Shown in pieces: positions 1 to 64,000 of a DNA stretch of 64,000 bases (position 1 is the stretch's first letter; the number at the start of each line of letters is the position of its first letter). The stretch is taken from positions 1,856,001 to 1,920,000 of the forward strand of contig OY762911.1 in the NCBI GenBank assembly GCA_963666565.1, given 5' to 3'. The stretch comes from Thermoanaerobaculia bacterium. GTDB taxonomy: Bacteria > Acidobacteriota > Thermoanaerobaculia > Multivoradales > Multivoraceae. The notes beneath the pieces are model-generated. The model ran no database searches. It saw nothing but the letters and a program-made list of their open reading frames with translations, and had not been told where the DNA came from. The translations under genes and the position numbers were made by a program.

Positions 1-1164
1 GACCGCCTGGAGGCCGCCGGCGCCTGTCACGGGGAACTCGCCGGCTGGGAGCGACCGAACTGGTACGCGCCGGCGGGCGTGCCGGCCCGCTACGAGTACA
101 GCTACGGACGCCAGAACTGGTTCGAGTACTCGGCCGCCGAGCATCGGGCCGTGCGGGAGAACGTGGCACTGTTCGACCAGTCGTCGTTCGCGAAGTTCCG
201 CCTGGAAGGCCGGGACGCGGCCAGGGTGCTCAACCGGGTCTGCGCCAACGATGTCGACGTGCCGCCCGGCCGCATCGTTTACACGCAGTGGCTCAACGAG
301 CGCGGCGGCATCGAGGCGGACCTCACGGTGACGCGCCTGGCGGAAGACAGCTTCCTCATCGTCACCGCCGCCGCCTCCGAGGTGCGGGACTTTCACTGGC
401 TCAAGGGCCACATTCCGGACGACGCGCACTGCGTCCTTGTGAACGTGACCTCGGCGATGGGCGTGATCTCCCTGATGGGCCCGGCTTCCCGCGCGCTCCT
501 CCAGTCCCTGACGCCGGCGAACCTGGCCAACGAAGCGTTCCCGTTCGCGACCAGCCGCGAGATCGAACTGGGCTACGGCCTGGTGCGGGCGTCGCGCATC
601 ACCTACGTCGGCGAACTCGGTTGGGAGCTCTACGTTCCCGCGGAGTTCGCGGCGGGCGTCTACGACGAGGTCGTGGCCGCCGGCGAGGCGTTCGGTCTGG
701 TGCATGCCGGCTACCACGCCCTGGACTCGCTGCGCATCGAGAAGGCCTACCGTCACTGGGGCCACGACATCACCGACCAGGACTCGCCGCTCGAAGCGGG
801 GCTCGGGTTCGCCGTCAGGTTCGACAAGCCCGGCGGCTTCATCGGGCGCGAGGCGCTGCTCAGGCAGAAGGAGAGCGGGGTCGCGAAGCGCCTGATCCAG
901 TTCAGACTCCGGGATCCGCAGCCGTTGCTCTACCACAACGAACCGATCTGGCTGGGCGACGAAATCGCCGGCTACGTCACCTCCGGGAACTACGGCCACA
1001 GCCTTGGAGCGGCCGTCGGCCTCGGCTACGTTCCCATGTCGCTGTTGCCGGACTTCCCGGAACTGGCCAGTGGATTCGAGATCGAGGTCGCCGGCGTCCC
1101 CGTCCCGGCCGAGGCCTCCCTCCGGCCCATGGTCGACCCTGGCGGCAAGCGCGTTCGCAACTGA
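1..1164 (+). CDS. GcvT-family aminomethyltransferase domain (C-terminal part of a dimethylglycine/sarcosine dehydrogenase-like protein), 5'-truncated by the window edge
   Basis: The frame is open from base 1 (DRLEAAGACHGELAGWERPNWY...). Motifs FDQSSFAKF, RITYVGELGWELY, LDSLRIEKAYRHWG and GYVTSGNYGHSLG. Confidence 0.9.
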   Translation, partial: DRLEAAGACHGELAGWERPNWYAPAGVPARYEYSYGRQNWFEYSAAEHRAVRENVALFDQSSFAKFRLEGRDAARVLNRVCANDVDVPPGRIVYTQWLNERGGIEADLTVTRLAEDSFLIVTAAASEVRDFHWLKGHIPDDAHCVLVNVTSAMGVISLMGPASRALLQSLTPANLANEAFPFATSREIELGYGLVRASRITYVGELGWELYVPAEFAAGVYDEVVAAGEAFGLVHAGYHALDSLRIEKAYRHWGHDITDQDSPLEAGLGFAVRFDKPGGFIGREALLRQKESGVAKRLIQFRLRDPQPLLYHNEPIWLGDEIAGYVTSGNYGHSLGAAVGLGYVPMSLLPDFPELASGFEIEVAGVPVPAEASLRPMVDPGGKRVRN

Positions 1165-1229
1165 AACGGAGTAGGCTCGCCTGCGCGCGACTTCAGCTTG
1201 CGCTTCGAGCGCCGACGATCGAGCCAACG

Positions 1230-2579
1230 ATGCACTCCCGACCTTCCCAGGCCGTGATCCTGGCCGGCGGCCGGGGCACCCGCCTGGCGCCGCTGACGGA
1301 CACCCTGCCCAAGGCGCTGATTCCGTTCCACGGCAAGCCGTTCCTCGGCCATGTGATCGACATGCTGCGCGAGCAGGGCTTCGAGCGCGTCCTGCTGCTG
1401 CTCGGCTATCGCGCCGAGGCGATGATCGACCACTTCGGCGATGGCTCCGCCTACGGTGTCGAGATCAGCCACCGGGTGACGGCCCCGGACGACCTGACGG
1501 CGCACCGGGTCAAGGACGCGTCCGACGAACTGGACGACCTGTTCCTGCTCCTCTACTGCGACAACTACTGGCCGATGCAGTTCGACCGGATGTGGCGCGC
1601 CTACGTCGACTCCGGGGCGTCGGCCCAGATCACGGTCTACGCGAACCGGGACGGCTACACCCGCGACAGCGTGATCGTGGGCGAGGACGGCTTCGTCACC
1701 GTCTTCGACCGCGGTCGGACGACTCCGGGGCTCCGGGGAGTCGAGATCAGCTACGCGATCCTCGAGAGGTCGGCGGTGTTGCCGCTCCTGCCGGATCACC
1801 AGGAGCTGTTTGAGGAGGCCGTCTACCCGGCACTGACCGCCCGGGGCGAACTGCGCGCCTACTGGAGCGAGCACCGCTACTACAGCGTCGGCGGCCACGA
1901 GCGGCTACCGCTGACCGAGGCCTTCTTCGCCCGCACGCCGACGATCATCCTCGACCGCGACGGCGTCCTCAACGTGCGCCCGCCGCGGGCGGAGTACGTC
2001 TGCACGCCTGGCGAGCTGCTCTGGCTACCGGGCGCCCGCGAGGCGCTGGCCGCCTTCAACCGGGCCGGCTGGCGGGTGCTCGTCGTGTCGAACCAGCCGG
2101 GAGTCGCCCGTGGCCGCATGACGCTGGACGACCTGGCCGCGGTGCATCGACGCCTGTGCGCCGAGGTGGAAGAGGCCGGTGGACGGATAGACCGCATCTA
2201 CTTCTGTCCGCACGGCTGGGACGAGGGCTGCGACTGCCGCAAGCCGGCGCCGGGAATGCTCTTCCAGGCGCAGCGCGATCATCATCTCGATCTCACCCGG
2301 ACGACTTTCCTCGGCGACGACGAGCGCGACGGGCAGGCGGCGGACGCGGCGGGCTGCCGGTTCGGCTTGGTGACCGAAGACGAGCCGCTGATCGCGCACG
2401 CCGAGCGGCTTCTGAAGTCCGCGGCAGAACGGGATGCGGCGGCATCCAGGTCCGCTCGCATCGCGCCCGCGTCCGGCGCGCCAAGCGGGTCCGACGGCTG
2501 CGTCCCGGCCGCATCCAGCGCGCAAAGCCGGTCCGACGGCCGCCCGGTGCCGCCGCCATCGCCAGGGACGCCGGCATGA
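1230..2579 (+). CDS. Sugar-phosphate nucleotidyltransferase (HddC-like) fused to a HAD-IIIA phosphatase (GmhB-like)
   Basis: N-terminal [12 protein letters not shown]...PKAL. C-terminal [26 protein letters not shown] and [11 protein letters not shown] at 1230 lies within track ORF 288..2579. Confidence 0.88.
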
Positions 2580-3655
2580 GCAGCGTCGGCGCGCGCCGTC
2601 CGGTCCTGGTGACGGGGCACCGCGGTTATCTCGGCTCGGTCATGGCGCCGTATCTCGTGGAGCGCGGCTACGACGTCGTCGGGCTCGATTACGGCTACTT
2701 CGACGATTGCTCGATCGCCGCCGACCCCGTGCCGATCCCGTCGATCCGGAAGGACATCCGGGATCTGGCGCCGGCCGACCTGCGTGCCTTCTACGCGATC
2801 GTCCACCTGGCGGCGCTCTCGAACGATCCGATCGGCAACCTGGACGAGACCTGGACGGAGGAGATCAATCACCGTTCTTCCGTCCGCCTGGCCGAACTGG
2901 CCCGCGCGGCCGATGTACGTCGCTTCCTGTTCTCGTCTTCGTGCATCATGTACGGCCAGTCCAGCACGGAAACGGTGGACGAGACCTCGCCGCTCGACCC
3001 GCGGACCCTGTACGCGCGTTCCAAGGTCCGGAGCGAGGAGGCGATCCGGGAGCTGGCGCGGGACGGTTTCTCGCCCACGTTCCTGCGCAACGGCACCGTG
3101 TACGGCCTGTCACCCCGGATGCGTTTCGACACTGTCCTGAACGACCTGACCGGAGCCGCCTTCGCCAACCGGCGAGTCGTCGTCTACGGCGACGGCAAGC
3201 CGTGGCGGCCGGTCGTCCACGTCGGGGACGTGGCAGCGGCGTTCGGCCGCGTGCTCGAAGCGCCGCTCTCGCTGGTTCACAACGAGGCCTTCAACACCGG
3301 CGCCGACCACCTGAACCACCGCGTGATCGAACTGGCGGAGATCGCGGCCGATCTCGTGCCCGGCTGTGAGATCGAGGTGCGCGGTGAACCCGGCGCCGAC
3401 CAGCGCACCTACCGCGCCTCGTTCGGGAAGTTCGCCCGCGCTTTCCCGGACTTCGAGTTCCGGGACGCGGCCGCCGGAGCGAAGCGGTTGGTCGAGGACT
3501 ACCGCCGCATCGGGCTCGACGCGGCGCTCTACGGCGACGCGCGCTTCGTCCGCCTGCGCTGGCTCGAACGTCTGCTCGACGCGGAGCGGCTGGACGGCTC
3601 GCTGCGCTGGGCGGGCGGCACCGCCGGCGAGGCAAACCGGGAGGACAAGGGATGA
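2576..3655 (+). CDS. NAD-dependent epimerase/dehydratase (extended SDR)
   Basis: [12 protein letters not shown] Rossmann motif, HLAALSND and a YxxxK motif (YARSK). ATGA overlap with the upstream stop. Confidence 0.9.
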
Positions 3656-4101
3656 TCCACGGCGTCAAGGTGGTTCCGCTTCGTCAGGTCGTCGACGAGC
3701 GGGGCAAGATCATGCACATGCTGAAGGCCACGGACGAGCACTTCCTCGGCTTCGGCGAGATCTACTTCTCGACCGCCTGGCCGGGGACGATCAAGGCCTG
3801 GCACATCCACCGCTCGATGACGGTGAACAACGCGGTGATCAGCGGCCGGGCCAAGCTCGTCATGTACGACCTGCGCGAGGACTCGCCGACCCGCGGCGAG
3901 CTCCAGGAGGTCTTCTTCGGCGAGGACAACTACGTCCTGGTCCAGATCCCGCCCGGGATCGCCAACGGCTACAAGGCGTACGGCGACAAGCAGGTCATCA
4001 TGGCGAACGCCGCGACCGAGCCGCACGATCCCGGCGAGATGGACCGGCTCGATCCGTTCACCGACCGGATCCCCTACGACTGGGCGCTCCAGCACGGTTG
4101 A
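3652..4101 (+). CDS. RmlC-like dTDP-4-dehydrorhamnose 3,5-epimerase family cupin
   Basis: [27 protein letters not shown] and IPPGIANGY motifs. ATGA overlap. Confidence 0.88.
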
Positions 4102-4123
4102 GGCGGCCGGAACCTCCGCAGAC

Positions 4124-5131
4124 GTGGACGCATCGCGCCTGATCGTTACCCGTACGCCGTTGCGGGTGTCCCTGGTGGGCGGCGGCACCGACCTGCCGGC
4201 GTTTTACCGGCGCGAGGGCGGCGCGGCGCTCTCGACCACCATCGACCGCTACGTCTACGTGACGGTCAAACGGCACAGCGAGCTGTTCTTCGAGCCGGTG
4301 CGCGTGAACTACTCGCGCAGCGAGCAGGTCGAACGGATCGACGAACTGGAGAACAACATCGCGCGCGAGTGCTTGCGATTCGTGGGCGTCGACCCGCCGG
4401 TCTACATCTCCACGGTCGGCGACGTGCCGGCTTCGACCGGGCTCGGCGGATCGAGCGCCTTCGCCGTCGGCCTGCTGAACGCGCTCCACTCCTACAAGGG
4501 GGAGCGCGCCTCGGCGGGGCAGTTGGCGGAGGAGGCCTGCCACATCGAGATCGACGTCCTGGGCGCGCGGATCGGCAAGCAGGACCAGTACGCGGCGGCC
4601 TACGGCGGGCTCAACCTGCTGTCGTTCAAGCGGGACGGCGGCGTGACCGTCGAGCACCTGCGGATTCCGGGCGACCGGCTGCGCGAGCTGTTCCGCTCGG
4701 TGCTCATGTTCTGGACCGGACACCAGCGGGACGCGAGCGCGGTGCTCTCGGAGCAGGACGACCGCACCGAGCTGAACCTGGAGTCGCTGCGCAGGATGCG
4801 GGACCAGGCGCGCGACCTGCACCGGGATCTCGGCGCCGGTGACGTCGACGTCGAGGGCATCGGCCGGCTCCTCGACGAGGGCTGGCGGATGAAGCGGGAG
4901 CTCGCGGGATCCATCACGACACCGCTGATCGACGGTTGGTACGACGCGGCCGTCGCGGCCGGCGCCCTGGGCGGCAAGCTCTGCGGCGCCGGCGGCGGCG
5001 GTTTCCTGCTGTTCGTCGTGCCGCCCGACCGGCAGGCCGCGGTCCGCTCGGCGCTGGCCGACCTGTACGAGTTGCCCGTCGGCCACGAGTCCCACGGCTC
5101 GCAGTTGGTCGCCCCGTTCCACCATGGCTAG
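4124..5131 (+). CDS. GHMP kinase, D-glycero-alpha-D-manno-heptose-7-phosphate kinase (HddA)-like
   Basis: RTPLRVSLVGGGTD, PASTGLGGSSA, IGKQDQYAAAYGG and GKLCGAGGGGF. Confidence 0.88.
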   Translation: MDASRLIVTRTPLRVSLVGGGTDLPAFYRREGGAALSTTIDRYVYVTVKRHSELFFEPVRVNYSRSEQVERIDELENNIARECLRFVGVDPPVYISTVGDVPASTGLGGSSAFAVGLLNALHSYKGERASAGQLAEEACHIEIDVLGARIGKQDQYAAAYGGLNLLSFKRDGGVTVEHLRIPGDRLRELFRSVLMFWTGHQRDASAVLSEQDDRTELNLESLRRMRDQARDLHRDLGAGDVDVEGIGRLLDEGWRMKRELAGSITTPLIDGWYDAAVAAGALGGKLCGAGGGGFLLFVVPPDRQAAVRSALADLYELPVGHESHGSQLVAPFHHG

Positions 5132-6347
5132 TTGCCTCGTCTGCGCGCAACCCTCCGTCGAGCCCTTCCTCGACCTGGGCAGCACCGCGCTCGCCAACAA
5201 GTTCCCGAGCGTCGCCGACCTGAGCCGTCCCGAACCGCGCTTCCCGCTGCGCGTCGGCTTCTGCCATGGCTGCGGCCACGTGCAGCTCGTCGATCGCGTG
5301 CCGCCGGAGGCGATGTTCACGGACTATCTCTACGTGTCGTCCGCCTCGGACACGCTGTGCGCCCACTTCGACGACCTGGCGGCCACGCTCACCGCCCGCC
5401 ACGGCCTCGCCGATGGCGGCCTCGTCATCGACATCGGCTGCAACGACGCTTCGCTCCTCTCCTGCTTCCGCGATCGCGGCGCCCGCACCCTCGGCGTCGA
5501 CCCGGCGGAGAACCTGGCCGAGTACAGCCGCGACACCGGTATCGAGCGCTACCGGGGCTTCTTCGGTGCGGACACCGCCGGCGAGATCGCCGATCGCTGG
5601 GGCCGGGCGGCGCTGGTCACGGCGACCAACACCTTTCCGCACATCCCCGACCTTGCCGGCTTCGTCGCCGGCCTCGACGCCGTGCTGGCGCCCGGCGGCG
5701 CCTTCGTGCTGGAAGCGCACTACCTCGTCGATCTCCTCGACCAGCTCGCGTTCGACACCGTGTACCACGAGCACGTCTCCTATTGGGCGCTGGGCCCGAT
5801 GACGCGGCTCTTCGAGGGCCACGGCATGGAGGTTGTGCGGGCGGAGCGCCTGCCGATCCACCACGGCCAGCTCCGGGCCACCGTCATGCGCCGCGGCGAG
5901 GGCGACGTGAACGCAAGCGTCGACGAGATCCTGGCGGCCGAGAGGCAGCTCGGCATTGACCGCTTGGAGACTTGGAGCGGGTTCGCGGCGCGAGTCGACC
6001 GCCTGAAGACCGAGGTCGTGAACTGCCTCCGCGGCCTGAAGGCCGACGGCCGCCGTCTCGCCGGCTACGGCGCACCCGCCAAGGGCAGCACGCTGCTCGA
6101 ATTCTTCGGCGTAGGCCCGGAGCTGCTCGACTTCATCGCCGACCGCAGCCCGCTGAAGCAGGGCCGCTACACGCCGGGCTCCCACATCCCGATCGTCGCG
6201 CCGGAGCGACTGATCGAGGAACCGTCGCCCGACCACGTCCTGCTCCTGGCCTGGAACTTCGAGGACGAGATCCTCGCCCAGCAGGCCGAGTTCCGCCGCC
6301 GCGGCGGCGGGTTCATCCTGCCGGTGCCGGAAGTCCGCATCGTCTGA
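5124..6347 (+). CDS. NDP-hexose C-methyltransferase family (N-terminal Zn-binding region, SAM domain, C-terminal domain)
   Basis: CxxC...CxxC N-terminus, IDIGCNDA, FDTVYHEHVSY, GYGAPAKG, KQGRYTPGSHIPI and LLLAWNF. Confidence 0.88.
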   Translation: MASCLVCAQPSVEPFLDLGSTALANKFPSVADLSRPEPRFPLRVGFCHGCGHVQLVDRVPPEAMFTDYLYVSSASDTLCAHFDDLAATLTARHGLADGGLVIDIGCNDASLLSCFRDRGARTLGVDPAENLAEYSRDTGIERYRGFFGADTAGEIADRWGRAALVTATNTFPHIPDLAGFVAGLDAVLAPGGAFVLEAHYLVDLLDQLAFDTVYHEHVSYWALGPMTRLFEGHGMEVVRAERLPIHHGQLRATVMRRGEGDVNASVDEILAAERQLGIDRLETWSGFAARVDRLKTEVVNCLRGLKADGRRLAGYGAPAKGSTLLEFFGVGPELLDFIADRSPLKQGRYTPGSHIPIVAPERLIEEPSPDHVLLLAWNFEDEILAQQAEFRRRGGGFILPVPEVRIV

Positions 6348-6360
6348 CCCTGGGTTCGCC

Positions 6361-6384
6361 GGGTGCGCGGGTCTTCCGACCCGC
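6361..6384 (+). repeat. REP-like palindromic repeat (family consensus CTGGGTGCGCGGGTCTTCCGACCCGC)
   Basis: GGGTGCGCGGGTCTTCCGACCCGC just after the stop of the C-methyltransferase. Hairpin GCGGGTC-TTCC-GACCCGC. Confidence 0.8.
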
Positions 6385-6441
6385 ATCGAGCGCGATGCTG
6401 CGAAGCAGCGAAGCACGACCTACGATCGAGAGGAACCGATT

Positions 6442-6495
6442 TTCTCCTTGTGAGAAGGAGAACTTTGTGCCATAGTCTCCTTCCTGGAGGGAGAA
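6442..6495. promoter_or_regulatory. Tandem palindromic operator-like sites upstream of the AAA+DUF4143 gene
   Basis: TTCTCCTT-gtgag-AAGGAGAA (6442-6462) and TCTCCTT-cctgg-AGGGAGAA (6476-6495), 33 bp apart. The second overlaps the RBS. Confidence 0.5.
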
Positions 6496-6499
6496 TGCG

Positions 6500-7846
6500 G
6501 TGGAGGCGATGCCAACTCAGCTAAGGCACGTGCTCTCCGAGCTGCTCGCCGAGTCGTTGCGGAACCCGCTTCCTCCACACACGCCGCGGCGCGTCAGAGG
6601 GCGCACGCGGTTTGCCGGGAAGGTCACCGCGGTGCTGGGGATGCGGAGAGCCGGCAAGACGACGTTTCTTCACCAGCTCAGGAGGGAGTGGGCGCCTGAA
6701 GGCGAGGCGCCGTTCCATGCGCCCTACGTGTCGTTCGAGGACGACCGGTTGACGGGCCTGGAGACGCGGCATCTCGACTTCCTTCTCGACGAGTACGACC
6801 GACTGTCACCCGCGGGACCGGATAGCGCAGGGGTGATGTGGTGCTTCGACGAAGTTCACCTCGTGCCGGGCTGGGAACGCTTCGTGCGGCGGTTGCTCGA
6901 CACCCGGCAGGTGGAGGTGTTCGTTTCGGGATCGTCGGCGGCGCTGCTGTCCAGGGAGATCGCCACCGCGCTTCGGGGTCGCGCCTGGCAGGTGCTGATC
7001 CATCCGTTCAGCTTCGAGGAGGCTCTTCTTCACCGGGGCATCGCCGTTCCGGGCGAAACGGAGCGACTTGCTCGCGAAGAGCGGGTGCATCTGGAGCGAG
7101 CCTTCTCGGCCTGGCTCGGTACCGGCGGATTCCCCGAGGCCCAGGGCCTCGACGCCTCCTCGCGCCAGCAGTTGTTGAGGGACTACGTGGATGTCGCCAT
7201 TCTGCGGGACGTGGTGGAGCGCCACAGCGTCGGCAACGTCACCGGGTTGCGGTGGCTGGTCAGGCAGTTGCTCGGCAACGCCGGCGGCCTGTTCAGCGTC
7301 GAGAAGTTCCATGGCGCGGTCAAGTCGCAGGGGCTCGCCATCGCGCGGGACACGGTGCATCGGTTTCTCGGCTACCTGGAGGACTGCTTTCTCGTCCGTG
7401 TGGTGTGGATGGAGTCGAACTCGGAACGGCAGCGCATGGTCAACCCGCGCAAGGTGTACCCGGTCGATACGGGCCTGACTCCGCTCTTCGATCGCACTGG
7501 GCGCGCGAACGTGGGTCATGCCCTCGAAACGGCCGTTCTGGTCGAACTGGACCGCAGGCGGCTCGACGTGACCTACGTGCGAACTCGAAAGGGATACGAG
7601 GTCGACTTCCTCGTTCGCTACGCCGACGGGCGTCGCGAGCTCATTCAGGTCTGCGCCGACGCATCGGACCCGGTGACTGCCGAACGGGAGCTGCGGGCTC
7701 TCGAGGCGGCGGGCGAGGCGTTTCCCGATGCCGGCAAGCTGCTGATCACCCTCCATCGAGACGGCATTCCGCCGGAGTTGCCGGCTGACGTAGCGGCCAA
7801 GCCTGCCTACGTCTGGGCACTCGGAGATCCTGACGGACCGGGTTGA
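6500..7846 (+). CDS. AAA+ ATPase (AAA_14) with C-terminal DUF4143 domain
   Basis: Walker A GMRRAGKTT, Walker B CFDEVH, SGSSA, GGFPEA, RKVYPVDTG and EVDF. Confidence 0.88.
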   Translation: MEAMPTQLRHVLSELLAESLRNPLPPHTPRRVRGRTRFAGKVTAVLGMRRAGKTTFLHQLRREWAPEGEAPFHAPYVSFEDDRLTGLETRHLDFLLDEYDRLSPAGPDSAGVMWCFDEVHLVPGWERFVRRLLDTRQVEVFVSGSSAALLSREIATALRGRAWQVLIHPFSFEEALLHRGIAVPGETERLAREERVHLERAFSAWLGTGGFPEAQGLDASSRQQLLRDYVDVAILRDVVERHSVGNVTGLRWLVRQLLGNAGGLFSVEKFHGAVKSQGLAIARDTVHRFLGYLEDCFLVRVVWMESNSERQRMVNPRKVYPVDTGLTPLFDRTGRANVGHALETAVLVELDRRRLDVTYVRTRKGYEVDFLVRYADGRRELIQVCADASDPVTAERELRALEAAGEAFPDAGKLLITLHRDGIPPELPADVAAKPAYVWALGDPDGPG

Positions 7847-7940
7847 TGAACCTGGATGCTCCCGAGTGCCTGGGGGCGCGGCTCGCTACCGGTCGGCGCC
7901 TTCGGTGACGCCTCGGTCGCGTGGAAGCGGCTATCGGCGG

Positions 7941-9386
7941 TCAGCGTTCCCGGAAGCTGTACAGCTTCGTCCTGGTCCGCATGACCAGCCGGTCGCCCGC
8001 CAGCGCCGGCGACGCGAGGGTCATCTCGTCCAGCGGGTTCGCGTGGAGTTGCTCGAACTCGTCGCCGGTACCGAACACGAAGGTCGTGCCGGCCTCGTCG
8101 GTGGCGAAGACGCGGTCGCGGTAGGCCCAGGGCGAGGTCGTGAAGTGGCCGTTCGAGTCCTCGATCCGCGACCGGTACAGGCGTTCGCCGGTCGCCGCGT
8201 CGTAGCGGGCGAAGATTCCCCGGTCGTAGACGACCCACAGCGAGCCCTTGTACGGCACCGGAGTCGGGATGTAGGTGCCGGCCCGGCTGTCGTTCCAGAC
8301 GACGAAGTCGTTGCTCGTTTCGTCCTCGGCGAGGGTGAGATCGCCGGCGGCGCCGGGGCGGATCGCCGTGATCGGGCGGTTCCGGTCGCCGTGAACGCCC
8401 GACGTGACGTAGAGCAGGCCGTCGTAGGCGAAGGGCGTCGGCACCGGCAGCAGCGAGTGGCGGGCGAGCCGCCACAACTCCCGCCCCATCGTGTCGTGGC
8501 TGATGACGGTGTAGGGGCCGAGCGCCACGATCTCGGTGCGCTCCTCGTGCCGCCACACGAACGGCGTGCTCCAGGAAGTCCGGTGGTTGGGAGCGTGCGG
8601 CGCGGCGAGCCGTCCCCTGGCCGCGCGCCACATTTCGCGTCCGTCCCGCTTGGAGAAGGCGGCGAGGAACGGGTGCTCCTGGTTGTCGTTCTGGATGACG
8701 ACCAGGTCGTCCGTGAGCGCGGGCGAGGCGCCGGTGCCGAAGTCCATGTAGATCTGGAACGGGTCGAGCCGCCGCTCCCAGCGCAGCTCGCCGTCCAGCG
8801 AACAGGCCCAGAGGCCGAGGCCGGTGACGTAGACGAAGATCGTCTCGCCGTCGGTGACCGGCGTCTCGGATGCGAAGGTGTTCTTCGAGTGGCGGCCGCC
8901 CGGCGGCGGTCCGGCGAAGAAGGTGCGCCGCCAGAGTTCGGCGCCGTCCGCGATCGAGTACGCGATCAACTGGTAGTCGAGATCGACTTCGTCGGGGAAC
9001 TCGATGAAGCGTTCGTCGTGGCGCCTGAGGACTTCCTCCCAGGGAAGCCCCTGTTCCCGGAGCTCACGCATGAACTCGTTGCTGTACTCGGTGCCGAACT
9101 CGGGCCGCTTGGTTGCCTCGGTCGGTCTGGCCGCCGTGGTCAGGAAGACGGTGCTACCGACGACGATCGGCGACGACCAGCCGGAACCCGGCACGTCGAC
9201 GCTCCATTCGACGTTCTCCGTGGCGGACCAATGGAACGGCAGCCGGTCGTTGTCCGAGACCGGGATGCCGTCCGGGCCGCGGAAGCCGGGCCAGAGCGGC
9301 GTCGGCGCCGGCTCGGCGGTCTGCCCGAGCGCGGCCGCGATGGAGAAGGGCAGAACCAGCCCGGCGGCCATGAGGCAGCGGCGCAT
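7941..9386 (-). CDS. Secreted PQQ-binding-like beta-propeller repeat protein
   Basis: Signal peptide, WPGFRGPDG, GWSSPIV, ASETPVTDG and repeated G(E/R)xxW propeller motifs. Confidence 0.85.
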   Translation of the reverse strand: MRRCLMAAGLVLPFSIAAALGQTAEPAPTPLWPGFRGPDGIPVSDNDRLPFHWSATENVEWSVDVPGSGWSSPIVVGSTVFLTTAARPTEATKRPEFGTEYSNEFMRELREQGLPWEEVLRRHDERFIEFPDEVDLDYQLIAYSIADGAELWRRTFFAGPPPGGRHSKNTFASETPVTDGETIFVYVTGLGLWACSLDGELRWERRLDPFQIYMDFGTGASPALTDDLVVIQNDNQEHPFLAAFSKRDGREMWRAARGRLAAPHAPNHRTSWSTPFVWRHEERTEIVALGPYTVISHDTMGRELWRLARHSLLPVPTPFAYDGLLYVTSGVHGDRNRPITAIRPGAAGDLTLAEDETSNDFVVWNDSRAGTYIPTPVPYKGSLWVVYDRGIFARYDAATGERLYRSRIEDSNGHFTTSPWAYRDRVFATDEAGTTFVFGTGDEFEQLHANPLDEMTLASPALAGDRLVMRTRTKLYSFRER

Positions 9387-9427
9387 GGCGCGGATGTTAC
9401 CCGCCGCCCTGCGTTACGCTGCCCCGC

Positions 9428-10387
9428 GTGGCTGGGGAGGGAGTACCGACGGTCGCCGCTCTCGTCCTGAACTACAACGGGCGCGACATCACGCTGCAGG
9501 CGTTGGCGAGCCTCGAAGCGATGACCTACCCGGCCTGCGAGCTGATCCATATCGACAACGGTTCGGGCGACGGCTCGTCTGAGGCGGTCGCCGCCGCCCA
9601 CCCCAACGTCACCCAGATCCGCGTCGAGGAGAATCGGGGCGTCGTCCACGGCATGAACCAGGGCATCGAGCTCGCCGTCGCCCGCGGCGTCGACTACCTG
9701 CTGCTGCTCAACAACGACATCGAAGTGGAGCCGGACTTCCTGGACCACCTCGTCGCCGCGGCCGAGGCCGATCCGGGCATCGGCTGCGTCGGCCCGAAGA
9801 TCCTCTACCACGGCGAGCGCGACCGGCTGTGGTCGGCCGGCGGCCGCATCCGTTTCCGCGAGTCGATGACCAGGGAGCGCGGCGAGGGGCAGGTCGACCG
9901 CGGCCAGTACGACCGCGACGAGGAAGTGCCCTACGTGAACGGCTGCGCCATGCTGGTGCGCCGCAGCGTCGTCGAGGAGATCGGCCTCTGGGATCCGCTC
10001 TTCCACCTCGCGCTCGACGACGCCGACTGGTGCATGAGGATGAAGGCGCTCGGCTATCGCTGCTACTACGCGCACCGGGCCGTGCTGTACCACATGGTGG
10101 CCCGCACGGTCGGCGGCTACCGGGCCTCGCGGACGTTCTTCAACGGCCGCAGCGCCGCGCTCTTCGTGCGCCGCTACGGCGGTCCGCTCCAGTGGTGCTC
10201 GTTCCTGGCTTTCCTCTCGGCAGGCCTGTTCCTCGCCTTCTTCCGCGAACTCGTCCGCGGCAACCAGGGCGCCGTCATCGCCAAGCTCCGCGGCGTGATC
10301 GAGGGCCTCCGGGCGCCGATGCCGCCGCCGCCGCGGATCGATCTGCGGGAGGACCAGGCACCGGCTGCAACTCCGGCCTCGCCATGA
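9428..10387 (+). CDS. Glycosyltransferase family 2
   Basis: VLNYNG, IDNGSGDGS, LLNND (DxD-like), NGCAMLVRR and DDADW. Confidence 0.9.
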   Translation: MAGEGVPTVAALVLNYNGRDITLQALASLEAMTYPACELIHIDNGSGDGSSEAVAAAHPNVTQIRVEENRGVVHGMNQGIELAVARGVDYLLLLNNDIEVEPDFLDHLVAAAEADPGIGCVGPKILYHGERDRLWSAGGRIRFRESMTRERGEGQVDRGQYDRDEEVPYVNGCAMLVRRSVVEEIGLWDPLFHLALDDADWCMRMKALGYRCYYAHRAVLYHMVARTVGGYRASRTFFNGRSAALFVRRYGGPLQWCSFLAFLSAGLFLAFFRELVRGNQGAVIAKLRGVIEGLRAPMPPPPRIDLREDQAPAATPASP

Positions 10388-10402
10388 CAGTGTTGCCGCC
10401 TT

Positions 10403-10690
10403 ATGGTGCGTGCGACCTTTTCACTCGACGAAGCGACCGTCCGGCGTCTTCGGCGAACCGCGAAGCGGCTCGGCAAGCCCCAGAGCCAGATCGTCCGCGA
10501 GGCGATCGCCGACTATGCCGCCCGGTCCGGCAGGCTGAGCGAAGTCGAGCGGCTCAGCATGCTGGAAGTGCTCGACCGACTGCGGAGAGAGCATGTGGCA
10601 GGCTCGGCGGATGCGGTCGACGCTGAGTTGCGCGCGATCCGCGAATCCCGCCGGGTCGGCTGGGACCGCGAGTCGGAGATCGGCCAGTAG
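10403..10690 (+). CDS. Ribbon-helix-helix (CopG-like) protein, probable type II antitoxin
   Basis: N-terminal beta strand MVRATFSLD followed by helices and SQIVREAI. Confidence 0.75.
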   Translation: MVRATFSLDEATVRRLRRTAKRLGKPQSQIVREAIADYAARSGRLSEVERLSMLEVLDRLRREHVAGSADAVDAELRAIRESRRVGWDRESEIGQ

Positions 10691-10798
10691 GCCTCGCGGC
10701 CGAGACGCTCGGCAGGGGCTCGCGCCGAAACCGTCGACGTGCCTTGACTGCTTGGATTTGGCTGTGCCGGTCCGTCAAGTCGGAGTGGCCGATTCGCC

Positions 10799-11323
10799 AT
10801 GCTGAAGAACCTGCGTGAGGACACGCGGCGACTCCGCGCGATCAAGACCAAGCCGTTCCCCTTCTACGTGCTCGAGTCGCTGCTGTTCGAGAACGGCTAC
10901 CAGGCGGTCGTCCTCCACCGGATGGCGCACTGGTTCAAGCGCCGCGGCATCCCGGTACTGGGGCCGTTCCTGGCCCGGCTGTCGCTGTTTCTCACCAGCG
11001 TCGACATCGCGCCGGGGGCGCGCATCGGACCGGGTCTCTTCATCAGCCACGGCACCGGCCTGGTGATCGGCAACGGCGTCCGCATCGGCCGCAACGGCAC
11101 GTTGCTTCACCAGGTCACCATCGGCGCGCCGACCGCCAGGCGGCTGGACCAGATGCCGAACCTCGGCGACAACGTCTTCGTCGGCGCCGGCAGCCGGCTG
11201 CTGGGCCGCATCGAGATCGGCGACGACGTCTTCATTGGCGTCAACTGCGTCGTGACGGAGGACATCCCGGCGGGCACGAAGGTCACGACGGCGGCGGGCC
11301 TGACGCTGGACGCGGGCGGTTAG
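10799..11323 (+). CDS. Serine O-acetyltransferase-like left-handed beta-helix acyltransferase (probably glycan-related)
   Basis: Hexapeptide repeats IAPGARIGPGLFISHGTGLVIG and LGDNVFVGAGSRLLG. Confidence 0.85.
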   Translation: MLKNLREDTRRLRAIKTKPFPFYVLESLLFENGYQAVVLHRMAHWFKRRGIPVLGPFLARLSLFLTSVDIAPGARIGPGLFISHGTGLVIGNGVRIGRNGTLLHQVTIGAPTARRLDQMPNLGDNVFVGAGSRLLGRIEIGDDVFIGVNCVVTEDIPAGTKVTTAAGLTLDAGG

Positions 11324-11487
11324 CGACGGGGCGATTCCCGGAAGAGGCAGGCGCCAGGCCGCGGATCGACCATGAGTAGCGCCCACCGGCCGACCCTCCT
11401 TTCCGGGCGGCCGTTCGGCGTGCCCGGGCGACGCACGGCCATGTATTCTCGACTCGCGTGCGGGGCCGTTGCCCGCGTGTCTCCGCG

Positions 11488-12960
11488 ATGGTGGCAGTCG
11501 AGCATCAGGTAACCGACCGGAAGGCCCGGGGGGCCTACTACACGCCGCCCGAGACGGCGGCCGCCCTCGTCCGCTGGGCGGTTCGGAGCCCGGATGAACA
11601 CCTGCTGGACCCGTCCTGCGGCGACGGCCGGTTCCTGGCGCTGCACCCGCGGAGTACCGGCGTCGATTGCGACGCGTCCGCGGTGTCGAGCGCCGCAGCG
11701 GCGGCGCCTCGCGGAAGCGTGGAGTGCGCGGACTTCTTCGATTGGGCCGATGCGACCTCGCAACGCTTCGATTGCGCCGCCGGCAATCCGCCGTTCATCC
11801 GCTACCAGCGGTTCACCGGCGAAACGCGACGGCAGGCCCTGAAACTCTGCGCCACCCTGGGCGCCAAGTTGTCGGGGCTTTCGTCGTCCTGGGCGCCGTA
11901 CCTGATCGTGACCGCCTCTCTGCTTCGGCCCGGCGGCCGGATGGCGTTCGTCGTGCCCGCAGAGATCGGCCATGCTCCGTACGCGGCCCCGGTTCTCGAC
12001 TGGTTCGCCCGCCACTTCGACGAGGTGCGGTTGGTCGCCGTCCGGCAGAAGCTGTTCGCGGACCTGTCGGAGGACGTCTGGCTGCTCTACGCCGACGGCT
12101 TCGGCGGGCGGACGGGCCACTTCGATCTCGCGCTCCACGAGCGGTTCGTGTTCCGGTCCGAACCGCCGGTCGTCGACACCCGCGTCTCGGTCCGGGAGTG
12201 GCGGCGGTGGGGCTCCCGACTGCGGCCGATGCTGTTGCCGAGCCGGATTCGCGACGCGTACGAGAGCCTCAGAGACTCCGAGTCGACAGCGGCTCTCGGC
12301 GACCTGGCCGGCGTGGGCATCGGCTACGTCTCTGGCGCCAACGACTTCTTCCACTTGCGCCCGTCCGAAGCGGACGAACTGGGAATCGCGCGGGAGCTGT
12401 TCCGTCCCACGGTGCGTAGCGGCCGGGAACTTCGGGGAGAAGCGATCACGCACGAGACGGTTGCAGGCTGGCGAACGGACGACCGGCCGAACTTCCTGCT
12501 CGCGCTCGGTCCCGAGACGCCCCTGCCCGACGCGGTCAGTCGGTATCTGGATTCGCCTCGCGGAGTTGAAGTCCGGCGGCGCTACAAGTGCCGTGTTCGA
12601 ACTCCCTGGTACGCGGTGCCCCATGCGGCAGTGCCCGACCTCTTTCTCTCATACATGAGCGGAGACGGGCCCGCCCTGGTCGAGAACCGGGCGCAATGCA
12701 CCTGTACCAACGCGGTCCACGGCGTTCGCCTCAACGGCAGTGGCGTTGCCGCGTCTCGCCTCCGGCAGCGGTGGGAGACGACTCTGACGAGCCTCAGTTG
12801 CGAGATAGAGGGCCACCCGCTGGGCGGCGGCGTGCTGAAGCTGGAGCCTCGCGAAGCCCTCAACGTGCTGGTTAGCCTGAAGGGCGATCTCGAAGCCGAC
12901 GATGAGCGCGACCTGCAGGAAGGGGCCGAGATCCTGCGCCGCTGGCGGCACTGTGGCTAG
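11488..12960 (+). CDS. N6-adenine DNA methyltransferase (gamma class, TaqI/Eco57I-like)
   Basis: GAYYTP, motif I LDPSCGDGRF, motif IV GNPPF and C-terminal GGGVLKLEP. Confidence 0.88.
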   Translation: MVAVEHQVTDRKARGAYYTPPETAAALVRWAVRSPDEHLLDPSCGDGRFLALHPRSTGVDCDASAVSSAAAAAPRGSVECADFFDWADATSQRFDCAAGNPPFIRYQRFTGETRRQALKLCATLGAKLSGLSSSWAPYLIVTASLLRPGGRMAFVVPAEIGHAPYAAPVLDWFARHFDEVRLVAVRQKLFADLSEDVWLLYADGFGGRTGHFDLALHERFVFRSEPPVVDTRVSVREWRRWGSRLRPMLLPSRIRDAYESLRDSESTAALGDLAGVGIGYVSGANDFFHLRPSEADELGIARELFRPTVRSGRELRGEAITHETVAGWRTDDRPNFLLALGPETPLPDAVSRYLDSPRGVEVRRRYKCRVRTPWYAVPHAAVPDLFLSYMSGDGPALVENRAQCTCTNAVHGVRLNGSGVAASRLRQRWETTLTSLSCEIEGHPLGGGVLKLEPREALNVLVSLKGDLEADDERDLQEGAEILRRWRHCG

Positions 12961-13092
12961 GCTGTACGCTGAGCCGAAGCTGGCGAAGCGGATCGTGCGG
13001 CTGGTGTGGCGGGCCGACTCTCCGGCGTTCGCAGAACCGTTGGCGGCGGCGTTCGTGCCGCGGTTGGGCCGCTGAGGTCATCGGGTCGCGAG

Positions 13093-13671
13093 ATGCCGCG
13101 GCGCGTCACCTACCAACTCAGGATCGATCTGAACGGAACGAAGCCCCCAATCTGGCGGCGGGTTCTCGTGCCGTCTTCACTCCCGCTTGACCGCCTGCAC
13201 GAGGTCGTCCAAGTGGCCATGGGTTGGCTCGACGTACACCTCCACATGTTCGTCAAGGGCACGCAGACTTATGCTGTCCCGAACCCTTGGGATGACGATT
13301 GGACGCTTCCCGGAATGCCGGCGACTCTCGACGAAAGAAAACACCGGGTCGGTCAACTTCTCAAGCGCAAGAAAGACTGGATCAGGTACGAGTACGACTT
13401 CGGCGACGGATGGGAGCACCGGATCACGCTCCAGAAGATCCTCCCGCACGACCCGGCTCTCCCTCTCCCGGCATGCACTGGCGGGAAGCGGCACTGTCCG
13501 CCTGAAGACTGCGGCGGCGTTTGGGGCTACTACCACAACCTGGAAGTCCTGAAGGACCCGAAGCACGAGGAGTACGAACACATCCGGGAGTGGATGGGCC
13601 CCGGTTTCGACGCGGAGGAGTTCAGCGTCGAAGAGGTCAACGAAGTGCTCCGTTCAATGGACCCCTCGTGA
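13093..13671 (+). CDS. Plasmid pRiA4b ORF-3 family protein
   Basis: YQLRIDL..KPPIWRRVLVP, LHEVVQVAMGW...HLH, YEYDFGDGWEH and PPEDCGG. Confidence 0.88.
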   Translation: MPRRVTYQLRIDLNGTKPPIWRRVLVPSSLPLDRLHEVVQVAMGWLDVHLHMFVKGTQTYAVPNPWDDDWTLPGMPATLDERKHRVGQLLKRKKDWIRYEYDFGDGWEHRITLQKILPHDPALPLPACTGGKRHCPPEDCGGVWGYYHNLEVLKDPKHEEYEHIREWMGPGFDAEEFSVEEVNEVLRSMDPS

Positions 13672-13704
13672 AGCCGTTTCAGCGACCCTGGTTCTGGAGC
13701 GGGG

Positions 13705-14697
13705 TCAGGCGCTGTACAGAATCCGCTCGCCGGCATCTTCCCGCCGTAGCTCTCCCAGGTCCTCCAGCCACCGCAGGTGGGCGATCGCTTCGCCGGTCGC
13801 GAACCAGCGCTGCATGATGGGGAAGTCCTCCCAGGACTCGGCGCGGATGTCCCAGGTCATCTCGCTGGCGGTCTGGTAGGCGTTGCGGCCGCCGTTGCGC
13901 CGCAGGATGTCGATGACCTCCTGGCCGCGCGTTTCGTGGTGCTCGCGTAGTTCGCGGCAGCGGCCCTTGAAGTCGTGGATCAGGCTGCGGTGGCCGGGCA
14001 GGCAGAGGTCGACGTCGAGCGCTTCGACCTTGGCGACGCTGTCGAGGTAGAGGCCCAACGGGTCGTGGTCGTCGGCCCAGGCCTGGATGTTGGGCGTGAT
14101 GTCGCCGAGGATGTGGTCGCCGGCGATGAACAGGCGCTTCGCCCGGTCGTAGAGCGAGATGTGGCCGAAGGTGTGGCCCGGCGTGTCGATGACCTCGAGG
14201 CGGTAGCCGGCGATCTCGACCACGTCGCCTTCGTGGAGCGGCGCGTACTCGATGCGGCGGCTGCCGCTGAAGCGGGCGCCCGGATGCCGCCGGAAGCTCT
14301 CGGCCAGCTCGTCGGGCGGGAAGCCGCTCCGCCTCAAGTACACCCCCATCGGGCTGTTCTCGGACCAGCCGCCGTGGGCACGGCCCATCGCTGCGGCGTC
14401 GATGGCGCCCATCGATGCGGTGCGGCCGGGTTGCAGCAGTTCCGGGATCAGGCCGTGGTGGTCCGCGTGCAGATGAGTGGCGAGGAAGTCCGTCTTCGCC
14501 AAATCGACCCCAATCTCGTCGAGCCCCGCGGTCAGGACCTCCCGGCACTCGGGCCGGTTCATCCCGGTGTCGATGACGAGCCACCGGTCGTCCTCGGCGA
14601 GGACGTAGCAGTTCACCTCCTTGAGCGGGTTCCGCGGCAGCGGGACGACGACCCGGTAGAGCGAGTCGAGAACCTTCTCGGCGGCTGGTTCCGTCAC
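13705..14697 (-). CDS. MBL-fold metallo-hydrolase
   Basis: IDTG, THLHADHHG (HxHxDH), TPGHT, AGDH and LPGH. Start chosen at GTG 14697. Confidence 0.88.
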   Translation of the reverse strand: MTEPAAEKVLDSLYRVVVPLPRNPLKEVNCYVLAEDDRWLVIDTGMNRPECREVLTAGLDEIGVDLAKTDFLATHLHADHHGLIPELLQPGRTASMGAIDAAAMGRAHGGWSENSPMGVYLRRSGFPPDELAESFRRHPGARFSGSRRIEYAPLHEGDVVEIAGYRLEVIDTPGHTFGHISLYDRAKRLFIAGDHILGDITPNIQAWADDHDPLGLYLDSVAKVEALDVDLCLPGHRSLIHDFKGRCRELREHHETRGQEVIDILRRNGGRNAYQTASEMTWDIRAESWEDFPIMQRWFATGEAIAHLRWLEDLGELRREDAGERILYSA

Positions 14698-14897
14698 GGG
14701 CGCGAAGGGTAGCAAGCGGCATCCGGGTCGGCATGGCGCTTCACGCGCGGAGGCCGGTGCTCCTTCGGCGCGATGGGGCAAACCTCGGCCACCGGCTTGC
14801 CTCGGTAGGAGATCGTCACGGTCTTTCCCTGGCGCGCGAGCCGGACGACTTCATAGAAGCGCGCCCTCGCGTCGCGGGCCGAGTAGGTGATCGTCAT
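14694..14897 (-). CDS. Phd/YefM (prevent-host-death) family antitoxin
   Basis: YSARDARARFYEVVRLARQGKTVTISYRGKPVAEV matches the Phd N-terminal pattern. Confidence 0.75.
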   Translation of the reverse strand: MTITYSARDARARFYEVVRLARQGKTVTISYRGKPVAEVCPIAPKEHRPPRVKRHADPDAACYPSRP

Positions 14898-15001
14898 GTG
14901 CCGACTCTATCTGTCTGTCGGACCGCCTTCAGCCTCGCCGCCCCACGGCAGCGTCAGCGAGCGGCTACGATTCACGACTCACGCGCCTGGAGGAGCCCCC
15001 G

Positions 15002-16603
15002 ATGCCGTTGACCGAGAGCTACGTTCCCGCCGACACGAGTTCGCCCGTCCTCGAAACGACGGTTGGCGGCATCCTCCGCGACGCCGCCGCCAAGGCCCCG
15101 GACACGATCGCCCTGGTCGAGGGCGTGCCGGGCGAGCGCCGGACCTGGACCTACGCCGAACTCCTGGCGGGCGCGGAGCGCGTCGCTCGCGCCCTCGTCG
15201 CCCGCTTCGAGAAGGGCGAGCGGGTCGCCGTCTGGGCGCCGAACATCCCGGAGTGGGTGCTGCTCGAGTACGGCGCGGGCCTCGCCGGCGTGGTCTTGGT
15301 GACGGTCAACCCGGCGTACCAGCCCAAGGAGCTCGAGTACGTGCTGCGGCAATCCCGGTCTTCCGGCATCTTCTACCTGCGCTCGTTCCGCGGCAATCCG
15401 ATGGAGGAGTCGCTGAAGCAGGTCGCGGCCGGCCTGCCGGACCTGCGCGAGCTCATCCCGTTCGACGAGTTCGAGGAGTTCGTGGCCTCGGCGCCGGACG
15501 ACGTCGAGCTTCCCGAAGTGAGCCCGGACGACCCGGTCCAGATCCAGTACACCTCGGGCACGACCGGCTTCCCCAAGGGCGCCTACCTGCACCATGGCGG
15601 GATCACGAACAACGCCCGGTTCGTCGCCGAGCGCCTCGGCATGGAGCCGGGAGGCGTCTACATCAACCCGATGCCGTTGTTCCACACCGGCGGCTGCGTG
15701 CTGGGGGTCCTCGGGCCGTGCCAGTTCCAGGCGACGCTGGTCAACCTGGTGATGTTCGATCCGGGGCTGATGCTGGCCCTGGCGGAGGAGCTGCGGGCCA
15801 CGCACCTGCTCGGGGTGCCGACGATGCTGATCGCGGTGATGGAGCATCCCGACTTCGGCAGCCGCGACCTGTCGTCCGTCCACACCGTCTGCTCGGGCGG
15901 CGCGACGGTGCCTGCCGACCTGGTGCGCCGGATCGAGAAGACGCTCGGGGTTCAGTTCTCCATCATCTACGGCCAGACCGAGGCGTCCCCCGGAGTGACC
16001 CTGATGAAGCCGGACGACAGCGAGGAGGACAAGGCGAACACGCTCGGTCCGGTGCTGCCGCAGACCGAGATGAAGGTGATCGACCCCGCGACAGGCGCGA
16101 CGGTGCCCATCGGCGAGCCGGGCGAACTCTGCTGCCGCGGCTACCTCGTCATGCTCGGGTACTTCGAGATGCCCGACAAGACCGCCGAGACGATCGACAA
16201 GGACGGCTGGCTCCACACCGGCGACCTGGTGACGATGGACGACCGCGGCTACACGACGATCACCGGCCGGCTGAGGGACATGATCATCCGCGGCGGCGAG
16301 AACATCTATCCCCGCGAGATCGAGGAGCTGCTGTTCGAGCACCCGCAGGTCGCGGACGTGGCCGTCGTCGGCCTGCCGGACGAGCGGTGGGGGGAGATCG
16401 TCTCCGCCTTCGTGCGCGACGCGAACCCGGCGAACCCGGCGAGCGACGCCGAGCTCCACACGTACTGCCGCGAGCATCTGTCGCCGCAGAAGACGCCCAA
16501 GGTCTGGTACCGGGTCGACGAGTTCCCGCTGACGCCGTCCGGCAAGATTCAGAAGTTCGTGCTGGTGGACGAGTGGCGCAAGGGCGTCTGGGACGCGGCG
16601 TAG
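15002..16603 (+). CDS. AMP-binding acyl-CoA synthetase
   Basis: YTSGTTGFPKG, YGQTE, GWLHTGD, IIRGGENIYP and SGKIQK. RBS GGAGGAG. Confidence 0.92.
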   Translation: MPLTESYVPADTSSPVLETTVGGILRDAAAKAPDTIALVEGVPGERRTWTYAELLAGAERVARALVARFEKGERVAVWAPNIPEWVLLEYGAGLAGVVLVTVNPAYQPKELEYVLRQSRSSGIFYLRSFRGNPMEESLKQVAAGLPDLRELIPFDEFEEFVASAPDDVELPEVSPDDPVQIQYTSGTTGFPKGAYLHHGGITNNARFVAERLGMEPGGVYINPMPLFHTGGCVLGVLGPCQFQATLVNLVMFDPGLMLALAEELRATHLLGVPTMLIAVMEHPDFGSRDLSSVHTVCSGGATVPADLVRRIEKTLGVQFSIIYGQTEASPGVTLMKPDDSEEDKANTLGPVLPQTEMKVIDPATGATVPIGEPGELCCRGYLVMLGYFEMPDKTAETIDKDGWLHTGDLVTMDDRGYTTITGRLRDMIIRGGENIYPREIEELLFEHPQVADVAVVGLPDERWGEIVSAFVRDANPANPASDAELHTYCREHLSPQKTPKVWYRVDEFPLTPSGKIQKFVLVDEWRKGVWDAA

Positions 16604-16731
16604 GCCCCATGCGAGCGCGGCGGCGCCAGGCGGCTACACGAAGCGGATCCGATCTGACATGATCGCCGCTCTTCACGCAGACCCCCGTTCGCTCCGTTCG
16701 CCGCTCCGCGACTGACGGGGCGGTTCGCGCA

Positions 16732-18363
16732 ATGCAGGCTCTCAGATCCAACGTCGACGTCCGCTCCGAGCAGTTCAAGAAGAACCGCGCCGACATCCTG
16801 GAGCAGATCGAGCAGGTCGACGGCCTGCTCGAGCAGGTCGCTGGCGGCGGCGGTCCCGAGGCGATGAAGCGGCTGAAGAGCCGCGGCAAGCTGCCGGTGC
16901 GCGAGCGCGTGGCGAACGCCCTCGACCGCGACAGCCCGTTCCTCGAGATCTCGCCGCTCGCGGCCTGGAACTCGTACTACACGGTCGGCTCGGGGTTCGT
17001 CCTCGGCATCGGCGTCATCTCGGGCACCGAGTGCGTGATCCTCGGCCACGACCCGTCGGTGCGGGCCGGCGCCTTCAACGAGTTCAACTCGAAGAAGCTG
17101 ATGCGCGGCCTGGAGATCGCGCGGATCAACCGGCTGCCCTACGTCCAGTTCGTGGAGTCGGCCGGCGCCGACCTGCGCGGCAACACGGGCGACGATCCGG
17201 ACGCGCAGACGAAGCGGACGCTCGGGCACTTCGCCGAGTCCGGCCGCCTGTTCTACGAGATCTCCGAGCTCTCCAAGATGCGCATTCCGACGGTGTCGAT
17301 CGTCTTCGGCGCCTCGACCGCCGGCGGCGCCTACCAGCCGGGGATGAGCGACTACAACATCTTCGTCAAGAACCAGGCGATGGTCTCGCTCGGCGGCCCG
17401 CCCCTGGTCAAGATGGCAACCGGCGAGGACGCGGAACCGGAGAGCGTCGGCGGCGCGGACATGCACTGCCGCGTCTCGGGCCTCGGCGACTACCTGGCCC
17501 AGGACGAGATGGACGGCATCCGCCTGCTGCGCGATGTCGTCGGCCACCTGAACTGGCGCAAGGAAGGTCCCGGGCCGAGCCTGCCGCCCGACGACCCGGT
17601 GCTCGATCCCGAGGAACTGCTCGGCCTCGTCTCGCGCGACCTGCGCTCCCCGCTCGACATCCGCGAGGTGATCGGGCGCGTCGTCGACGGATCGCGGTTC
17701 GAGGAGTTCAAGCCGCTCTACGGGCCGACGATCGTCTGCGGCTGGTCGTCGATCCACGGCTATCCGGTCGGCATCCTGGGCAACAACGGCGCGCTGTTCT
17801 CCGAGTCGGCGGAGAAGGCGACCCAGTTCATCCAGCTCTGCAACCAGATCGACGTGCCGCTGCTCTTCCTGCACAACATCACCGGCTACATCGTCGGCAC
17901 GGACTACGAGCAGGGCGGGATCACGAAGAACGGCTCGAAGATGATCAACGCGGTCTCCAACTCGACCGTGCCGCACCTGTCGGTGATCGTCGGCGCGTCG
18001 TACGGGGCGGGCAACTACGGCATGAGCGGCCGCGCCTACGGCACCCGCTTCACCTACATCTGGCCGACCGCGAAGATCGCGGTCATGGGACCGGAGCAGA
18101 TGGCCGGCGTGATGACAATCGTGACCCGGGCGGCCGCGAAGCGGCGGGGGATCCCGTTCGACGAAGAGGCGGACCGCAAGCGCGCCGCCGGCGTCATCCA
18201 CTGGGCCGAGAAGCGCTCGCTGGGGCTCTACGCGACCTCGCGCGTTTCCGACGACGGGATGATCGACCCGCGCGACACCCGCACCGTGCTCGGCCTGTCG
18301 CTGTCGGCCTGCCACAGCCGGGCCGTCGAGGGGGCCAAGGGCTATGCCGTCTTCAGGATGTGA
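16732..18363 (+). CDS. Acyl-CoA carboxylase carboxyltransferase (beta) subunit, MCC/geranyl-CoA type
   Basis: GKLPVRER, ESAGADL, STAGGAY, GGPPLVKMATGE, SYGAGNYGM and IDPRDTR. Confidence 0.92.
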   Translation: MQALRSNVDVRSEQFKKNRADILEQIEQVDGLLEQVAGGGGPEAMKRLKSRGKLPVRERVANALDRDSPFLEISPLAAWNSYYTVGSGFVLGIGVISGTECVILGHDPSVRAGAFNEFNSKKLMRGLEIARINRLPYVQFVESAGADLRGNTGDDPDAQTKRTLGHFAESGRLFYEISELSKMRIPTVSIVFGASTAGGAYQPGMSDYNIFVKNQAMVSLGGPPLVKMATGEDAEPESVGGADMHCRVSGLGDYLAQDEMDGIRLLRDVVGHLNWRKEGPGPSLPPDDPVLDPEELLGLVSRDLRSPLDIREVIGRVVDGSRFEEFKPLYGPTIVCGWSSIHGYPVGILGNNGALFSESAEKATQFIQLCNQIDVPLLFLHNITGYIVGTDYEQGGITKNGSKMINAVSNSTVPHLSVIVGASYGAGNYGMSGRAYGTRFTYIWPTAKIAVMGPEQMAGVMTIVTRAAAKRRGIPFDEEADRKRAAGVIHWAEKRSLGLYATSRVSDDGMIDPRDTRTVLGLSLSACHSRAVEGAKGYAVFRM

Positions 18364-18384
18364 GTTCGGCGTGACGAGGGTTGC

Positions 18385-20388
18385 ATGATCGCCCGGCTCC
18401 TGGTCGCCAACAGGGCTGAGATCGCACGGCGGATCTTCCGCTCGGCGCGCGACATGGGCATCGCCACGGTGGCGGTGTACGCCGACGGCGACGCGGACGC
18501 GCCCTTCGTCGCCGAGGCGGACGTCGGCGTCGCGCTCGATGGCCGATCGTCGGCCGAGACCTACCTCGACATCGAGAAGGTCCTGGCCGCGGCCGAGCGC
18601 ACCGGCGCCGACGCCGTCCACCCCGGCTACGGCTTCCTGTCCGAGAACGCGGACTTCGCCCGCGCGGTGACCGAGGCCGGGCTCGTCTGGGTCGGTCCGT
18701 CGCCCGAGGCGATCGCCGCGATGGGCGACAAGCTCTCGGCCAAGGCGCTGATGCGCGAGGCGAGCGTGCCGACGCTCCAGGCGGTCGAGCTCGGCGACGG
18801 CGCCGACCTGGCCGCGGCAGCGGCGGAAGTCGGCTTCCCGGCCCTGGTCAAGGCTGCGGCGGGCGGCGGCGGCCGCGGCATGAGAGTGGTCGAGTCGGAG
18901 AGCGAACTGGCCGGCGCCGTCGAGGGCGCGCGGCGCGAGGCGGAGGCCGCCTTCGGAGACGGCACCGTGTTCCTGGAACGCTGGCTCGCCTCGTCGCGGC
19001 ACGTCGAAATCCAGATCCTCGGCGACCTGCACGGCAACCTCGTCCACTGCTTCGAGCGCGAATGCTCGATCCAGCGCCGCCACCAGAAGATCGTCGAGGA
19101 AGCGCCGTCTCCGGTCGTGAGCGACGAACTCCGGGCGCGCATCGGCGCGGCCGCGGTGGCCGCCGGACAGGCGATCGGTTACAGCTCGGCGGGGACGGTG
19201 GAGTTCCTGGTCGAGCAGCCGGCGGACGGTTCGGCCCCGACCGAGTTCTGGTTCCTGGAGGTCAACACCCGGCTGCAGGTGGAGCACCCGGTGACCGAGG
19301 AGATCACCGGCCTCGACCTCGTGCGCGAGCAGCTACGGATCGCCCAGGGGGAGCGTCTCGGCTTCGGCCAGGGCGACCTGGCCATCGATGGCCATGCGAT
19401 CGAAGCGCGGCTCTATGCGGAGGATCCGGCGAACGACTTCCTGCCCCAGACCGGCCGCGTCCAGTGCTGGCAGCCCGCGCCGGGGATGAACGCGCGCTTC
19501 GACTCCGGGATCGAGAGCGGCAGCGAGGTCGGCATCGAGTTCGATCCGATGCTCGCCAAGGTCATCGTCGGCGCCGCCACGCGCCGCGAGGCGGCGCTCC
19601 GTCTCGCCCGGGTCCTCGAGACGACGCGCGTGCAGGGCATCCGGACCAACCGCGACTTCCTCGTCTCGACTCTTCGCTCGCCGGAGTACCTGGCCGGCGA
19701 CACGACGACCGACTTCATCGAACGGGTGGCGCCGGCGCCCGCGCGCCAGCCGTCGGCGGACGAGGTGGTCGCCGCCGGCATCTGCGCGGCCATGGCGGCC
19801 CAGCACGACCGCAGGCAGGCGGCCCGCATCCATCCGACGATCGTGAGCGGCTGGCGCAACACGGTGATGCCCTACGAGCGGGCCGAGTACGAGACGGCCG
19901 CCGGCGACGCGCTTCGGATCGAGTACCGCATCCAGCGCGACGGCCGGTTCGACACCCGCGCCGTTGCGGGCGACGGCGAGCCGAGCCGCCACATGGTCGA
20001 GCTCCGGCGGCGCACCGGGGACGGCGTCGAGGTCGTCATCGACGGCCGCAGGTTCCGGGCCACCGTGACGGCCGACGGCGACCGCTGGCTCGTCCACGGC
20101 CCGCAGGGCGACGTCGAACTGCGCGAACTGCCCCGTTTCCCCGTCGCGGGCCTGGAGACCGTCGCCGGCGGTCTGACCGCGCCGATGCCGGGCAAGGTGA
20201 TCTCGGTTCACGCCGCGGTCGGCGACCGGGTCGAATCGGGCCAGCTCCTCCTGGTGCTGGAAGCGATGAAGATGGAGCACCGCGTGACCGCGCCGGAACC
20301 TGGCACGGTGACGGAGTTCCGCGTCGTCGAGGGCGAGCAGGTCGGGAACGGCGAACTACTCGTCGTGATCGACGAGGACGCGGCCTGA
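18385..20388 (+). CDS. Acyl-CoA carboxylase alpha subunit (biotin carboxylase plus biotin carrier)
   Basis: ANRAEIA, HPGYGFLSEN, GGGGRGM, RECSIQRRHQK, EVNTRLQVEH and biotinylation motif EAMKM. Confidence 0.93.
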   Translation: MIARLLVANRAEIARRIFRSARDMGIATVAVYADGDADAPFVAEADVGVALDGRSSAETYLDIEKVLAAAERTGADAVHPGYGFLSENADFARAVTEAGLVWVGPSPEAIAAMGDKLSAKALMREASVPTLQAVELGDGADLAAAAAEVGFPALVKAAAGGGGRGMRVVESESELAGAVEGARREAEAAFGDGTVFLERWLASSRHVEIQILGDLHGNLVHCFERECSIQRRHQKIVEEAPSPVVSDELRARIGAAAVAAGQAIGYSSAGTVEFLVEQPADGSAPTEFWFLEVNTRLQVEHPVTEEITGLDLVREQLRIAQGERLGFGQGDLAIDGHAIEARLYAEDPANDFLPQTGRVQCWQPAPGMNARFDSGIESGSEVGIEFDPMLAKVIVGAATRREAALRLARVLETTRVQGIRTNRDFLVSTLRSPEYLAGDTTTDFIERVAPAPARQPSADEVVAAGICAAMAAQHDRRQAARIHPTIVSGWRNTVMPYERAEYETAAGDALRIEYRIQRDGRFDTRAVAGDGEPSRHMVELRRRTGDGVEVVIDGRRFRATVTADGDRWLVHGPQGDVELRELPRFPVAGLETVAGGLTAPMPGKVISVHAAVGDRVESGQLLLVLEAMKMEHRVTAPEPGTVTEFRVVEGEQVGNGELLVVIDEDAA

Positions 20389-20420
20389 TTCGCTGGAGCG
20401 CTGACGCGAGGAGGATCCGC

Positions 20421-21224
20421 ATGTCGAACCAGCCAGGTACCGAGTGCACGCTCTACGAGGTCAGGAGCGGCGCCGCCTGGATCACGCTGAACCGTCCGGA
20501 ACGGCGGAACGCCCTGTCGCCGACGCTGATCACGGAGGTGTACGACCACCTGGCGGCGGCGCAGGCCGACGACGCCGTGCGCTCGATCGTCATCACCGGG
20601 GCCGGCAAGGGGTTCTGCTCGGGCGCCGATCTCAAGCGGCAGCCGGGCGAGAGCGAGCCGGACCGGATCGTGCCGTATCCGGACGTGCTGACCGCGATCT
20701 GGGAGGGCGAGAAGCCGGTGATCGCCGCCGTGAACGGGCACGCCTTCGCCGGCGGCCTGGGCATGGTCGCGGCATCGGACCTGGTCATCGCCGCCGAGGA
20801 GGCGATGTTCAGCTTCAGCGAGGTGCGCATCGGCGTCATCCCGGCGATCATCGCCGTCGTCTGCCTGCGCAAGCTGGGGCCGCACCACGGCATGAGGCTG
20901 TTCCTGACCGGCGACCGCTTCAGCGGCCGGCAGGCGGTGGAGTACGGCCTCGCCCACAAGGCGGTCCCGCGCGACGAGTTGATGGCGACGGTGCAGCAGG
21001 AGATCGACGCGATCAACCTGGGCGGGCCCAACGCGGTGGTCGAGTGCAAGAAGCTGGTTCGGGCCGTCCCCGACATCTCGCTCGCCGAGGGCTTCGAGCT
21101 GACCCAGGGCTGGAGCCGGCGCATGTTCCAGAGCGAGGAGGCGGTCGAGGGCATGGCGGCCTTCCGCGAGAAGCGCAAGCCGAGCTGGGCGTCGGCAGTC
21201 GAGTCCGGCGGAGAGTCCTCGTGA
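20421..21224 (+). CDS. Enoyl-CoA hydratase/isomerase (methylglutaconyl/isohexenylglutaconyl-CoA hydratase-like)
   Basis: LNRPERRNAL, FCSGADL, NGHAFAGG and FSEVRIG. RBS GAGGAGG before ATG 20421. Confidence 0.9.
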   Translation: MSNQPGTECTLYEVRSGAAWITLNRPERRNALSPTLITEVYDHLAAAQADDAVRSIVITGAGKGFCSGADLKRQPGESEPDRIVPYPDVLTAIWEGEKPVIAAVNGHAFAGGLGMVAASDLVIAAEEAMFSFSEVRIGVIPAIIAVVCLRKLGPHHGMRLFLTGDRFSGRQAVEYGLAHKAVPRDELMATVQQEIDAINLGGPNAVVECKKLVRAVPDISLAEGFELTQGWSRRMFQSEEAVEGMAAFREKRKPSWASAVESGGESS

Positions 21225-21233
21225 CGCTTCTCG

Positions 21234-21286
21234 CTGGGTGCGCGGGTCTTCCGACCCGCCCTGGGTGCGCGGGTCTTCCGACCCGC
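21234..21286 (+). repeat. Two tandem copies of the REP-like repeat
   Basis: CTGGGTGCGCGGGTCTTCCGACCCGC at 21234-21259 and 21261-21286. Confidence 0.85.
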
Positions 21287-21321
21287 TTCTGGCTTGGCAG
21301 CGGTAGAGCCGAGGCTTCCAG

Positions 21322-21933
21322 ATGACGATTCAGCTCTACCACTGCCAGGGCGCCCGCTCGCTGCGCGCGGTCTGGACGCTCGATGAGATGGGCCTCGACT
21401 ACGACCTGCACGTGCTTCCCTTCCCGCCGCGGGTGTTCAAGAAGGACTACCTCGGCACCAACCTCCTCGGCACGGTGCCCTACATGATCGACGGCGACGT
21501 GCACATGACGGAGTCCTCCGGCATCGCGAAGTACTTGGTCGACCGCTACGGCCCGACGCCGCTCGCCGTCGACGTGGACGACCCGGAGTACGGCGCGTAT
21601 CTGAACTGGCTGTTCTACAGCGACGCGACGTTGACCTTCCCGCAGACGCTGTTTCTGCGGTACACGCGGCTGGAGCCCGAGGAGCGGCGCGTGCCGCAGG
21701 TCGCGGAGGACTACCGGCGGTGGTTCCTGGGCCGCCTGCGACTGGTCGAGGCGGCGACCTCGGACGGCCGCGACTTCCTCTGCTGCGGCCGCTTCACGAT
21801 CGCCGACATCTGCGTCGGCTACGGCCTGAAGCTCGCGGAATCGCTCGGCATCGACGACTTCGGCGACAACGTGCGGCGCTACTGGACCGGGCTCCAGGAA
21901 GTCCCCTCGTACCAGCGGATCCGCGAGGTCTGA
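21322..21933 (+). CDS. Glutathione S-transferase family protein
   Basis: N-terminal thioredoxin-like domain (RSLRAVWTLDE, GTVP, TESSGI) and C-terminal FTIADI. Confidence 0.88.
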   Translation: MTIQLYHCQGARSLRAVWTLDEMGLDYDLHVLPFPPRVFKKDYLGTNLLGTVPYMIDGDVHMTESSGIAKYLVDRYGPTPLAVDVDDPEYGAYLNWLFYSDATLTFPQTLFLRYTRLEPEERRVPQVAEDYRRWFLGRLRLVEAATSDGRDFLCCGRFTIADICVGYGLKLAESLGIDDFGDNVRRYWTGLQEVPSYQRIREV

Positions 21934-21960
21934 GGCGCGGCTGCGGTGGCGTGGCGTCTT

Positions 21961-22159
21961 CGTCGGTTGAACCCGCCCGGGGCGTGGCCGGAGGGCCTTC
22001 CCATCGGACGCTCGCGCTCTCTGGGTGAAGGGGAGGACGGCGCTCGCTTCGGTCGGCTGCGCTCCGCGGCGTCGTCGGTCGCTGGGGGCCATCGGCAGTC
22101 GCTTGCCTCCAGCCCGCTGGGAAGGCCCTCCGGCCACGCCCCGGGCTGGAGGGCGTCGG
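21961..22159. repeat. ~200-bp structured dispersed element, copy A
   Basis: Perfect 29-bp inverted repeat (21975-22003 / 22118-22146). The interior is homologous to 29513-29714. Confidence 0.8.
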
Positions 22160-22241
22160 AGTTACCGGAGCGATTGTCCGCCGGTGCTGAGGTTTCGGGA
22201 ACGGATGGGGAGGCGTTTTCGTGGACCAGCCGCCGAGCAGG

Positions 22242-22267
22242 CTGGGTGCGCGGGTCTTCTGACCCGC
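22242..22267 (+). repeat. REP-like repeat copy
   Basis: CTGGGTGCGCGGGTCTTCTGACCCGC. Confidence 0.8.
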
Positions 22268-22434
22268 TCACGGGCGGCGCCGCGGAGCGGCGCAGCCCGG
22301 ACGACGGGGCCGCCGGCCACGGCGGAGCGTCTCACACTGGGTGCGCCGGCGTCCCCGCCGGCTTTCGAAGGGAACGCGCCGCGGAGGGGCGACCGCACTG
22401 TCGGGGGTCGATCGGCGGACTCGGTGGTCATGGG

Positions 22435-22920
22435 TTGGCGCTGAGCCTGGTTCTGGTTGCCGTCTCGTTGGTGGCCTGCGGCCCCCCCCGGAACCTGCCG
22501 ACGCCGGAACAGCCGATCGCCTGGAACCACAAGGTGCATGTCGAGGCTGGCCTGGAGTGCGTTCGTTGTCATCGGGGCGCCGAGGAGGGTGTCCATGCCG
22601 GGATGCCGTCGGTCCAGTCCTGCGCGGGCTGCCACCGGCGGGAGATTCCGGACCACCCCGAGGTCCGGAAGGTGATGCTCGCGAACGAGAACCGTGAGCC
22701 GATCCTGTGGGCGAAGGTCAACGTGATCCCGGATTCGGCGATGGTTCACTTCAACCATCGGGCGCACGCGCGGGCCGGGGTCGAGTGCCTGGCGTGCCAC
22801 GGCGATGTGGCGGCGATGACGGTGGCCGAGCCCGTGCGCAACGTGGCCGACATGGGCTGGTGCGTCGAGTGTCACCGCGAGAACGAGGCCAGCGACGACT
22901 GTCTGGCGTGCCATCGGTGA
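22435..22920 (+). CDS. Pentaheme cytochrome c (ActA/QrcA-like), probable lipoprotein
   Basis: Five CxxCH motifs (CVRCH, CAGCH, CLACH, CVECH, CLACH), QPIAWNHKVH, HFNHRAH and lipobox-like LVAC. Start uncertain (TTG 22435). Confidence 0.85.
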   Translation: MALSLVLVAVSLVACGPPRNLPTPEQPIAWNHKVHVEAGLECVRCHRGAEEGVHAGMPSVQSCAGCHRREIPDHPEVRKVMLANENREPILWAKVNVIPDSAMVHFNHRAHARAGVECLACHGDVAAMTVAEPVRNVADMGWCVECHRENEASDDCLACHR

Positions 22921-23002
22921 GAGTCGTGGCCGCGGTTCGAAGCGACCTGGCGCTTCCGGCGATGGCCGGAGTGCCGGACTGGCGCCGGCTGGAGGTGGTG
23001 GC

Positions 23003-25492
23003 GTGAAGGCCGCTGGCGAGGGGCCGCGCAAGCCCCGGGTGACGATCGGGCGGCGGGACTTCTTCAAGGTCTACGCCGCGGCCGGGGTCGCGGTGCTGCA
23101 GGGCTGCCGCCGTCGGGACGAAGAGTTGATCGAGTCGCCGGTGCGGCGGAGTACGGCTCTGCCGGGAGCGTCGGTGTGGCGGCGCTCGATCTGTGGACAG
23201 TGCGGCGCCGGTTGCGAGGTCGAAGTCCGGACGGTCGACCGGCTGGCCAAGAAGATCGAGGGGCTGCCGGACGGCTTCGTCAACCGGGGCGGCGTCTGCG
23301 CCCTGGGACATTCGGCTCTGCAGGAGCTGTATCACCCGGACCGGGTGACGGAACCGATGCGGCGGGGCGCCTCAGGCGAGTTGGAGCCGGTTTCGTGGGA
23401 GGAAGCGCTCGAGTCCGCGGCGACGGCGATCGCGGCCGCGCCGGACGCGACGACTGTTGTCGCCGGCGCGCCCTCGGGACCGCTTCTTGGCGTTTGGCGG
23501 CGGTTCGCGACGGCAGTTGGCGCGCCGCCGCCGGTTCACTGGCAGCCCGTCGACGCGGCGGTGGAGCGGGAGGCGGCGCGGCTCGCGTTCGGCGAGTCGA
23601 CCCGGCCGGCGTACGACCTGGCGCGGGCCGACTATGTGGTCTCCGTCGGCGCTCCCTTCCTCGACGGGTGGCGGAGTCCGGTCCACTTCGGCGCGTCCTG
23701 GGCCGAACTGACCGCCGACCGGGGCGGCAAGCTGGTTCAGGTCGAGGCGCGACAATCGCTGACAGCGGCGAACGCGGACGACTGGCTGCCGGTGCGGCCG
23801 GGCAGCGAGGGGTTCTTCGTTCGCGGCCTGGCCGGACTCCTGCTGGGGTCGGGAACGGAGCCGGGAACGGTCGGGGAGGAGGAGCGGGCGGCCTACGAAG
23901 CGCTCTACCCCGGCGCGCCGCCCGACCTGGCGGCGACCGCCGAGCGTTGCGGAATCGATGCCGGCCGGATCGAGAAGCTCGCGGCGGAACTCTCCCGCGC
24001 GCGCCGGCCGTTCGTGATGGCCGGCGGATCGGCGCTCGAAGGCGAGAGCGGCGTTGCCGCGGGTGCCGCGGCGCTTGCGCTCAACCTGCTGCTGGGCGCC
24101 GTGGGCCGCGAGGGCGGCGTCTTCGCCGGCGTCGACTTCGGGTTCGAGGATCGCCTGGCCGGCGACTCCGGTGTGGCCGCGCCGCCTGCGGAACTGACTG
24201 ACCGGCTGGCTGCGGCCGGCGAATCGGGCGTCCTCGTCGTGTCGGAAGCCGATCCGCTGCACGCGATGCCGGGGCTCGCGGCCGCCTTCGAGGGCGCAGG
24301 CACGGTGATCGCGCTCTCCGCCTTCTTCGACGACACGACTCGCCGCGCCGACCTCGTGCTGCCGGTTCAGACCGACTTGGAACGCTTCCAGGCGGTGGAA
24401 CCGGACCCGGTGCGCGGCGTTCCAGCCCTGCTCATCGCATCGCCGACGGTGGCGCCGCGCGGCGAGGCGCGGCATCCGGGCGACGTGGCGCTGGCGCTCG
24501 CCGCGGCCGCCGGCAGCGCCCTGCCCTGGCCGGGCTTCCAGGAGGCGGTCGAGGGTGCGCTGAGCGACGCCTTCGCGGCGACGAGGGCCGCCGGCGACGA
24601 CTCGAACGACCCGGCCGCCCTGCCGGCGGCGCTCATCGCAGGGGCGCTGAACGCGCGCCAGTTCGTGCGCCGGACGACGGACGCCGGCGGCCTGGTCGGA
24701 ACCGAGGACATGCGACGCGGGCCTTCCCCGACGCCGGCCGCGGACGACGGGGCCGCCACGGTTGCGGGGATCGTCGATCCGGCCTCGCTGCCGGCGCCCG
24801 CCGCTCCGGCGGGGGTGGAGGCCTTCACCCTGATCCCGTTCGAGTCGGTCAAGCTGGGCGACGGCCGCGGCGCCAACCGGCCCTGGCTGCAGGAGTTGCC
24901 GGACCCGCTGTCGACCGTCATGTGGGGGTCCTGGGCCGAGATGGCGACTGCCGACGCCGACCGGCTGGGCATCCGCACCGGCGACATCGTGCGGCTCACT
25001 GGAACCGCGGCCGAGATCGAACTGCCGGCGATCGTGCTGCCGTCGGTGCGGCCCGGCTCCGTCGGCGTGCCGGTCGGCGGCGGCCACGCGGACTACGGCC
25101 GTTACGCCCGCGGCCGGGGCGTCAACGTGAACGCCCTGCTCGACCCGGACCGCCGCGTCGCCGGCGCCGGCGCGTTCGCCCGCAGCGGCGTCCGCGTAAG
25201 GGTCGAGCGTTTGCGCCGTCCGCGCCGCGCCGAACGCCCCGTGATCTACGGCCGCGGTCTGCGCCAGGCCGAGGAGATTCCCGTCGGCTGGGCGCCGCAC
25301 GGCAGCGGCGCCGAGCACGCGGCGTTGCGGGAAGCCGGCGGGACGCCCGAGTTGGCGCGCACCGCGCCGCGCCTGAACCGGACCGTGCGCTCGTCATCGG
25401 GCGATCGGACGGAAGCTGGCCTGGTGCGCCGGCTCGGCCGGCCGCGGCGCGCGGCCGCGGTGTCGCCGTCGACTCGCGAGGAGAAGGCATGA
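23003..25492 (+). CDS. Molybdopterin-oxidoreductase-fold subunit (ActB1/QrcB-like), Tat-exported
   Basis: Twin-arginine RRDFFK, CGQCGAGC...C Fe-S motif, LYHPDR and GRGANRPWLQELPDP. Confidence 0.85.
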   Translation: MKAAGEGPRKPRVTIGRRDFFKVYAAAGVAVLQGCRRRDEELIESPVRRSTALPGASVWRRSICGQCGAGCEVEVRTVDRLAKKIEGLPDGFVNRGGVCALGHSALQELYHPDRVTEPMRRGASGELEPVSWEEALESAATAIAAAPDATTVVAGAPSGPLLGVWRRFATAVGAPPPVHWQPVDAAVEREAARLAFGESTRPAYDLARADYVVSVGAPFLDGWRSPVHFGASWAELTADRGGKLVQVEARQSLTAANADDWLPVRPGSEGFFVRGLAGLLLGSGTEPGTVGEEERAAYEALYPGAPPDLAATAERCGIDAGRIEKLAAELSRARRPFVMAGGSALEGESGVAAGAAALALNLLLGAVGREGGVFAGVDFGFEDRLAGDSGVAAPPAELTDRLAAAGESGVLVVSEADPLHAMPGLAAAFEGAGTVIALSAFFDDTTRRADLVLPVQTDLERFQAVEPDPVRGVPALLIASPTVAPRGEARHPGDVALALAAAAGSALPWPGFQEAVEGALSDAFAATRAAGDDSNDPAALPAALIAGALNARQFVRRTTDAGGLVGTEDMRRGPSPTPAADDGAATVAGIVDPASLPAPAAPAGVEAFTLIPFESVKLGDGRGANRPWLQELPDPLSTVMWGSWAEMATADADRLGIRTGDIVRLTGTAAEIELPAIVLPSVRPGSVGVPVGGGHADYGRYARGRGVNVNALLDPDRRVAGAGAFARSGVRVRVERLRRPRRAERPVIYGRGLRQAEEIPVGWAPHGSGAEHAALREAGGTPELARTAPRLNRTVRSSSGDRTEAGLVRRLGRPRRAAAVSPSTREEKA

Positions 25493-26190
25493 CGCGCTGG
25501 GGCATGGCCATCGATCTCGACCGCTGCACCGGCTGCGAGGCCTGCGTCGTCGCGTGCGCCGCCGAGAACAACATCCAGACGGTGGGCGAGGAGCAGGCGC
25601 GCGAGGGCCGGGCGATGCACTGGCTCCGGATCGAGCGCTACTACGAGGGCGAGTTCCCCAACGTCCGTACCCGCTTCATGCCCGTGCTCTGCCAGCACTG
25701 CGGCGCGGCGCCGTGCGAGCCCGTCTGCCCGGTCTACGCGACCTACCACAACCCGGAAGGGCTGAACGCGATGGTGTACAGCCGCTGCATCGGCACGCGG
25801 TTCTGCGCCAACAACTGCCCGTACACGGTGCGCGTCTTCAACTGGTTCGACGCCGAGTTCCCGGCGCCGCTCGAGTCCCAGTTGAACCCGGACGTCAGCG
25901 TCCGGCCCGGCGGCGTGATGGAGAAGTGCACCTTCTGCGTGCAGCGCATCCAGGCCGGCAAGGACGAGGCGGCTCAAGCAGAGCGCGAGGTCGCGGACGG
26001 CGACGTGAAGACGGCGTGCCAGCAGTCATGCCCGACAAAGGCGATCGCGTTCGGCGACCTCGACGATCCCGACAGCGAGGTGTCGCGGTGGGCCGAGTCG
26101 CCGCGGTCTTTCAGCCTGCTGGGCGATCTCGATACGCGCCCCGGCGTCGTCTACCTGAGCGGGTCGGAATGGCGGGAGCCTCCTGAATGA
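25489..26190 (+). CDS. 4Fe-4S dicluster protein (ActB2/NrfC-like)
   Basis: CTGCEACVVAC, CQHCGAAPCEPVCP, CIGTRFCANNCPY and EKCTFCVQR. Confidence 0.92.
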   Translation: MTRWGMAIDLDRCTGCEACVVACAAENNIQTVGEEQAREGRAMHWLRIERYYEGEFPNVRTRFMPVLCQHCGAAPCEPVCPVYATYHNPEGLNAMVYSRCIGTRFCANNCPYTVRVFNWFDAEFPAPLESQLNPDVSVRPGGVMEKCTFCVQRIQAGKDEAAQAEREVADGDVKTACQQSCPTKAIAFGDLDDPDSEVSRWAESPRSFSLLGDLDTRPGVVYLSGSEWREPPE

Positions 26191-27590
26191 CGGATCGGCC
26201 GCAGACCTCGGCCAAGGCGCTCGACGGCGAGCTGCTCGGCCGCCTCGACCGGCGCCGGCCCGGCCTGCTCCTGGGCTCGCTCGCCAGCGGCGCCCTGGTC
26301 CTCGTCTTCTTCTACTGCTGGGGCTACCAGATCGCGAACGGGATCGGCGTCACCGGCATCAACCGGCCGGTGTTCTGGGGCTTCTACATCATCAACTTCG
26401 TCTTCTGGATCGGCATCAGCCACGCCGGCACGCTGATCTCGGCGATCCTGCGGGTGACGAACGCCGAGTGGCGGCGGCCGGTCACCCGCTCGGCGGAGGC
26501 GATCACGCTGTTCGCTCTCGCCATCGGCGGCCTGTTCCCGCTGATCCACCTCGGCCGGGTGACGATCTTCTACTACATGGTCCCGTACCCGAACAGCCGG
26601 ATGCTGTGGCCGAACTTCCGCTCGCCCCTGGTGTGGGACATCGCCGCGATCACGACCTACATCATCGGCAGCGCGCTCTACCTGTTCCTGCCGCTGATCC
26701 CGGACGCGGCGGTCATGCGCGACCGTGCCGCGGCGGGCCTGAAGAAGCGTTTCTACGCGATCCTCGCGCTCGGCTGGCGCGGCACGGCGCAGCAGTGGCA
26801 CAGCCTGGAGTGGGGGATCCGCATTCTGGCGGTGGCGATCATCCCGGTCGCGGTCTCGGTCCACACGATCGTCTCCTGGGACTTCGCGATGACCCGGACG
26901 CCGGGCTGGAAGAGCACGATCTTCGGGCCGTACTTCGTCGTCGGCGCGATCTTCTCCGGTATCGCGGTGCTGATGATCGCGATGGCGCTGCTCCGGCGCG
27001 GCCTCTCGCTCGAGCGCTTCCTGACCGACCGCGTCTTCAACAACCTGGGGCTGCTGTTCGTGACGATGTCCCTGGTCTGGGGCTACTTCACGTTCGCCGA
27101 GCACCTGACCGTGTGGTACAGCGGCGACCTGCCGGAGAAGATGGTGCATCACGTCCTGCTGCACGGCGACTTCGCGCTGCCGTTCTGGACGATGGTGGTC
27201 GTGAACCTGGTGATCCCGGTGGCCGTGCTGTCGTTCCCGCGTGGCCGGCGGCCGCTGCCGACCGCGCTGGTCGGTTGCGGCGTGCTGGTCGGCATGTGGC
27301 TCGAACGGTTCCTGATCGTGGTGCCGGCGCTGTCGACGCCGCGGCTGGCCTACAACGTCGGCGACTACCTGCCGAGCTGGGTGGAAGTCGGCATCATGAT
27401 CGGGGCGGTCGGCGTGTTCGCCTGCCTCTACTTCACGTTCACCCAGTTGCTGCCGATCGTCTCGGTGTGGGAGATGCGCGAGGGCTGGCGGCACGCGGCG
27501 GGCGGCGCGGCGGGCGGGCACGTCGAGACCGCCGGCGCCGCGCCGCCGTCCGCCGCGGCTTCGCCGGCGCCGGGAGGAGGGGCGGCGTGA
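26187..27590 (+). CDS. NrfD/PsrC-family quinol-binding membrane subunit (ActC-like)
   Basis: WGFYIINFVFWIGISHAGTLISAIL, IHLGR, PNFRSPLVWD, VHTIVSWDF and PYFVVGAIFSG. Confidence 0.92.
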   Translation: MTDRPQTSAKALDGELLGRLDRRRPGLLLGSLASGALVLVFFYCWGYQIANGIGVTGINRPVFWGFYIINFVFWIGISHAGTLISAILRVTNAEWRRPVTRSAEAITLFALAIGGLFPLIHLGRVTIFYYMVPYPNSRMLWPNFRSPLVWDIAAITTYIIGSALYLFLPLIPDAAVMRDRAAAGLKKRFYAILALGWRGTAQQWHSLEWGIRILAVAIIPVAVSVHTIVSWDFAMTRTPGWKSTIFGPYFVVGAIFSGIAVLMIAMALLRRGLSLERFLTDRVFNNLGLLFVTMSLVWGYFTFAEHLTVWYSGDLPEKMVHHVLLHGDFALPFWTMVVVNLVIPVAVLSFPRGRRPLPTALVGCGVLVGMWLERFLIVVPALSTPRLAYNVGDYLPSWVEVGIMIGAVGVFACLYFTFTQLLPIVSVWEMREGWRHAAGGAAGGHVETAGAAPPSAAASPAPGGGAA

Positions 27591-28123
27591 CCGCGGCCGG
27601 CCGGGACCGCCTCGTGGAGGCCGTGTTCGAGCGCGTCGAGGACGTGCGGGCCGCCGTCGAGGCCGTGCTGGAGTCGGGAGTCGCGGCCTCGCAGGTCGAG
27701 GTGCGGAGTCCGGCGCCGCTCGAGGAGGGCGAACTGCCGCTGCCGAAGCCGAAGTCGCGGGTGCTGCTGTTCGCCCTTGCCGGCGCCGTTCTCGGCGGGC
27801 TCACGGCCTTCGGCCTGGCGGCCGGCACCGCGCTGGCCTACCCGCTGCCGACTGGCGGCATGTCGATCGTCGCCGGTCCGCCGGTGGGCGTCGTCACCTA
27901 CGAAGGGACGGCGCTGGGGCTGATCCTGATGACGGTGCTGCGGGTGTTGTGGGAAGGGGGCCTGTTGCCGGGCCGTGCGATCCGGGGCGGGCGCGGCCGG
28001 CCGTCGGACCTCGACCGGCACGTCGCCGACGGCAGGCTGCTGCTGCGGCTTCACGGCCTGAGCGAAGAGGAGGCCGGCCGGGCACGCGACCTTTGCCGTC
28101 CCGGCGCCCTCGAACTGAGGTAG
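27587..28123 (+). CDS. ActD-like (DUF3341-like) membrane protein
   Basis: EVRSPAP, two TM helices, YPLPTGG and VTYE. GTGA overlap with the upstream gene. Confidence 0.75.
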   Translation: MTAAGRDRLVEAVFERVEDVRAAVEAVLESGVAASQVEVRSPAPLEEGELPLPKPKSRVLLFALAGAVLGGLTAFGLAAGTALAYPLPTGGMSIVAGPPVGVVTYEGTALGLILMTVLRVLWEGGLLPGRAIRGGRGRPSDLDRHVADGRLLLRLHGLSEEEAGRARDLCRPGALELR

Positions 28124-28216
28124 GTCCCGGCGCCTCCTGTGGCGCTGGCCCGCCGGCTGCGATAGCTTCGCCGCTTCACGCTACAGCGCCCTCTCTGGAA
28201 AAGGAGCAAGCCAGCC

Positions 28217-29491
28217 ATGCCCGATCTCGATCCGTTCGGCATCGATGCCGAGTTGTACGACCTCTCGATGTCCGAGGAAGCGAAGCCGCTTCTGACCAAG
28301 GTCAAGAACTTCGTCGACGACTACGTCGAGCCGATCACCGAGGAGTACTACCGTCGCGGCGAAGGCCGGGAGGACCGGTGGAGCTACGGCGAGGGGCAGT
28401 TGGAGCTGCTCGACGGCGCCAAGGCGAAGGCCAGGGAGATGGGCCTGTGGAACTTCTTCCTGCCGGACGCGGAGACGGGCGAGGGCATGAAGAACCTCGA
28501 CTACGCCTACATCGCCCAGGTGCTCGGCAAGAACCCGCTCGCCTCGCAGTGCATGAACTGCAGCGCGCCGGACACCGGCAACATGGAAGTCCTCGAGCGC
28601 GTCGGCACGGAGGAGCAGAAGGAGAAGTGGCTGGTGCCGCTGCTGAACGGCGAGATCCGATCCTGCTTCGGCATGACGGAGCCGAACCTGGCCTCGTCCG
28701 ACGCGAAGAACATCGGTACCCGCGCGACGCTCGACGGCGACGAGTGGGTGATCGAGGGCGAGAAGTACTACATCTCCGGCGCCGGCGACCCGCGCTGCAA
28801 GATCATGATCTGCATGGTGAAGACGAGCCCCGGCGGGCCGGCGCACCGCCAGCAGTCCCAGATCCTGGTGCCGATGGACACGCCGGGCGTGAACGTCCTG
28901 GGGCCGATGAAGGTCTTCGGGCACGACCACGCGCCGCACGGCCACATGCACATCAAGCTGGACAACGTCCGCGTGCCGAAGGAGAACATCCTGCTCGGCG
29001 AGGGTCGGGGCTTCGAGATCTCCCAGCTTCGGCTCGGCCCGGGCCGCATCCACCACTGCATGCGGTCCGTCGGCCAGGCAGAGAAGGCGCTCGACCTGAT
29101 GGTCCAGCGCGGCATGTCCCGCGAGGCGTTCGGTCGGCCGATCATCCAGCTCGGCAAGAACATCGAGGTCGTGTCGCGCGCCCGCATCGACATCGAGGCG
29201 ATGCGCCTCATGGTGCTGCGCGCCGCCAAGGCGATGGACGTGCTCGGCAACCGGGAAGCGCGCGTCTGGGTCCACGCCGTCAAGGCGATGGTGCCCGAGC
29301 GCTGCTGCCAGATCATCGACCAGGCGATCCAGATGCACGGCGCCACCGGCGTCTCGCAGTGGACGCCTCTCGCCGACATGTACACCGGCCAGCGGACCCT
29401 GCGCATCGCGGACGGCCCGGACGAGGTGCATCACCTCGTCGTCGGCCGCGCCGAGCTGCGGCGGTACACGGAGGCGAGCGCCGCGAACTAG
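28217..29491 (+). CDS. Acyl-CoA dehydrogenase
   Basis: NCSAPDTGNMEVL, FGMTEP, ASSDA, RLGPGRIHHCMR and IADGPDEVH. Confidence 0.93.
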   Translation: MPDLDPFGIDAELYDLSMSEEAKPLLTKVKNFVDDYVEPITEEYYRRGEGREDRWSYGEGQLELLDGAKAKAREMGLWNFFLPDAETGEGMKNLDYAYIAQVLGKNPLASQCMNCSAPDTGNMEVLERVGTEEQKEKWLVPLLNGEIRSCFGMTEPNLASSDAKNIGTRATLDGDEWVIEGEKYYISGAGDPRCKIMICMVKTSPGGPAHRQQSQILVPMDTPGVNVLGPMKVFGHDHAPHGHMHIKLDNVRVPKENILLGEGRGFEISQLRLGPGRIHHCMRSVGQAEKALDLMVQRGMSREAFGRPIIQLGKNIEVVSRARIDIEAMRLMVLRAAKAMDVLGNREARVWVHAVKAMVPERCCQIIDQAIQMHGATGVSQWTPLADMYTGQRTLRIADGPDEVHHLVVGRAELRRYTEASAAN

Positions 29492-29512
29492 GCGGAGCGA
29501 GCAGCGCGTCGT

Positions 29513-29714
29513 CGTCGGTTGCACCCGCCTTCTCCAGGCCGGAGGAGAGGGTCGCCGGGGTCGCTCGCGCTCTCTGAATGAGTGGAAGGTCGGCGCTCGC
29601 TGCGGTCGGCTGCGCTCCGGTTCGGCGTCGGCCGATGCGGGGGCGTCGCCCGTCGCTTGCCGACAGCCCCAGGCGACCCTCTCCTCCGGCCGGGAGAAGG
29701 CTGGAGGTCGTCGG
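29513..29714. repeat. ~200-bp structured dispersed element, copy B
   Basis: 30-bp inverted repeat with one mismatch (29527-29556 / 29672-29701). The interior is homologous to 21961-22159. Confidence 0.8.
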
Positions 29715-29771
29715 CCTCTGCGGTTTCGATCGCTGCAGTCCTGGCTGGCCGCCCGTAGGCGGTCGCTCGTC

Positions 29772-29924
29772 TTACTTCACGTAGACCGGATTCGAGTAGA
29801 TCCACGTGTCCCGCGGCGACGGCCGCGCGGATCGACGGCTCGTCGAGTGCCGGCGCGAGGATGTGGGTCGTCGAGACGCAGCGGCCAGCAGGCCGCAGAC
29901 GCCGACCTGGAGCGGCAGCTTCAC
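29772..29924 (-). pseudogene. Possible internally deleted remnant of a secreted protein (50 aa)
   Basis: The GTG overlaps the amidohydrolase stop. It starts like a signal peptide (KLPLQVGVCGLLAAAS) and ends in WIYSNPVYVK. Confidence 0.3.
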
Positions 29925-30943
29925 AAGGAGTAGACCCGGGCCGCCGTGCCGTAGAACATCGCGTCCTTCTCGTCGTCGGTGAACCCGGCGGAGATCTTCT
30001 TGAGCGCGTTGTACAGCGGGTGGTAGCCGATCGAGAGCTTGTCGACGGGGAAGTTGCTCTCGAACATGCATCGCTCGGGGCCGAAGCACTCGATCGTGCG
30101 CAGGTAGTAGCGGCGGTGGGCGGCGGCGAGTTCGTCGGAGGTGGCGGGGGTGGTGCGCTCGCTCCAGCCGAAGCCGTTGTCGGGCATGGCCAGGCCGCCG
30201 ATCTTGGCGACGACGTTGGGGCACTCGGCGATCTCGGCGATGTCGTCCTTCCAGGCCTCGAAGATCTCCTCGCGCCTGTCCGCGTACGGTCCGACGCCCA
30301 GCGGCGTGCCGAAGTGGTCGAGGATCATCGTCGTTTCGGGCACGGCGCGGGCCAGGGCGGCGAAGTCGCGGTTCTGGTGGTGGTAGTGCCAGGTGTCGAA
30401 GGTCAGGCCGCGGGCGCCGAGGACCTTCATGCCGCGCCGGAAGTCGTCGCGGGCGTAGAGGCCCTCGGGCGCCCGGCCGGCGATGCGCAGGTGCTCGGGG
30501 TGGGGATCGCGGGCCCCCGAGTGGCGGATGCCCCGGAACAGGCCGGGGCCGGCCTCCTCGTGGGCGTCGAGGACTTCCGCGACGCCTTCGGCCAGGGTCA
30601 GATTGGCGTGGCTGACGATGCCGGAGATCGTCGCGCCGTCGCCCGCCGCGGAGGCTGCGGCAGCCTCGGCCACGAACTCCGTCTCGCCGACGCAGCGCAG
30701 GTGCTCCGGTCCGTCCTCGCGGTAGCAGGCCCGGCACTCGACGAAGACGGTCTTCTCGACGTTGTGACTCCGACCGTCCGACCCTTCGGCCTCCGTGTCG
30801 CCCCAGAGGTCCTCGAGCAGGTAGTCGCCGGTGGGGCGCCGCCAGAGATGATGGTGAGGATCGACGATCCGCCGCGAAGGATCGACCGTGGGTTCGTGGA
30901 CCTGGGCAAGCCACCCGGCCGTGCCGGGCTTGGGTGCGGACAT
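29921..30943 (-). CDS. Amidohydrolase_2 family protein
   Basis: VDPHHHLW, TVFVEC, FRGIRH, ILDHFG and MFESNFPVD. Confidence 0.9.
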   Translation of the reverse strand: MSAPKPGTAGWLAQVHEPTVDPSRRIVDPHHHLWRRPTGDYLLEDLWGDTEAEGSDGRSHNVEKTVFVECRACYREDGPEHLRCVGETEFVAEAAAASAAGDGATISGIVSHANLTLAEGVAEVLDAHEEAGPGLFRGIRHSGARDPHPEHLRIAGRAPEGLYARDDFRRGMKVLGARGLTFDTWHYHHQNRDFAALARAVPETTMILDHFGTPLGVGPYADRREEIFEAWKDDIAEIAECPNVVAKIGGLAMPDNGFGWSERTTPATSDELAAAHRRYYLRTIECFGPERCMFESNFPVDKLSIGYHPLYNALKKISAGFTDDEKDAMFYGTAARVYSL

Positions 30944-31146
30944 GGCGTCTCCTGCGTGGTGCCATCCAGGCACCCGCTGACGGGCGCTCGGACTGATTGC
31001 GTGTGGCGCGGATCGCGCCGCATGAGTTCAAGGCGTACCCTAGCAACGGGTCAGTTATGGCAAACTTGAATCTGACGTTCTCGGCGGAAAGAAGTTTGGC
31101 ATATCCCCTGTTCCACTCCCGTTGCTCCCGTCCTCGTCCGTCCTCG

Positions 31147-32745
31147 TTGACGGCTGGCGAGTTCGAGCGCGAGTTCGGCACGGCTGCTGGCGGCGAGGGC
31201 GGCCACGTCGAGTTCAAGGAGGGGCTGTCGGCGGCCAGGATCGCCGAGGCGGTGGTCGCCTTCTCGAACGCCGACGGCGGCGTGATCCTGCTCGGCGTAC
31301 ACGACGACGGCCGCGTCAAGGGCCTCGGTCCGAACGGCCAGCGCGACGCGCGCTTGCACCAGATCGTGGCGAATCTCCACGATCCGGGTCGCTATGACGT
31401 CCGGGAGCTTGACGTCGATGGTCGAACGGTCGTTGTCCTCTCGGTGCATCGGCGGGAGGAGGGCGTTGCCCTGACTTCCGACGGCCGCGTGCTGACGCGG
31501 ATGGGCGCCTCGAACCGGCCTCTCCTGGGCCGCGCCCTGTCCGAGCTTGTCGCGGCGCGTTCCTTGCAGAGTTTCGAGCGTACGGATGCGGGGACCCCGC
31601 TCGCCGGGGCCGATCCCGAGCTCTTGAGCGAACTGGCGCGTGCCTGGAGTTGGAGTGGCGACGGGCAGGCGGATCGCCTCCGGGAGCAGGGCTTTCTCAC
31701 CGGCGATGGCCGGTTGACCGTCGCGGGCGCGCTGTACCTGACCGCCGAGCCGAAGCAGTTTCTGGGCAAGGCGTTCGTCGAGATCTTCCGGTATCGGGAC
31801 GAGGGCGATGCCTACGACTTCCGGGAAGAGGTCGCCGGCCCGTTGCCGACTCAGGTCGAGAGGACGACGGAGATCGTGATGCGGGAGATCGGCTTCGACC
31901 TGGTCGTGCCGGACCTCCGCCGGCACGAGCTCCCGCGTTTGCCGGAGAAGGTGGTCCGGGAGGCGATCGCCAATGCGGTCGCGCACCGCTCCTACGAGGT
32001 GAACGGGGTCTCGACGCGAGTCGAGATCCGGCCGAACCGCGTCGTCGTCACTTCTCCCGGCGGGCTGCCGGAGCCGGTGACGATCGAGAACATCCGGGAG
32101 CAGAACGCGGCGCGGAACCGTGCCGTGATCGCGGCTCTGCGGCGGTTCCGTCTGGCCGAGGATGCGGGACGCGGCGTCGACGTCATGGAGGACGAGATGG
32201 CTGCGAACCTGCTGGCGCCGCCGGAGTTCGCCGAGCCCGACGACGGCCGGGCGGTCGCCGTCACGCTTCGGCTCGAGGCGCCGGTCACGCGGGAAGAGAG
32301 GGCCTGGGTCCACGAACTCGAGCAGCAGGGCGACTTGAAGCCCGGGGACCGTCTGCTCCTGGTGGTCGCGAAGCGCGGAGAGCGGCTCACGAACGCCAGG
32401 GCGAGGGAGATCCTGAGCGTCGATGCGCTTGCCGCCCGCGCCGTCCTCCAGCGGCTCCGGGACGCGGGACTGCTGGTACAGGAGGGTGAGCGCGGCGGCG
32501 CGGCCTACCGGATCAGCAGCGACCTCGACCGGCGGCACGCGCATCTCGGCGCCCAGGAAGTGGACGACCTCGTGCTGGCGATGGCCGACGAGACGCCGGT
32601 CACCAACGCGCTTCTGCGGGAGCGGACCGGACTCAGCCGGCCTCAGGCGCTGGCCGTGCTGGCGCGGCTCGTTGCGAGCGGGCGCCTGGAACGCCGCGGC
32701 GAGCGGCGCGGCACGCGGTACGTTCCGGCCGGCGTCGACTCCTGA
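31147..32745 (+). CDS. AlbA_2/Schlafen-like domain + HATPase_c_4 (RecG-C-like) + winged-HTH protein
   Basis: VEFKE, VVAFSNADGGVILLGVHDDG, REAIANAVAHRSY, SPGGL, RNR and GRGV, with two C-terminal wHTH-like segments. Start uncertain (31057 or 31147). Confidence 0.85.
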   Translation: MTAGEFEREFGTAAGGEGGHVEFKEGLSAARIAEAVVAFSNADGGVILLGVHDDGRVKGLGPNGQRDARLHQIVANLHDPGRYDVRELDVDGRTVVVLSVHRREEGVALTSDGRVLTRMGASNRPLLGRALSELVAARSLQSFERTDAGTPLAGADPELLSELARAWSWSGDGQADRLREQGFLTGDGRLTVAGALYLTAEPKQFLGKAFVEIFRYRDEGDAYDFREEVAGPLPTQVERTTEIVMREIGFDLVVPDLRRHELPRLPEKVVREAIANAVAHRSYEVNGVSTRVEIRPNRVVVTSPGGLPEPVTIENIREQNAARNRAVIAALRRFRLAEDAGRGVDVMEDEMAANLLAPPEFAEPDDGRAVAVTLRLEAPVTREERAWVHELEQQGDLKPGDRLLLVVAKRGERLTNARAREILSVDALAARAVLQRLRDAGLLVQEGERGGAAYRISSDLDRRHAHLGAQEVDDLVLAMADETPVTNALLRERTGLSRPQALAVLARLVASGRLERRGERRGTRYVPAGVDS

Positions 32746-32757
32746 TGAACGACGACG

Positions 32758-32953
32758 AACAAGATCCCCATAACTTGAGCATCCTTATGGGGAGTTATGC
32801 GGATCTTGTTTCTCCGGCAATCCCGAAGAACAAAGTCTCCATAACTCCGTGCGCTTATGGGCGAGTTATGCATATCTTGTTCAGGCGAGAATCCGGAAGA
32901 AGAAGATCGCCATAACTATGGGCATAAGACGCCGAAGTTATGGAGATCTTGTT
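32758..32953. repeat. Three tandem 71-bp palindromic units, AACAAGATnnnCATAACT-N17/18-AGTTATGnnnATCTTGTT
   Basis: Units begin at 32758, 32829 and 32900, with 18-nt linkers. The region is AT-rich relative to its flanks. Confidence 0.85.
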
Positions 32954-32976
32954 TGGCGGCTGCCTCCGGCGGCGCC

Positions 32977-34014
32977 TCAGTGCTCGTAGTCGCGGTGGTG
33001 CCGGGCCAGCAGATCGCGGCCGAAGTCGCCGTCGAAGTCGCGCCAGACGGTGTGGCTGTGGTTCGCGCGGTTCTGGACGTTGTCGTACTCGATGACGAAG
33101 TCCGGCGCCTGGACGCGGTAGTAGTGGGGCGCGCCGGGTTCGCCGGGGCCGATCCACGCGAAGTGGATGGCGTCGCCGGCCGCCTCGACCTGGGCGCGGC
33201 GCTTCTCGGCCAGGTCGGGCGGCACGTTGCCGGCGTACTCCTCGATCAGAGCGTCGAGCAGTTCGCGCTGGTCGGGCCGCAGCGCGCTCGCGGCCAGGCC
33301 CTGAGCCTCTTCGGGCGTCACGCGCGGCCGGTTCGAGGTGAAGATGTCGCGGGGCGCTTCGTCGCCGAGCACGGCCTGCTCTCGCTGGTCGTCGTCGAGC
33401 GAGTCGAGCAGCGCGCGGGCCAGGTCCTCCTCGCGGCCCAGGGCGCGCAGCCCTTCGCGCGGACCGCTCGGGACGCGGTGCGGATTGGCGCCCAGGAACA
33501 GGGGCGTGGAGGCGGTCGCCTCGCCGGCGACGACGGTGAAGTTGAGCGACACGTGGTGCCCCTCGAAGCTCCAGCCCCAGTCGCCGTCTTCGCTCGGTTC
33601 GCCGAAGAACGTCACGTGGTAGCGGAGCGGATCCCGCATCGAGGTGAAGCGGTTGGCGCCGGCGGCTTCCTCAAGCCTGCGCAGCACGGACTCCAGGCTC
33701 ATCACGGTGGTCGTCTTGCCGTAACCCGTGCGGCTCAGGGAGGCGCTGAGCAGGGCGTGGAGCAGGTGGTGCTGTGCCGGGTCCATGTCCAGCATGGAGA
33801 GGCCCTTGCGCTCCTTCGGGATGAAGTGCCAGTCGACGCGCTCGGCGGCGTCGAAGTCGAGCATGGCGGTCGCGCGCTGCTCGTCGCTCAGGGCGGCGAG
33901 CAGGTTGTTCGCCGCCGAGGCCATCGTGTCGGAGGTCTTCTCGGCGCCGGCTGCGCCGAGGAATCCGGCCGCGCCGGCGCAGCCCAAGGCGATCAACAGC
34001 ATGCGTGCGGACAT
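32977..34014 (-). CDS. Secreted DUF3500-like protein
   Basis: Signal peptide, WHFIP..RKGL, FGEP, WGWSFEGHHVSLNF, YYRVQ, IEYDNVQ and HSHTVWRD. Confidence 0.8.
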   Translation of the reverse strand: MSARMLLIALGCAGAAGFLGAAGAEKTSDTMASAANNLLAALSDEQRATAMLDFDAAERVDWHFIPKERKGLSMLDMDPAQHHLLHALLSASLSRTGYGKTTTVMSLESVLRRLEEAAGANRFTSMRDPLRYHVTFFGEPSEDGDWGWSFEGHHVSLNFTVVAGEATASTPLFLGANPHRVPSGPREGLRALGREEDLARALLDSLDDDQREQAVLGDEAPRDIFTSNRPRVTPEEAQGLAASALRPDQRELLDALIEEYAGNVPPDLAEKRRAQVEAAGDAIHFAWIGPGEPGAPHYYRVQAPDFVIEYDNVQNRANHSHTVWRDFDGDFGRDLLARHHRDYEH

Positions 34015-34185
34015 CGTATGTCTCCTGCGGTTCGTCGCGCGGGCGGCGCCTGACCGGACGCGCGCTCGTTGGCCGGTTCGGACGTTTCAGCGTATCGCGC
34101 ATAGGTGGGCCGCCCGTCTTCGCACGGGGCGCCCGTCCCGAGCGCATGCGTAGCGTTTCGCGGTACAAGGACCTAGGATTGCCCG

Positions 34186-35799
34186 ATGGGGTTGCTGGAC
34201 GAAAGCCGGGCGGTGTTGCCGCTCCTGTTGCGCGACAACTGGCGGCGGGGTTCGAAGGAGCGTTTCGGCCGACTCCTCGTGGCCGGCATCTCCCTGTTCG
34301 TCGGCATGCTCGCGGCGGTCGGCGTCGCGGCGACGTTCGAGTTGCAGGACGAGCGGCTGCGGCGGAACACGCTGAATCTCCTGGCGGCTCTGGGAGTCGT
34401 GTTCTGGCTGGTCGGGACGATCGTCGGCCGGCTGGAGCTGTCCCGGCACTTCGAGTTCCGGGGGCTGCTGACGCTGCCCGTCCAGTTCAGGACGCTCTAT
34501 GCGCTGCGGGTCGGCGCAGGGATGTCCGGCCCCTGGCTTGCCTTGTTCGGTCCGTCGATCGTCTACGTTCTCGCCACGCGGACCGCGGGTCTTCCGGGCG
34601 CGGTCGTCGCCCTGCTCGCGACGATGGCCCTGGTCGTCCTGCTCGGCCGCCTGGTCGCCCTCGCTCTGCTGAAGCTCGACGACCTGAACGCAAGCTGGTT
34701 GACGACGGCGGCGCTGCTGGTGCTGGCGCTGGCGGCGGCGTTCGCCGTCGAGCCCGTGATGAAGGACCGGGCCCTCGACCTGACGGAGCAGCCGGTCATC
34801 GAACTGATCGCGGACCAGGTGCGCGGGTCGCGGCTGCTGGCTGCCGCCAGCTACCTGCCGGGCGGCGTGGTGGCCGCGATCTTCGAGGCGCCGCGGGACC
34901 TCGGGGCGAACCTCGCGCGGCTGGCCGGCCTGTGGCTCGCGGCGGTCGGCTGCATGCTGCTCGAGTACCGGATTCTGAGGAACGAGCGCCGCTTCTCGTC
35001 GACGGGAGCGGGCGAAGTCGCGGGAGTCCACCTGCCGCTCGCGTGGATTCTGCGCCGGACGACACGCCTCGGGCCCTCGACCTGTCTGACCCTGATCGAG
35101 TTCGATTCCTGGATGCGCCTGAAGTGGGTCCGGGGCGTCCTGGTGCTCGGCGTCTTTCTCATTCCGTTGCTGCAGACGGGCCGGCTTCTGGGCATCGTGC
35201 AGACGCTGTTCATCGTCGGGTTCCTGCTCACGCTTCGCAACAACGTCTACGGGACGGCGCACCGCTCGATCGGGGAGCGGTTCCTCCTGCCCGTGCGCCT
35301 GGTCGACCTGACGACCGCCGGCGGAAGGGGGCTGACGCTCTTCCCGGCCTTCGTCTTCGGCGTCGCCGTGATCTGGGCTTGGCAACGGGTGGGCTGGCCG
35401 GGGTTGGGGACGTTCGTCCTGTGGTTGGCGCTCCCGGCGTGCCTCCTGATCGGCGGTCTCGGTTTCGGCGCGTACTCGTCCGCCCGCTGGCCGTATCCGG
35501 TCGACACGGGGCCCTATGCCGTCAGTATCTCGCCTTCGCCCGGCGGGTTCAGCGCCACGCTCGGCTTCGTTGCGTTCGCGATCGGGATTCCGTTTCTGCT
35601 GGAGTACCTGGCGCGGAACGTGGCCTGGGGAGCGCCGGCGGCCGCTCTCGGAGGACTGGCGCTGGTTGTATGCGCTTTGGGATCCGGCGTCCTGCTGGTC
35701 CGTGCCGCCGACCGCGTGGTGCGAGCGGATCCGTACCGGGTCCTCGACGCCTTGACCGGGCGTCGGGAAGAGGACCGAGCGTCCGGGCTCGCGGGGTGA
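34186..35799 (+). CDS. Multi-pass membrane protein, putative ABC permease; paralog of 44433-46024
   Basis: Many TM segments. Shares DERLRRNTLNL, LP..FRTLY.LR and CLTLIE motifs with the permease in the 41.7-48.6 kb cluster. Confidence 0.7.
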   Translation: MGLLDESRAVLPLLLRDNWRRGSKERFGRLLVAGISLFVGMLAAVGVAATFELQDERLRRNTLNLLAALGVVFWLVGTIVGRLELSRHFEFRGLLTLPVQFRTLYALRVGAGMSGPWLALFGPSIVYVLATRTAGLPGAVVALLATMALVVLLGRLVALALLKLDDLNASWLTTAALLVLALAAAFAVEPVMKDRALDLTEQPVIELIADQVRGSRLLAAASYLPGGVVAAIFEAPRDLGANLARLAGLWLAAVGCMLLEYRILRNERRFSSTGAGEVAGVHLPLAWILRRTTRLGPSTCLTLIEFDSWMRLKWVRGVLVLGVFLIPLLQTGRLLGIVQTLFIVGFLLTLRNNVYGTAHRSIGERFLLPVRLVDLTTAGGRGLTLFPAFVFGVAVIWAWQRVGWPGLGTFVLWLALPACLLIGGLGFGAYSSARWPYPVDTGPYAVSISPSPGGFSATLGFVAFAIGIPFLLEYLARNVAWGAPAAALGGLALVVCALGSGVLLVRAADRVVRADPYRVLDALTGRREEDRASGLAG

Positions 35800-35806
35800 A
35801 CCGGCG

Positions 35807-38050
35807 ATGATGGGCGCGCGGTTGCTGCCGTCGTCGTTCCGCTTGCCGGCGCCGCTCGCCCCGGCGCTCGTCGCGGCGTTCGTCGCGCCGCCGTCCGGCG
35901 TCGCCCAGGACCGGCCCAGCGTCGCGGCGCTCGGGGTCGAGCAGGCGGTTCGGGTCGACGGCGAACTGACCGACTCCGCCTGGCTGGAGGCCGAGTGGGC
36001 AGGCGGCTTCACCCAGCGCGAACCGAGCCCCGGCGCGCCCTCGACGGAAACGACGGAGTTCGCGGTCGCCTACACGCCGGACACCCTGTTCGTCGCCGTG
36101 CGCGCGAACGACCGCGAGCCGGAGAGGATCGTGGCGAAGGAGATGGAGCGTGACAGCGACCTGTTCCAGGACGATTCGATCCTGCTCATGCTGGACACGT
36201 TCCACGACCTCCGCAACGGCTACGTCCTGGTGACGAACCCGAACGGCGCCCGCGGCGACGCGCTGATCACGGACGAGGGCCGCGACGTGAACTGGGCCTG
36301 GGACGGCGTCTGGCGGGTCTCGGCGCGCCGCACGGCGGCGGGCTGGGCGGCGGAGATCGCGATTCCGGTTTCCACTCTGCGGTTCGACCCCCAGGCCGAG
36401 CGGTGGGGGCTCAACGTCCAGCGGGTCATCCGCCGGCGCAACGAGGAGACCCACTGGGCGGCGTTGCCTCTCGAAGCGAGCGTCGAAAATCTGAACCAGC
36501 AGGGGAAGATCGCCGTGTACCGCGTCTCCCTGGCGGGCGACCTGACCGGTCTTCGCGGGCTTCGGCCCTCGCGTCAGTTCGACGTGAAGCCCTACGTCAT
36601 CGGCGGCCGCACGGAGGACCCGGCCCTGGGCAGCGCCGACGACTCGGATGGCGGCATCGACCTGAAGTGGGGCCTGAGCCGCTCGATGGTTCTGGACCTG
36701 ACCTGGAACACGGACTTCGCCGAGACCGAGGTCGACGACCAGCAGGTGAACCTGACCCGGTTCTCCCTGTTCTTCCCGGAGAAGCGCGACTTCTTCCTCG
36801 AGAACGCGGGCGTGTTCGACTTCGGCCCCAGGCCCAAGGTGCCGTGGGAGAGCGCGCTGATGAGGCCGTTCTTCTCCCGCCGCATCGGCCTCGACGGAGG
36901 CCGCACGGTTCCGCTCGAGGCCGGCGCCAGACTCACGGGCCGCGCCGGGGGCTGGAACGTCGGCGCTCTCGGCGCGCGGACCGGAGCGCTCTTCGACGAG
37001 GGCGGCGGCGTGCTGGTTCCCGAGACGACCTACGGCGTGACCCGGATCACCAGGAACATCGGCGACCGCTCGACGGTCGGGGGCATTTTCACGGAGAGGC
37101 GCCGCGAGGGGTTCGAGAGCGAACGGCTCTACGGCCTCGACGTCGACTTCAAGCCGACCCAACGCCTGGAGTTCTCCGGTTTCTGGACAGTGAGCGACAA
37201 CGGAGTCGCGGATTCCGAGCAGGAGGCCAACGAATCGCGCGGGGCCGGCTTCGCCTACCAGGGGCCGGAACTCAGTCTGACGGGGGACTACGTCGAGGTA
37301 CAGCCGGACTACGAACCGGCGGTCGGATTCCTGCAGCGCCGCGACTTCCGGATGGTGAATCCACGCCTCGAGTGGCGGCCGAGGATCGAGAAGGCCGGGG
37401 TCCTCAGTTGGTGGTCCGATCTCAGCTACGAGCGCTTCGAACGGAGCAGCGACGGCCGGCTCGAGAGCCAGACGGTCGGCGTCTCGCCGCTCGGCGTGCA
37501 GACGCTGAGCGGCGAGTTCCTGTGGGGCGGCCTGAGGAGAACGAAGGAACAGTTGTTCGCCCCGTTCGAGATCTCCCCCGGCGTCGTGGTGCAGCCGGGC
37601 CTCTACGAGAACGACGGCTTCGCCGGCGGGTTCTCGACGAGCGGCAAGCGGGCCGTCTGGTTCGACAACATCACCTTCGGGGGCGGCTTCTTCGACGGCG
37701 ACTGGCTGAGAACGAACTCCACGTTGACTTTCCGCCTGTCCCGGTTCCTTCGCGTCGCGACGCAGTGGACCTACGCGGACGTCAAGCTCCAGGCCGGCGC
37801 ATTCAGCTTCGACCAGTTCGGTCAGCGGATCGACGTCTCGTTCACCCCGAACGTCCGGCTCAACCTGCTGGCCCAGTACAACACCGCCGACGAGTTGCTC
37901 GGCGTCAACGCGCGCTTCCACTGGATCTACCGGCCGGGTTCGGACCTCTTCGTCGTCTACAACGAGAACTGGACCGCCGAGACCCTCAGCCGCCGCGAGC
38001 CGCTCGGCCGGCAGTTGATCGTCAAGCTGAACTACCTGCTGCAGCGGTAG
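35807..38050 (+). CDS. Secreted CBM9-like + DUF5916-like beta-barrel protein
   Basis: VDGELTDSAW, FTQREP, LDTFHD, NPNGAR.D, EIAIP, DFAETEVD and NLTRFSLFFPEKRDFFLE. Confidence 0.82.
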   Translation: MMGARLLPSSFRLPAPLAPALVAAFVAPPSGVAQDRPSVAALGVEQAVRVDGELTDSAWLEAEWAGGFTQREPSPGAPSTETTEFAVAYTPDTLFVAVRANDREPERIVAKEMERDSDLFQDDSILLMLDTFHDLRNGYVLVTNPNGARGDALITDEGRDVNWAWDGVWRVSARRTAAGWAAEIAIPVSTLRFDPQAERWGLNVQRVIRRRNEETHWAALPLEASVENLNQQGKIAVYRVSLAGDLTGLRGLRPSRQFDVKPYVIGGRTEDPALGSADDSDGGIDLKWGLSRSMVLDLTWNTDFAETEVDDQQVNLTRFSLFFPEKRDFFLENAGVFDFGPRPKVPWESALMRPFFSRRIGLDGGRTVPLEAGARLTGRAGGWNVGALGARTGALFDEGGGVLVPETTYGVTRITRNIGDRSTVGGIFTERRREGFESERLYGLDVDFKPTQRLEFSGFWTVSDNGVADSEQEANESRGAGFAYQGPELSLTGDYVEVQPDYEPAVGFLQRRDFRMVNPRLEWRPRIEKAGVLSWWSDLSYERFERSSDGRLESQTVGVSPLGVQTLSGEFLWGGLRRTKEQLFAPFEISPGVVVQPGLYENDGFAGGFSTSGKRAVWFDNITFGGGFFDGDWLRTNSTLTFRLSRFLRVATQWTYADVKLQAGAFSFDQFGQRIDVSFTPNVRLNLLAQYNTADELLGVNARFHWIYRPGSDLFVVYNENWTAETLSRREPLGRQLIVKLNYLLQR

Positions 38051-38065
38051 GCGCCACCCGCTGCG

Positions 38066-39958
38066 TCAGGCGACGCTCGGGTCCGGCTGCACCGCCACCT
38101 CCCGCACGACGAACGAAGAACGCCCGCTGTTCCTCTCCCACAGGCCGACCGCCAGCCGGTAGGCGCCCGGCGGCAGGACCAGCCCGCTGCGGACGGCGAT
38201 GTACTGGCCCGCGGCCTCTTCGAGTTCGGCGACCGGCACGTTCAGTTCGAAATCCAGGTGCCGGGGCGGCATCCGGCTGCCGTCGGCGCGCTGCACCTGG
38301 AGCACGACGCGGAAGAAGCCGCTGGCGACCGGGTCGCGGGCCGCCCGCGCGGGGACGAGCGCCAGCTCGCCGATCGGCAGGCTGGCGACGACTTCGAGCG
38401 GCGTCCGTTCGGCCGCGGCGGAGCCTTCGGGCGCCGCCGTCCTCCTGACCTGGATCTCCATGCCGTGGTTGTTCTCTTCCCAGCCGAACAGCAGGGTTCC
38501 CCAGGCGCGGCTGGCCAGGTTCTGCTGGATCGTCACCGGCGCGTAGCTCGCCCGGTAGCGGAGCGAGCCGCTCCGGGCTAGAGGCCGCTGCCGCAGCCGC
38601 AGCGCGATCTCGCGGATGCCGGTGTCGCCCATCGACTCCGGCGGCGTGAAGGAGAGGGAGTAGTAGGTCGAGATGTCCGTGCGGGTCGATTGCAGGAACT
38701 CGCCGACGCCCGTGTCGGAGACGAAGGAGAGGCCGCCGGTCAGGCCGGCCAGGCTGTTCAGGCCGGAGCGGACGTTGGACAGCTCGACGATCGAGCCGCG
38801 TTCCCTGGCGCTCTCGCCGAGTTGGCTGATCGCCGGGTCGATGACCGGCGGCTTGAGCGGGTAGAACGTCACGCGGTGGGTGTTCGCGAGCGCCGCCAGT
38901 TGATCGAAGGCGTCCGCGCAGCTCAGTTCGGCGGCCATCGTCTGGAAGGCGAAGGCGCCGCCGTCATCGACCTGGACGATGTTCGTCGCGACGCCCATCC
39001 GGTCGGCCCGGTCGACGCCGAATGGCCGGTGGTTGCGGTCGTTCAGGTCGAGCGAGCCGGGCGCGCTGATCATCTCGTCGCCCTCGAGCTGCCTGGAGGA
39101 GCCCGCGAGGCGGTCGTACATCGTCTTGGCCGCGCTGTCGAGCGGGTGGCGGGGAAGGCCGTCGCTCACGAACAGGATCGCCTTGCGGCCGGGAACGAAG
39201 GCGAGCGCCTCGACCAGCGAACGCACCGCGCCGACGGTCAGCAGCGTGTCCTGGCGCAGGGCCTGGCCGAAGCTCCGCAGGTTCGCCTCCACGCTGGCCA
39301 GGGATGCCTCCCCGAGACGGTAGCGGCTGCCCCTCGCCGCCATCAGCCGCAGCGTCTCCCTCATGGCCAGGGAAGCGGAGCGCTGCTGCGAGCGCAGGGT
39401 CGTCGTCGGGATGTCCCGGTCCATCGCGGCTTCGATCGTCGTCCGCACCGCGGCGCGGTCGCGGGTCGGCGGCAGGAGCGGTTCGAGGCGCTCGCCGAAC
39501 GCTGCCGCCGCCACCCAGGTCGGGTTGGCCGCGATCTCCTCGTCGAGGGCTTCCGCGATCTCGGCCAGGGCCGCGTCGCGGTGCTTCCGCTGCAGGTGGC
39601 GTTCGTCGATGAAGAGGAGGATCGTCAGGCGGCCGGTGACCGTGGTGCGGAGGTCTTCTCCGGCCGCCACGCTCAGAATCTCGACCGGTTCGTTCTCGAC
39701 CTTGAGCTCGAAGTCGTCCTTCGTCAGGCCGGTGACCGGCCGGTCGGAGGAGTCGGTGACGACGGCGTCGAGACTGATCAGCCGGACGTCGATCGACTCG
39801 CGGAGCACGATGTCCTCTCGAATCCGCTCCTGCCGCGGTGGACGGTCCTGCGCTTCGGTCGCTGTGGGGCCCGCGAAGCTGGACGCGGCCGTGAGCGCCA
39901 TGACGGCGGTGGCGGCCAGCAGCCTCGGCGGCCGGCGGTGGCGTGCGGAACCGGTCAA
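38066..39958 (-). CDS. Secreted VWA-domain protein (Acidobacterial type)
   Basis: Signal peptide, DAVVTD...PVTGLTKDDFEL, PGRKAILFVSDG, LAGLTGG and YYSLSF. Confidence 0.82.
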   Translation of the reverse strand: MTGSARHRRPPRLLAATAVMALTAASSFAGPTATEAQDRPPRQERIREDIVLRESIDVRLISLDAVVTDSSDRPVTGLTKDDFELKVENEPVEILSVAAGEDLRTTVTGRLTILLFIDERHLQRKHRDAALAEIAEALDEEIAANPTWVAAAAFGERLEPLLPPTRDRAAVRTTIEAAMDRDIPTTTLRSQQRSASLAMRETLRLMAARGSRYRLGEASLASVEANLRSFGQALRQDTLLTVGAVRSLVEALAFVPGRKAILFVSDGLPRHPLDSAAKTMYDRLAGSSRQLEGDEMISAPGSLDLNDRNHRPFGVDRADRMGVATNIVQVDDGGAFAFQTMAAELSCADAFDQLAALANTHRVTFYPLKPPVIDPAISQLGESARERGSIVELSNVRSGLNSLAGLTGGLSFVSDTGVGEFLQSTRTDISTYYSLSFTPPESMGDTGIREIALRLRQRPLARSGSLRYRASYAPVTIQQNLASRAWGTLLFGWEENNHGMEIQVRRTAAPEGSAAAERTPLEVVASLPIGELALVPARAARDPVASGFFRVVLQVQRADGSRMPPRHLDFELNVPVAELEEAAGQYIAVRSGLVLPPGAYRLAVGLWERNSGRSSFVVREVAVQPDPSVA

Positions 39959-40059
39959 CGGATACCCATGTTAGCGCCGGCAGGTCCGCTCTTCGCGGGA
40001 GGCGGGAGCGGGCGGTCGGGCTGCTATCCTCGCGGTTCCCGATCAGAGGAGGCAGTGTG

Positions 40060-40881
40060 ATGAAGCGGAGTCTCTCGGAACGGACGGTGTTGACGCTGCT
40101 CGCGGCGCTGGTGCTCGCGGCGGCGCCCACTGCGGCGCAGGACGCCGACTACAGGGCGCCGCGCACCCACGACGACAGGCCGGATCTCAACGGGATCTGG
40201 CAGGCGCTGGGCGCGGCCCACTGGGACATCGAACCGCACGCCGCTCGCCACGGTCCGGTGGTCGAGATGGCCGCTCTGGGCGCCGTTCCGGCCGGCCTGG
40301 GCGTGGTCGAAGGCGGAGAGATCCCCTACCTGCCGGAAGCGCTGGAGAAGCGCGACCGGAACCGGGCCGACTGGCTCGCGCTCGACCCGGCGGTCAAGTG
40401 CTACATGCCGGGCATCCCGCGCGCCAACTACATGCCCTTCCCGTTCCAGATCGTCCAGACGCCCGATCACGTCCTGATCGCCTACGAGTTCGCCAGCGCG
40501 AGCCGCGTGATCTACATGAACCGGGAGGGCTTCGAGGCTCCGTTCGACACCTGGATGGGGCACTCGATCGGGCGCTGGGAAGGGGAGACGCTGGTCGTCG
40601 ACGTGACGAGCCAGGTGCCCGATACCTGGCTCGATTCGAGCGGCAACCACCACACGGACGCGATCCACGTCGAGGAACGCTGGACGGCCATGAGCCCGTA
40701 CCACCTCCGGTACGAGGCGACGATCACCGACGAGAACGTCTACAGCCGGCCCTGGAAGATCAGCCTGCCGCTCTACCGACGGGTCGACCCGAACATGCAA
40801 CTGCTCGAGTTCAAGTGCGTCGAGTTCGCCGAGGAACTGATGTACGGTCACCTGCGCAAGGGAGCGGACTCGAGTCCCTGA
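40060..40881 (+). CDS. Conserved secreted hypothetical protein
   Basis: RBS GAGGAGG, signal peptide, RPDLNGIW, DPAVKC..PG.PR, WMGHSIGRWEGETLVVD and LLEFKC. Confidence 0.75.
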   Translation: MKRSLSERTVLTLLAALVLAAAPTAAQDADYRAPRTHDDRPDLNGIWQALGAAHWDIEPHAARHGPVVEMAALGAVPAGLGVVEGGEIPYLPEALEKRDRNRADWLALDPAVKCYMPGIPRANYMPFPFQIVQTPDHVLIAYEFASASRVIYMNREGFEAPFDTWMGHSIGRWEGETLVVDVTSQVPDTWLDSSGNHHTDAIHVEERWTAMSPYHLRYEATITDENVYSRPWKISLPLYRRVDPNMQLLEFKCVEFAEELMYGHLRKGADSSP

Positions 40882-40914
40882 CCTGCCGGCGCTGGCTAGA
40901 AGAGGAGAACAGCG

Positions 40915-41340
40915 ATGAAGTTCCAGCGAATCGTCCTGACGGCGGCGGCCCTCGCCCTGGCGCTCGCCGTTCCGCTCGCCGCCCATCACGCCTTCTCGGC
41001 CGAGTTCGACGCGGACCGGCCGCTGCAGCTTCGCGGCAAGGTGACGAAGATGGAGTGGATCAACCCCCACGCCTGGATCCACCTGGAGGTCGCGAACGAC
41101 GACGGCACGTTCACCGTCTGGATGGTCGAGGGCGGCACGCCGAACACGCTCGCCCGGCGCGGCTTCACGAAGAGGTCGCTCCTGCCCGGGACGGAGATCG
41201 TCGTCGACGGCTACCAGGCGAAGGACGGCTCGAACAAGGCGAACGGCCGCGACCTGACCTTCCCGGACGGCCGCAAGCTGTTCATGGGTTCCTCCGGCAC
41301 GGGCGCGCCGCGCGACGGCCGGGACCCGACCGAGCAGTAG
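40915..41340 (+). CDS. DUF6152-like secreted protein
   Basis: Signal peptide followed by AHHAFSAEFD, GKVTKMEWINPHAWI and W.VEGG.PN.L. Confidence 0.82.
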   Translation: MKFQRIVLTAAALALALAVPLAAHHAFSAEFDADRPLQLRGKVTKMEWINPHAWIHLEVANDDGTFTVWMVEGGTPNTLARRGFTKRSLLPGTEIVVDGYQAKDGSNKANGRDLTFPDGRKLFMGSSGTGAPRDGRDPTEQ

Positions 41341-41365
41341 CCGCCGCCGGGTGCCCGACCCGCCG

Positions 41366-41392
41366 CTGGGTGCGCGGGTCTCTCTGACCCGC
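41366..41392 (+). repeat. REP-like repeat copy
   Basis: CTGGGTGCGCGGGTCTCTCTGACCCGC just after the DUF6152-like stop. Confidence 0.75.
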
Positions 41393-41733
41393 CGCGGCCG
41401 CCGCAGGCGGCCGGAAGCACGCGCCGGCCGGAGGCCGCATCCGCCTTCGGCGCCGGATGAGGGGTTGGCGCCGGGCCTTGTTGGTCGCCATGCACAGTGG
41501 GCACGAAACGCCCTGCCTATTCGCCGCGCGCGGGGAGCGACCCAGCGCGGTGTGTCGACTGTTGTATTCGGCAGGAGACCCGGCTCGCAGGCCCACTGCG
41601 TTGACAACCAACGGCGGGAAGCTACCGTGCGGGTCGCTGGCGCGTCAAACCGGCTTCGCCCGCGGCGCGGCGTCTCCGCGGCGCGCGGCTCGGCGGCGTT
41701 TTCCGGTTGCCGGCCGGCCGGGCGCCATGGAGA

Positions 41734-42507
41734 CTACGGCGTCGGGATCAGGCTGGCCACGCCGGCCAGGGCGGCCAGGAAGGCCGTTGTCGCCGCCCAG
41801 AGGGTGCCGGCGATCAGAAAGCCCTTGCGTTCGGAAAGCCGAAACACGGCGGCGGCGCCGAGGCCGAGCAGAGCGACATGCCAGACGGTGAAGGGCGTGA
41901 TCCTCATCAGGACCGCTTCGAGCGCCCAGTTCCCGGTGGGAAACAGCAGGTTCAGGCCCGGCACGATCACCGCGTCCGCCAGTTCGGTGGGCGATGCGAT
42001 CCCCTCCGGGCCGCGGCCGCGCGAGAGCAGCGCGCTGACCAGACCGCCGAGCCACGCAACGACGCCTAGATGGACGGCGAGCGAGAAGGACTGTCCGAAG
42101 CTCCCTTCACCGCGGAACGCCGTTACCAGCAGCCAGACGACGAGCGCCTGGAAGAGCCAGGCGCCGATCAGGCTGAAGAGCCCGAACACGGTTCCCCCCA
42201 CGAGGATCACCGCGTTCAGACCGGGAAGCGCGTCGGCCATGTCCGCGAGAAGCGGTTCATCCGACACGCTTGGCCATGTCGCGAGGAACTGGACGGCGCT
42301 CAGGGCGAGGAGCAGCGCCGCGGCGCCGGCCCAGGGTCGATGCTCGCGGACGATCGCGAAGCTGCTTCGAGGGGAGACGACGATCCCGGCCAGGACCTTG
42401 AACCATGCCTGCCGCTCGGTTTCGGCGCCGCCGGCGTATGCGATCGGCTCGGCGCTTTCCGGACGGACGGCGGCTTCCTCTTCCATGCGCGTCGGATCCT
42501 CCACCAT
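41734..42507 (-). CDS. Yip1-family membrane protein
   Basis: GIVVSPRSSFAIVREHRPW, about 5 TM helices, F.QSFSL, TPFTVW and LSERKG. Confidence 0.8.
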   Translation of the reverse strand: MVEDPTRMEEEAAVRPESAEPIAYAGGAETERQAWFKVLAGIVVSPRSSFAIVREHRPWAGAAALLLALSAVQFLATWPSVSDEPLLADMADALPGLNAVILVGGTVFGLFSLIGAWLFQALVVWLLVTAFRGEGSFGQSFSLAVHLGVVAWLGGLVSALLSRGRGPEGIASPTELADAVIVPGLNLLFPTGNWALEAVLMRITPFTVWHVALLGLGAAAVFRLSERKGFLIAGTLWAATTAFLAALAGVASLIPTP

Positions 42508-42778
42508 GACGATTCCTCCTGCCTGCCGGCGGCCTCGCTCACCGACACGGTGACGGCGGTGGCGGCCGGCGCGCCGACCCCGGTCCATCGACCGGTTCTC
42601 GATCCGCGGACCATACTGGCACAGGGGCGACGGCGGACGGGCCGCCGGGCGCCGGCACGCCGGCGGCGGCCCGTCGACCGCCGTCGACGTGGAGCGCGCC
42701 TGATCGAAGCGAGCGCTCCGGCCTCTTCACCAGGGAGCGCGAAGGTCCGTCGTTGCCGCCATGCCGGTTCCGGTTCGG

Positions 42779-43558
42779 TTACGCCGGCAGGAGTCGGGAC
42801 GCCGTGGCGACCGACGCCGCGGCGAAGGCCGTCGTTGCCGCCCAGTAGACGGCCGCGAGCAACCAGCCCTTGCGCCGGGGCAGCTCGAACACCTGGGCCG
42901 CCCCTACGGCGAGCAGTACGACGAACCAGATCGTGAAGGGGTTGACGCTGGCGTAGAAGACGTTGAGGGCCGCGTTCTCGCCGGCCAGCAGCAGGTCGAG
43001 GCCCATCTGCGCCTGCAGGTCCAGCGGCGACCGGATCGCTTCGAACCCGCGGAGGTGGAGGAGGAGGAAGTTGGTCCAGTCCTTGACGTGAAGGACCAGA
43101 GCCAGATGGACCGTCAACGAGAGGGACTGGGCAAAGCGGAGTTGCCCCTGGAGCGCGATTGCCAGCAGCCAGACGAAAACCGTCTTGAGGACGAGTCCGA
43201 TGGCGAGGACCAGCGGGCCGGCTGCCATCGCCAGCCAGCGCGCCGCTCCGGCTGTCCGCTCGACCTGCGCCATCATGAGGTCGACCTGCTCCGGGCTGTC
43301 CGGCATCGTCTCCGTCAGTTGAGCCCGCGTCGCGTGGTTGTTCAGTGGCGCCGAGGCCGAGGCCAGGGCGGCGGTACCCGCCGCGAGCACAAGGAACGGC
43401 GCCAGCCACGGGCGGCGGCGGTGGATGACCTCGAAGCTCCGTCGGGGCGACGCGAAGATGCCGACCAGCGCCTCGAGCCATGCGTGCCGGCCTGGCGAGT
43501 CTTCGCCGCCGGTCTCGGCATGGCCTTCACCTTCGATGCTGCCGAAGCGCCCAGTCAT
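42779..43558 (-). CDS. Yip1-family membrane protein
   Basis: GIFASPRRSFEVIHRRRPW, FAQSLSL, NPFTIW and LPRRKG. Paralog of 41734-42507, with an ATGA overlap to the ABC ATPase. Confidence 0.82.
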   Translation of the reverse strand: MTGRFGSIEGEGHAETGGEDSPGRHAWLEALVGIFASPRRSFEVIHRRRPWLAPFLVLAAGTAALASASAPLNNHATRAQLTETMPDSPEQVDLMMAQVERTAGAARWLAMAAGPLVLAIGLVLKTVFVWLLAIALQGQLRFAQSLSLTVHLALVLHVKDWTNFLLLHLRGFEAIRSPLDLQAQMGLDLLLAGENAALNVFYASVNPFTIWFVVLLAVGAAQVFELPRRKGWLLAAVYWAATTAFAAASVATASRLLPA

Positions 43559-44340
43559 TCCGTGCTCCTGTTCCCGATCCAGGAGAGGCGGGAGAACCTC
43601 TCGCGTCTGGAGATGCCGAGAATGAGGTTCTCAAGCCGCCCGGCGCCGTCGTCTCCTTCGGCGGCCGGCAGTTCGCGGAATTCCTCGCGGGAGCACGACA
43701 GGAGGACCTTGCCGGCCCTGATGACGGCGATGTGGGTCGACACGCGCTCGACGTAGTCGAGCATGTGGGAGGTCAGGAAGACGGCCGTGCCCTGGTCGGC
43801 CATCTGCTGCAGGATCGACATGACGGTGCGCGCGCTCAGGGCGTCCATCCCCTCGAACGGCTCGTCGAGGAACAGGACCCTGGGCGCGTGGAGGGTCGCC
43901 GCCGCCAGACGGATCTTCTTCCTCATGCCGTGAGAGTAGGTCGTGATCGGCCGCTTGCCGGCTTCTTCCAGGTCGAAAACCGTGAGCGCCTCGTCCGTCC
44001 GCTGCCCGGCGTCCTCGCGGCTCAGGCCGTAGATCCGGGCGTACGAGAGCAGCAGCTCTTCGCCGGTCAGGCTCTCGAACAGGACGCTGTGGTCCGGCAC
44101 GATGCCGAGTTGCCGCTTGAGTTCCGCGTCGTTTACGTCCACCGGCTTACCGAGAAGCCGTACCGTGCCCTTCGTGGGCGTCACGACTCCGGTCAGCATC
44201 GACCAGGTCGTCGTCTTGCCGGCGCCGTTGGGGCCGACGAAGCCCAGAATCTGCCCCTCCCGGACCTCCAGGTCGACGCCGTCGACGACGACGTTGCCCC
44301 CGTAGGACCGGGTCAGGTTCTCTGCCTTGATTGCTTCCAT
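43555..44340 (-). CDS. ABC transporter ATP-binding protein
   Basis: Walker A GPNGAGKTT, signature YSHGMRKK, Walker B FLDEPF and H-loop TSH. RBS AAAGGA before ATG 44340. Confidence 0.92.
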   Translation of the reverse strand: MEAIKAENLTRSYGGNVVVDGVDLEVREGQILGFVGPNGAGKTTTWSMLTGVVTPTKGTVRLLGKPVDVNDAELKRQLGIVPDHSVLFESLTGEELLLSYARIYGLSREDAGQRTDEALTVFDLEEAGKRPITTYSHGMRKKIRLAAATLHAPRVLFLDEPFEGMDALSARTVMSILQQMADQGTAVFLTSHMLDYVERVSTHIAVIRAGKVLLSCSREEFRELPAAEGDDGAGRLENLILGISRRERFSRLSWIGNRSTE

Positions 44341-44432
44341 GCGTGGTTGTGTTCCTTTTGGTCGTAAGGGGCAGAAGATGTGTAGGGGCGGGAGACACAA
44401 GGGGCGGGGGCCAGCTGGTGCGGAGGGTTCAG

Positions 44433-46024
44433 CTAGTGCGGAGGGTCCTTGAGCAGGAGTTCGTGCGTCCGCGACTCGATTTCGCGCCGTTGGCGCGCCG
44501 TCGACGGTCGCCACGCCAGGGCCGAAAACGTGAGAGCGACGCCGGCGGCGATCGTGGCCATGAGCCCTCCGTTCCCGGGTCGCTCCAGTATCCGCGAGAC
44601 CAGGATCGCGAGTACGAGGAACGCCATTATGGGGAGGGTGGCGACAAAGCTCACCCCCAGGTTCTCTACCTCGAACTCCGTGGCGCCTCCGATCCTGCGC
44701 TTGGGCCAGTACAGTTGAACCAGGCCGTAGACCGCGTCGGCGACCAGCAAAAGGGCGGCGACCAGGGTTACAGCCAGAACTGAGAGTGTCCAGTTGCCCG
44801 GGCCGAAGTGAGCCAAACCGACGCCTGTCGCCAGAACGACGACCGGGATCGCCAGCAGCGCAGGTGCCCTGGCCGGTGCCCGAAAGATACGGAACGGCCT
44901 TAGCGGCAATGCGAGGGACTCACGCCAGACCTGGCAACTCGGAGGCGGTTTCTCGGTCCGAACGCCGTTGAGGAGGATGACCGTTACCAGAGCGGCGGTC
45001 ATCAGGCCGAGTACAGGGTCGACGGTGGTGTAGGTGGCGTACGCGAGGCAGATGACGTAGCACCATCTGACCCCCTTGGCGCGACATAGGCACTCGAGTT
45101 CGACGAGTGTCAGACAAGCGCCCGGCGACAACCGGCGACAACGGCGCAGGAGTCCCGCCAGGGCGTAACCGTCGAGGCCGTCCGCCGGTCTCCACCCGGG
45201 CGAGAGAGGAATTGGCGGAGCAGGAGTCGGTACTCGATCCAGGCGGTCGCCGCGAGAAGACACAGCAGAACTCCCAGTCGCAGGATGTTCGGTGCGAGCG
45301 CCCCGGGCGAGTCGATGATGGCGGCGAGGAGACCGGTAGGGGTGTAGCCCAGCGCGACGAGAACCTCCGCGTCGCGGACCGAAGCGGCGACCGCTTCGAG
45401 CTCGGCCTCGCCGTCCAGGACGCCGATGCCGACGCGGAGGGCCTGAATCGCCGCGACGATCAGGATGAACAGGCCGACCAGGCCGATCGTGCTTTCGACC
45501 AGCCGGTCCACGGTCAGGATGAGAATCGCTCCAAGCCGCCCGAGCAGCAGTGCCGTGGCTGCCAGACCGACGGTCGCCAGCAGGAAATCGACCAGCCCCT
45601 GGGGTCGGGTCGCGAGCAGGTAAAGCGCCGCGGGTCCGAGCCCGATCAACCAGTAGCCAGCCAGACTGAACCCGAGCCGCAGCATGTAGAGGTCCCTGTA
45701 GGCGGCTGGGAGCGGGAGGAACGGCTCTATGTCCAGGAGCCAGTTCACCGGAAGGCGCAGGACCACCTGGGCCAGCAACCACAGGAGAGTTGCAACGCCG
45801 GTGGCGAGGTTCAGCAGGTTGCGGCGTAGCGGTTCGTCCTCGATGCCGAAGAGAAGGGAGAGCAGCGGCACCGTCGCGGCAGTGGCAACGACAAGGTAGA
45901 TCAGGGCGATGCCGACGGCAACGACTTGCGTCTGATCGCGTCGCTTCAGGGCGCCGGGAAGAGCTAGCCTACCCAGTGTCAGCAGCAGGTCCGCCCGGCT
46001 TCCGGGCTTCGTCAGTACGGCCAT
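44433..46024 (-). pseudogene. Putative ABC permease split by a single-base frameshift (or sequencing error) near 45161-45163
   Basis: The N-half (ORF 45110..46024) and C-half (end of ORF 44433..45782) each align to consecutive parts of the intact paralog at 34186-35799. Confidence 0.7.
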
Positions 46025-46401
46025 TGGATCCTCGTGTCGCGGCGTCCAGTTCTGGAAGGCGGGCAGGCGCCTGGACTGGCGGCGGGCCCGGCTGGTTGCG
46101 GAGCACAGAGGGAACGAGACCCCCCGCCGCCTCGCCTGACGAAGGGAGCGACCCTAGGTCCCGGGGCGACGGCCAAGTCCGGCAGGGGATCCGAGTAGCG
46201 GGCCCACTGCGCCTTTGGCAACCAACGGACGGACGCTAGCGCGCCGGAGTGGCGTCCGTCAAACGCACTTGCCCCGTAGAACGGGAGAGGAACGATGGCC
46301 CCGAAGGAGCCGCGTGAGATCGACCCGCTGACGGGTGCTTCGGTCTCCTTCGTTGCCATCGAAGCCTCTCCACGGTGTTCTACGGTGGTTGAATACCCGG
46401 C

Positions 46402-46695
46402 CTACTTGCAGAAGACCAGGGCAATTGGCGCGTACGCTCCGCCGATGGCGAGACCGGCGCCGCCGGTTGCGGCGCCAACACCGAGGGCGACGAAACTGAA
46501 GCCGAGGACGGCGGTGATGCACCCCAACTTCCCTCCTCCGGTGGTTGCCGCGAGAAGCGGTTCACTGGCGCGCTCGATCTCGGCCGGGGTACCGAAGTCC
46601 GGGATCCCAAGGCGAGAACCGTTGTCGCCCACCGCTGGAGCGAGAGCGAACACGAAGGTGAGGAGAAGGGTTGCGGCTACTGCTTTCTTGGACAT
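46402..46695 (-). CDS. Bacteriocin-like precursor 1 (signal peptide + double-glycine leader + 43-aa Gly/Ala-rich core with 2 Cys)
   Basis: RBS AAAGGA. MSKK plus a hydrophobic stretch, then ...ASEPLLAATTGG|GKLGC...VFCK. Confidence 0.75.
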   Translation of the reverse strand: MSKKAVAATLLLTFVFALAPAVGDNGSRLGIPDFGTPAEIERASEPLLAATTGGGKLGCITAVLGFSFVALGVGAATGGAGLAIGGAYAPIALVFCK

Positions 46696-46767
46696 GTCGT
46701 TCCTTTCAGGTTTGGTTCAGAGTGTGTCGGTTGTTGGGTTGGGTTCTTCAGGACAGGCGGATCGCGG

Positions 46768-47103
46768 TCAGGCGAACATCGCGCAGGCGACTCCGACGAC
46801 GCCGAGGCCGATGCCGACAGGCGCCAGGACGCCGCTCAGGGCCAGGGCCAGGCCGGCTCCCGCGGCGGCGCCGCAGGTCGCCTCGACCGCCGGCCCCGAA
46901 CCCGTGGTCAGGGCAAGGCCCTCGGCGCTCATGCGATGCTGGCCGAAGTCCGTGACGCGCGACGGAGGCGACGCCGTCTGCACGGCATGGTCTCCGGCGG
47001 TGCCGAGTCGATCAGCTGTCTGGTCGACCGGGCTGTCCGGTTGACCGGCAGATGCGGCCATCAGTGCGCCGCACGTGAGAATGGAAAGAAGAGTCTTCGT
47101 CAT
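46768..47103 (-). CDS. Bacteriocin-like precursor 2 (signal peptide + GS-type double-glycine leader + 42-aa core with 2 Cys)
   Basis: RBS AAGGAG. MTKTLLSILTCGALMAASA, then ...MSAEGLALTTGS|GPAVEATC...VACAMFA. Confidence 0.72.
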   Translation of the reverse strand: MTKTLLSILTCGALMAASAGQPDSPVDQTADRLGTAGDHAVQTASPPSRVTDFGQHRMSAEGLALTTGSGPAVEATCGAAAGAGLALALSGVLAPVGIGLGVVGVACAMFA

Positions 47104-47163
47104 GGGTGGTGCTCCTTTTCTTCGATTGGTTTTGTTTTCGGAAGAGATCGCAACTGCGCCGAG

Positions 47164-47484
47164 CTAGAACGGCACCGGACAGGGGAACGGGATCGGGAAC
47201 GGAGTCGGTAGCGGCATGGGCAGGGGAGGCCTGGGCCACGGGATCGGCATCGGACAGCCGGGCTGCGGAATGCAGCCGCAGGGCCAGTAGACGGCCAGTT
47301 CGACGTGTTCCGGCGCGATGTCCAATGCGCCGAGCGCGTAGCCGGCCGGCGCCTCGAACGACTCGAGATCCCATCCGGCCGCGAGTTCGTCGCCGCCGGA
47401 AACCGGCGCTTCGCCGGTGGTCGGGGTCGCCATCGCCGCGCCGGCGAGGAAGAGGGTTGCAAGGAAGGCGATGCGGTACTTCAT
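47164..47484 (-). CDS. Small secreted protein with a Cys/Pro-rich (xP)n C-terminus
   Basis: RBS AAGGAG and ATGA coupling to the C39 peptidase. Signal peptide ending AMA. Tail WPCGCIPQPGCPMPIPWPRPPLPMPLPTPFPIPFPCPVPF. Confidence 0.72.
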   Translation of the reverse strand: MKYRIAFLATLFLAGAAMATPTTGEAPVSGGDELAAGWDLESFEAPAGYALGALDIAPEHVELAVYWPCGCIPQPGCPMPIPWPRPPLPMPLPTPFPIPFPCPVPF

Positions 47485-48101
47485 TGTGGGTTTGCTCCTT
47501 CAGGAGTTGTGGGTTGTGGTGAAACGGACGGCGTTCCCGCCGTCCGCGAGATCGGTGAGGGGCCGCCGGTGAAGGCGAGGACGATGCCGTCCCAGGAGCG
47601 GTCGAACGTTCGTGGGCTCATCCGCAGGCGGCCGATGGACGGATCGTCGACGACGAGTTCGTCGCCGGCGGTGCGGATGACGACGAAGTGGTCGCCGTGG
47701 ACGTGGGCGATCGCCGGGAGCGGAATCTCGCCGAGGCGGTCGATCGGCAGGTGGAAGCCCTGGCTCGTCACGCCCCGCCGCTCGGCGGCTCGCTTGATCG
47801 CCAGAAGGCTGGTGCCGTCCGGTCCGGTTCCGGTGGCGGCTTCGAGTTCGGCGAGCGTCGAGTCGCCGACGCCCCAGTGGTCGAGGACCATCTTCAGCGC
47901 GGCCGGTCCGCAGTCGGTACGGTTCTGCTGGCGAACGACCTCGCCCTCGGCCGACGCCGACGGGTCGAGCGACGCGGCCCAGGCGAGCCGGTCGATCGTC
48001 GGTCCGACGGCCCGGACCGCGACCGTCGCGAGGCCGGCCGCGAGCACCAGGCCGGCGGCGGCGATGTGCCGCCGGCGAACCCTGAGTCGCTCAGCGCGCA
48101 T
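47481..48101 (-). CDS. Stand-alone C39-family cysteine peptidase with N-terminal signal/TM anchor
   Basis: QQNRTDCGPAALKMVL (Q/C), GTSL, DHFVVI (H), DDPSIG (D) and FDRSWDG. No ABC domain is fused. Confidence 0.88.
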   Translation of the reverse strand: MRAERLRVRRRHIAAAGLVLAAGLATVAVRAVGPTIDRLAWAASLDPSASAEGEVVRQQNRTDCGPAALKMVLDHWGVGDSTLAELEAATGTGPDGTSLLAIKRAAERRGVTSQGFHLPIDRLGEIPLPAIAHVHGDHFVVIRTAGDELVVDDPSIGRLRMSPRTFDRSWDGIVLAFTGGPSPISRTAGTPSVSPQPTTPEGANPQ

Positions 48102-48597
48102 CGTTCGCGGCCTCCAGAAAGGAACGCCACGCGGTTTCCGGGCGTTCTCCGGTGACGACGGCGCGGACCCGGGACCGCCCGTCTACCAGGAACACGAGCG
48201 GTACGTGGATGACGCCGAAGCGCCTGGAGAGGGCGGCGTCCGGGTCGGCGACGGTGTGGGCGATGCCATCGACCTTCGGCGCTTCCTGGCCGGCCCCGGC
48301 GACGACCGCGATGAGATCGAAGGACTCGCCCCCGACCTGCGCCATGCGCCGCAGCGTCGTGATCGTGCGGTCGCAGTTGCCGCAGCCGGCCCTGGCGAAG
48401 ACGACGACCCGCGGCCGTTCTCGGGAGACCGGCAGGAGTTCGCCGTCCGCGAGTCCGGGCAGGGCCGGGAACGCCGCGCCGACCTTGGGGCGCTGAGCCT
48501 CTCGCGCGGCCAGGCTGGACTGGAACCAGATCAGGCCACCGACCGGGACGGCGACGGCGACGACGACCGCGGCGGCGGCCAGCCGGCGACGGTTCAT
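48091..48597 (-). CDS. Membrane-anchored thioredoxin-fold redoxin (TlpA/ResA-like)
   Basis: N-terminal TM, VGAAFP, VVVFARAGCGNC (CxxC), DPDAALSRRFGV and cis-Pro motif VP. Confidence 0.8.
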   Translation of the reverse strand: MNRRRLAAAAVVVAVAVPVGGLIWFQSSLAAREAQRPKVGAAFPALPGLADGELLPVSRERPRVVVFARAGCGNCDRTITTLRRMAQVGGESFDLIAVVAGAGQEAPKVDGIAHTVADPDAALSRRFGVIHVPLVFLVDGRSRVRAVVTGERPETAWRSFLEAANDAR

Positions 48598-48993
48598 CGT
48601 CCGCGCCCCTGGCCGAGGCCGGCCGCTCCGGCGCGCGTTCCCGGCCGCGCCGGGGCGTAGAGCATGGAGACGAGCGGCGCGGACCGCGGCCCCAGCAGGC
48701 GGAAGGCGCGCGTCAGGCGCGCTTCGAGTGCCCCGGCCGGCGACTCGGAGAGCCGGGGGTTCCAGCCGCGCACCCGGGGGCGGGCGCGCCGCCCGGCCCC
48801 GGCCTGGATCGAGGCGGCGCCGAGCGGATTCGGAACGTTGCCGGCGGCGTCCGGCCTGTCGAGACGGGGCCGCGAGGCAGGTTGACGGAGAGTCGAGGCA
48901 AGGTTCGGGGAGGTCATTGTCCGCTCCAGGTGCTTCAGTCGAGGTCGGCGCCGTTGGAGTTCGGCTGCCGCGTGTATCGACTAAGACGCAAAT

Positions 48994-49027
48994 GGCCTCC
49001 GGAACCCGGTATCGGGTTCCGGAGGCC
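48994..49027 (-). terminator. Hairpin, probable terminator of the SNF2 gene
   Basis: GGCCTCCGGAACCCG-gtat-CGGGTTCCGGAGGCC forms a 15-bp stem. It is followed on the minus strand by a weak T tract (ATTTG). Confidence 0.55.
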
Positions 49028-49068
49028 CTCTGGAGGCCGGCGGGCTTCTACCGTTCGCGCAGTGCTCG

Positions 49069-49094
49069 GCGGGTCAGAAAACCCGCGTACCCGG
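49069..49094 (-). repeat. REP-like repeat copy (variant)
   Basis: The reverse strand reads CCGGGTACGCGGGTTTTCTGACCCGC, just after the SNF2 stop. Confidence 0.7.
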
Positions 49095-49103
49095 CGCCCG
49101 GCG

Positions 49104-52100
49104 TCAGCTCAGCAGCAGGCGCAGATCGTCGGCGGTGAGATCCCGCAGGGACGATCCGCCGCCTTCGAGGATCGCGTCGGCGATCTGCCGCTTCGAGCGC
49201 TGGAGTTCCAGCATCTTCTCTTCCACGGTGTCGCGGGCGATCAGGCGGTAGGCGAAGACAGGCTGGGTCTGGCCGATGCGGTGGGTGCGGTCGATGGCCT
49301 GCGCCTCCACCGCCGGGTTCCACCACGGATCGAGCAGGAAGACGTAGCCGGCCGCGGTCAGGTTCAGGCCGACGCCGCCCGCCTTCAGGCTGATCAGGAA
49401 GAGGTTCGTGTCCGGGTCGTTCTGGAAGAGGTCCACCACCTCGCCGCGGTTCCGGGTCTGCCCGTCGAGGTAGGCGTACGGGACGCCCCGCTCTTCCAGG
49501 TGGCGCCGGACGTAGGCCAGCAGCGACGTGAACTGCGAGAACACGAGGCACTTGTGCCCCTCGGCGAGCACCTCCGACACCTGCTCGAAGAGCGATTCGA
49601 GCTTGGCGCTGCCGGCCTCGTTCCAGGACTCGTCGATCAGCCCCGGGTGGCAGGCGACCTGGCGCAGGCGGAGCAGCGCCTCCAACACCTGCATGGCCGA
49701 GCCGCCGACTCCCTTCTCTTCCACCTGCTGCAGCAGGCTGTCGCGGTAGCCGGCCCGGAGCTGGTCGTAGATCTCCTGCTGCTTCGGGTTCAGGGTGCAC
49801 TGCAGGATCTGCTCGGTCTTCTCCGGCAGGTCCGGGAGCACTTCCCGCTTGCTGCGGCGGAGGATGAAGGGCCGCAGACCCTTGGCGACGAGGGCGAGCT
49901 CCTGCTCGCTCGGCGCCCGGCCGCCGGCCAGCACGTCGAGCGCCGGCAGCCGGCCGAGCAGGCCCGGGTTGAGGAACTCGAAGATCGAGCCGAGTTCGCC
50001 CAGGTGGTTCTCGATCGGCGTACCGGTCAGCGCCAGCCGGTGCTTGCCGGTCAGCAGGCGACAGGCCTTGGCCGTCTGCGAGGCCGCGTTCTTGATCGCC
50101 TGCGCCTCGTCGAGGATGACGGTGTCGAAGTCGACCGTCGCCAGGTAGCCGATGTCGCGGCGCACGGTGCCGTAGGTCGTGACGACCAGGTCGGCGGAGG
50201 CGATGTCGCCGCGCAGGTCCTCGCGGTCCCGGCCGGCGTACTCCAGCACCTTGAGGTCCGGCGTGAAGCGGGCGGCCTCGTCGATCCAGTTGTAGACGAG
50301 GCTGCGCGGCGCGACGACGAGGTAGGGCAGCTTCGTCGTCCGCGAGGCGGTGCGGTACATGCGGAGCAGCGCCAGGGCCTGGATCGTCTTGCCCAGCCCC
50401 ATGTCGTCGGCGAGCACGCCGCCGAGGCCGAACTCGCGCAGGAAGCACAGCCAGCCCAGGCCGAGCCGCTGGTAGGCGCGGAGCGCGCCGACGAAGCTGC
50501 GCGGCTCCTTCTTCGGCTTGATCGAGGAGAACGTGCTCAGCTTCTCGCGCAGCTCGGCGAAGGTCTTGCTGACGTTCACCGGCGGCGTCACCGCCAGCAG
50601 CGCGTCGACCAGCAGGGCCTGCGAGGGCAGGAAGCGGAGCCCCTCCTCGCTCGCGGCCTGCGCCAGTTGGCTGAGCGAGCCGTAGTTCTCCACCCAGGCC
50701 GCCGGCAGCAGGCCCTTCGAGCCGTCGTCCAGCTCGACCGAACGGCGGCCTTCCGAGATCGCCGACAGGATCTCCGAGAACTCGATGCGGTCCTCGCCGA
50801 AGTCGATCTGGCCGCTCAGCTCGAACCAGTCGACGCCGCTCTCGATGCGCAGCGCCGGCGGGCTGGGGGGCCGAATCGAAGCGCCGTGGGCCTGTACCTC
50901 CCAGCCCTCGGCGAGCAGCGGTTCGGCGACCGCCGGCAGGTCGCGCGGTTCCAGTTCCAGACCGTGGCCGGTCTTGGACGCGACCGGCTTCAGGCCGAGC
51001 TCGAGCAGGCGGACGAGCGCCGCCTGCTCGACCTCCAGGTCGCGCCGGACGAAGCGGTGCTCCTCCCAGTCGACCACCGCCGAACGCGGGTCGCCGGCGT
51101 CGACGGTCAGGCTGTCGTAGCCGAAGCTGAGCCGGGCCTCGAGCTGGGGGTTCATCCACTCCGGCGCGTCCTCCGGCTCCAACGCCAGGCGCGGCTGCGG
51201 CGCCGGGGACTCCTCCGAGAGGTAGACCTCTTCCGGCAGCTCCAGCGGCGGCAGGGCGGGCAGTTCCAGCAGGCTCGTCACCGCCGCTTCCAGGTCCTCG
51301 TCCGGGATGACCAGGTCGCCGCTGGCGCCGAGCAGGGAGTACCAGGGCTGGTCGCGCCTCGGCTCGAGGTGGAGCCGGCAGATCGAGTCGTCGAGCAGCA
51401 GCAGCGTGTTGCCGGTCTCCTCCGCGCGGGCGCCGGGCGCGACGCCGTTGCCGGCCGGGAACGGCAGCACGAGGGCCGCGCGGCTGAGCGGCGCCGTCTC
51501 GTCGCCGCGCTTGAGCAGACCGCGGAGCCGGACGCGGCTTGCCGCCGCGAGCTCCAGTTGCAGCGTGAGACGCCAGGGAGCGCCTTCGTCGAAGGTCACC
51601 GGTTGCTGTCCGGCCAGGGAGCGGCCGTCCCACCAGAAGAGGCGGCCGCTTGCGCTGAGGCGCGGCAGCAGGCGATCGACCCAGTTCAGCGGCACGAAGA
51701 CCCGCTGGATTCGGGGTCGCGCCGGCGGGCGGCCGCGGCCGGCCTTGCGCTTGCGCCCCTGGCGTTGCGGCGCCTCCGGCGGCAGCGCGGTGATCATCGC
51801 CGGCGTCGCCGCCGCGGACGCGCCGTTCGTCGACGGGTCGCCGGCGTCGAGGGACTCCGGACCGAGCAGTTCCTCCAGCTTCGCGTGGTCGAGGTTGAGC
51901 CGCTTCATCTTGCCGAACTCGCCCTGCGGATTCCGCCTGCGGCCGAAGATGTCGATCATCAGGCCGCCGGCGTTGCGGCTCGTCGCGGCGTTGATGAGCA
52001 GCCGGATCTCGGGTTCGCCGTGCCTTGCCGAAACCGGCTTCGCGGGCTGGTCCTGCTGCTCGATGTTCTCGAGGACCGAGTCGACGACCGAGCGCCAGCT

Positions 52101-52745
52101 CGTCGTCGTGGGGGCTCGCCGCCGGCGCCGGCTGCGGCCCCGGCGCGTGCGCCTGGAGGGGCGGGGGGCCTCGCTCGCGGCGGTCGCCGCCGGCTCGACC
52201 GCGTCCAGCGCCGATCCCGGCATGGACACCTGGGGCGGACGAGTCTTGCGCAGCGAGACGCGGCCGGAGCCGGCCGGCTGGCTGCCCTTCGCGCTTGCCG
52301 CGAGCTCCAGCAGCGAGGCCCAGATGTGCCCGCACGCCGTGCCGGCGACGAACTCCGGACACTCGCACACCGCGTGCAAGATGCGTTCGTCGGGCACTCT
52401 CGACCAGTCGATCTCCACGGTGGCGGCGCCGTTCGTCGACGGATCCGCCGGGGCGTCGCCGTCGGTGGCCGGCAGCGCCGGAACGGTGGCCCGGGCCGTC
52501 GTCCCGTCGACTTCCAGCTTCACGGCGCCGGCCGCGAAGACGGACTGGCCCAGTTCCCGATCCTTCGGACGAAAGTGGGACGCGCTCCGCTGGTGCAGCG
52601 CGACCGTGCGGCCCTTGCCCGCGGCCGAGCGCGGGCGGTTCCGCCGCCGACGGCGGGCCGGCCGCCTGGGGATGGCAGTTTTCCCGGTGGGGTTTTCGCC
52701 TTGCGCTTCTGGCATTCCGATGGGGTATCGACCCGTTGAGTTCAC
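49104..52745 (-). CDS. SWIM zinc finger + SNF2-family helicase
   Basis: CECPEF...CGH (SWIM), LADDMGLGKT, DEAQ, TGTPIEN, LVFSQF, SLKAGGVGLNL and WWNPAVEAQAIDRTHRIGQ. Start uncertain. Confidence 0.92.
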   Translation of the reverse strand: MNSTGRYPIGMPEAQGENPTGKTAIPRRPARRRRRNRPRSAAGKGRTVALHQRSASHFRPKDRELGQSVFAAGAVKLEVDGTTARATVPALPATDGDAPADPSTNGAATVEIDWSRVPDERILHAVCECPEFVAGTACGHIWASLLELAASAKGSQPAGSGRVSLRKTRPPQVSMPGSALDAVEPAATAASEAPRPSRRTRRGRSRRRRRAPTTTSWRSVVDSVLENIEQQDQPAKPVSARHGEPEIRLLINAATSRNAGGLMIDIFGRRRNPQGEFGKMKRLNLDHAKLEELLGPESLDAGDPSTNGASAAATPAMITALPPEAPQRQGRKRKAGRGRPPARPRIQRVFVPLNWVDRLLPRLSASGRLFWWDGRSLAGQQPVTFDEGAPWRLTLQLELAAASRVRLRGLLKRGDETAPLSRAALVLPFPAGNGVAPGARAEETGNTLLLLDDSICRLHLEPRRDQPWYSLLGASGDLVIPDEDLEAAVTSLLELPALPPLELPEEVYLSEESPAPQPRLALEPEDAPEWMNPQLEARLSFGYDSLTVDAGDPRSAVVDWEEHRFVRRDLEVEQAALVRLLELGLKPVASKTGHGLELEPRDLPAVAEPLLAEGWEVQAHGASIRPPSPPALRIESGVDWFELSGQIDFGEDRIEFSEILSAISEGRRSVELDDGSKGLLPAAWVENYGSLSQLAQAASEEGLRFLPSQALLVDALLAVTPPVNVSKTFAELREKLSTFSSIKPKKEPRSFVGALRAYQRLGLGWLCFLREFGLGGVLADDMGLGKTIQALALLRMYRTASRTTKLPYLVVAPRSLVYNWIDEAARFTPDLKVLEYAGRDREDLRGDIASADLVVTTYGTVRRDIGYLATVDFDTVILDEAQAIKNAASQTAKACRLLTGKHRLALTGTPIENHLGELGSIFEFLNPGLLGRLPALDVLAGGRAPSEQELALVAKGLRPFILRRSKREVLPDLPEKTEQILQCTLNPKQQEIYDQLRAGYRDSLLQQVEEKGVGGSAMQVLEALLRLRQVACHPGLIDESWNEAGSAKLESLFEQVSEVLAEGHKCLVFSQFTSLLAYVRRHLEERGVPYAYLDGQTRNRGEVVDLFQNDPDTNLFLISLKAGGVGLNLTAAGYVFLLDPWWNPAVEAQAIDRTHRIGQTQPVFAYRLIARDTVEEKMLELQRSKRQIADAILEGGGSSLRDLTADDLRLLLS

Positions 52746-52934
52746 TGCGCCGCCGGCTGGCAGTTCGGTTCCTCCCGGAGGACGGATCGACGTGGTTGAC
52801 GTCTCGGGAGCTGAGCCGCGGCCGCTCTGGGCATCTGCTGGCGACAGCCGGGATGGGCGGTCCCCTGCGTCGCGGCGCCGTGAAAGCCCGGCGATTGTAG
52901 CCCAAACCCGTCACGACGCCAAGTTCCCGCGGCA

Positions 52935-53053
52935 CTGGGTGCGCGGGTCTTCCGACCCGCATCCGGCGGCCTTTGGCCGGCGGTCCTGTCGTCCGGGCTG
53001 CGCCGCTTGCGCGGCTCTGTCCGGGATGCGGGTCGGAAGACCCGCGCACCCAG
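52935..53053. repeat. Inverted pair of REP-like repeats (REPIN/BIME-like)
   Basis: CTGGGTGCGCGGGTCTTCCGACCCGC at 52935-52960 (+) and its reverse complement at 53028-53053. Confidence 0.85.
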
Positions 53054-53068
53054 CGGCACCCAGCGGCG

Positions 53069-55318
53069 CTACGCTCTTGCGTAGTAGCGGCTGTAGTCGC
53101 GGCGGTAGTACTGCGAGTAGTAGTACGGATGGGCGTTGAGGCTCACCTTGTTCAGCACGACGCCGACGACCCGCGCGCCGTCCGCCGTCAGCCGCTCGAG
53201 CGCGGCGGCGGCGGTGCGCCGGTGCGTCGACTCGGCGTCGGCGACGAACAGCACGTGGTTCACGGCGTGGCCCACGATGATCGCGTCGGGGATCGGCAGC
53301 ACCGGCGGCGTGTCCAGGACGATCCAGTCGTAGTGCTCGCGCTGCGAGGCAAGGAAGGCCTGGAAGCGCTGGGACGCGATGAGCTCGGTCGCGTTGGGGG
53401 ACCTCTTGCCCGCCGGCAGCACGGAGAGTCGCGGCTCGATCTTCCGGATCGCCTGTTCGAGGTTCGCTTGCCCGGCCATGATGTCGGTCAAGCCGGGCTC
53501 CAGTTCCTGCTTCCAGCACTTGTGCTGCGTGGCCCGTCTGCTGTCGGCGTCGATCAGCAGGGTGAACTGGCCCGACTGGGCGATGGCGGAGGCCAGATTG
53601 CACGCCAGGACGCTCTTGCCGTCGCCCGGCTCGGCGCTCGTGACCGCGACCGACCGGCAGCCTTCCTCCGCCGAGGAGAAGAAGAGGCTGGTGCGGATCG
53701 TCCTGATGGCCGCCGCGAAGTTGTCGGGCACGTCCGGCCCGACCTGGAGCAACTCGTCCTCGTCGTCCGAGTCGACCTTGGGGACCATGCCGAGGTACGG
53801 CTGGCCGAGCCCCGTCTTGATGTCGTCCGGCGTCTTCAGGCGGTCGTCCAGATGCTCCACGAAGAAGATCAGCCCGAGGGCGAGAAAGGCGCCGCCGAAG
53901 AACCCGAACAGCATCGTCCGCACCGGCCGCGGCCTGAAGGGCCGCAGCGGCACCTCCGCGGCGTCGACGATCCGGATCGTGCTGGTCTGCAGTTCGCCGG
54001 TGACGCTCGTCTCGTCCGCGCGCTGCAACAGCGAGTCGTAGATGCGGCGCACGCTCTCGGCCTCGCGCACCAGCACCCCGTACTCGATGCCCTGGCGGTC
54101 GAGCGCGAGCGCCGCCTGCGTCCGGCGGTCGAGTTCCGAGCGCAACTGCTCCTCCTCGTTGCGCGCGACCTCGTACTCCGTCCGCACCGAGTCGACGACC
54201 TTGTCGACCTCCGCCCGCAACCGGAGTTCCGCGTCCTCCACGTCGGCCCGGACGGCGATCAGGTCGGGATGAAGGTCGCCGAGCTCGCCGGCCAGCCGGG
54301 TCGCCTCCCGCTGAAGCTCCACGACGCGCGCCTTCTGCTGCTGGATGAAGGCGTTGCCGAGGATCTCCGGGAACCGGTCGAGGGCCCGCGGATCGTCCTG
54401 CGCGGACTCGATCTCGCGGTAGCGGGACTCGCGGGCGATGCGCACGGCCGCCGCCCGCGTGACGGCGCCGTTCAGGTCCGCCAGCTCCTGCGCCATGATG
54501 CTCTGGCGGTCGTTCAGCGTGACCGCGCCCTGCGTTTCCCGGTAGTTCTGGAGCGCGATCTGCGACGCTTCGACCTCCCTGCGCTGCTCCTCGATCCGCT
54601 GCTCCAGCCAGGCCGAAGCCTCCCTTGAAGACGCCTGCCGGAATCGCAGATCCTGGTCGATGTACTCCTGCGCCAGGGTGTTGGCGACCTCCGCGGTCAG
54701 GGCCGGAACCGCGGACTCGAACCGGACGTCGACGATGCGGCTGTCGCGCACGGGGACGACGTCGAGCCGGGCCATGAACCGGTTGATGGCCGCCGACTCG
54801 CCGCGGGTTTCGGGAGTCCCGCCCCGCTGCTCGGCGGGCCGCTGCCGCGGCACGAGCCTGAGCGGCGCCGTCGCGTAGCGGAGGACCAGGGACACCGGGT
54901 CGAACCGCTCCTCCTCCATGAACTCGGCACGATCCCAAAGCCCCAGCCGGTCCATCGTCGCCCGGGCCAGGGCGCGACTGCGGAGAATCTCGTACTGGGT
55001 CCGGTAGAACTCGGACCGGAACGACCGGGTACTCTCCGTGATGACCTCTTCGAAGTTGACGACGTTCGGTGCGTCCCTCTCGATCTGGAGACGCGCCGAC
55101 GCCTGGTAGATCGGCGTCGGCGTCACGGCGAAGAGGAACGCGGTCGCGACGACCAGCACGAAGGCGGTGCCGCCGAGCCAGCGCCGCCGGTAGAGGATGC
55201 GGAGGTAGTCGCCCAGGCGCCGTTCGTCGGACTGGTACGCCCACGCCTGACGGTAGCCGCCGTCTTCGCCCGCGCCCGTCGCGGGCATGCCGCCGGGATC
55301 CGGCCCGTACTCCGCCAT
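53069..55318 (-). CDS. wzc: Polysaccharide co-polymerase/tyrosine autokinase
   Basis: Wzz-like N-terminus, coiled coil, second TM, Walker A AEPGDGKS, IDAD, DTPP and a Tyr-rich tail YYYSQYYRRDYSRYY. Confidence 0.92.
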   Translation of the reverse strand: MAEYGPDPGGMPATGAGEDGGYRQAWAYQSDERRLGDYLRILYRRRWLGGTAFVLVVATAFLFAVTPTPIYQASARLQIERDAPNVVNFEEVITESTRSFRSEFYRTQYEILRSRALARATMDRLGLWDRAEFMEEERFDPVSLVLRYATAPLRLVPRQRPAEQRGGTPETRGESAAINRFMARLDVVPVRDSRIVDVRFESAVPALTAEVANTLAQEYIDQDLRFRQASSREASAWLEQRIEEQRREVEASQIALQNYRETQGAVTLNDRQSIMAQELADLNGAVTRAAAVRIARESRYREIESAQDDPRALDRFPEILGNAFIQQQKARVVELQREATRLAGELGDLHPDLIAVRADVEDAELRLRAEVDKVVDSVRTEYEVARNEEEQLRSELDRRTQAALALDRQGIEYGVLVREAESVRRIYDSLLQRADETSVTGELQTSTIRIVDAAEVPLRPFRPRPVRTMLFGFFGGAFLALGLIFFVEHLDDRLKTPDDIKTGLGQPYLGMVPKVDSDDEDELLQVGPDVPDNFAAAIRTIRTSLFFSSAEEGCRSVAVTSAEPGDGKSVLACNLASAIAQSGQFTLLIDADSRRATQHKCWKQELEPGLTDIMAGQANLEQAIRKIEPRLSVLPAGKRSPNATELIASQRFQAFLASQREHYDWIVLDTPPVLPIPDAIIVGHAVNHVLFVADAESTHRRTAAAALERLTADGARVVGVVLNKVSLNAHPYYYSQYYRRDYSRYYARA

Positions 55319-56187
55319 CAGAACAACCTCTCCGGAATACGGACGATGTCGTCGGGTTGCACCGGGTCGTCGAGCTTCACCTTGATCTCCTTCTGCTCGC
55401 CGTTCACGACGCGGAGGATGCGGACGCGATTCAGCGCGGCGTACTCCGTCGTTCCGCCGGCGAGCGACAACACCTGCAGCACGACGGTGTCGTGCCGGAT
55501 GGGATAGCGCCCGGGGTTGCGAACCTCGCCGAAGACGTACACGACGTCGGCTTCGGGCACGAAGACGGTGTCGCCGTCGCGGAGGACGACGTTCTGCGAA
55601 AGGTCGCCGGTCCCCAGGGCGTCGAGATCGATCTCCAGGCTGTCGGCGACCGCGTCGTCGCCCGGCAGCGCCGGCTCGTCCCGGCCGTTTCCGCTCCGAA
55701 CGAGCACGGCCGTTCCGGAAGCCGTCGGGGTCGCCCCGCCCCCGAAGGCCAGCAGCTCGACGAGACGCATCTCTCCGCTCAGCGGGTAGGCGCCTGGCCG
55801 CCGGACCTCGCCGACGATGAAGACCCGCTGGCTGTTGTACTCCTCGACCGAGACGGTCACCCGCGGGTTGCGGAAGTAGCCGTCCGAAAGGCGGGCCACC
55901 AGCGCTTCCTCGAAGGCGCGCACGGTCGATCCGCCAGCGCCGATCCGGCCGATCAGCGGAAACGACAGGGACCCGTCCAGTTCGACCGTGTAGCTGCCGC
56001 CGAGGCTCGGTTGGTCGAACACATCGATCCGCAACGTGTCCTGCGGGCCGATGATGTAGTTGCCGTCGTCCGGCGAGGCGGCCTCGAGGCTCGCGGCGCC
56101 GGACCACGCCAGGCAGACGGCGGCGGCCGCCGCCGTCCAGACGGAAGGTATGCGCGTCGCGGCCCGGCCGCGGCTCTTGCTCTGCAT
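55318..56187 (-). CDS. wza: Polysaccharide export protein (Poly_export + SLBB domains)
   Basis: YIIGPQDTLRIDVF, DGSLSFPLIG, GEVRRPGAY and GEVRNPGRY. Confidence 0.88.
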   Translation of the reverse strand: MQSKSRGRAATRIPSVWTAAAAAVCLAWSGAASLEAASPDDGNYIIGPQDTLRIDVFDQPSLGGSYTVELDGSLSFPLIGRIGAGGSTVRAFEEALVARLSDGYFRNPRVTVSVEEYNSQRVFIVGEVRRPGAYPLSGEMRLVELLAFGGGATPTASGTAVLVRSGNGRDEPALPGDDAVADSLEIDLDALGTGDLSQNVVLRDGDTVFVPEADVVYVFGEVRNPGRYPIRHDTVVLQVLSLAGGTTEYAALNRVRILRVVNGEQKEIKVKLDDPVQPDDIVRIPERLF

Positions 56188-56309
56188 GAATGTCCCCTGG
56201 AGCCGCCGACGATGGCGGCCTCCGAATCTGGACCCGTTCCGGACGGAGAGCGAGTCTACCGGCCCGGACGTGGATCCGGCGTTGCGTTGGAAGGTCAATC
56301 TGGCGAGCC

Positions 56310-58556
56310 TCATGTTCCGTACTCGAACACGATCCCCGCCTGCAGGGCGTCGAAGCCCCGAAGCGTCGTCGACGACCGTCTCACGTCGCCGACTCGCAGA
56401 CCGATCCGGACCGACTCGTTCAGACGGTAGCCGAACGTGAGGGAGTGCTGCAGGACGACGTCCCGGCGATTCCCGGCGCCGACATAGTCGTACTCGTCCC
56501 GGGCGGCGCGGGCGCTCAGGTCGAACGGTCCGCTGCCGAGCCGCCGCCGCGCTTCCAGGCCGTACCGGGCGACGACGTAGTAGTGGTGGCGGGGACTGAA
56601 CGAGTACTCGATGTCCCGCATCGCCTCGACGGTCGCCCTCACGTCCGCGGGCAGGGAGAACCCCAGTTCCCCGCGGACCACGACCTCCGTCTCGTCGCTC
56701 ACCGCCGCGCCCAGCGCCTCGAACTGCCGCACCCCGACCTCGAAGGCGCCCGCGATGGCCGCCCGCGGCTCGAACTCGGCGCCGAGCGTCACGATGACGT
56801 TGTCGCTGTCCCGCTCGGGAGACAGGTCGAATCGCATGCGGCGGGACTCGCCCGCGAGCACGAGGGTGGAGAGCGGCGTGCGCCGCCAGCGAAAGGCCGC
56901 CCGGGCCGCGCGCTCCTCCCGGTCGAGCGTCTCGGCGAGCCGCGTTCCCTCGAAGAACTCGTCGCCGTCGAACGTCACGGTGTCCCGCGCGACCTCCAGA
57001 TCGAGCGCCAGCTTCGGCCCCAGGCCGACGCGGACGCCGCCGTTCTCCCGCGTTTCGACGCGGCGCGCCCTGAGGTCGATGTCGAACGAGGGCCGCTGGC
57101 GCGTGTCGAGCCAGCGGCCCCCCGCGAAGAAGGTCAGCGGGCCCGCCGCCAGGTCGAGGCGCGCGCTCGCGTCGGGATTGACCGAACGCTCCCCTTCGAA
57201 CTTGTGAAACCACTCGCCGCGCGCCGCCACGGTCGTCGTCAGCAGCGCCCGGCGACGGAACGGGACCCACACATCGACCGCGGGGGTCCCCGCGACCACG
57301 TAGTCCTCCTCCGGGTCGGCCGTGTTGAAGACGTTCGTGTCGATGCCCAGCCGGTCGAGCGTGAAGCGCGGCGTCAGATAGACGGACCCGAACTGCATCC
57401 GCGCCTCCGAGCGGTAGCTCTCGTCGAGCCGGTTCGTCTGGGCCCTCGCGGTTCCCGGGGACGAAGCGAGCAGCGCCAGCAGTGCCGGGAGGAGAAGGGG
57501 GATCGTCGCGGTGCGGCTGCCCCGCCAGCTTCCGCGGCGCCAGAGCGCGACCGCGAGGAGCTGGCCGGGCAGGACGGCCGCGGCGAGAACGACGCTGCCG
57601 GACACGACCGTGACGACCGCCAGCGCGCACGCGCCAGCCGTGAAGGCGAACAACTTCAGCACGGCGGCGCGTTCGCCGGCCACGGCCGCGAGCAGATAGT
57701 GCAGGTGCCGGCGGTCCGCCCGCACGACGCTCCGCATCCGGTCGACCGGACGGCGCCTCGGCGGCGCCGTGAAGCGGGCGGCCGCGACGAGCAGCGTGTC
57801 GAAGATCGGCATCCCGAGCATGACGAAGGGGGCCAGCGCCCCCGTCGCGGTGCTCGCCCCGTCCGCCAGGTTCAGCGCCAGCCACGCCAGCACGAAGCCG
57901 ATCAGCAGGGCGCCGTTGTCGCCGAGGAAAATCCGGGCCGGTCGCCAGTTCCACCGCAGAAAGCCCGCGCAGGCCGCGAACAGCGCGGCCGCGACGCCGG
58001 TCGACGCCGCGTCGCCCTGGAGGATGCCGAGCACGGCGAAGCCGCCGGCGACGATGCACGCCACGCCCGTGGCGAGACCGTCCAGACCGTCCAGGAGGTT
58101 CATCGCGTTCGTCATGCCGATCAGCCAGATCACCGCCAGGATCGAACCGGCCAGCGGCGAGATCTCCACCGGACCGAGGCGGTCGACCGGCTGGAGGGCG
58201 ACGACCAGGCCGGCGGCCGCGCCCTGCGCCGCCACCCGGTACAGGACCCGGCAGCCGCTCAGGTCCTCGAGCAGTCCGACCGCGAAGACGGCGGCGGCGG
58301 CGACGCAGAGGCTCACGATGCGGATGTCCGCCCCGTCGAACCTGCCCAGCAGGAGCGCGGCGAAGCAACCGGCGGCCAGGCCGGCGGCGACCAGGATTCC
58401 GCCGGTCAGGGGCACGGAAGCCCGGTGGCGCTTGCGGTCGCCGGGTTCGTCCAGCCAGCCCAGGCGTCTGCCCAGCCGGGCGGCGACCGGCCCGCCGGCG
58501 AGGCAAACCGCCCCGGCCAGGAGCGCGGAGATCCCTCCGATCAGGAGGCCAGGCAC
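56310..58556 (-). CDS. MraY/WecA-family glycosyl-1-phosphate transferase fused in frame to an outer-membrane beta-barrel domain
   Basis: RBS GGGAGG before GTG 58556. D.PG.RK.H...P..GG, NAMNLLDGLDGL, FLGDNG and DRRHLH, continuing without a stop into a signal-like segment and amphipathic beta strands ending VFEYGT. Confidence 0.8.
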   Translation of the reverse strand: MPGLLIGGISALLAGAVCLAGGPVAARLGRRLGWLDEPGDRKRHRASVPLTGGILVAAGLAAGCFAALLLGRFDGADIRIVSLCVAAAAVFAVGLLEDLSGCRVLYRVAAQGAAAGLVVALQPVDRLGPVEISPLAGSILAVIWLIGMTNAMNLLDGLDGLATGVACIVAGGFAVLGILQGDAASTGVAAALFAACAGFLRWNWRPARIFLGDNGALLIGFVLAWLALNLADGASTATGALAPFVMLGMPIFDTLLVAAARFTAPPRRRPVDRMRSVVRADRRHLHYLLAAVAGERAAVLKLFAFTAGACALAVVTVVSGSVVLAAAVLPGQLLAVALWRRGSWRGSRTATIPLLLPALLALLASSPGTARAQTNRLDESYRSEARMQFGSVYLTPRFTLDRLGIDTNVFNTADPEEDYVVAGTPAVDVWVPFRRRALLTTTVAARGEWFHKFEGERSVNPDASARLDLAAGPLTFFAGGRWLDTRQRPSFDIDLRARRVETRENGGVRVGLGPKLALDLEVARDTVTFDGDEFFEGTRLAETLDREERAARAAFRWRRTPLSTLVLAGESRRMRFDLSPERDSDNVIVTLGAEFEPRAAIAGAFEVGVRQFEALGAAVSDETEVVVRGELGFSLPADVRATVEAMRDIEYSFSPRHHYYVVARYGLEARRRLGSGPFDLSARAARDEYDYVGAGNRRDVVLQHSLTFGYRLNESVRIGLRVGDVRRSSTTLRGFDALQAGIVFEYGT

Positions 58557-59704
58557 GCGACCTCCCGTTCCGGCGCCCCGGCGCTCGCCCCGGCCAGCCG
58601 GGTCTCCAGAATCGACACGATTCGCTCCGCCGCGTGCCCGTCCCAGAGCGGAGGCGAACAGGGGCGCGGCGCCGGCCTCGACGCCGCCTCCCGATACGCC
58701 TCCACGATCCGGTCCGGATCGCGTCCGACGATCGCGTTGACGCCGCTCTCGACCGTCACCGGCCGCTCGGTGTTGTCGCGCAGGGTCAGGCAGGGGACGC
58801 CCAGTACCGTCGCCTCCTCCTGGATGCCGCCCGAGTCGGTCAGGCAGACGCGGGCTTCGGCCAGCAGCTTGACGAAGTCGAAGTAGCCGAGCGGCGGGGC
58901 GAGCCGCACTCCCGGCATGGCGGCGACCCGTTCGTCCGTGCCGGACCGCGCGAGCGCTTCCCGCAGCCGCGGATGCGCGGGCAGGACGACCGTCAGTTCC
59001 CGCGAAACGCGTTCGACGGCGTCGAGCAGGCCCGCCAGCATGTCGGGATCGTCCACGTTTGCCGGCCGGTGAAGGGTGAGTACGGCGTAGCGCCGTGCCG
59101 CGAGTCCCCGCGTTTCGAGAGTCCGCGACTCGGCCCAGCGCGGGCGGTAGCGTAGCAGCGCATCGACCAGGAGATTGCCCACCAGGAAGACCCGGTCCGG
59201 GTCGGCGCCTTCGCGGAGCAGGTTGTCGACCGCCGCCCGCTCCGTGCAGAACAGCAGATCGCCGATCGCGTCGGTGGCGATGCGGTTGATCTCCTCGGGC
59301 ATGGAACGGTCGCGGCTGCGCAGTCCGGCCTCGACGTGGACGAGCGGGATGCCGGCCTTGGCGGCCACCAACCCGCAGGCGACCGTGCTGTTGACGTCGC
59401 CAACCACGAGCACCGCGTCGGGACGGCGACGGAGTCCGTCCAGCGCCTCCTCGAACGCGGTCATGATGCCGGCCGTCTGCCGGGCGTGGCTGCCCGGCCC
59501 CACGCCGAGGTCGACGTCGGGCGGCGGCATGCCCAGATCGCGGAAGAAGGCGCCGCTCATCGCCTCGTCGTAGTGCTGGCCGGTATGGACCAGCAGCGGC
59601 TCGATCGCCGGCGCGGCGCGGCACGCGGCCAGAAGCGGCGCCATCTTGATGAAGTTGGGCCGCGCTCCGACCACGTGGACGATGCGCAGCGGCCGGTCAG
59701 GCAT
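58541..59704 (-). CDS. wecB: UDP-N-acetylglucosamine 2-epimerase (non-hydrolysing)
   Basis: VGARPNFIK, HTGQHYD, HVEAGLRS, MPEEINR, TLHRPANVD, TDSGGIQEE and TERP. Confidence 0.93.
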   Translation of the reverse strand: MPDRPLRIVHVVGARPNFIKMAPLLAACRAAPAIEPLLVHTGQHYDEAMSGAFFRDLGMPPPDVDLGVGPGSHARQTAGIMTAFEEALDGLRRRPDAVLVVGDVNSTVACGLVAAKAGIPLVHVEAGLRSRDRSMPEEINRIATDAIGDLLFCTERAAVDNLLREGADPDRVFLVGNLLVDALLRYRPRWAESRTLETRGLAARRYAVLTLHRPANVDDPDMLAGLLDAVERVSRELTVVLPAHPRLREALARSGTDERVAAMPGVRLAPPLGYFDFVKLLAEARVCLTDSGGIQEEATVLGVPCLTLRDNTERPVTVESGVNAIVGRDPDRIVEAYREAASRPAPRPCSPPLWDGHAAERIVSILETRLAGASAGAPEREVACLAS

Positions 59705-60944
59705 GGGCCGCCGCCTTCAGTCCCGCCGTCCGCTCGACGATCGCGAGGTAGCGCGCCGCGAGCGGCCCGCGGTCGAACTCGCGCTGCACGAGCGCGACGC
59801 CCGCGGCGCCGAGGCGGCGGCGGAGCGCCGGGTCGGCGGCAAGCCGCAGAACGGCGTCGGCCAGGCCGGCGTCGTCCTCCGGCGCGAAGCAGCGAGCGCA
59901 GCCCGCCTCGTCGACGAGGCGGCGGGGGTACCCCTCGAGACCTGCGATCAGGGGCAGCCCCATCGCCGCGCCCTCGAAGATCTTGGAGGGCAGAACGGTC
60001 GCGAAGAGGGGCGCCGCCCGCAGATGGACCAGGAAGGCGTCCGCGGCCGCCAGCAGGTCCGGGATCTCGCCGTGGTCCATTTGTCCCGCGAAGATCACGT
60101 TGTCGAGCCCGCGGGCGGCCGCCTCGGCGCGCAGGGCGTCCAGCCGGGCGCCGTCGCCGGCCAGCAGGAACGCGACGTCGTCCCGGCCGCGATCGTTCAG
60201 CCGGGCCGCGGCCCGCAGCACGACGTCGAGGCCGTGGGCCATGCCGATCGTGCCGCACCAGGCCACGGTGAAGCGGTTGCCCACGCCGAGCCGTTCCCGG
60301 CGCCGCGCGTCGCGCCGCCGGGGACGGAAGACGGCGGTGTCGACGCCGTTCGTCACCACCGAGCACCGCGCCTCCTCGACGCCCCGCTCCATGAGGGCGA
60401 GCCGGTAACCCTCGCCGACCGTCACGATGTGCCGCGCCGCCCGGTACATGAGCCGCTCCAGCCGCGCGATCAGCCACAGCGCGCCCCGGTTCCGCAGGCC
60501 GCCGACGGCGGTTATCGAGGCCGGCCAGAGGTCGCGGATCTCCAGCAGCAGGGGACGGCGCCGCAGCGTGGCGACGAGTACCCCCGCCCAGCCGCAGAAG
60601 AACTGGGGCGAGGTGGCGACGACGACGTCCGGACGAGGGCCGAAGAGGCCCGATACGACCGCCGTCGTCAGGTAGGACAGCCAGCTTGCGCCGCGCCGCA
60701 CGACGCCGGCGTTGGCGGCCAGGTGGGTCGGGACCCGCACGACGCGGATGCCGTCCATCGTCTCGACCTGCCGCAACCGCCGCGTGTAGCCGGGATAGAC
60801 GACGCCCCGCGGGTGGTTCGGCACGCAGGTGATAACGGTGACGTCGTGGCCGGCCGCCGCCCAGCGGCTGCAATGCGCGTGGGTGCGGACGGCCGGCGCG
60901 TTGCCCTCCGGCGGGAAGTAGTGGGAGAAGAACAGGATGCGCAT
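59697..60944 (-). CDS. Glycosyltransferase family 4 (WbuB-like)
   Basis: YFPPE, PNHPRG, ATSPQFF, EIRDLWP, GTIGMAHGL and PSKIFE. Confidence 0.9.
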   Translation of the reverse strand: MRILFFSHYFPPEGNAPAVRTHAHCSRWAAAGHDVTVITCVPNHPRGVVYPGYTRRLRQVETMDGIRVVRVPTHLAANAGVVRRGASWLSYLTTAVVSGLFGPRPDVVVATSPQFFCGWAGVLVATLRRRPLLLEIRDLWPASITAVGGLRNRGALWLIARLERLMYRAARHIVTVGEGYRLALMERGVEEARCSVVTNGVDTAVFRPRRRDARRRERLGVGNRFTVAWCGTIGMAHGLDVVLRAAARLNDRGRDDVAFLLAGDGARLDALRAEAAARGLDNVIFAGQMDHGEIPDLLAAADAFLVHLRAAPLFATVLPSKIFEGAAMGLPLIAGLEGYPRRLVDEAGCARCFAPEDDAGLADAVLRLAADPALRRRLGAAGVALVQREFDRGPLAARYLAIVERTAGLKAAAHA

Positions 60945-62738
60945 TCAGACGCCCTCGATGCGGATCGAAGCCCGCAAGTCGGACGCGGTTGTGGAGAACG
61001 CCAGGCACGGATTGGGCTGTTCGAGTCCGAACTCGGGGCAGTACCGGGACGGCTCTTCCGCGACCGCGTCCCAGCCCGACCAGGAGACGCGGGCGTGACC
61101 GCCGGGGAAAGCGACCGCGCACGTCCCGCCGCTCGGATCGCCGAGGCGGCAGTCCGGGTGGAAGTGCAGCCGGGCGACCGAACGGACGGGACGCGAGGCG
61201 GTGACCCGGTCCACGATGTCGAGCCGCGGGCCGCTCCGCCAGCGGAAGGTCCGTTCGTGGACCGGCCGGCCCGGAAGATGGCGGTAGCCGTCGTGCCGGC
61301 CGGAGAGCTCGAAGTCGTCCCCGCCCGCCGTCCAGCGCACGCCGCGAGGCCGGCAGCGCCGCCCGACGCGGAAGGCGGCCCACATCTCCGCGGAATCGCT
61401 GCCGCCGACCTCCACCGTGTTGTGGGCGCGCGTCGACCGGCACCAGTCGCGCGCCGCGCCCGCCTCGTAGCTGGACACGCCGCTGTCGACGACGACCCGG
61501 ACGCCCCGCAAGGACAGCTCGAACGAGAACAGGTCGGCGTGGCCGTGCCCCGGCTGGTAGTCCGGGCCGAGCGGCCCGGCGTCGCAGACGACGTAGTCGC
61601 CGGCGGCCGTGCGCGCGCCGTAACAGCCGGTCTCGGCCAGCGCGAACGGACCGTTCGCGGCCGGTGCGCCGGCGTGGAGCGCGCCGGCGACGACTTCGAG
61701 GCCCGTGTCGTCCGAGGCGGCCGCCCGCACCAGGTCCGCCGGCGCGGGCTCAACGCCGAGCGCGCTGTCGTTGAGCAGCGCGATGCCGCCGTCGGGATGG
61801 GTCAGGGCGGCCAGCGCCGCCGCCGCGGGCGCGACGTACGGGCGCGCCAGTTCGCGGAGTTCCGGCCGCCCGGCGCCGCGCAGGAGCAGCAGCAGCCAGA
61901 GAACCCGGCACTGGTACATCGGCGAGCGTTCGACGTGCCCTCCGTCCGCCAGCATCTGTTCCCGCAGCTCCCGCGCCAGGAGCTTCCGCCCCGTCTCGAA
62001 CCAGCGATCGGCACCGGCGTGGTCGAAGCAGCTTCCGGTCAGGGCCAGGGCCGCCGCGTTCTCCAGCAGGTGGTTGCCGAGGAGGCGCCATTCCAGGTTG
62101 CGCTCCAGGTGCGCCGCCTGCCGGTACACGCTCGCGCACAGGGCGTCCCGGAACGCCGGGTCGGCCAGGGTCCCGGCGCGGTGGCGCCCGAAGAACAGGG
62201 CGCACCAGTTGGTCAGCCGGAGCGAGGTCGGATACGGGTCCCATCCGGCGCGACCCGGACCGGGCGGATGGTTGGCCATCCAGTGGGTCGCGACCGCACG
62301 CGCCCGCTCGAACGGCAGATCCCACAGGTAGTCCTGGTAGTGCAGGTGGTAGAGCCAGTGGAGGGGCAGGTCGGCACGGTTCCAGTCGGGCGGGAAGCCC
62401 ACCTCCGCGGGCCGGTTCTGGAAGGTCAGGATGCCCTGCCGCAAGCCGGACTGGCTGGCCGCGGCGGGCGGCGGCAAGCCGTCCGTCGACGGCCCGCTTG
62501 GCGCCGGCTGGCCGGATCCGCCGGGGCGAGGCGGACGGAGCGGCCGCATCGAAGATGCGCGGGGGAGCCGATGCAGCGCCTGGTGGACGATCTGGCGAGC
62601 GCGGAGATGGCGGACCGTCCGCAGGAACCGGGCCGCGCCGGTGGCCCAGCCGCCGGCGCCCGGCGGTATCGCTGCGCCCGGCCGCGAACCGTCGGCGGCC
62701 GCCGACGGCATCGCGGGTTTCGGCTGCGGGCCGTTCAT
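60945..62738 (-). CDS. Heparinase II/III family protein
   Basis: LWLYHLHY-type motif, WDPYPTSLR, LEWRLLGNHL, DGGHVERSPMY, GHGHAD and RSTRAHNT. Confidence 0.88.
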   Translation of the reverse strand: MNGPQPKPAMPSAAADGSRPGAAIPPGAGGWATGAARFLRTVRHLRARQIVHQALHRLPRASSMRPLRPPRPGGSGQPAPSGPSTDGLPPPAAASQSGLRQGILTFQNRPAEVGFPPDWNRADLPLHWLYHLHYQDYLWDLPFERARAVATHWMANHPPGPGRAGWDPYPTSLRLTNWCALFFGRHRAGTLADPAFRDALCASVYRQAAHLERNLEWRLLGNHLLENAAALALTGSCFDHAGADRWFETGRKLLARELREQMLADGGHVERSPMYQCRVLWLLLLLRGAGRPELRELARPYVAPAAAALAALTHPDGGIALLNDSALGVEPAPADLVRAAASDDTGLEVVAGALHAGAPAANGPFALAETGCYGARTAAGDYVVCDAGPLGPDYQPGHGHADLFSFELSLRGVRVVVDSGVSSYEAGAARDWCRSTRAHNTVEVGGSDSAEMWAAFRVGRRCRPRGVRWTAGGDDFELSGRHDGYRHLPGRPVHERTFRWRSGPRLDIVDRVTASRPVRSVARLHFHPDCRLGDPSGGTCAVAFPGGHARVSWSGWDAVAEEPSRYCPEFGLEQPNPCLAFSTTASDLRASIRIEGV

Positions 62739-64000
62739 GCCGGCGTTTCCACGGCGACCGGACGGCCGGTCCGCAAACTGCGAACGGCGGCGAAGCAGAC
62801 GCGGTGCGTGGCGGCGAGGCTCCGCCACGGAATCGGCCAGGCGCCGCCGTCCCGGCAGGCGTCGACGAACGCGGCCAGCGCCTCGGCGTGTCCCTTCGCC
62901 TGCCGGCCGCGCAGGTTCGGGCCGCCGCCGTGGCACTTCGTAACGCGGAAGTCGTCCAGGACGGCGCTCCGGCCGCCCGCGAACGCCTCGCAACGCTCCT
63001 TGGCCAGCCCGGGGTGCCCGACCGTGACGTACTGGATCGTCGCCAGCGACCCGCCGGCGTAACGCACGGTGACGACGGCGGTGTCGCCCGCCGCGCCCTC
63101 GGGACCGTCCGGCGCGATGCCGGCGGCCGTCACCTCCACCGGGTCGGCGTCGATCAGCGCGCCGCAGAAGTCGACGAAGTGGCATGCCTCGCCGACGAGG
63201 CGGCCGCCTTCGCGGGGGTCGTTCAGCCAGCTCCCGGGCGGAACCGGGCCCGCGTTGACCCGGTACGCGACGAACCGGGGAACGTCAGTGCCGCCAAGCC
63301 CTCCGTCCCGAGATTCCTGGCGGTGGGCCGCGGCGCTTTTGGGTGCCTGGAAGTGCCTTTTCGGGGGTGGGTGGGGGTGAGGATTCAGAGAGGACGAAAA
63401 ACAGGACCGAAGCGCCCGGGCGTGCGGCGAGAAGCGACGGTTGAAGCCGACCGTCAGACAGGGGCTCGCCCCGGCCCCGCGCGCGTCGGCCAAGGCCTGC
63501 TCGACCTCCTCCAGTTCGGCTGCCGAGACGCACAACGGCTTCTCGACGAACACGTGCTTGCCGGCCCGCAGGGCCGCCGCCGCGAGTTGCGCGTGGCTGG
63601 CGTGGTTGGTGGCGACGACGACCGCGTCGATGCCGGGGTCGGCGAGCAGCCGTTCCGGATCGCTGGTGGCCAGCGCGCAACCGAAGCGCTCGGCCGCTTC
63701 GCTTGCGCTGCGGCCGCCGCGGCTGCACACGCCGGCCAGACGGACGCCGCGCTGCTTCGCCAGGTGCGGCAGCAGAACGCCGCGCGCGAACTTGCCGGCG
63801 CCGACGATGCCCACACGGAGGTCGCCGTTGCCAGGAGCCTGCGCGGCAGAAACCGGGTGCGCCGGCGCGCTCGCGGTCGCGACCGTCTCCTGGGCCGGCG
63901 GGGCGCCGCTCCTCCCGGCTCCGTCGAGACGTACCGTCCGCTCCAGGGCCGCGGCTTCCGGGTACTCCAGCAGGATGCCGAGCGCTCGCTCCGCCCGTCC
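62735..64000 (-). CDS. Gfo/Idh/MocA oxidoreductase domain, probably of a bi-domain (Zn-ADH + GFO) oxidoreductase; 5'-truncated by the window edge
   Basis: The frame is open to base 64000 (...ALGILLEYP...). GIVGAGKF, HVFVEKP, VGFNRRFSP and GGRLVGEACHFVD. Confidence 0.88.
   Translation of the reverse strand, partial: GRAERALGILLEYPEAAALERTVRLDGAGRSGAPPAQETVATASAPAHPVSAAQAPGNGDLRVGIVGAGKFARGVLLPHLAKQRGVRLAGVCSRGGRSASEAAERFGCALATSDPERLLADPGIDAVVVATNHASHAQLAAAALRAGKHVFVEKPLCVSAAELEEVEQALADARGAGASPCLTVGFNRRFSPHARALRSCFSSSLNPHPHPPPKRHFQAPKSAAAHRQESRDGGLGGTDVPRFVAYRVNAGPVPPGSWLNDPREGGRLVGEACHFVDFCGALIDADPVEVTAAGIAPDGPEGAAGDTAVVTVRYAGGSLATIQYVTVGHPGLAKERCEAFAGGRSAVLDDFRVTKCHGGGPNLRGRQAKGHAEALAAFVDACRDGGAWPIPWRSLAATHRVCFAAVRSLRTGRPVAVETPA

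Follow-up and report, generated by a model that had tools for sequence, protein, structure and literature searches.

In pediocin-like operons, with their thioredoxin-type accessory proteins, and in the C39/VKOR/thioredoxin fusions of Bacteroidota, a dedicated thiol-disulfide oxidoreductase accompanies a peptidase for double-glycine (GG) leaders and acts for bacteriocins that contain Cys; in these systems the exporter itself includes the peptidase, and cleavage takes place on its cytoplasmic face. SDP is a peptide of 42 residues with a disulfide that is exported by Sec and processed outside the cytoplasm. Yamada et al. 2012 is cited as a reference on YknWXYZ. In Bacillus the Yip1-family protein YknW and an ABC transporter (together YknWXYZ) protect against the SDP peptide toxin (PMC4887032). 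Pseudomonas FapD is an exported stand-alone C39 peptidase that is active in the periplasm and requires its catalytic Cys (Rouse et al. 2017, PMC5557850). It serves amyloid secretion with the outer-membrane channel FapF, and its target is there called unclear (PMC5557850).

The locus described here occupies positions 41734-48597 of the window, a stretch of 64,000 nucleotides from a Thermoanaerobaculia bacterium (contig OY762911.1). The host bacterium is of the sponge-symbiont type. As the original prediction had it, nine genes lie on the minus strand in the order thioredoxin (CGNC), C39 peptidase, three small signal-peptide ORFs, ABC permease, ATPase, Yip1 and Yip1. The overlapping starts and stops that it had reported are borne out by the gene coordinates (11 nt for thioredoxin/C39, 4 nt for C39/p106 and 4 nt for ATPase/first Yip1), and the ribosome-binding sites of the small ORFs, which it had called strong, are of the AAGGAG or AAGGAA type at all three. 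No gene for an outer-membrane channel, a membrane-fusion protein or a TolC-like protein was found in the cluster or adjoining it.

The C39 gene (47481..48101, minus strand) encodes 206 amino acids with one N-terminal transmembrane segment; it is unfused and has its own hydrophobic anchor, as foreseen, together with the full catalytic set. It matches Peptidase_C39 (PF03412) with an E value of 1.4e-29 and 103 bits, and a search of its own genome returned it as the only C39 match. Residues Q58, C64, H138 and D153 are invariant in an alignment of 11 sequences. Among solved structures the nearest are LahT150, PCAT1 and ComA, the best being LahT150 (6mpz, E 1.3e-20). Judged from its sequence, the protein is a true double-glycine protease domain. 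The cluster shares with the PCAT/AMS class II bacteriocins (LahT, PCAT1, ComA and CvaB type) the peptidase family with its intact Gln/Cys/His/Asp, a leader logic (Leu-12, Glu/Asp near -8 to -10, Leu-7, a hydrophobic -4, Gly-2 followed by G/A/S), small unmodified Gly-rich cores with a predicted disulfide, and variable multi-peptide loci. Unlike those systems, it has a C39 that is separate from the transporter, anchored with its N terminus inside and predicted to be periplasmic; a Sec signal precedes the GG leader in the precursors; the transporter is of type V (ABC-2) instead of a type IV PCAT; and neither a membrane-fusion protein nor a TolC partner is present in the cluster.

All three small ORFs have n/h/c signal-like N-terminal regions. 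In p97 (46402..46695, minus strand) a signal peptide is followed by a GG leader (G53-G54) and a glycine-zipper core of 43 amino acids, of which residues 5 and 42 are Cys. In p111 (46768..47103, minus strand) the signal peptide is followed by a GG-type leader with a G-S site and a Gly/Ala-rich core of 42 amino acids with two Cys. These predicted core lengths agree with those given originally. The third, p106 (47164..47484, minus strand), consists of a signal peptide, a variable spacer and a Cys-bounded Pro-rich core, so that of the three precursors originally proposed two possess a GG-type site and p106 does not. By its sequence p106 is not a GG substrate, and the periplasmic-maturation model proposed below leaves it unaccounted for. 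It has no family in Pfam or NCBIfam and no Atlas match. Among the small genes, p106 is the one that varies least in its presence across the genus.

The same design, a Sec-type signal, a GG leader and a core rich in Gly and Ala, about 43 residues long and with one Cys near each end, is common to p97, p111 and 78 unique relatives, the GG site being partly defined by the classification, which demanded G at -2. Among these 78 peptides, position -12 is hydrophobic in 72, -7 is hydrophobic in 69 (Leu in 55), -4 is hydrophobic in 53 with Thr in a further 25, and -10 is D or E in 55. The median core is 43.5 amino acids; cores hold two Cys in 71 peptides and four in 7, and the leader is free of Cys in 77. 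An alignment of 20 sequences of the p97 family (A2) has Leu(-7), Gly(-2), Cys59 and Cys96 invariant, as well as Met1 and the G86, A87 and P90 of the core motif. The published recognition pattern of C39 peptidases (PMC6363468) has Leu-12/Glu-8/Leu-7 and Val-4/Leu-7/Leu-12 held by hydrophobic pockets, and the leaders of the cluster match it. The original prediction had called the locus a candidate bacteriocin/RiPP system, with products possibly cyclised head to tail; for this part there is no support, no sign being seen of cyclisation or of RiPP-type modification beyond a predicted disulfide.

When the C39 domain was modelled in complex with the p97 pro-peptide, the score was 0.53 (runs 0.53, 0.48 and 0.54), with the best of 3 controls at 0.00; at least 77% of the contacts agree between runs and the partner pLDDT is at least 43. 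The mark is reached by 58/80 solved complexes and by 2/110 mismatched pairs, and those passing at 0.60 or below comprise only 7/80 solved complexes plus both passing mismatches. The model therefore lends weak support to the pairing of C39 with p97, and the score may reflect mere likeness, because similar complexes are already solved.

Downstream of the last peptide gene by 29 nt lies a stem-loop (46283..46373, minus strand; MFE -58 kcal/mol, z -4.85), which none of 200 shuffles equalled in stability and whose stem arms are kept in relatives. It is followed by EL1 (46044..46264, minus strand), upstream of the permease, which comprises conserved promoter-like boxes (TTGACG-N18-TAGCGT) and a structured leader, occurs in 37/40 primary loci and found no match in an Rfam search. 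A second copy, EL2 (41464..41650, minus strand), which lies immediately behind the last Yip1 gene, is 70% identical to EL1 and present in 33/40 primary loci.

The permease, ATPase and two Yip1 proteins claimed originally are all present, with corrections to the permease frames and the ATPase start. In the window the permease appears in two frames (45110-46024 and 44433-about 45140). An extra G behind 45160 is found at full depth in the contigs of 4/4 public runs (all from a single study with no more than 3 samples), and in relatives the permease is a single frame of about 530 amino acids; therefore the frameshift is an assembly error and the permease is one intact gene (44433..46024, minus strand) of about 531 amino acids, with a predicted fused double ABC-2/type V membrane domain. 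It matched no Pfam family. Its structural model (pLDDT 77.4) was compared by VIA-align with ABCA7 (Z 11.4, rmsd 3.8, 200 aligned), ABCA1 (Z 10.9, rmsd 9.9, 393 aligned), CcmB (Z 10.6, rmsd 4.9, 201 aligned) and the mycobacterial efflux pump 8k1m_B (Z 9.0, rmsd 7.2, 394 aligned), and on these models both halves resemble type V ABC exporters. The DrrA-like ATPase (43555..44340, minus strand; ABC_tran E 3.3e-29; 215.8 bits to TIGR01188 drrA, under the cut-off of 312) most likely starts at 44340 rather than 44514. Two Yip1/YknW-like membrane proteins follow (42779..43558, Yip1 E 4.4e-10; 41734..42588, start uncertain, Yip1 E 2.5e-15; both minus strand).

As in YknWXYZ, the gene for a Yip1-family membrane protein accompanies those of an ABC transporter at a locus linked to a hydrophobic peptide toxin, here a putative one, and this analogy offers a precedent for Yip1 plus ABC guarding against such a toxin. 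Unlike YknWXYZ, the two proteins score 65.6 and 69.6 bits to NCBIfam YknW_fam, under its cut-off of 110, a YknX-type adaptor is absent, and the permease has an ABC-2 fold instead of the MacB/FtsX type. The SDP system, in turn, lacks the C39 and the GG leader.

The stand-alone C39 was found in 24/24 same-genus genomes, and the site of the cluster is identical in all same-genus genomes searched. The same flanking gene pair encloses it in 40/40 primary loci compared; gene order is kept as far as C39 in all 40 and through ATPase and Yip1 in 36, the remaining 4 ending early, three because the contig runs out and one because the fetched flank does. This conservation is far above chance. The combination of C39, redoxin and Yip1 named in the original prediction recurs in the genus. 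The core triad of thioredoxin, C39 and signal-plus-GG peptide, frequently joined by ABC and Yip1, is found in other Acidobacteriota families and in 26/30 stand-alone metagenome loci with GC from 0.29 to 0.68, and a membrane-anchored CxxC ORF stands immediately upstream of C39 in 20/25 metagenome loci. The small ORFs are likewise conserved beside C39 homologues: among the 47 loci with enough DNA downstream of C39, 45 show one or more signal-peptide ORFs in the first 2.6 kb, 44 have the peptide type with signal, GG and two Cys, and 35 have the p106 type, ORF calls and peptide classes being heuristic. Type B, that of p111, occurs in 19/39 related primary loci. Because many of the counted loci are close kin, these figures make the independent support look larger than it is.

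Identity across loci is 75-99% for the flanking genes, and for the ATPase it is 79-93% across the genus, while peptides (32-67%), permease (32-69%) and Yip1 (43-68%) diverge fast. Each locus has 1-4 peptide genes and 1-3 permease genes. A KWKC-type peptide occurs in 5 loci, exactly those 5 with adjoining permease cluster P3, and two loci (L044 and L046) carry the same p106-type peptide in different cassettes. Read from the sequences, this appears to be an arms-race signature, and we propose that peptide genes and cognate permeases may be swapped between strains as cassettes. It could be argued instead that the peptides are exported and processed by C39 in the proposed way and serve as signals, parts of the envelope or of outer-membrane vesicles, or sponge-directed factors, ABC/Yip1 being an exporter or housekeeping module. 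In keeping with this, the cluster has no classical small immunity gene, the records of relatives suggest host-associated MAGs, and the ABC module would be regulated apart from the peptides, since it has its own promoter-like element. However, the fast divergence between near-identical flanks, with variable cassette number and one peptide type strictly tied to one permease type, is a toxin/immunity pattern, not one of signals, and the predicted hydrophobic glycine-zipper hairpin cores differ from known pheromones. A non-antagonistic role thus seems rather unlikely.

Among 87 stand-alone C39 homologues 75 fit the Cys-motif pattern, and 70 of these 75 have an N-terminal hydrophobic 18-mer; in 62 of the 70, K+R is higher before the 18-mer than after it (median 4 vs 1.5), on simple hydropathy and charge rules from our own scripts, which were also used for signal peptides. 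By the positive-inside rule, an N-in/C-out topology is predicted, with the catalytic domain toward the periplasm. The thioredoxin-like protein (48091..48597, minus strand; 168 amino acids, CGNC), with an N-terminal RRR and a hydrophobic segment at residues 4-32, is predicted to be N-in/C-out as well. It matches Pfam Thioredoxin_2 (E 3.2e-6, 27.9 bits, cut-off 27) and weakly NCBIfam MauD, DsbE and ResA, and belongs to the TlpA/ResA/DsbE-like group. Such proteins are usually reductive. Of the redoxin proposed to set disulfides, the membrane-anchored CGNC protein holds; an equally plausible role for it is to maintain the catalytic Cys or the precursor in reduced form. Unlike the pediocin-like and Bacteroidota systems, thioredoxin and C39 are here separate single-TM proteins from overlapping genes, predicted to face outward.

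A conventional system split in two would have a cytoplasmic C39 remove both the hydrophobic stretch and the GG leader, with the ABC-2 transporter exporting the core as a PCAT does. Although the sequence of C39 is nearest to PCAT peptidase domains and an ABC transporter is always near, the predicted orientation of both anchors speaks against it, the CxxC/2-Cys chemistry fits an extracytoplasmic setting, the precursors show n/h/c signal regions and AxA-like sites before the leader, and some secondary loci hold C39 and peptide with no ABC-2 permease. We regard this arrangement as very improbable. That the Gly-rich peptides are subunits of a Fap/Fil-like surface fibre or amyloid, with a periplasmic C39 removing the pro-peptide, deserves hardly any credence: glycine-zipper peptides are able to aggregate and C39 weakly resembles NCBIfam FapD (44.8 bits, E 8.9e-12) and FilB (23 bits, E 4.4e-5), but these scores are far under the cut-offs of 330 and 475, neither a FapF-type barrel nor an usher or chaperone was found in the cluster or its neighbourhood, and Fap/Fil systems do not feature the ABC exporter, the Yip1 genes or the hypervariable cassettes seen here.

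Taken together, the locus probably encodes a class II bacteriocin- or microcin-like system in which maturation has shifted from the cytoplasmic face of the PCAT to the periplasm and ABC/Yip1 confer immunity by cassette. In this proposal p97, p111 and relatives would cross the inner membrane via Sec with an ordinary signal peptide, leaving a pro-peptide that bears a canonical double-glycine leader helix. The membrane-anchored, periplasm-facing C39 would bind this helix and cut after G-(G/A/S/T), freeing a core of about 43 residues that may form a Gly/Ala-rich helical hairpin; this hydrophobic peptide may be toxic and would have to cross the outer membrane. The translationally coupled thioredoxin would join the terminal core Cys or hold the proper redox state. 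The type V exporter (double ABC-2 permease and DrrA-like ATPase) and the Yip1/YknW-like proteins, whose transcription is probably driven by a conserved promoter-leader element of their own, would clear the producer's membrane, giving self-immunity and possibly release too.

The literature search found no described system with this architecture, no bacteriocin-type periplasmic C39, and no account of such peptides being exported first and then trimmed extracytoplasmically by a free-standing C39. The claim that the architecture is unlike characterised systems is supported by this search, except that a periplasmic stand-alone C39 has a precedent in FapD. FapD shows that a C39 can work in the periplasm; it resembles the cluster peptidase in being stand-alone and periplasmic, the location of the latter being predicted only, and differs in its surroundings, the genes near C39 here being those of a thioredoxin, bacteriocin-like peptides, an ABC-2 exporter and Yip1 proteins. 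If the proposal is true, GG peptides would here be trimmed outside the cytoplasm by a peptidase that normally works inside a transporter.

A single co-oriented cluster on the minus strand had been claimed in the original prediction, and it was borne out both by the ORF listing and by a separate read-out of the sequence. The cluster begins with a thioredoxin-like protein (48091-48597) that carries a CGNC motif and, at its N-terminus, RRR followed by a hydrophobic anchor. It is followed by a C39 peptidase of 206 aa (47481-48101) and by three small ORFs, p106 (47164-47484), p111 (46768-47103) and p97 (46402-46695), each of which has an AAGGAG/AAGGAA-type ribosome-binding site and a signal-peptide-like N-terminus. 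Further downstream are a permease (44433-46024), an ABC ATPase with an ABC_tran match (43555-44340) and two proteins with Yip1 matches, Yip1a (42779-43558) and Yip1b (41734-42588). Overlaps were found between thioredoxin and C39 (11 nt), C39 and p106 (4 nt), and ATPase and Yip1a (4 nt). An SNF2 helicase lies upstream of the cluster and a convergent DUF6152 protein downstream. The three peptides and the permease were without Pfam or NCBIfam matches, and outer-membrane export or adaptor genes were absent from the 12 ORFs neighbouring the cluster. Elsewhere in the window, an ORF with Schlafen AlbA_2 and HATPase_c_4 domains (30997-32742, plus strand) is unrelated to the cluster.

In the window the permease is split over two frames. 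That it is a pseudogene was ruled out by one extra G behind 45160, within a short G run, which is present in the contigs of 4/4 public runs (all from a single study with no more than three samples) at full depth (11.6/11.6, 52.1/52.1, 68.9/68.9 and 44.8/44.8). Because of this extra G, and because the same parts form one frame of about 530 aa in relatives, the frameshift is taken to be an assembly error, and the permease is one intact gene. In the same 4/4 runs the summed contig depth at 44020-44251 was about 8- to 50-fold above that of the adjoining bins, with many loose ends; the peak falls on the part of the ATPase gene that encodes Walker A, to which contigs from other organisms are drawn, and it holds no copy-number signal.

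The C39 protein matches PF03412 with 103 bits (Pfam gathering cut-off 22; E 1.4e-29). When 11 homologues were aligned, Q58, C64, H138 (within an HFVV motif) and D153 did not vary, and these residues line up with the active-site region of LahT150. Among proteins of solved structure, the closest are LahT150, a double-glycine protease (E 1.3e-20), PCAT1 and ComA. Since the Q/C/H/D set is invariant and these proteases are nearest, the protein is an active-type peptidase rather than a C39-like domain. It has an Arg-rich N-terminus and a single hydrophobic segment, at residues 11-37. No second C39 match was found in its own genome. When the search was limited to proteins of 113-361 aa, it gave 87 stand-alone relatives of 134-250 aa, among them proteins 37-48% identical to it, one from an Ignavibacteriales-titled record. 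The pattern of the catalytic motif was matched by 75 of these 87, and in 70 of the 75 an N-terminal hydrophobic 18-mer stands ahead of the catalytic Cys. Lys and Arg residues are more numerous before than after this 18-mer in 62/70 (median 4 vs 1.5), so that the N-terminus is predicted to lie inside and the catalytic domain outside; the topologies of C39 and thioredoxin were both predicted by simple rules in our own scripts. In one related genome (L033/L071) the C39 gene is in two pieces (residues 9-47 and 47-205), through a frameshift or another assembly error.

The thioredoxin has a layout like that of C39, with an N-terminal anchor (TM at residues 4-32). It matches Thioredoxin_2 (PF13098) with 27.9 bits (cut-off 27; E 3.2e-6), and shares with membrane-anchored proteins of the TlpA/ResA/DsbE-like kind the thioredoxin fold, CxxC and the N-terminal anchor. 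It scored below every specific NCBIfam equivalog cut-off, and a sequence search of the PDB gave nothing at E <= 0.01.

To describe the peptides, 50 loci were compared (the window and the related loci L034-L082), of which 47 extend downstream of C39 by 1500 nt or more. Within 2.6 kb downstream of C39, 45/47 loci have one or more signal-peptide ORFs, and in 44/47 at least one belongs to what is here called the signal+GG+Cys type: a signal peptide, a G-(G/A/S/T/R/E) site, a first Cys within 10 residues and a last Cys at most 7 residues from the C-terminus. Among the 78 unique GG-type peptides, the leader is hydrophobic at −12 in 72 (Leu in 45), at −7 in 69 (Leu in 55) and at −4 in 53 (Thr in a further 25), and has D/E at −10 in 55, while the contrast positions −5, −8, −11, −13 and −14 are hydrophobic in only 13-36; Gly at −2 is part of the definition of the type, and the other positions are outside it. 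The hydrophobic positions with G at −2 are those of a class II GG leader, and this leader stands behind a Sec signal peptide. The cores are 42-54 residues long (median 43.5) and contain two Cys in 71 and four in 7, with a leader free of Cys in 77 of the 78. Within the p97 family (20 aligned sequences, 24-66% identical to the window's p97) the columns without variation are Met1, Leu(−7), Gly(−2), Cys59, Cys96 and G86, A87 and P90 of a core motif. The predicted cores of 43 aa (p97) and 42 aa (p111) agree in length with those originally proposed.

A Pro/Cys-rich peptide of the p106 type was present in 35/47 loci. Its Pro-rich core, too, has a Cys close to each end; in some relatives its pro-region is nearly missing, and no usable match was found in the ESM Atlas. 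As a GG substrate p106 was rejected, its family being without a conserved G-G/A/S site. Hybrid genes exist, in which the signal and spacer of the p106 type are joined to the GG helix and core of another family, so the peptides are modular in their parts. A lipoprotein reading of p111 was judged unlikely, with Thr at −1 before the Cys and an AxA-like site thereafter. For head-to-tail cyclisation or RiPP modification, no candidate enzyme was found in the cluster by ORF list, Pfam or NCBIfam.

C39 may act directly on p97. A complex of one pair was predicted from C39 residues 40-185 and p97 residues 24-97, each given as an alignment. The score was 0.53 (runs 0.53, 0.48 and 0.54) against 0.00 for the best of three controls, which is classed as weak support; at least 77% of the contacts were common to the runs, and the pLDDT of the partner was at least 43. 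The mark for such scores is passed by 58/80 solved complexes vs 2/110 mismatched pairs, and at scores up to 0.60 only 7 of the 80 pass, along with both passing mismatches. Structures of GG leaders bound to C39 domains are already known, so the pass may reflect likeness only.

Within the genus, a stand-alone C39 was present in 24/24 genomes searched. The records of related loci are titled as Candidatus Multivorans, Thermoanaerobaculia, Holophagales or Acidobacteriota MAGs. The order SNF2, thioredoxin, C39 is kept in all 40 primary loci (the window and L034-L072, at the same site), and 36/40 continue through ATPase and Yip1; of the four shorter ones, three (L038, L049 and L060) are cut off where their contigs end and one (L055) by the limit of the flank retrieved. 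A second stand-alone copy elsewhere, 52-58% identical, is found in 7/24 genomes (loci L073-L081), the present genome not being among them. The signal+GG peptides encoded at these second loci differ in their 2-Cys cores, which carry more charge; a separate thioredoxin, permease, Yip1 and ATPase are present at some of the loci, and others consist of just C39 and one peptide. Other families of the order gave C39 frames of PCAT length only (739-1051 aa). Across the phylum, a C39 profile match (E <= 1e-8) was obtained in 92/401 genomes, mostly of PCAT length (the 92 include one genome flagged as unpublished, G189, with a PCAT-length match only, which enters no other result), and stand-alone-length frames were found in about 15 genomes outside the genus. 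Fifteen distant Acidobacteriota loci were compared, 14 of them drawn from these stand-alone frames and the other being L082: 10 have an ABC ATPase downstream of C39, and 4 have Yip1 there as well. ORF lists were read for L082, part of L083, L095 and L096. Signal+GG+Cys peptides stand 3' of C39 in L082, L083 and L095, and a CxxC thioredoxin ORF upstream of it in L082 and L095. At L096 (G149:C1:1257500-1272500) a C39-like ORF without an N-terminal anchor stands beside a 519-aa ORF with a CxxxCxxC-type motif; this looks like a different, cytoplasmic RiPP-type cluster and not the same system.

Metagenome contigs gave a similar arrangement. At least 279 stretches encoding relatives were found among the 600 matches listed. 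Stand-alone C39 frames of good quality were present in 30 of the 40 metagenome loci examined (GC 0.29-0.68), and 26 of these 30 have a signal+GG+Cys peptide directly downstream of C39; the 26 include two sets of identical loci, L097 with L098 and L099, and L108 with L109. A Yip1-like match follows C39 in at least 17/30 and an ATPase in at least 13/30, many contigs ending early. In 20/25 loci examined, a thioredoxin-like ORF with CxxC and a TM anchor reaches the C39 start or overlaps with it (one being ambiguous, and three pairs being duplicates). Because of this recurrence across genus, phylum and metagenomes, thioredoxin, then C39, then a signal+GG+Cys peptide is the conserved core of the system. 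ABC and Yip1 genes are frequent companions of it.

The 530-aa permeases match no Pfam family at E <= 1. An AlphaFold model was built for a close relative (L046, as first sequence of a 19-row alignment; mean pLDDT 77.4). Foldseek gave no PDB match at E <= 0.001, its best, at about E 0.1, being chains of a mycobacterial ABC efflux pump. With VIA-align, membrane domains of type V ABC proteins matched both halves of the model: ABCA7 (Z 11.4, rmsd 3.8, 200 aligned), ABCA1 (Z 10.9, rmsd 9.9, 393 aligned), CcmB (Z 10.6, rmsd 4.9, 201 aligned), 8k1m_B (Z 9.0, rmsd 7.2, 394 aligned, residues 12-524), NosY (Z 9.0) and Wzm (Z 6.6). Since Z below about 13 can come from a common helical arrangement, and the values for ABCA7, ABCA1, CcmB, NosY and 8k1m_B are 11.4-8.3, it is probable, though not proven, from the model that the permease is a fused double ABC-2 exporter working with a DrrA-like ATPase. 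The ATPase scored 215.8 bits with the drrA subfamily, under the cut-off of 312.

Identity to the window's proteins within the genus was 75-99% for the flanking SNF2 and DUF6152 proteins, 79-93% for the ATPase, 64-80% for C39, 51-73% for the thioredoxin, 43-68% for Yip1a, 32-69% for the permease and 32-67% for the peptides. The number of genes per locus also varies, with one to four peptides, one to three permeases and one to three Yip1 genes. When the permeases were clustered at 55% identity, a KWKC-type peptide was found in 5/39 related primary loci, exactly the five with permease cluster P3, and P3 is placed right after this peptide. An identical p106-type peptide occurs in L044 and L046, yet their peptide/permease cassettes are different. 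As close kin share labels, the linkage of peptide and permease is descriptive and not a statistical test. The linkage of the cassettes and the fast divergence may be read as signs of conflict-type evolution; on antibacterial activity and a cognate immunity function they bear only indirectly.

A stem-loop (46283-46373, minus strand) lies 29 nt 3' of p97. It is conserved and highly stable (MFE −58 kcal/mol, z −4.85, none of 200 shuffles as stable) and lacks a U tract. It might mark a 3' end, or be a hairpin that stabilises the mRNA and so governs how much peptide transcript there is relative to immunity transcript. Between the stem-loop and the permease, a stretch of about 220 nt, EL1 (46044-46264, minus strand), is more conserved than the adjoining genes. 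A direct second copy, EL2 (41464-41650, minus strand), is 70% identical to EL1 and lies directly 3' of the last Yip1 gene. EL1 was found in 37/40 and EL2 in 33/40 primary loci; their orientation is the same throughout, and the permease-ATPase-Yip1 module lies between them. The elements, of about 190-220 nt, contain promoter-like boxes (TTGACG-N18-TAGCGT/TAACTT, with a variable 18-nt spacer) followed by a long imperfect helix. Over 15 EL1 and EL2 sequences, 94.9% of the cells of this helix pair vs 42-57% with the partners slid. Changes on both sides were seen in 6/39 pairs, together with many one-sided GC to GU changes, which fits an RNA of the operon's strand; because the structure was derived from the same sequences, this evidence is suggestive only. 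Rfam gave no match at E <= 1 for 45900-46500, the sigma-70 promoter scan gave 0 sites, and the terminator scan gave 1 site vs 3.4 expected. The EL pair could represent a leader RNA and a paralogous small RNA, or recombination sites for the exchange of cassettes.

No account of this architecture came up in a full-text literature search, with subscription journals largely outside its coverage. Among published C39 proteins, the only periplasmic one that it found is FapD, which acts in the periplasm and needs its Cys, and whose target is called unclear by the authors (PMC5557850). The present C39 falls far under the cut-offs of both the FapD model (NF058616; 44.8 bits, cut-off 330) and the model of the Fil pilus peptidase FilB (NF050078; 23 bits, cut-off 475), and its gene neighbours are quite different, the Fap partners FapF and FapA-C/E being absent from the cluster genes and their neighbours. 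In YknWXYZ, a Yip1 protein together with an ABC pump is known to guard against a peptide toxin (PMC4887032). That system has a YknX adaptor and a MacB-type YknZ permease, whereas the present cluster has no adaptor gene and the model of its permease is ABC-2/type V-like; the two Yip1 genes score 65.6 and 69.6 bits with YknW_fam (NF052650), under the cut-off of 110. The system appears to work like GG-leader class II bacteriocin systems. In PCAT/AMS transporters, however, C39 is fused to the N-terminus of a type IV ABC exporter of about 700 aa and is cytoplasmic, whereas here it is unfused, with 206 aa and one TM, and an N-in/C-out topology is predicted by the positive-inside rule for 62/70 homologues. 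Being unfused, C39 sets the cluster apart from PCAT/AMS; its predicted place outside and the Sec signals of the substrates point the same way.

How the processed peptides might cross the outer membrane is hinted at in three secondary loci, where an RND-type pump ORF lies upstream of C39 (L073:2990-7897, L074:2984-7825 and L077:1099-5913). Each is one open frame of about 1600 aa with a full AcrB-type transporter (residues about 19-1056) and a C-terminal ABC ATPase (about 1330-1480), a fusion that would be unusual if real. In L073 and L074 about 100-180 nt separate the end of the frame from the C39 match; in L077 the distance is about 2.1 kb and includes an IS integrase (rve_3). In these loci the pump is a possible route for periplasmic peptides; the window holds nothing comparable.

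Taken together, the finding is real and the system is conserved and widespread. Comparison of the loci gives good support to extracytoplasmic processing of GG leaders, which we regard as highly probable. A bacteriocin with its immunity is the best fit to the genes, and as a whole chain we somewhat favour it. On the farthest-reaching reading the peptides would be exported first, by Sec; the GG leader would then be removed, and an end-to-end disulfide set, by the translationally coupled, outward-facing, membrane-anchored pair of thioredoxin and C39. The product would be a glycine-zipper hairpin toxin of about 43 residues, the cognate type V ABC permeases and Yip1 proteins would act as exchangeable immunity cassettes, and in this genus a promoter-leader RNA pair would bracket the immunity module. 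The chances seem to us evenly balanced that these parts make up an undescribed, widespread third route for GG peptides (Sec, outward thioredoxin and C39, toxin, ABC/Yip1 cassettes and bracketing RNA elements), ranging over Acidobacteriota, the Ignavibacteriales-titled record and many unassigned environmental lineages.

In textbooks, double-glycine leaders and C39 peptidases stand for export in one step, coupled to a transporter. If a route by Sec and then a periplasmic C39 is true, it would change genome mining for bacteriocins in Gram-negative and uncultured bacteria, as mining tools require a PCAT and precursors with signal peptides would be discarded. Periplasmic C39 peptidases would also gain a clear, testable class of substrates with a defined cut site, and sponge-associated and soil bacteria would hold a large hypervariable reservoir of disulfide-stapled membrane peptides and ABC/Yip1 resistance genes.
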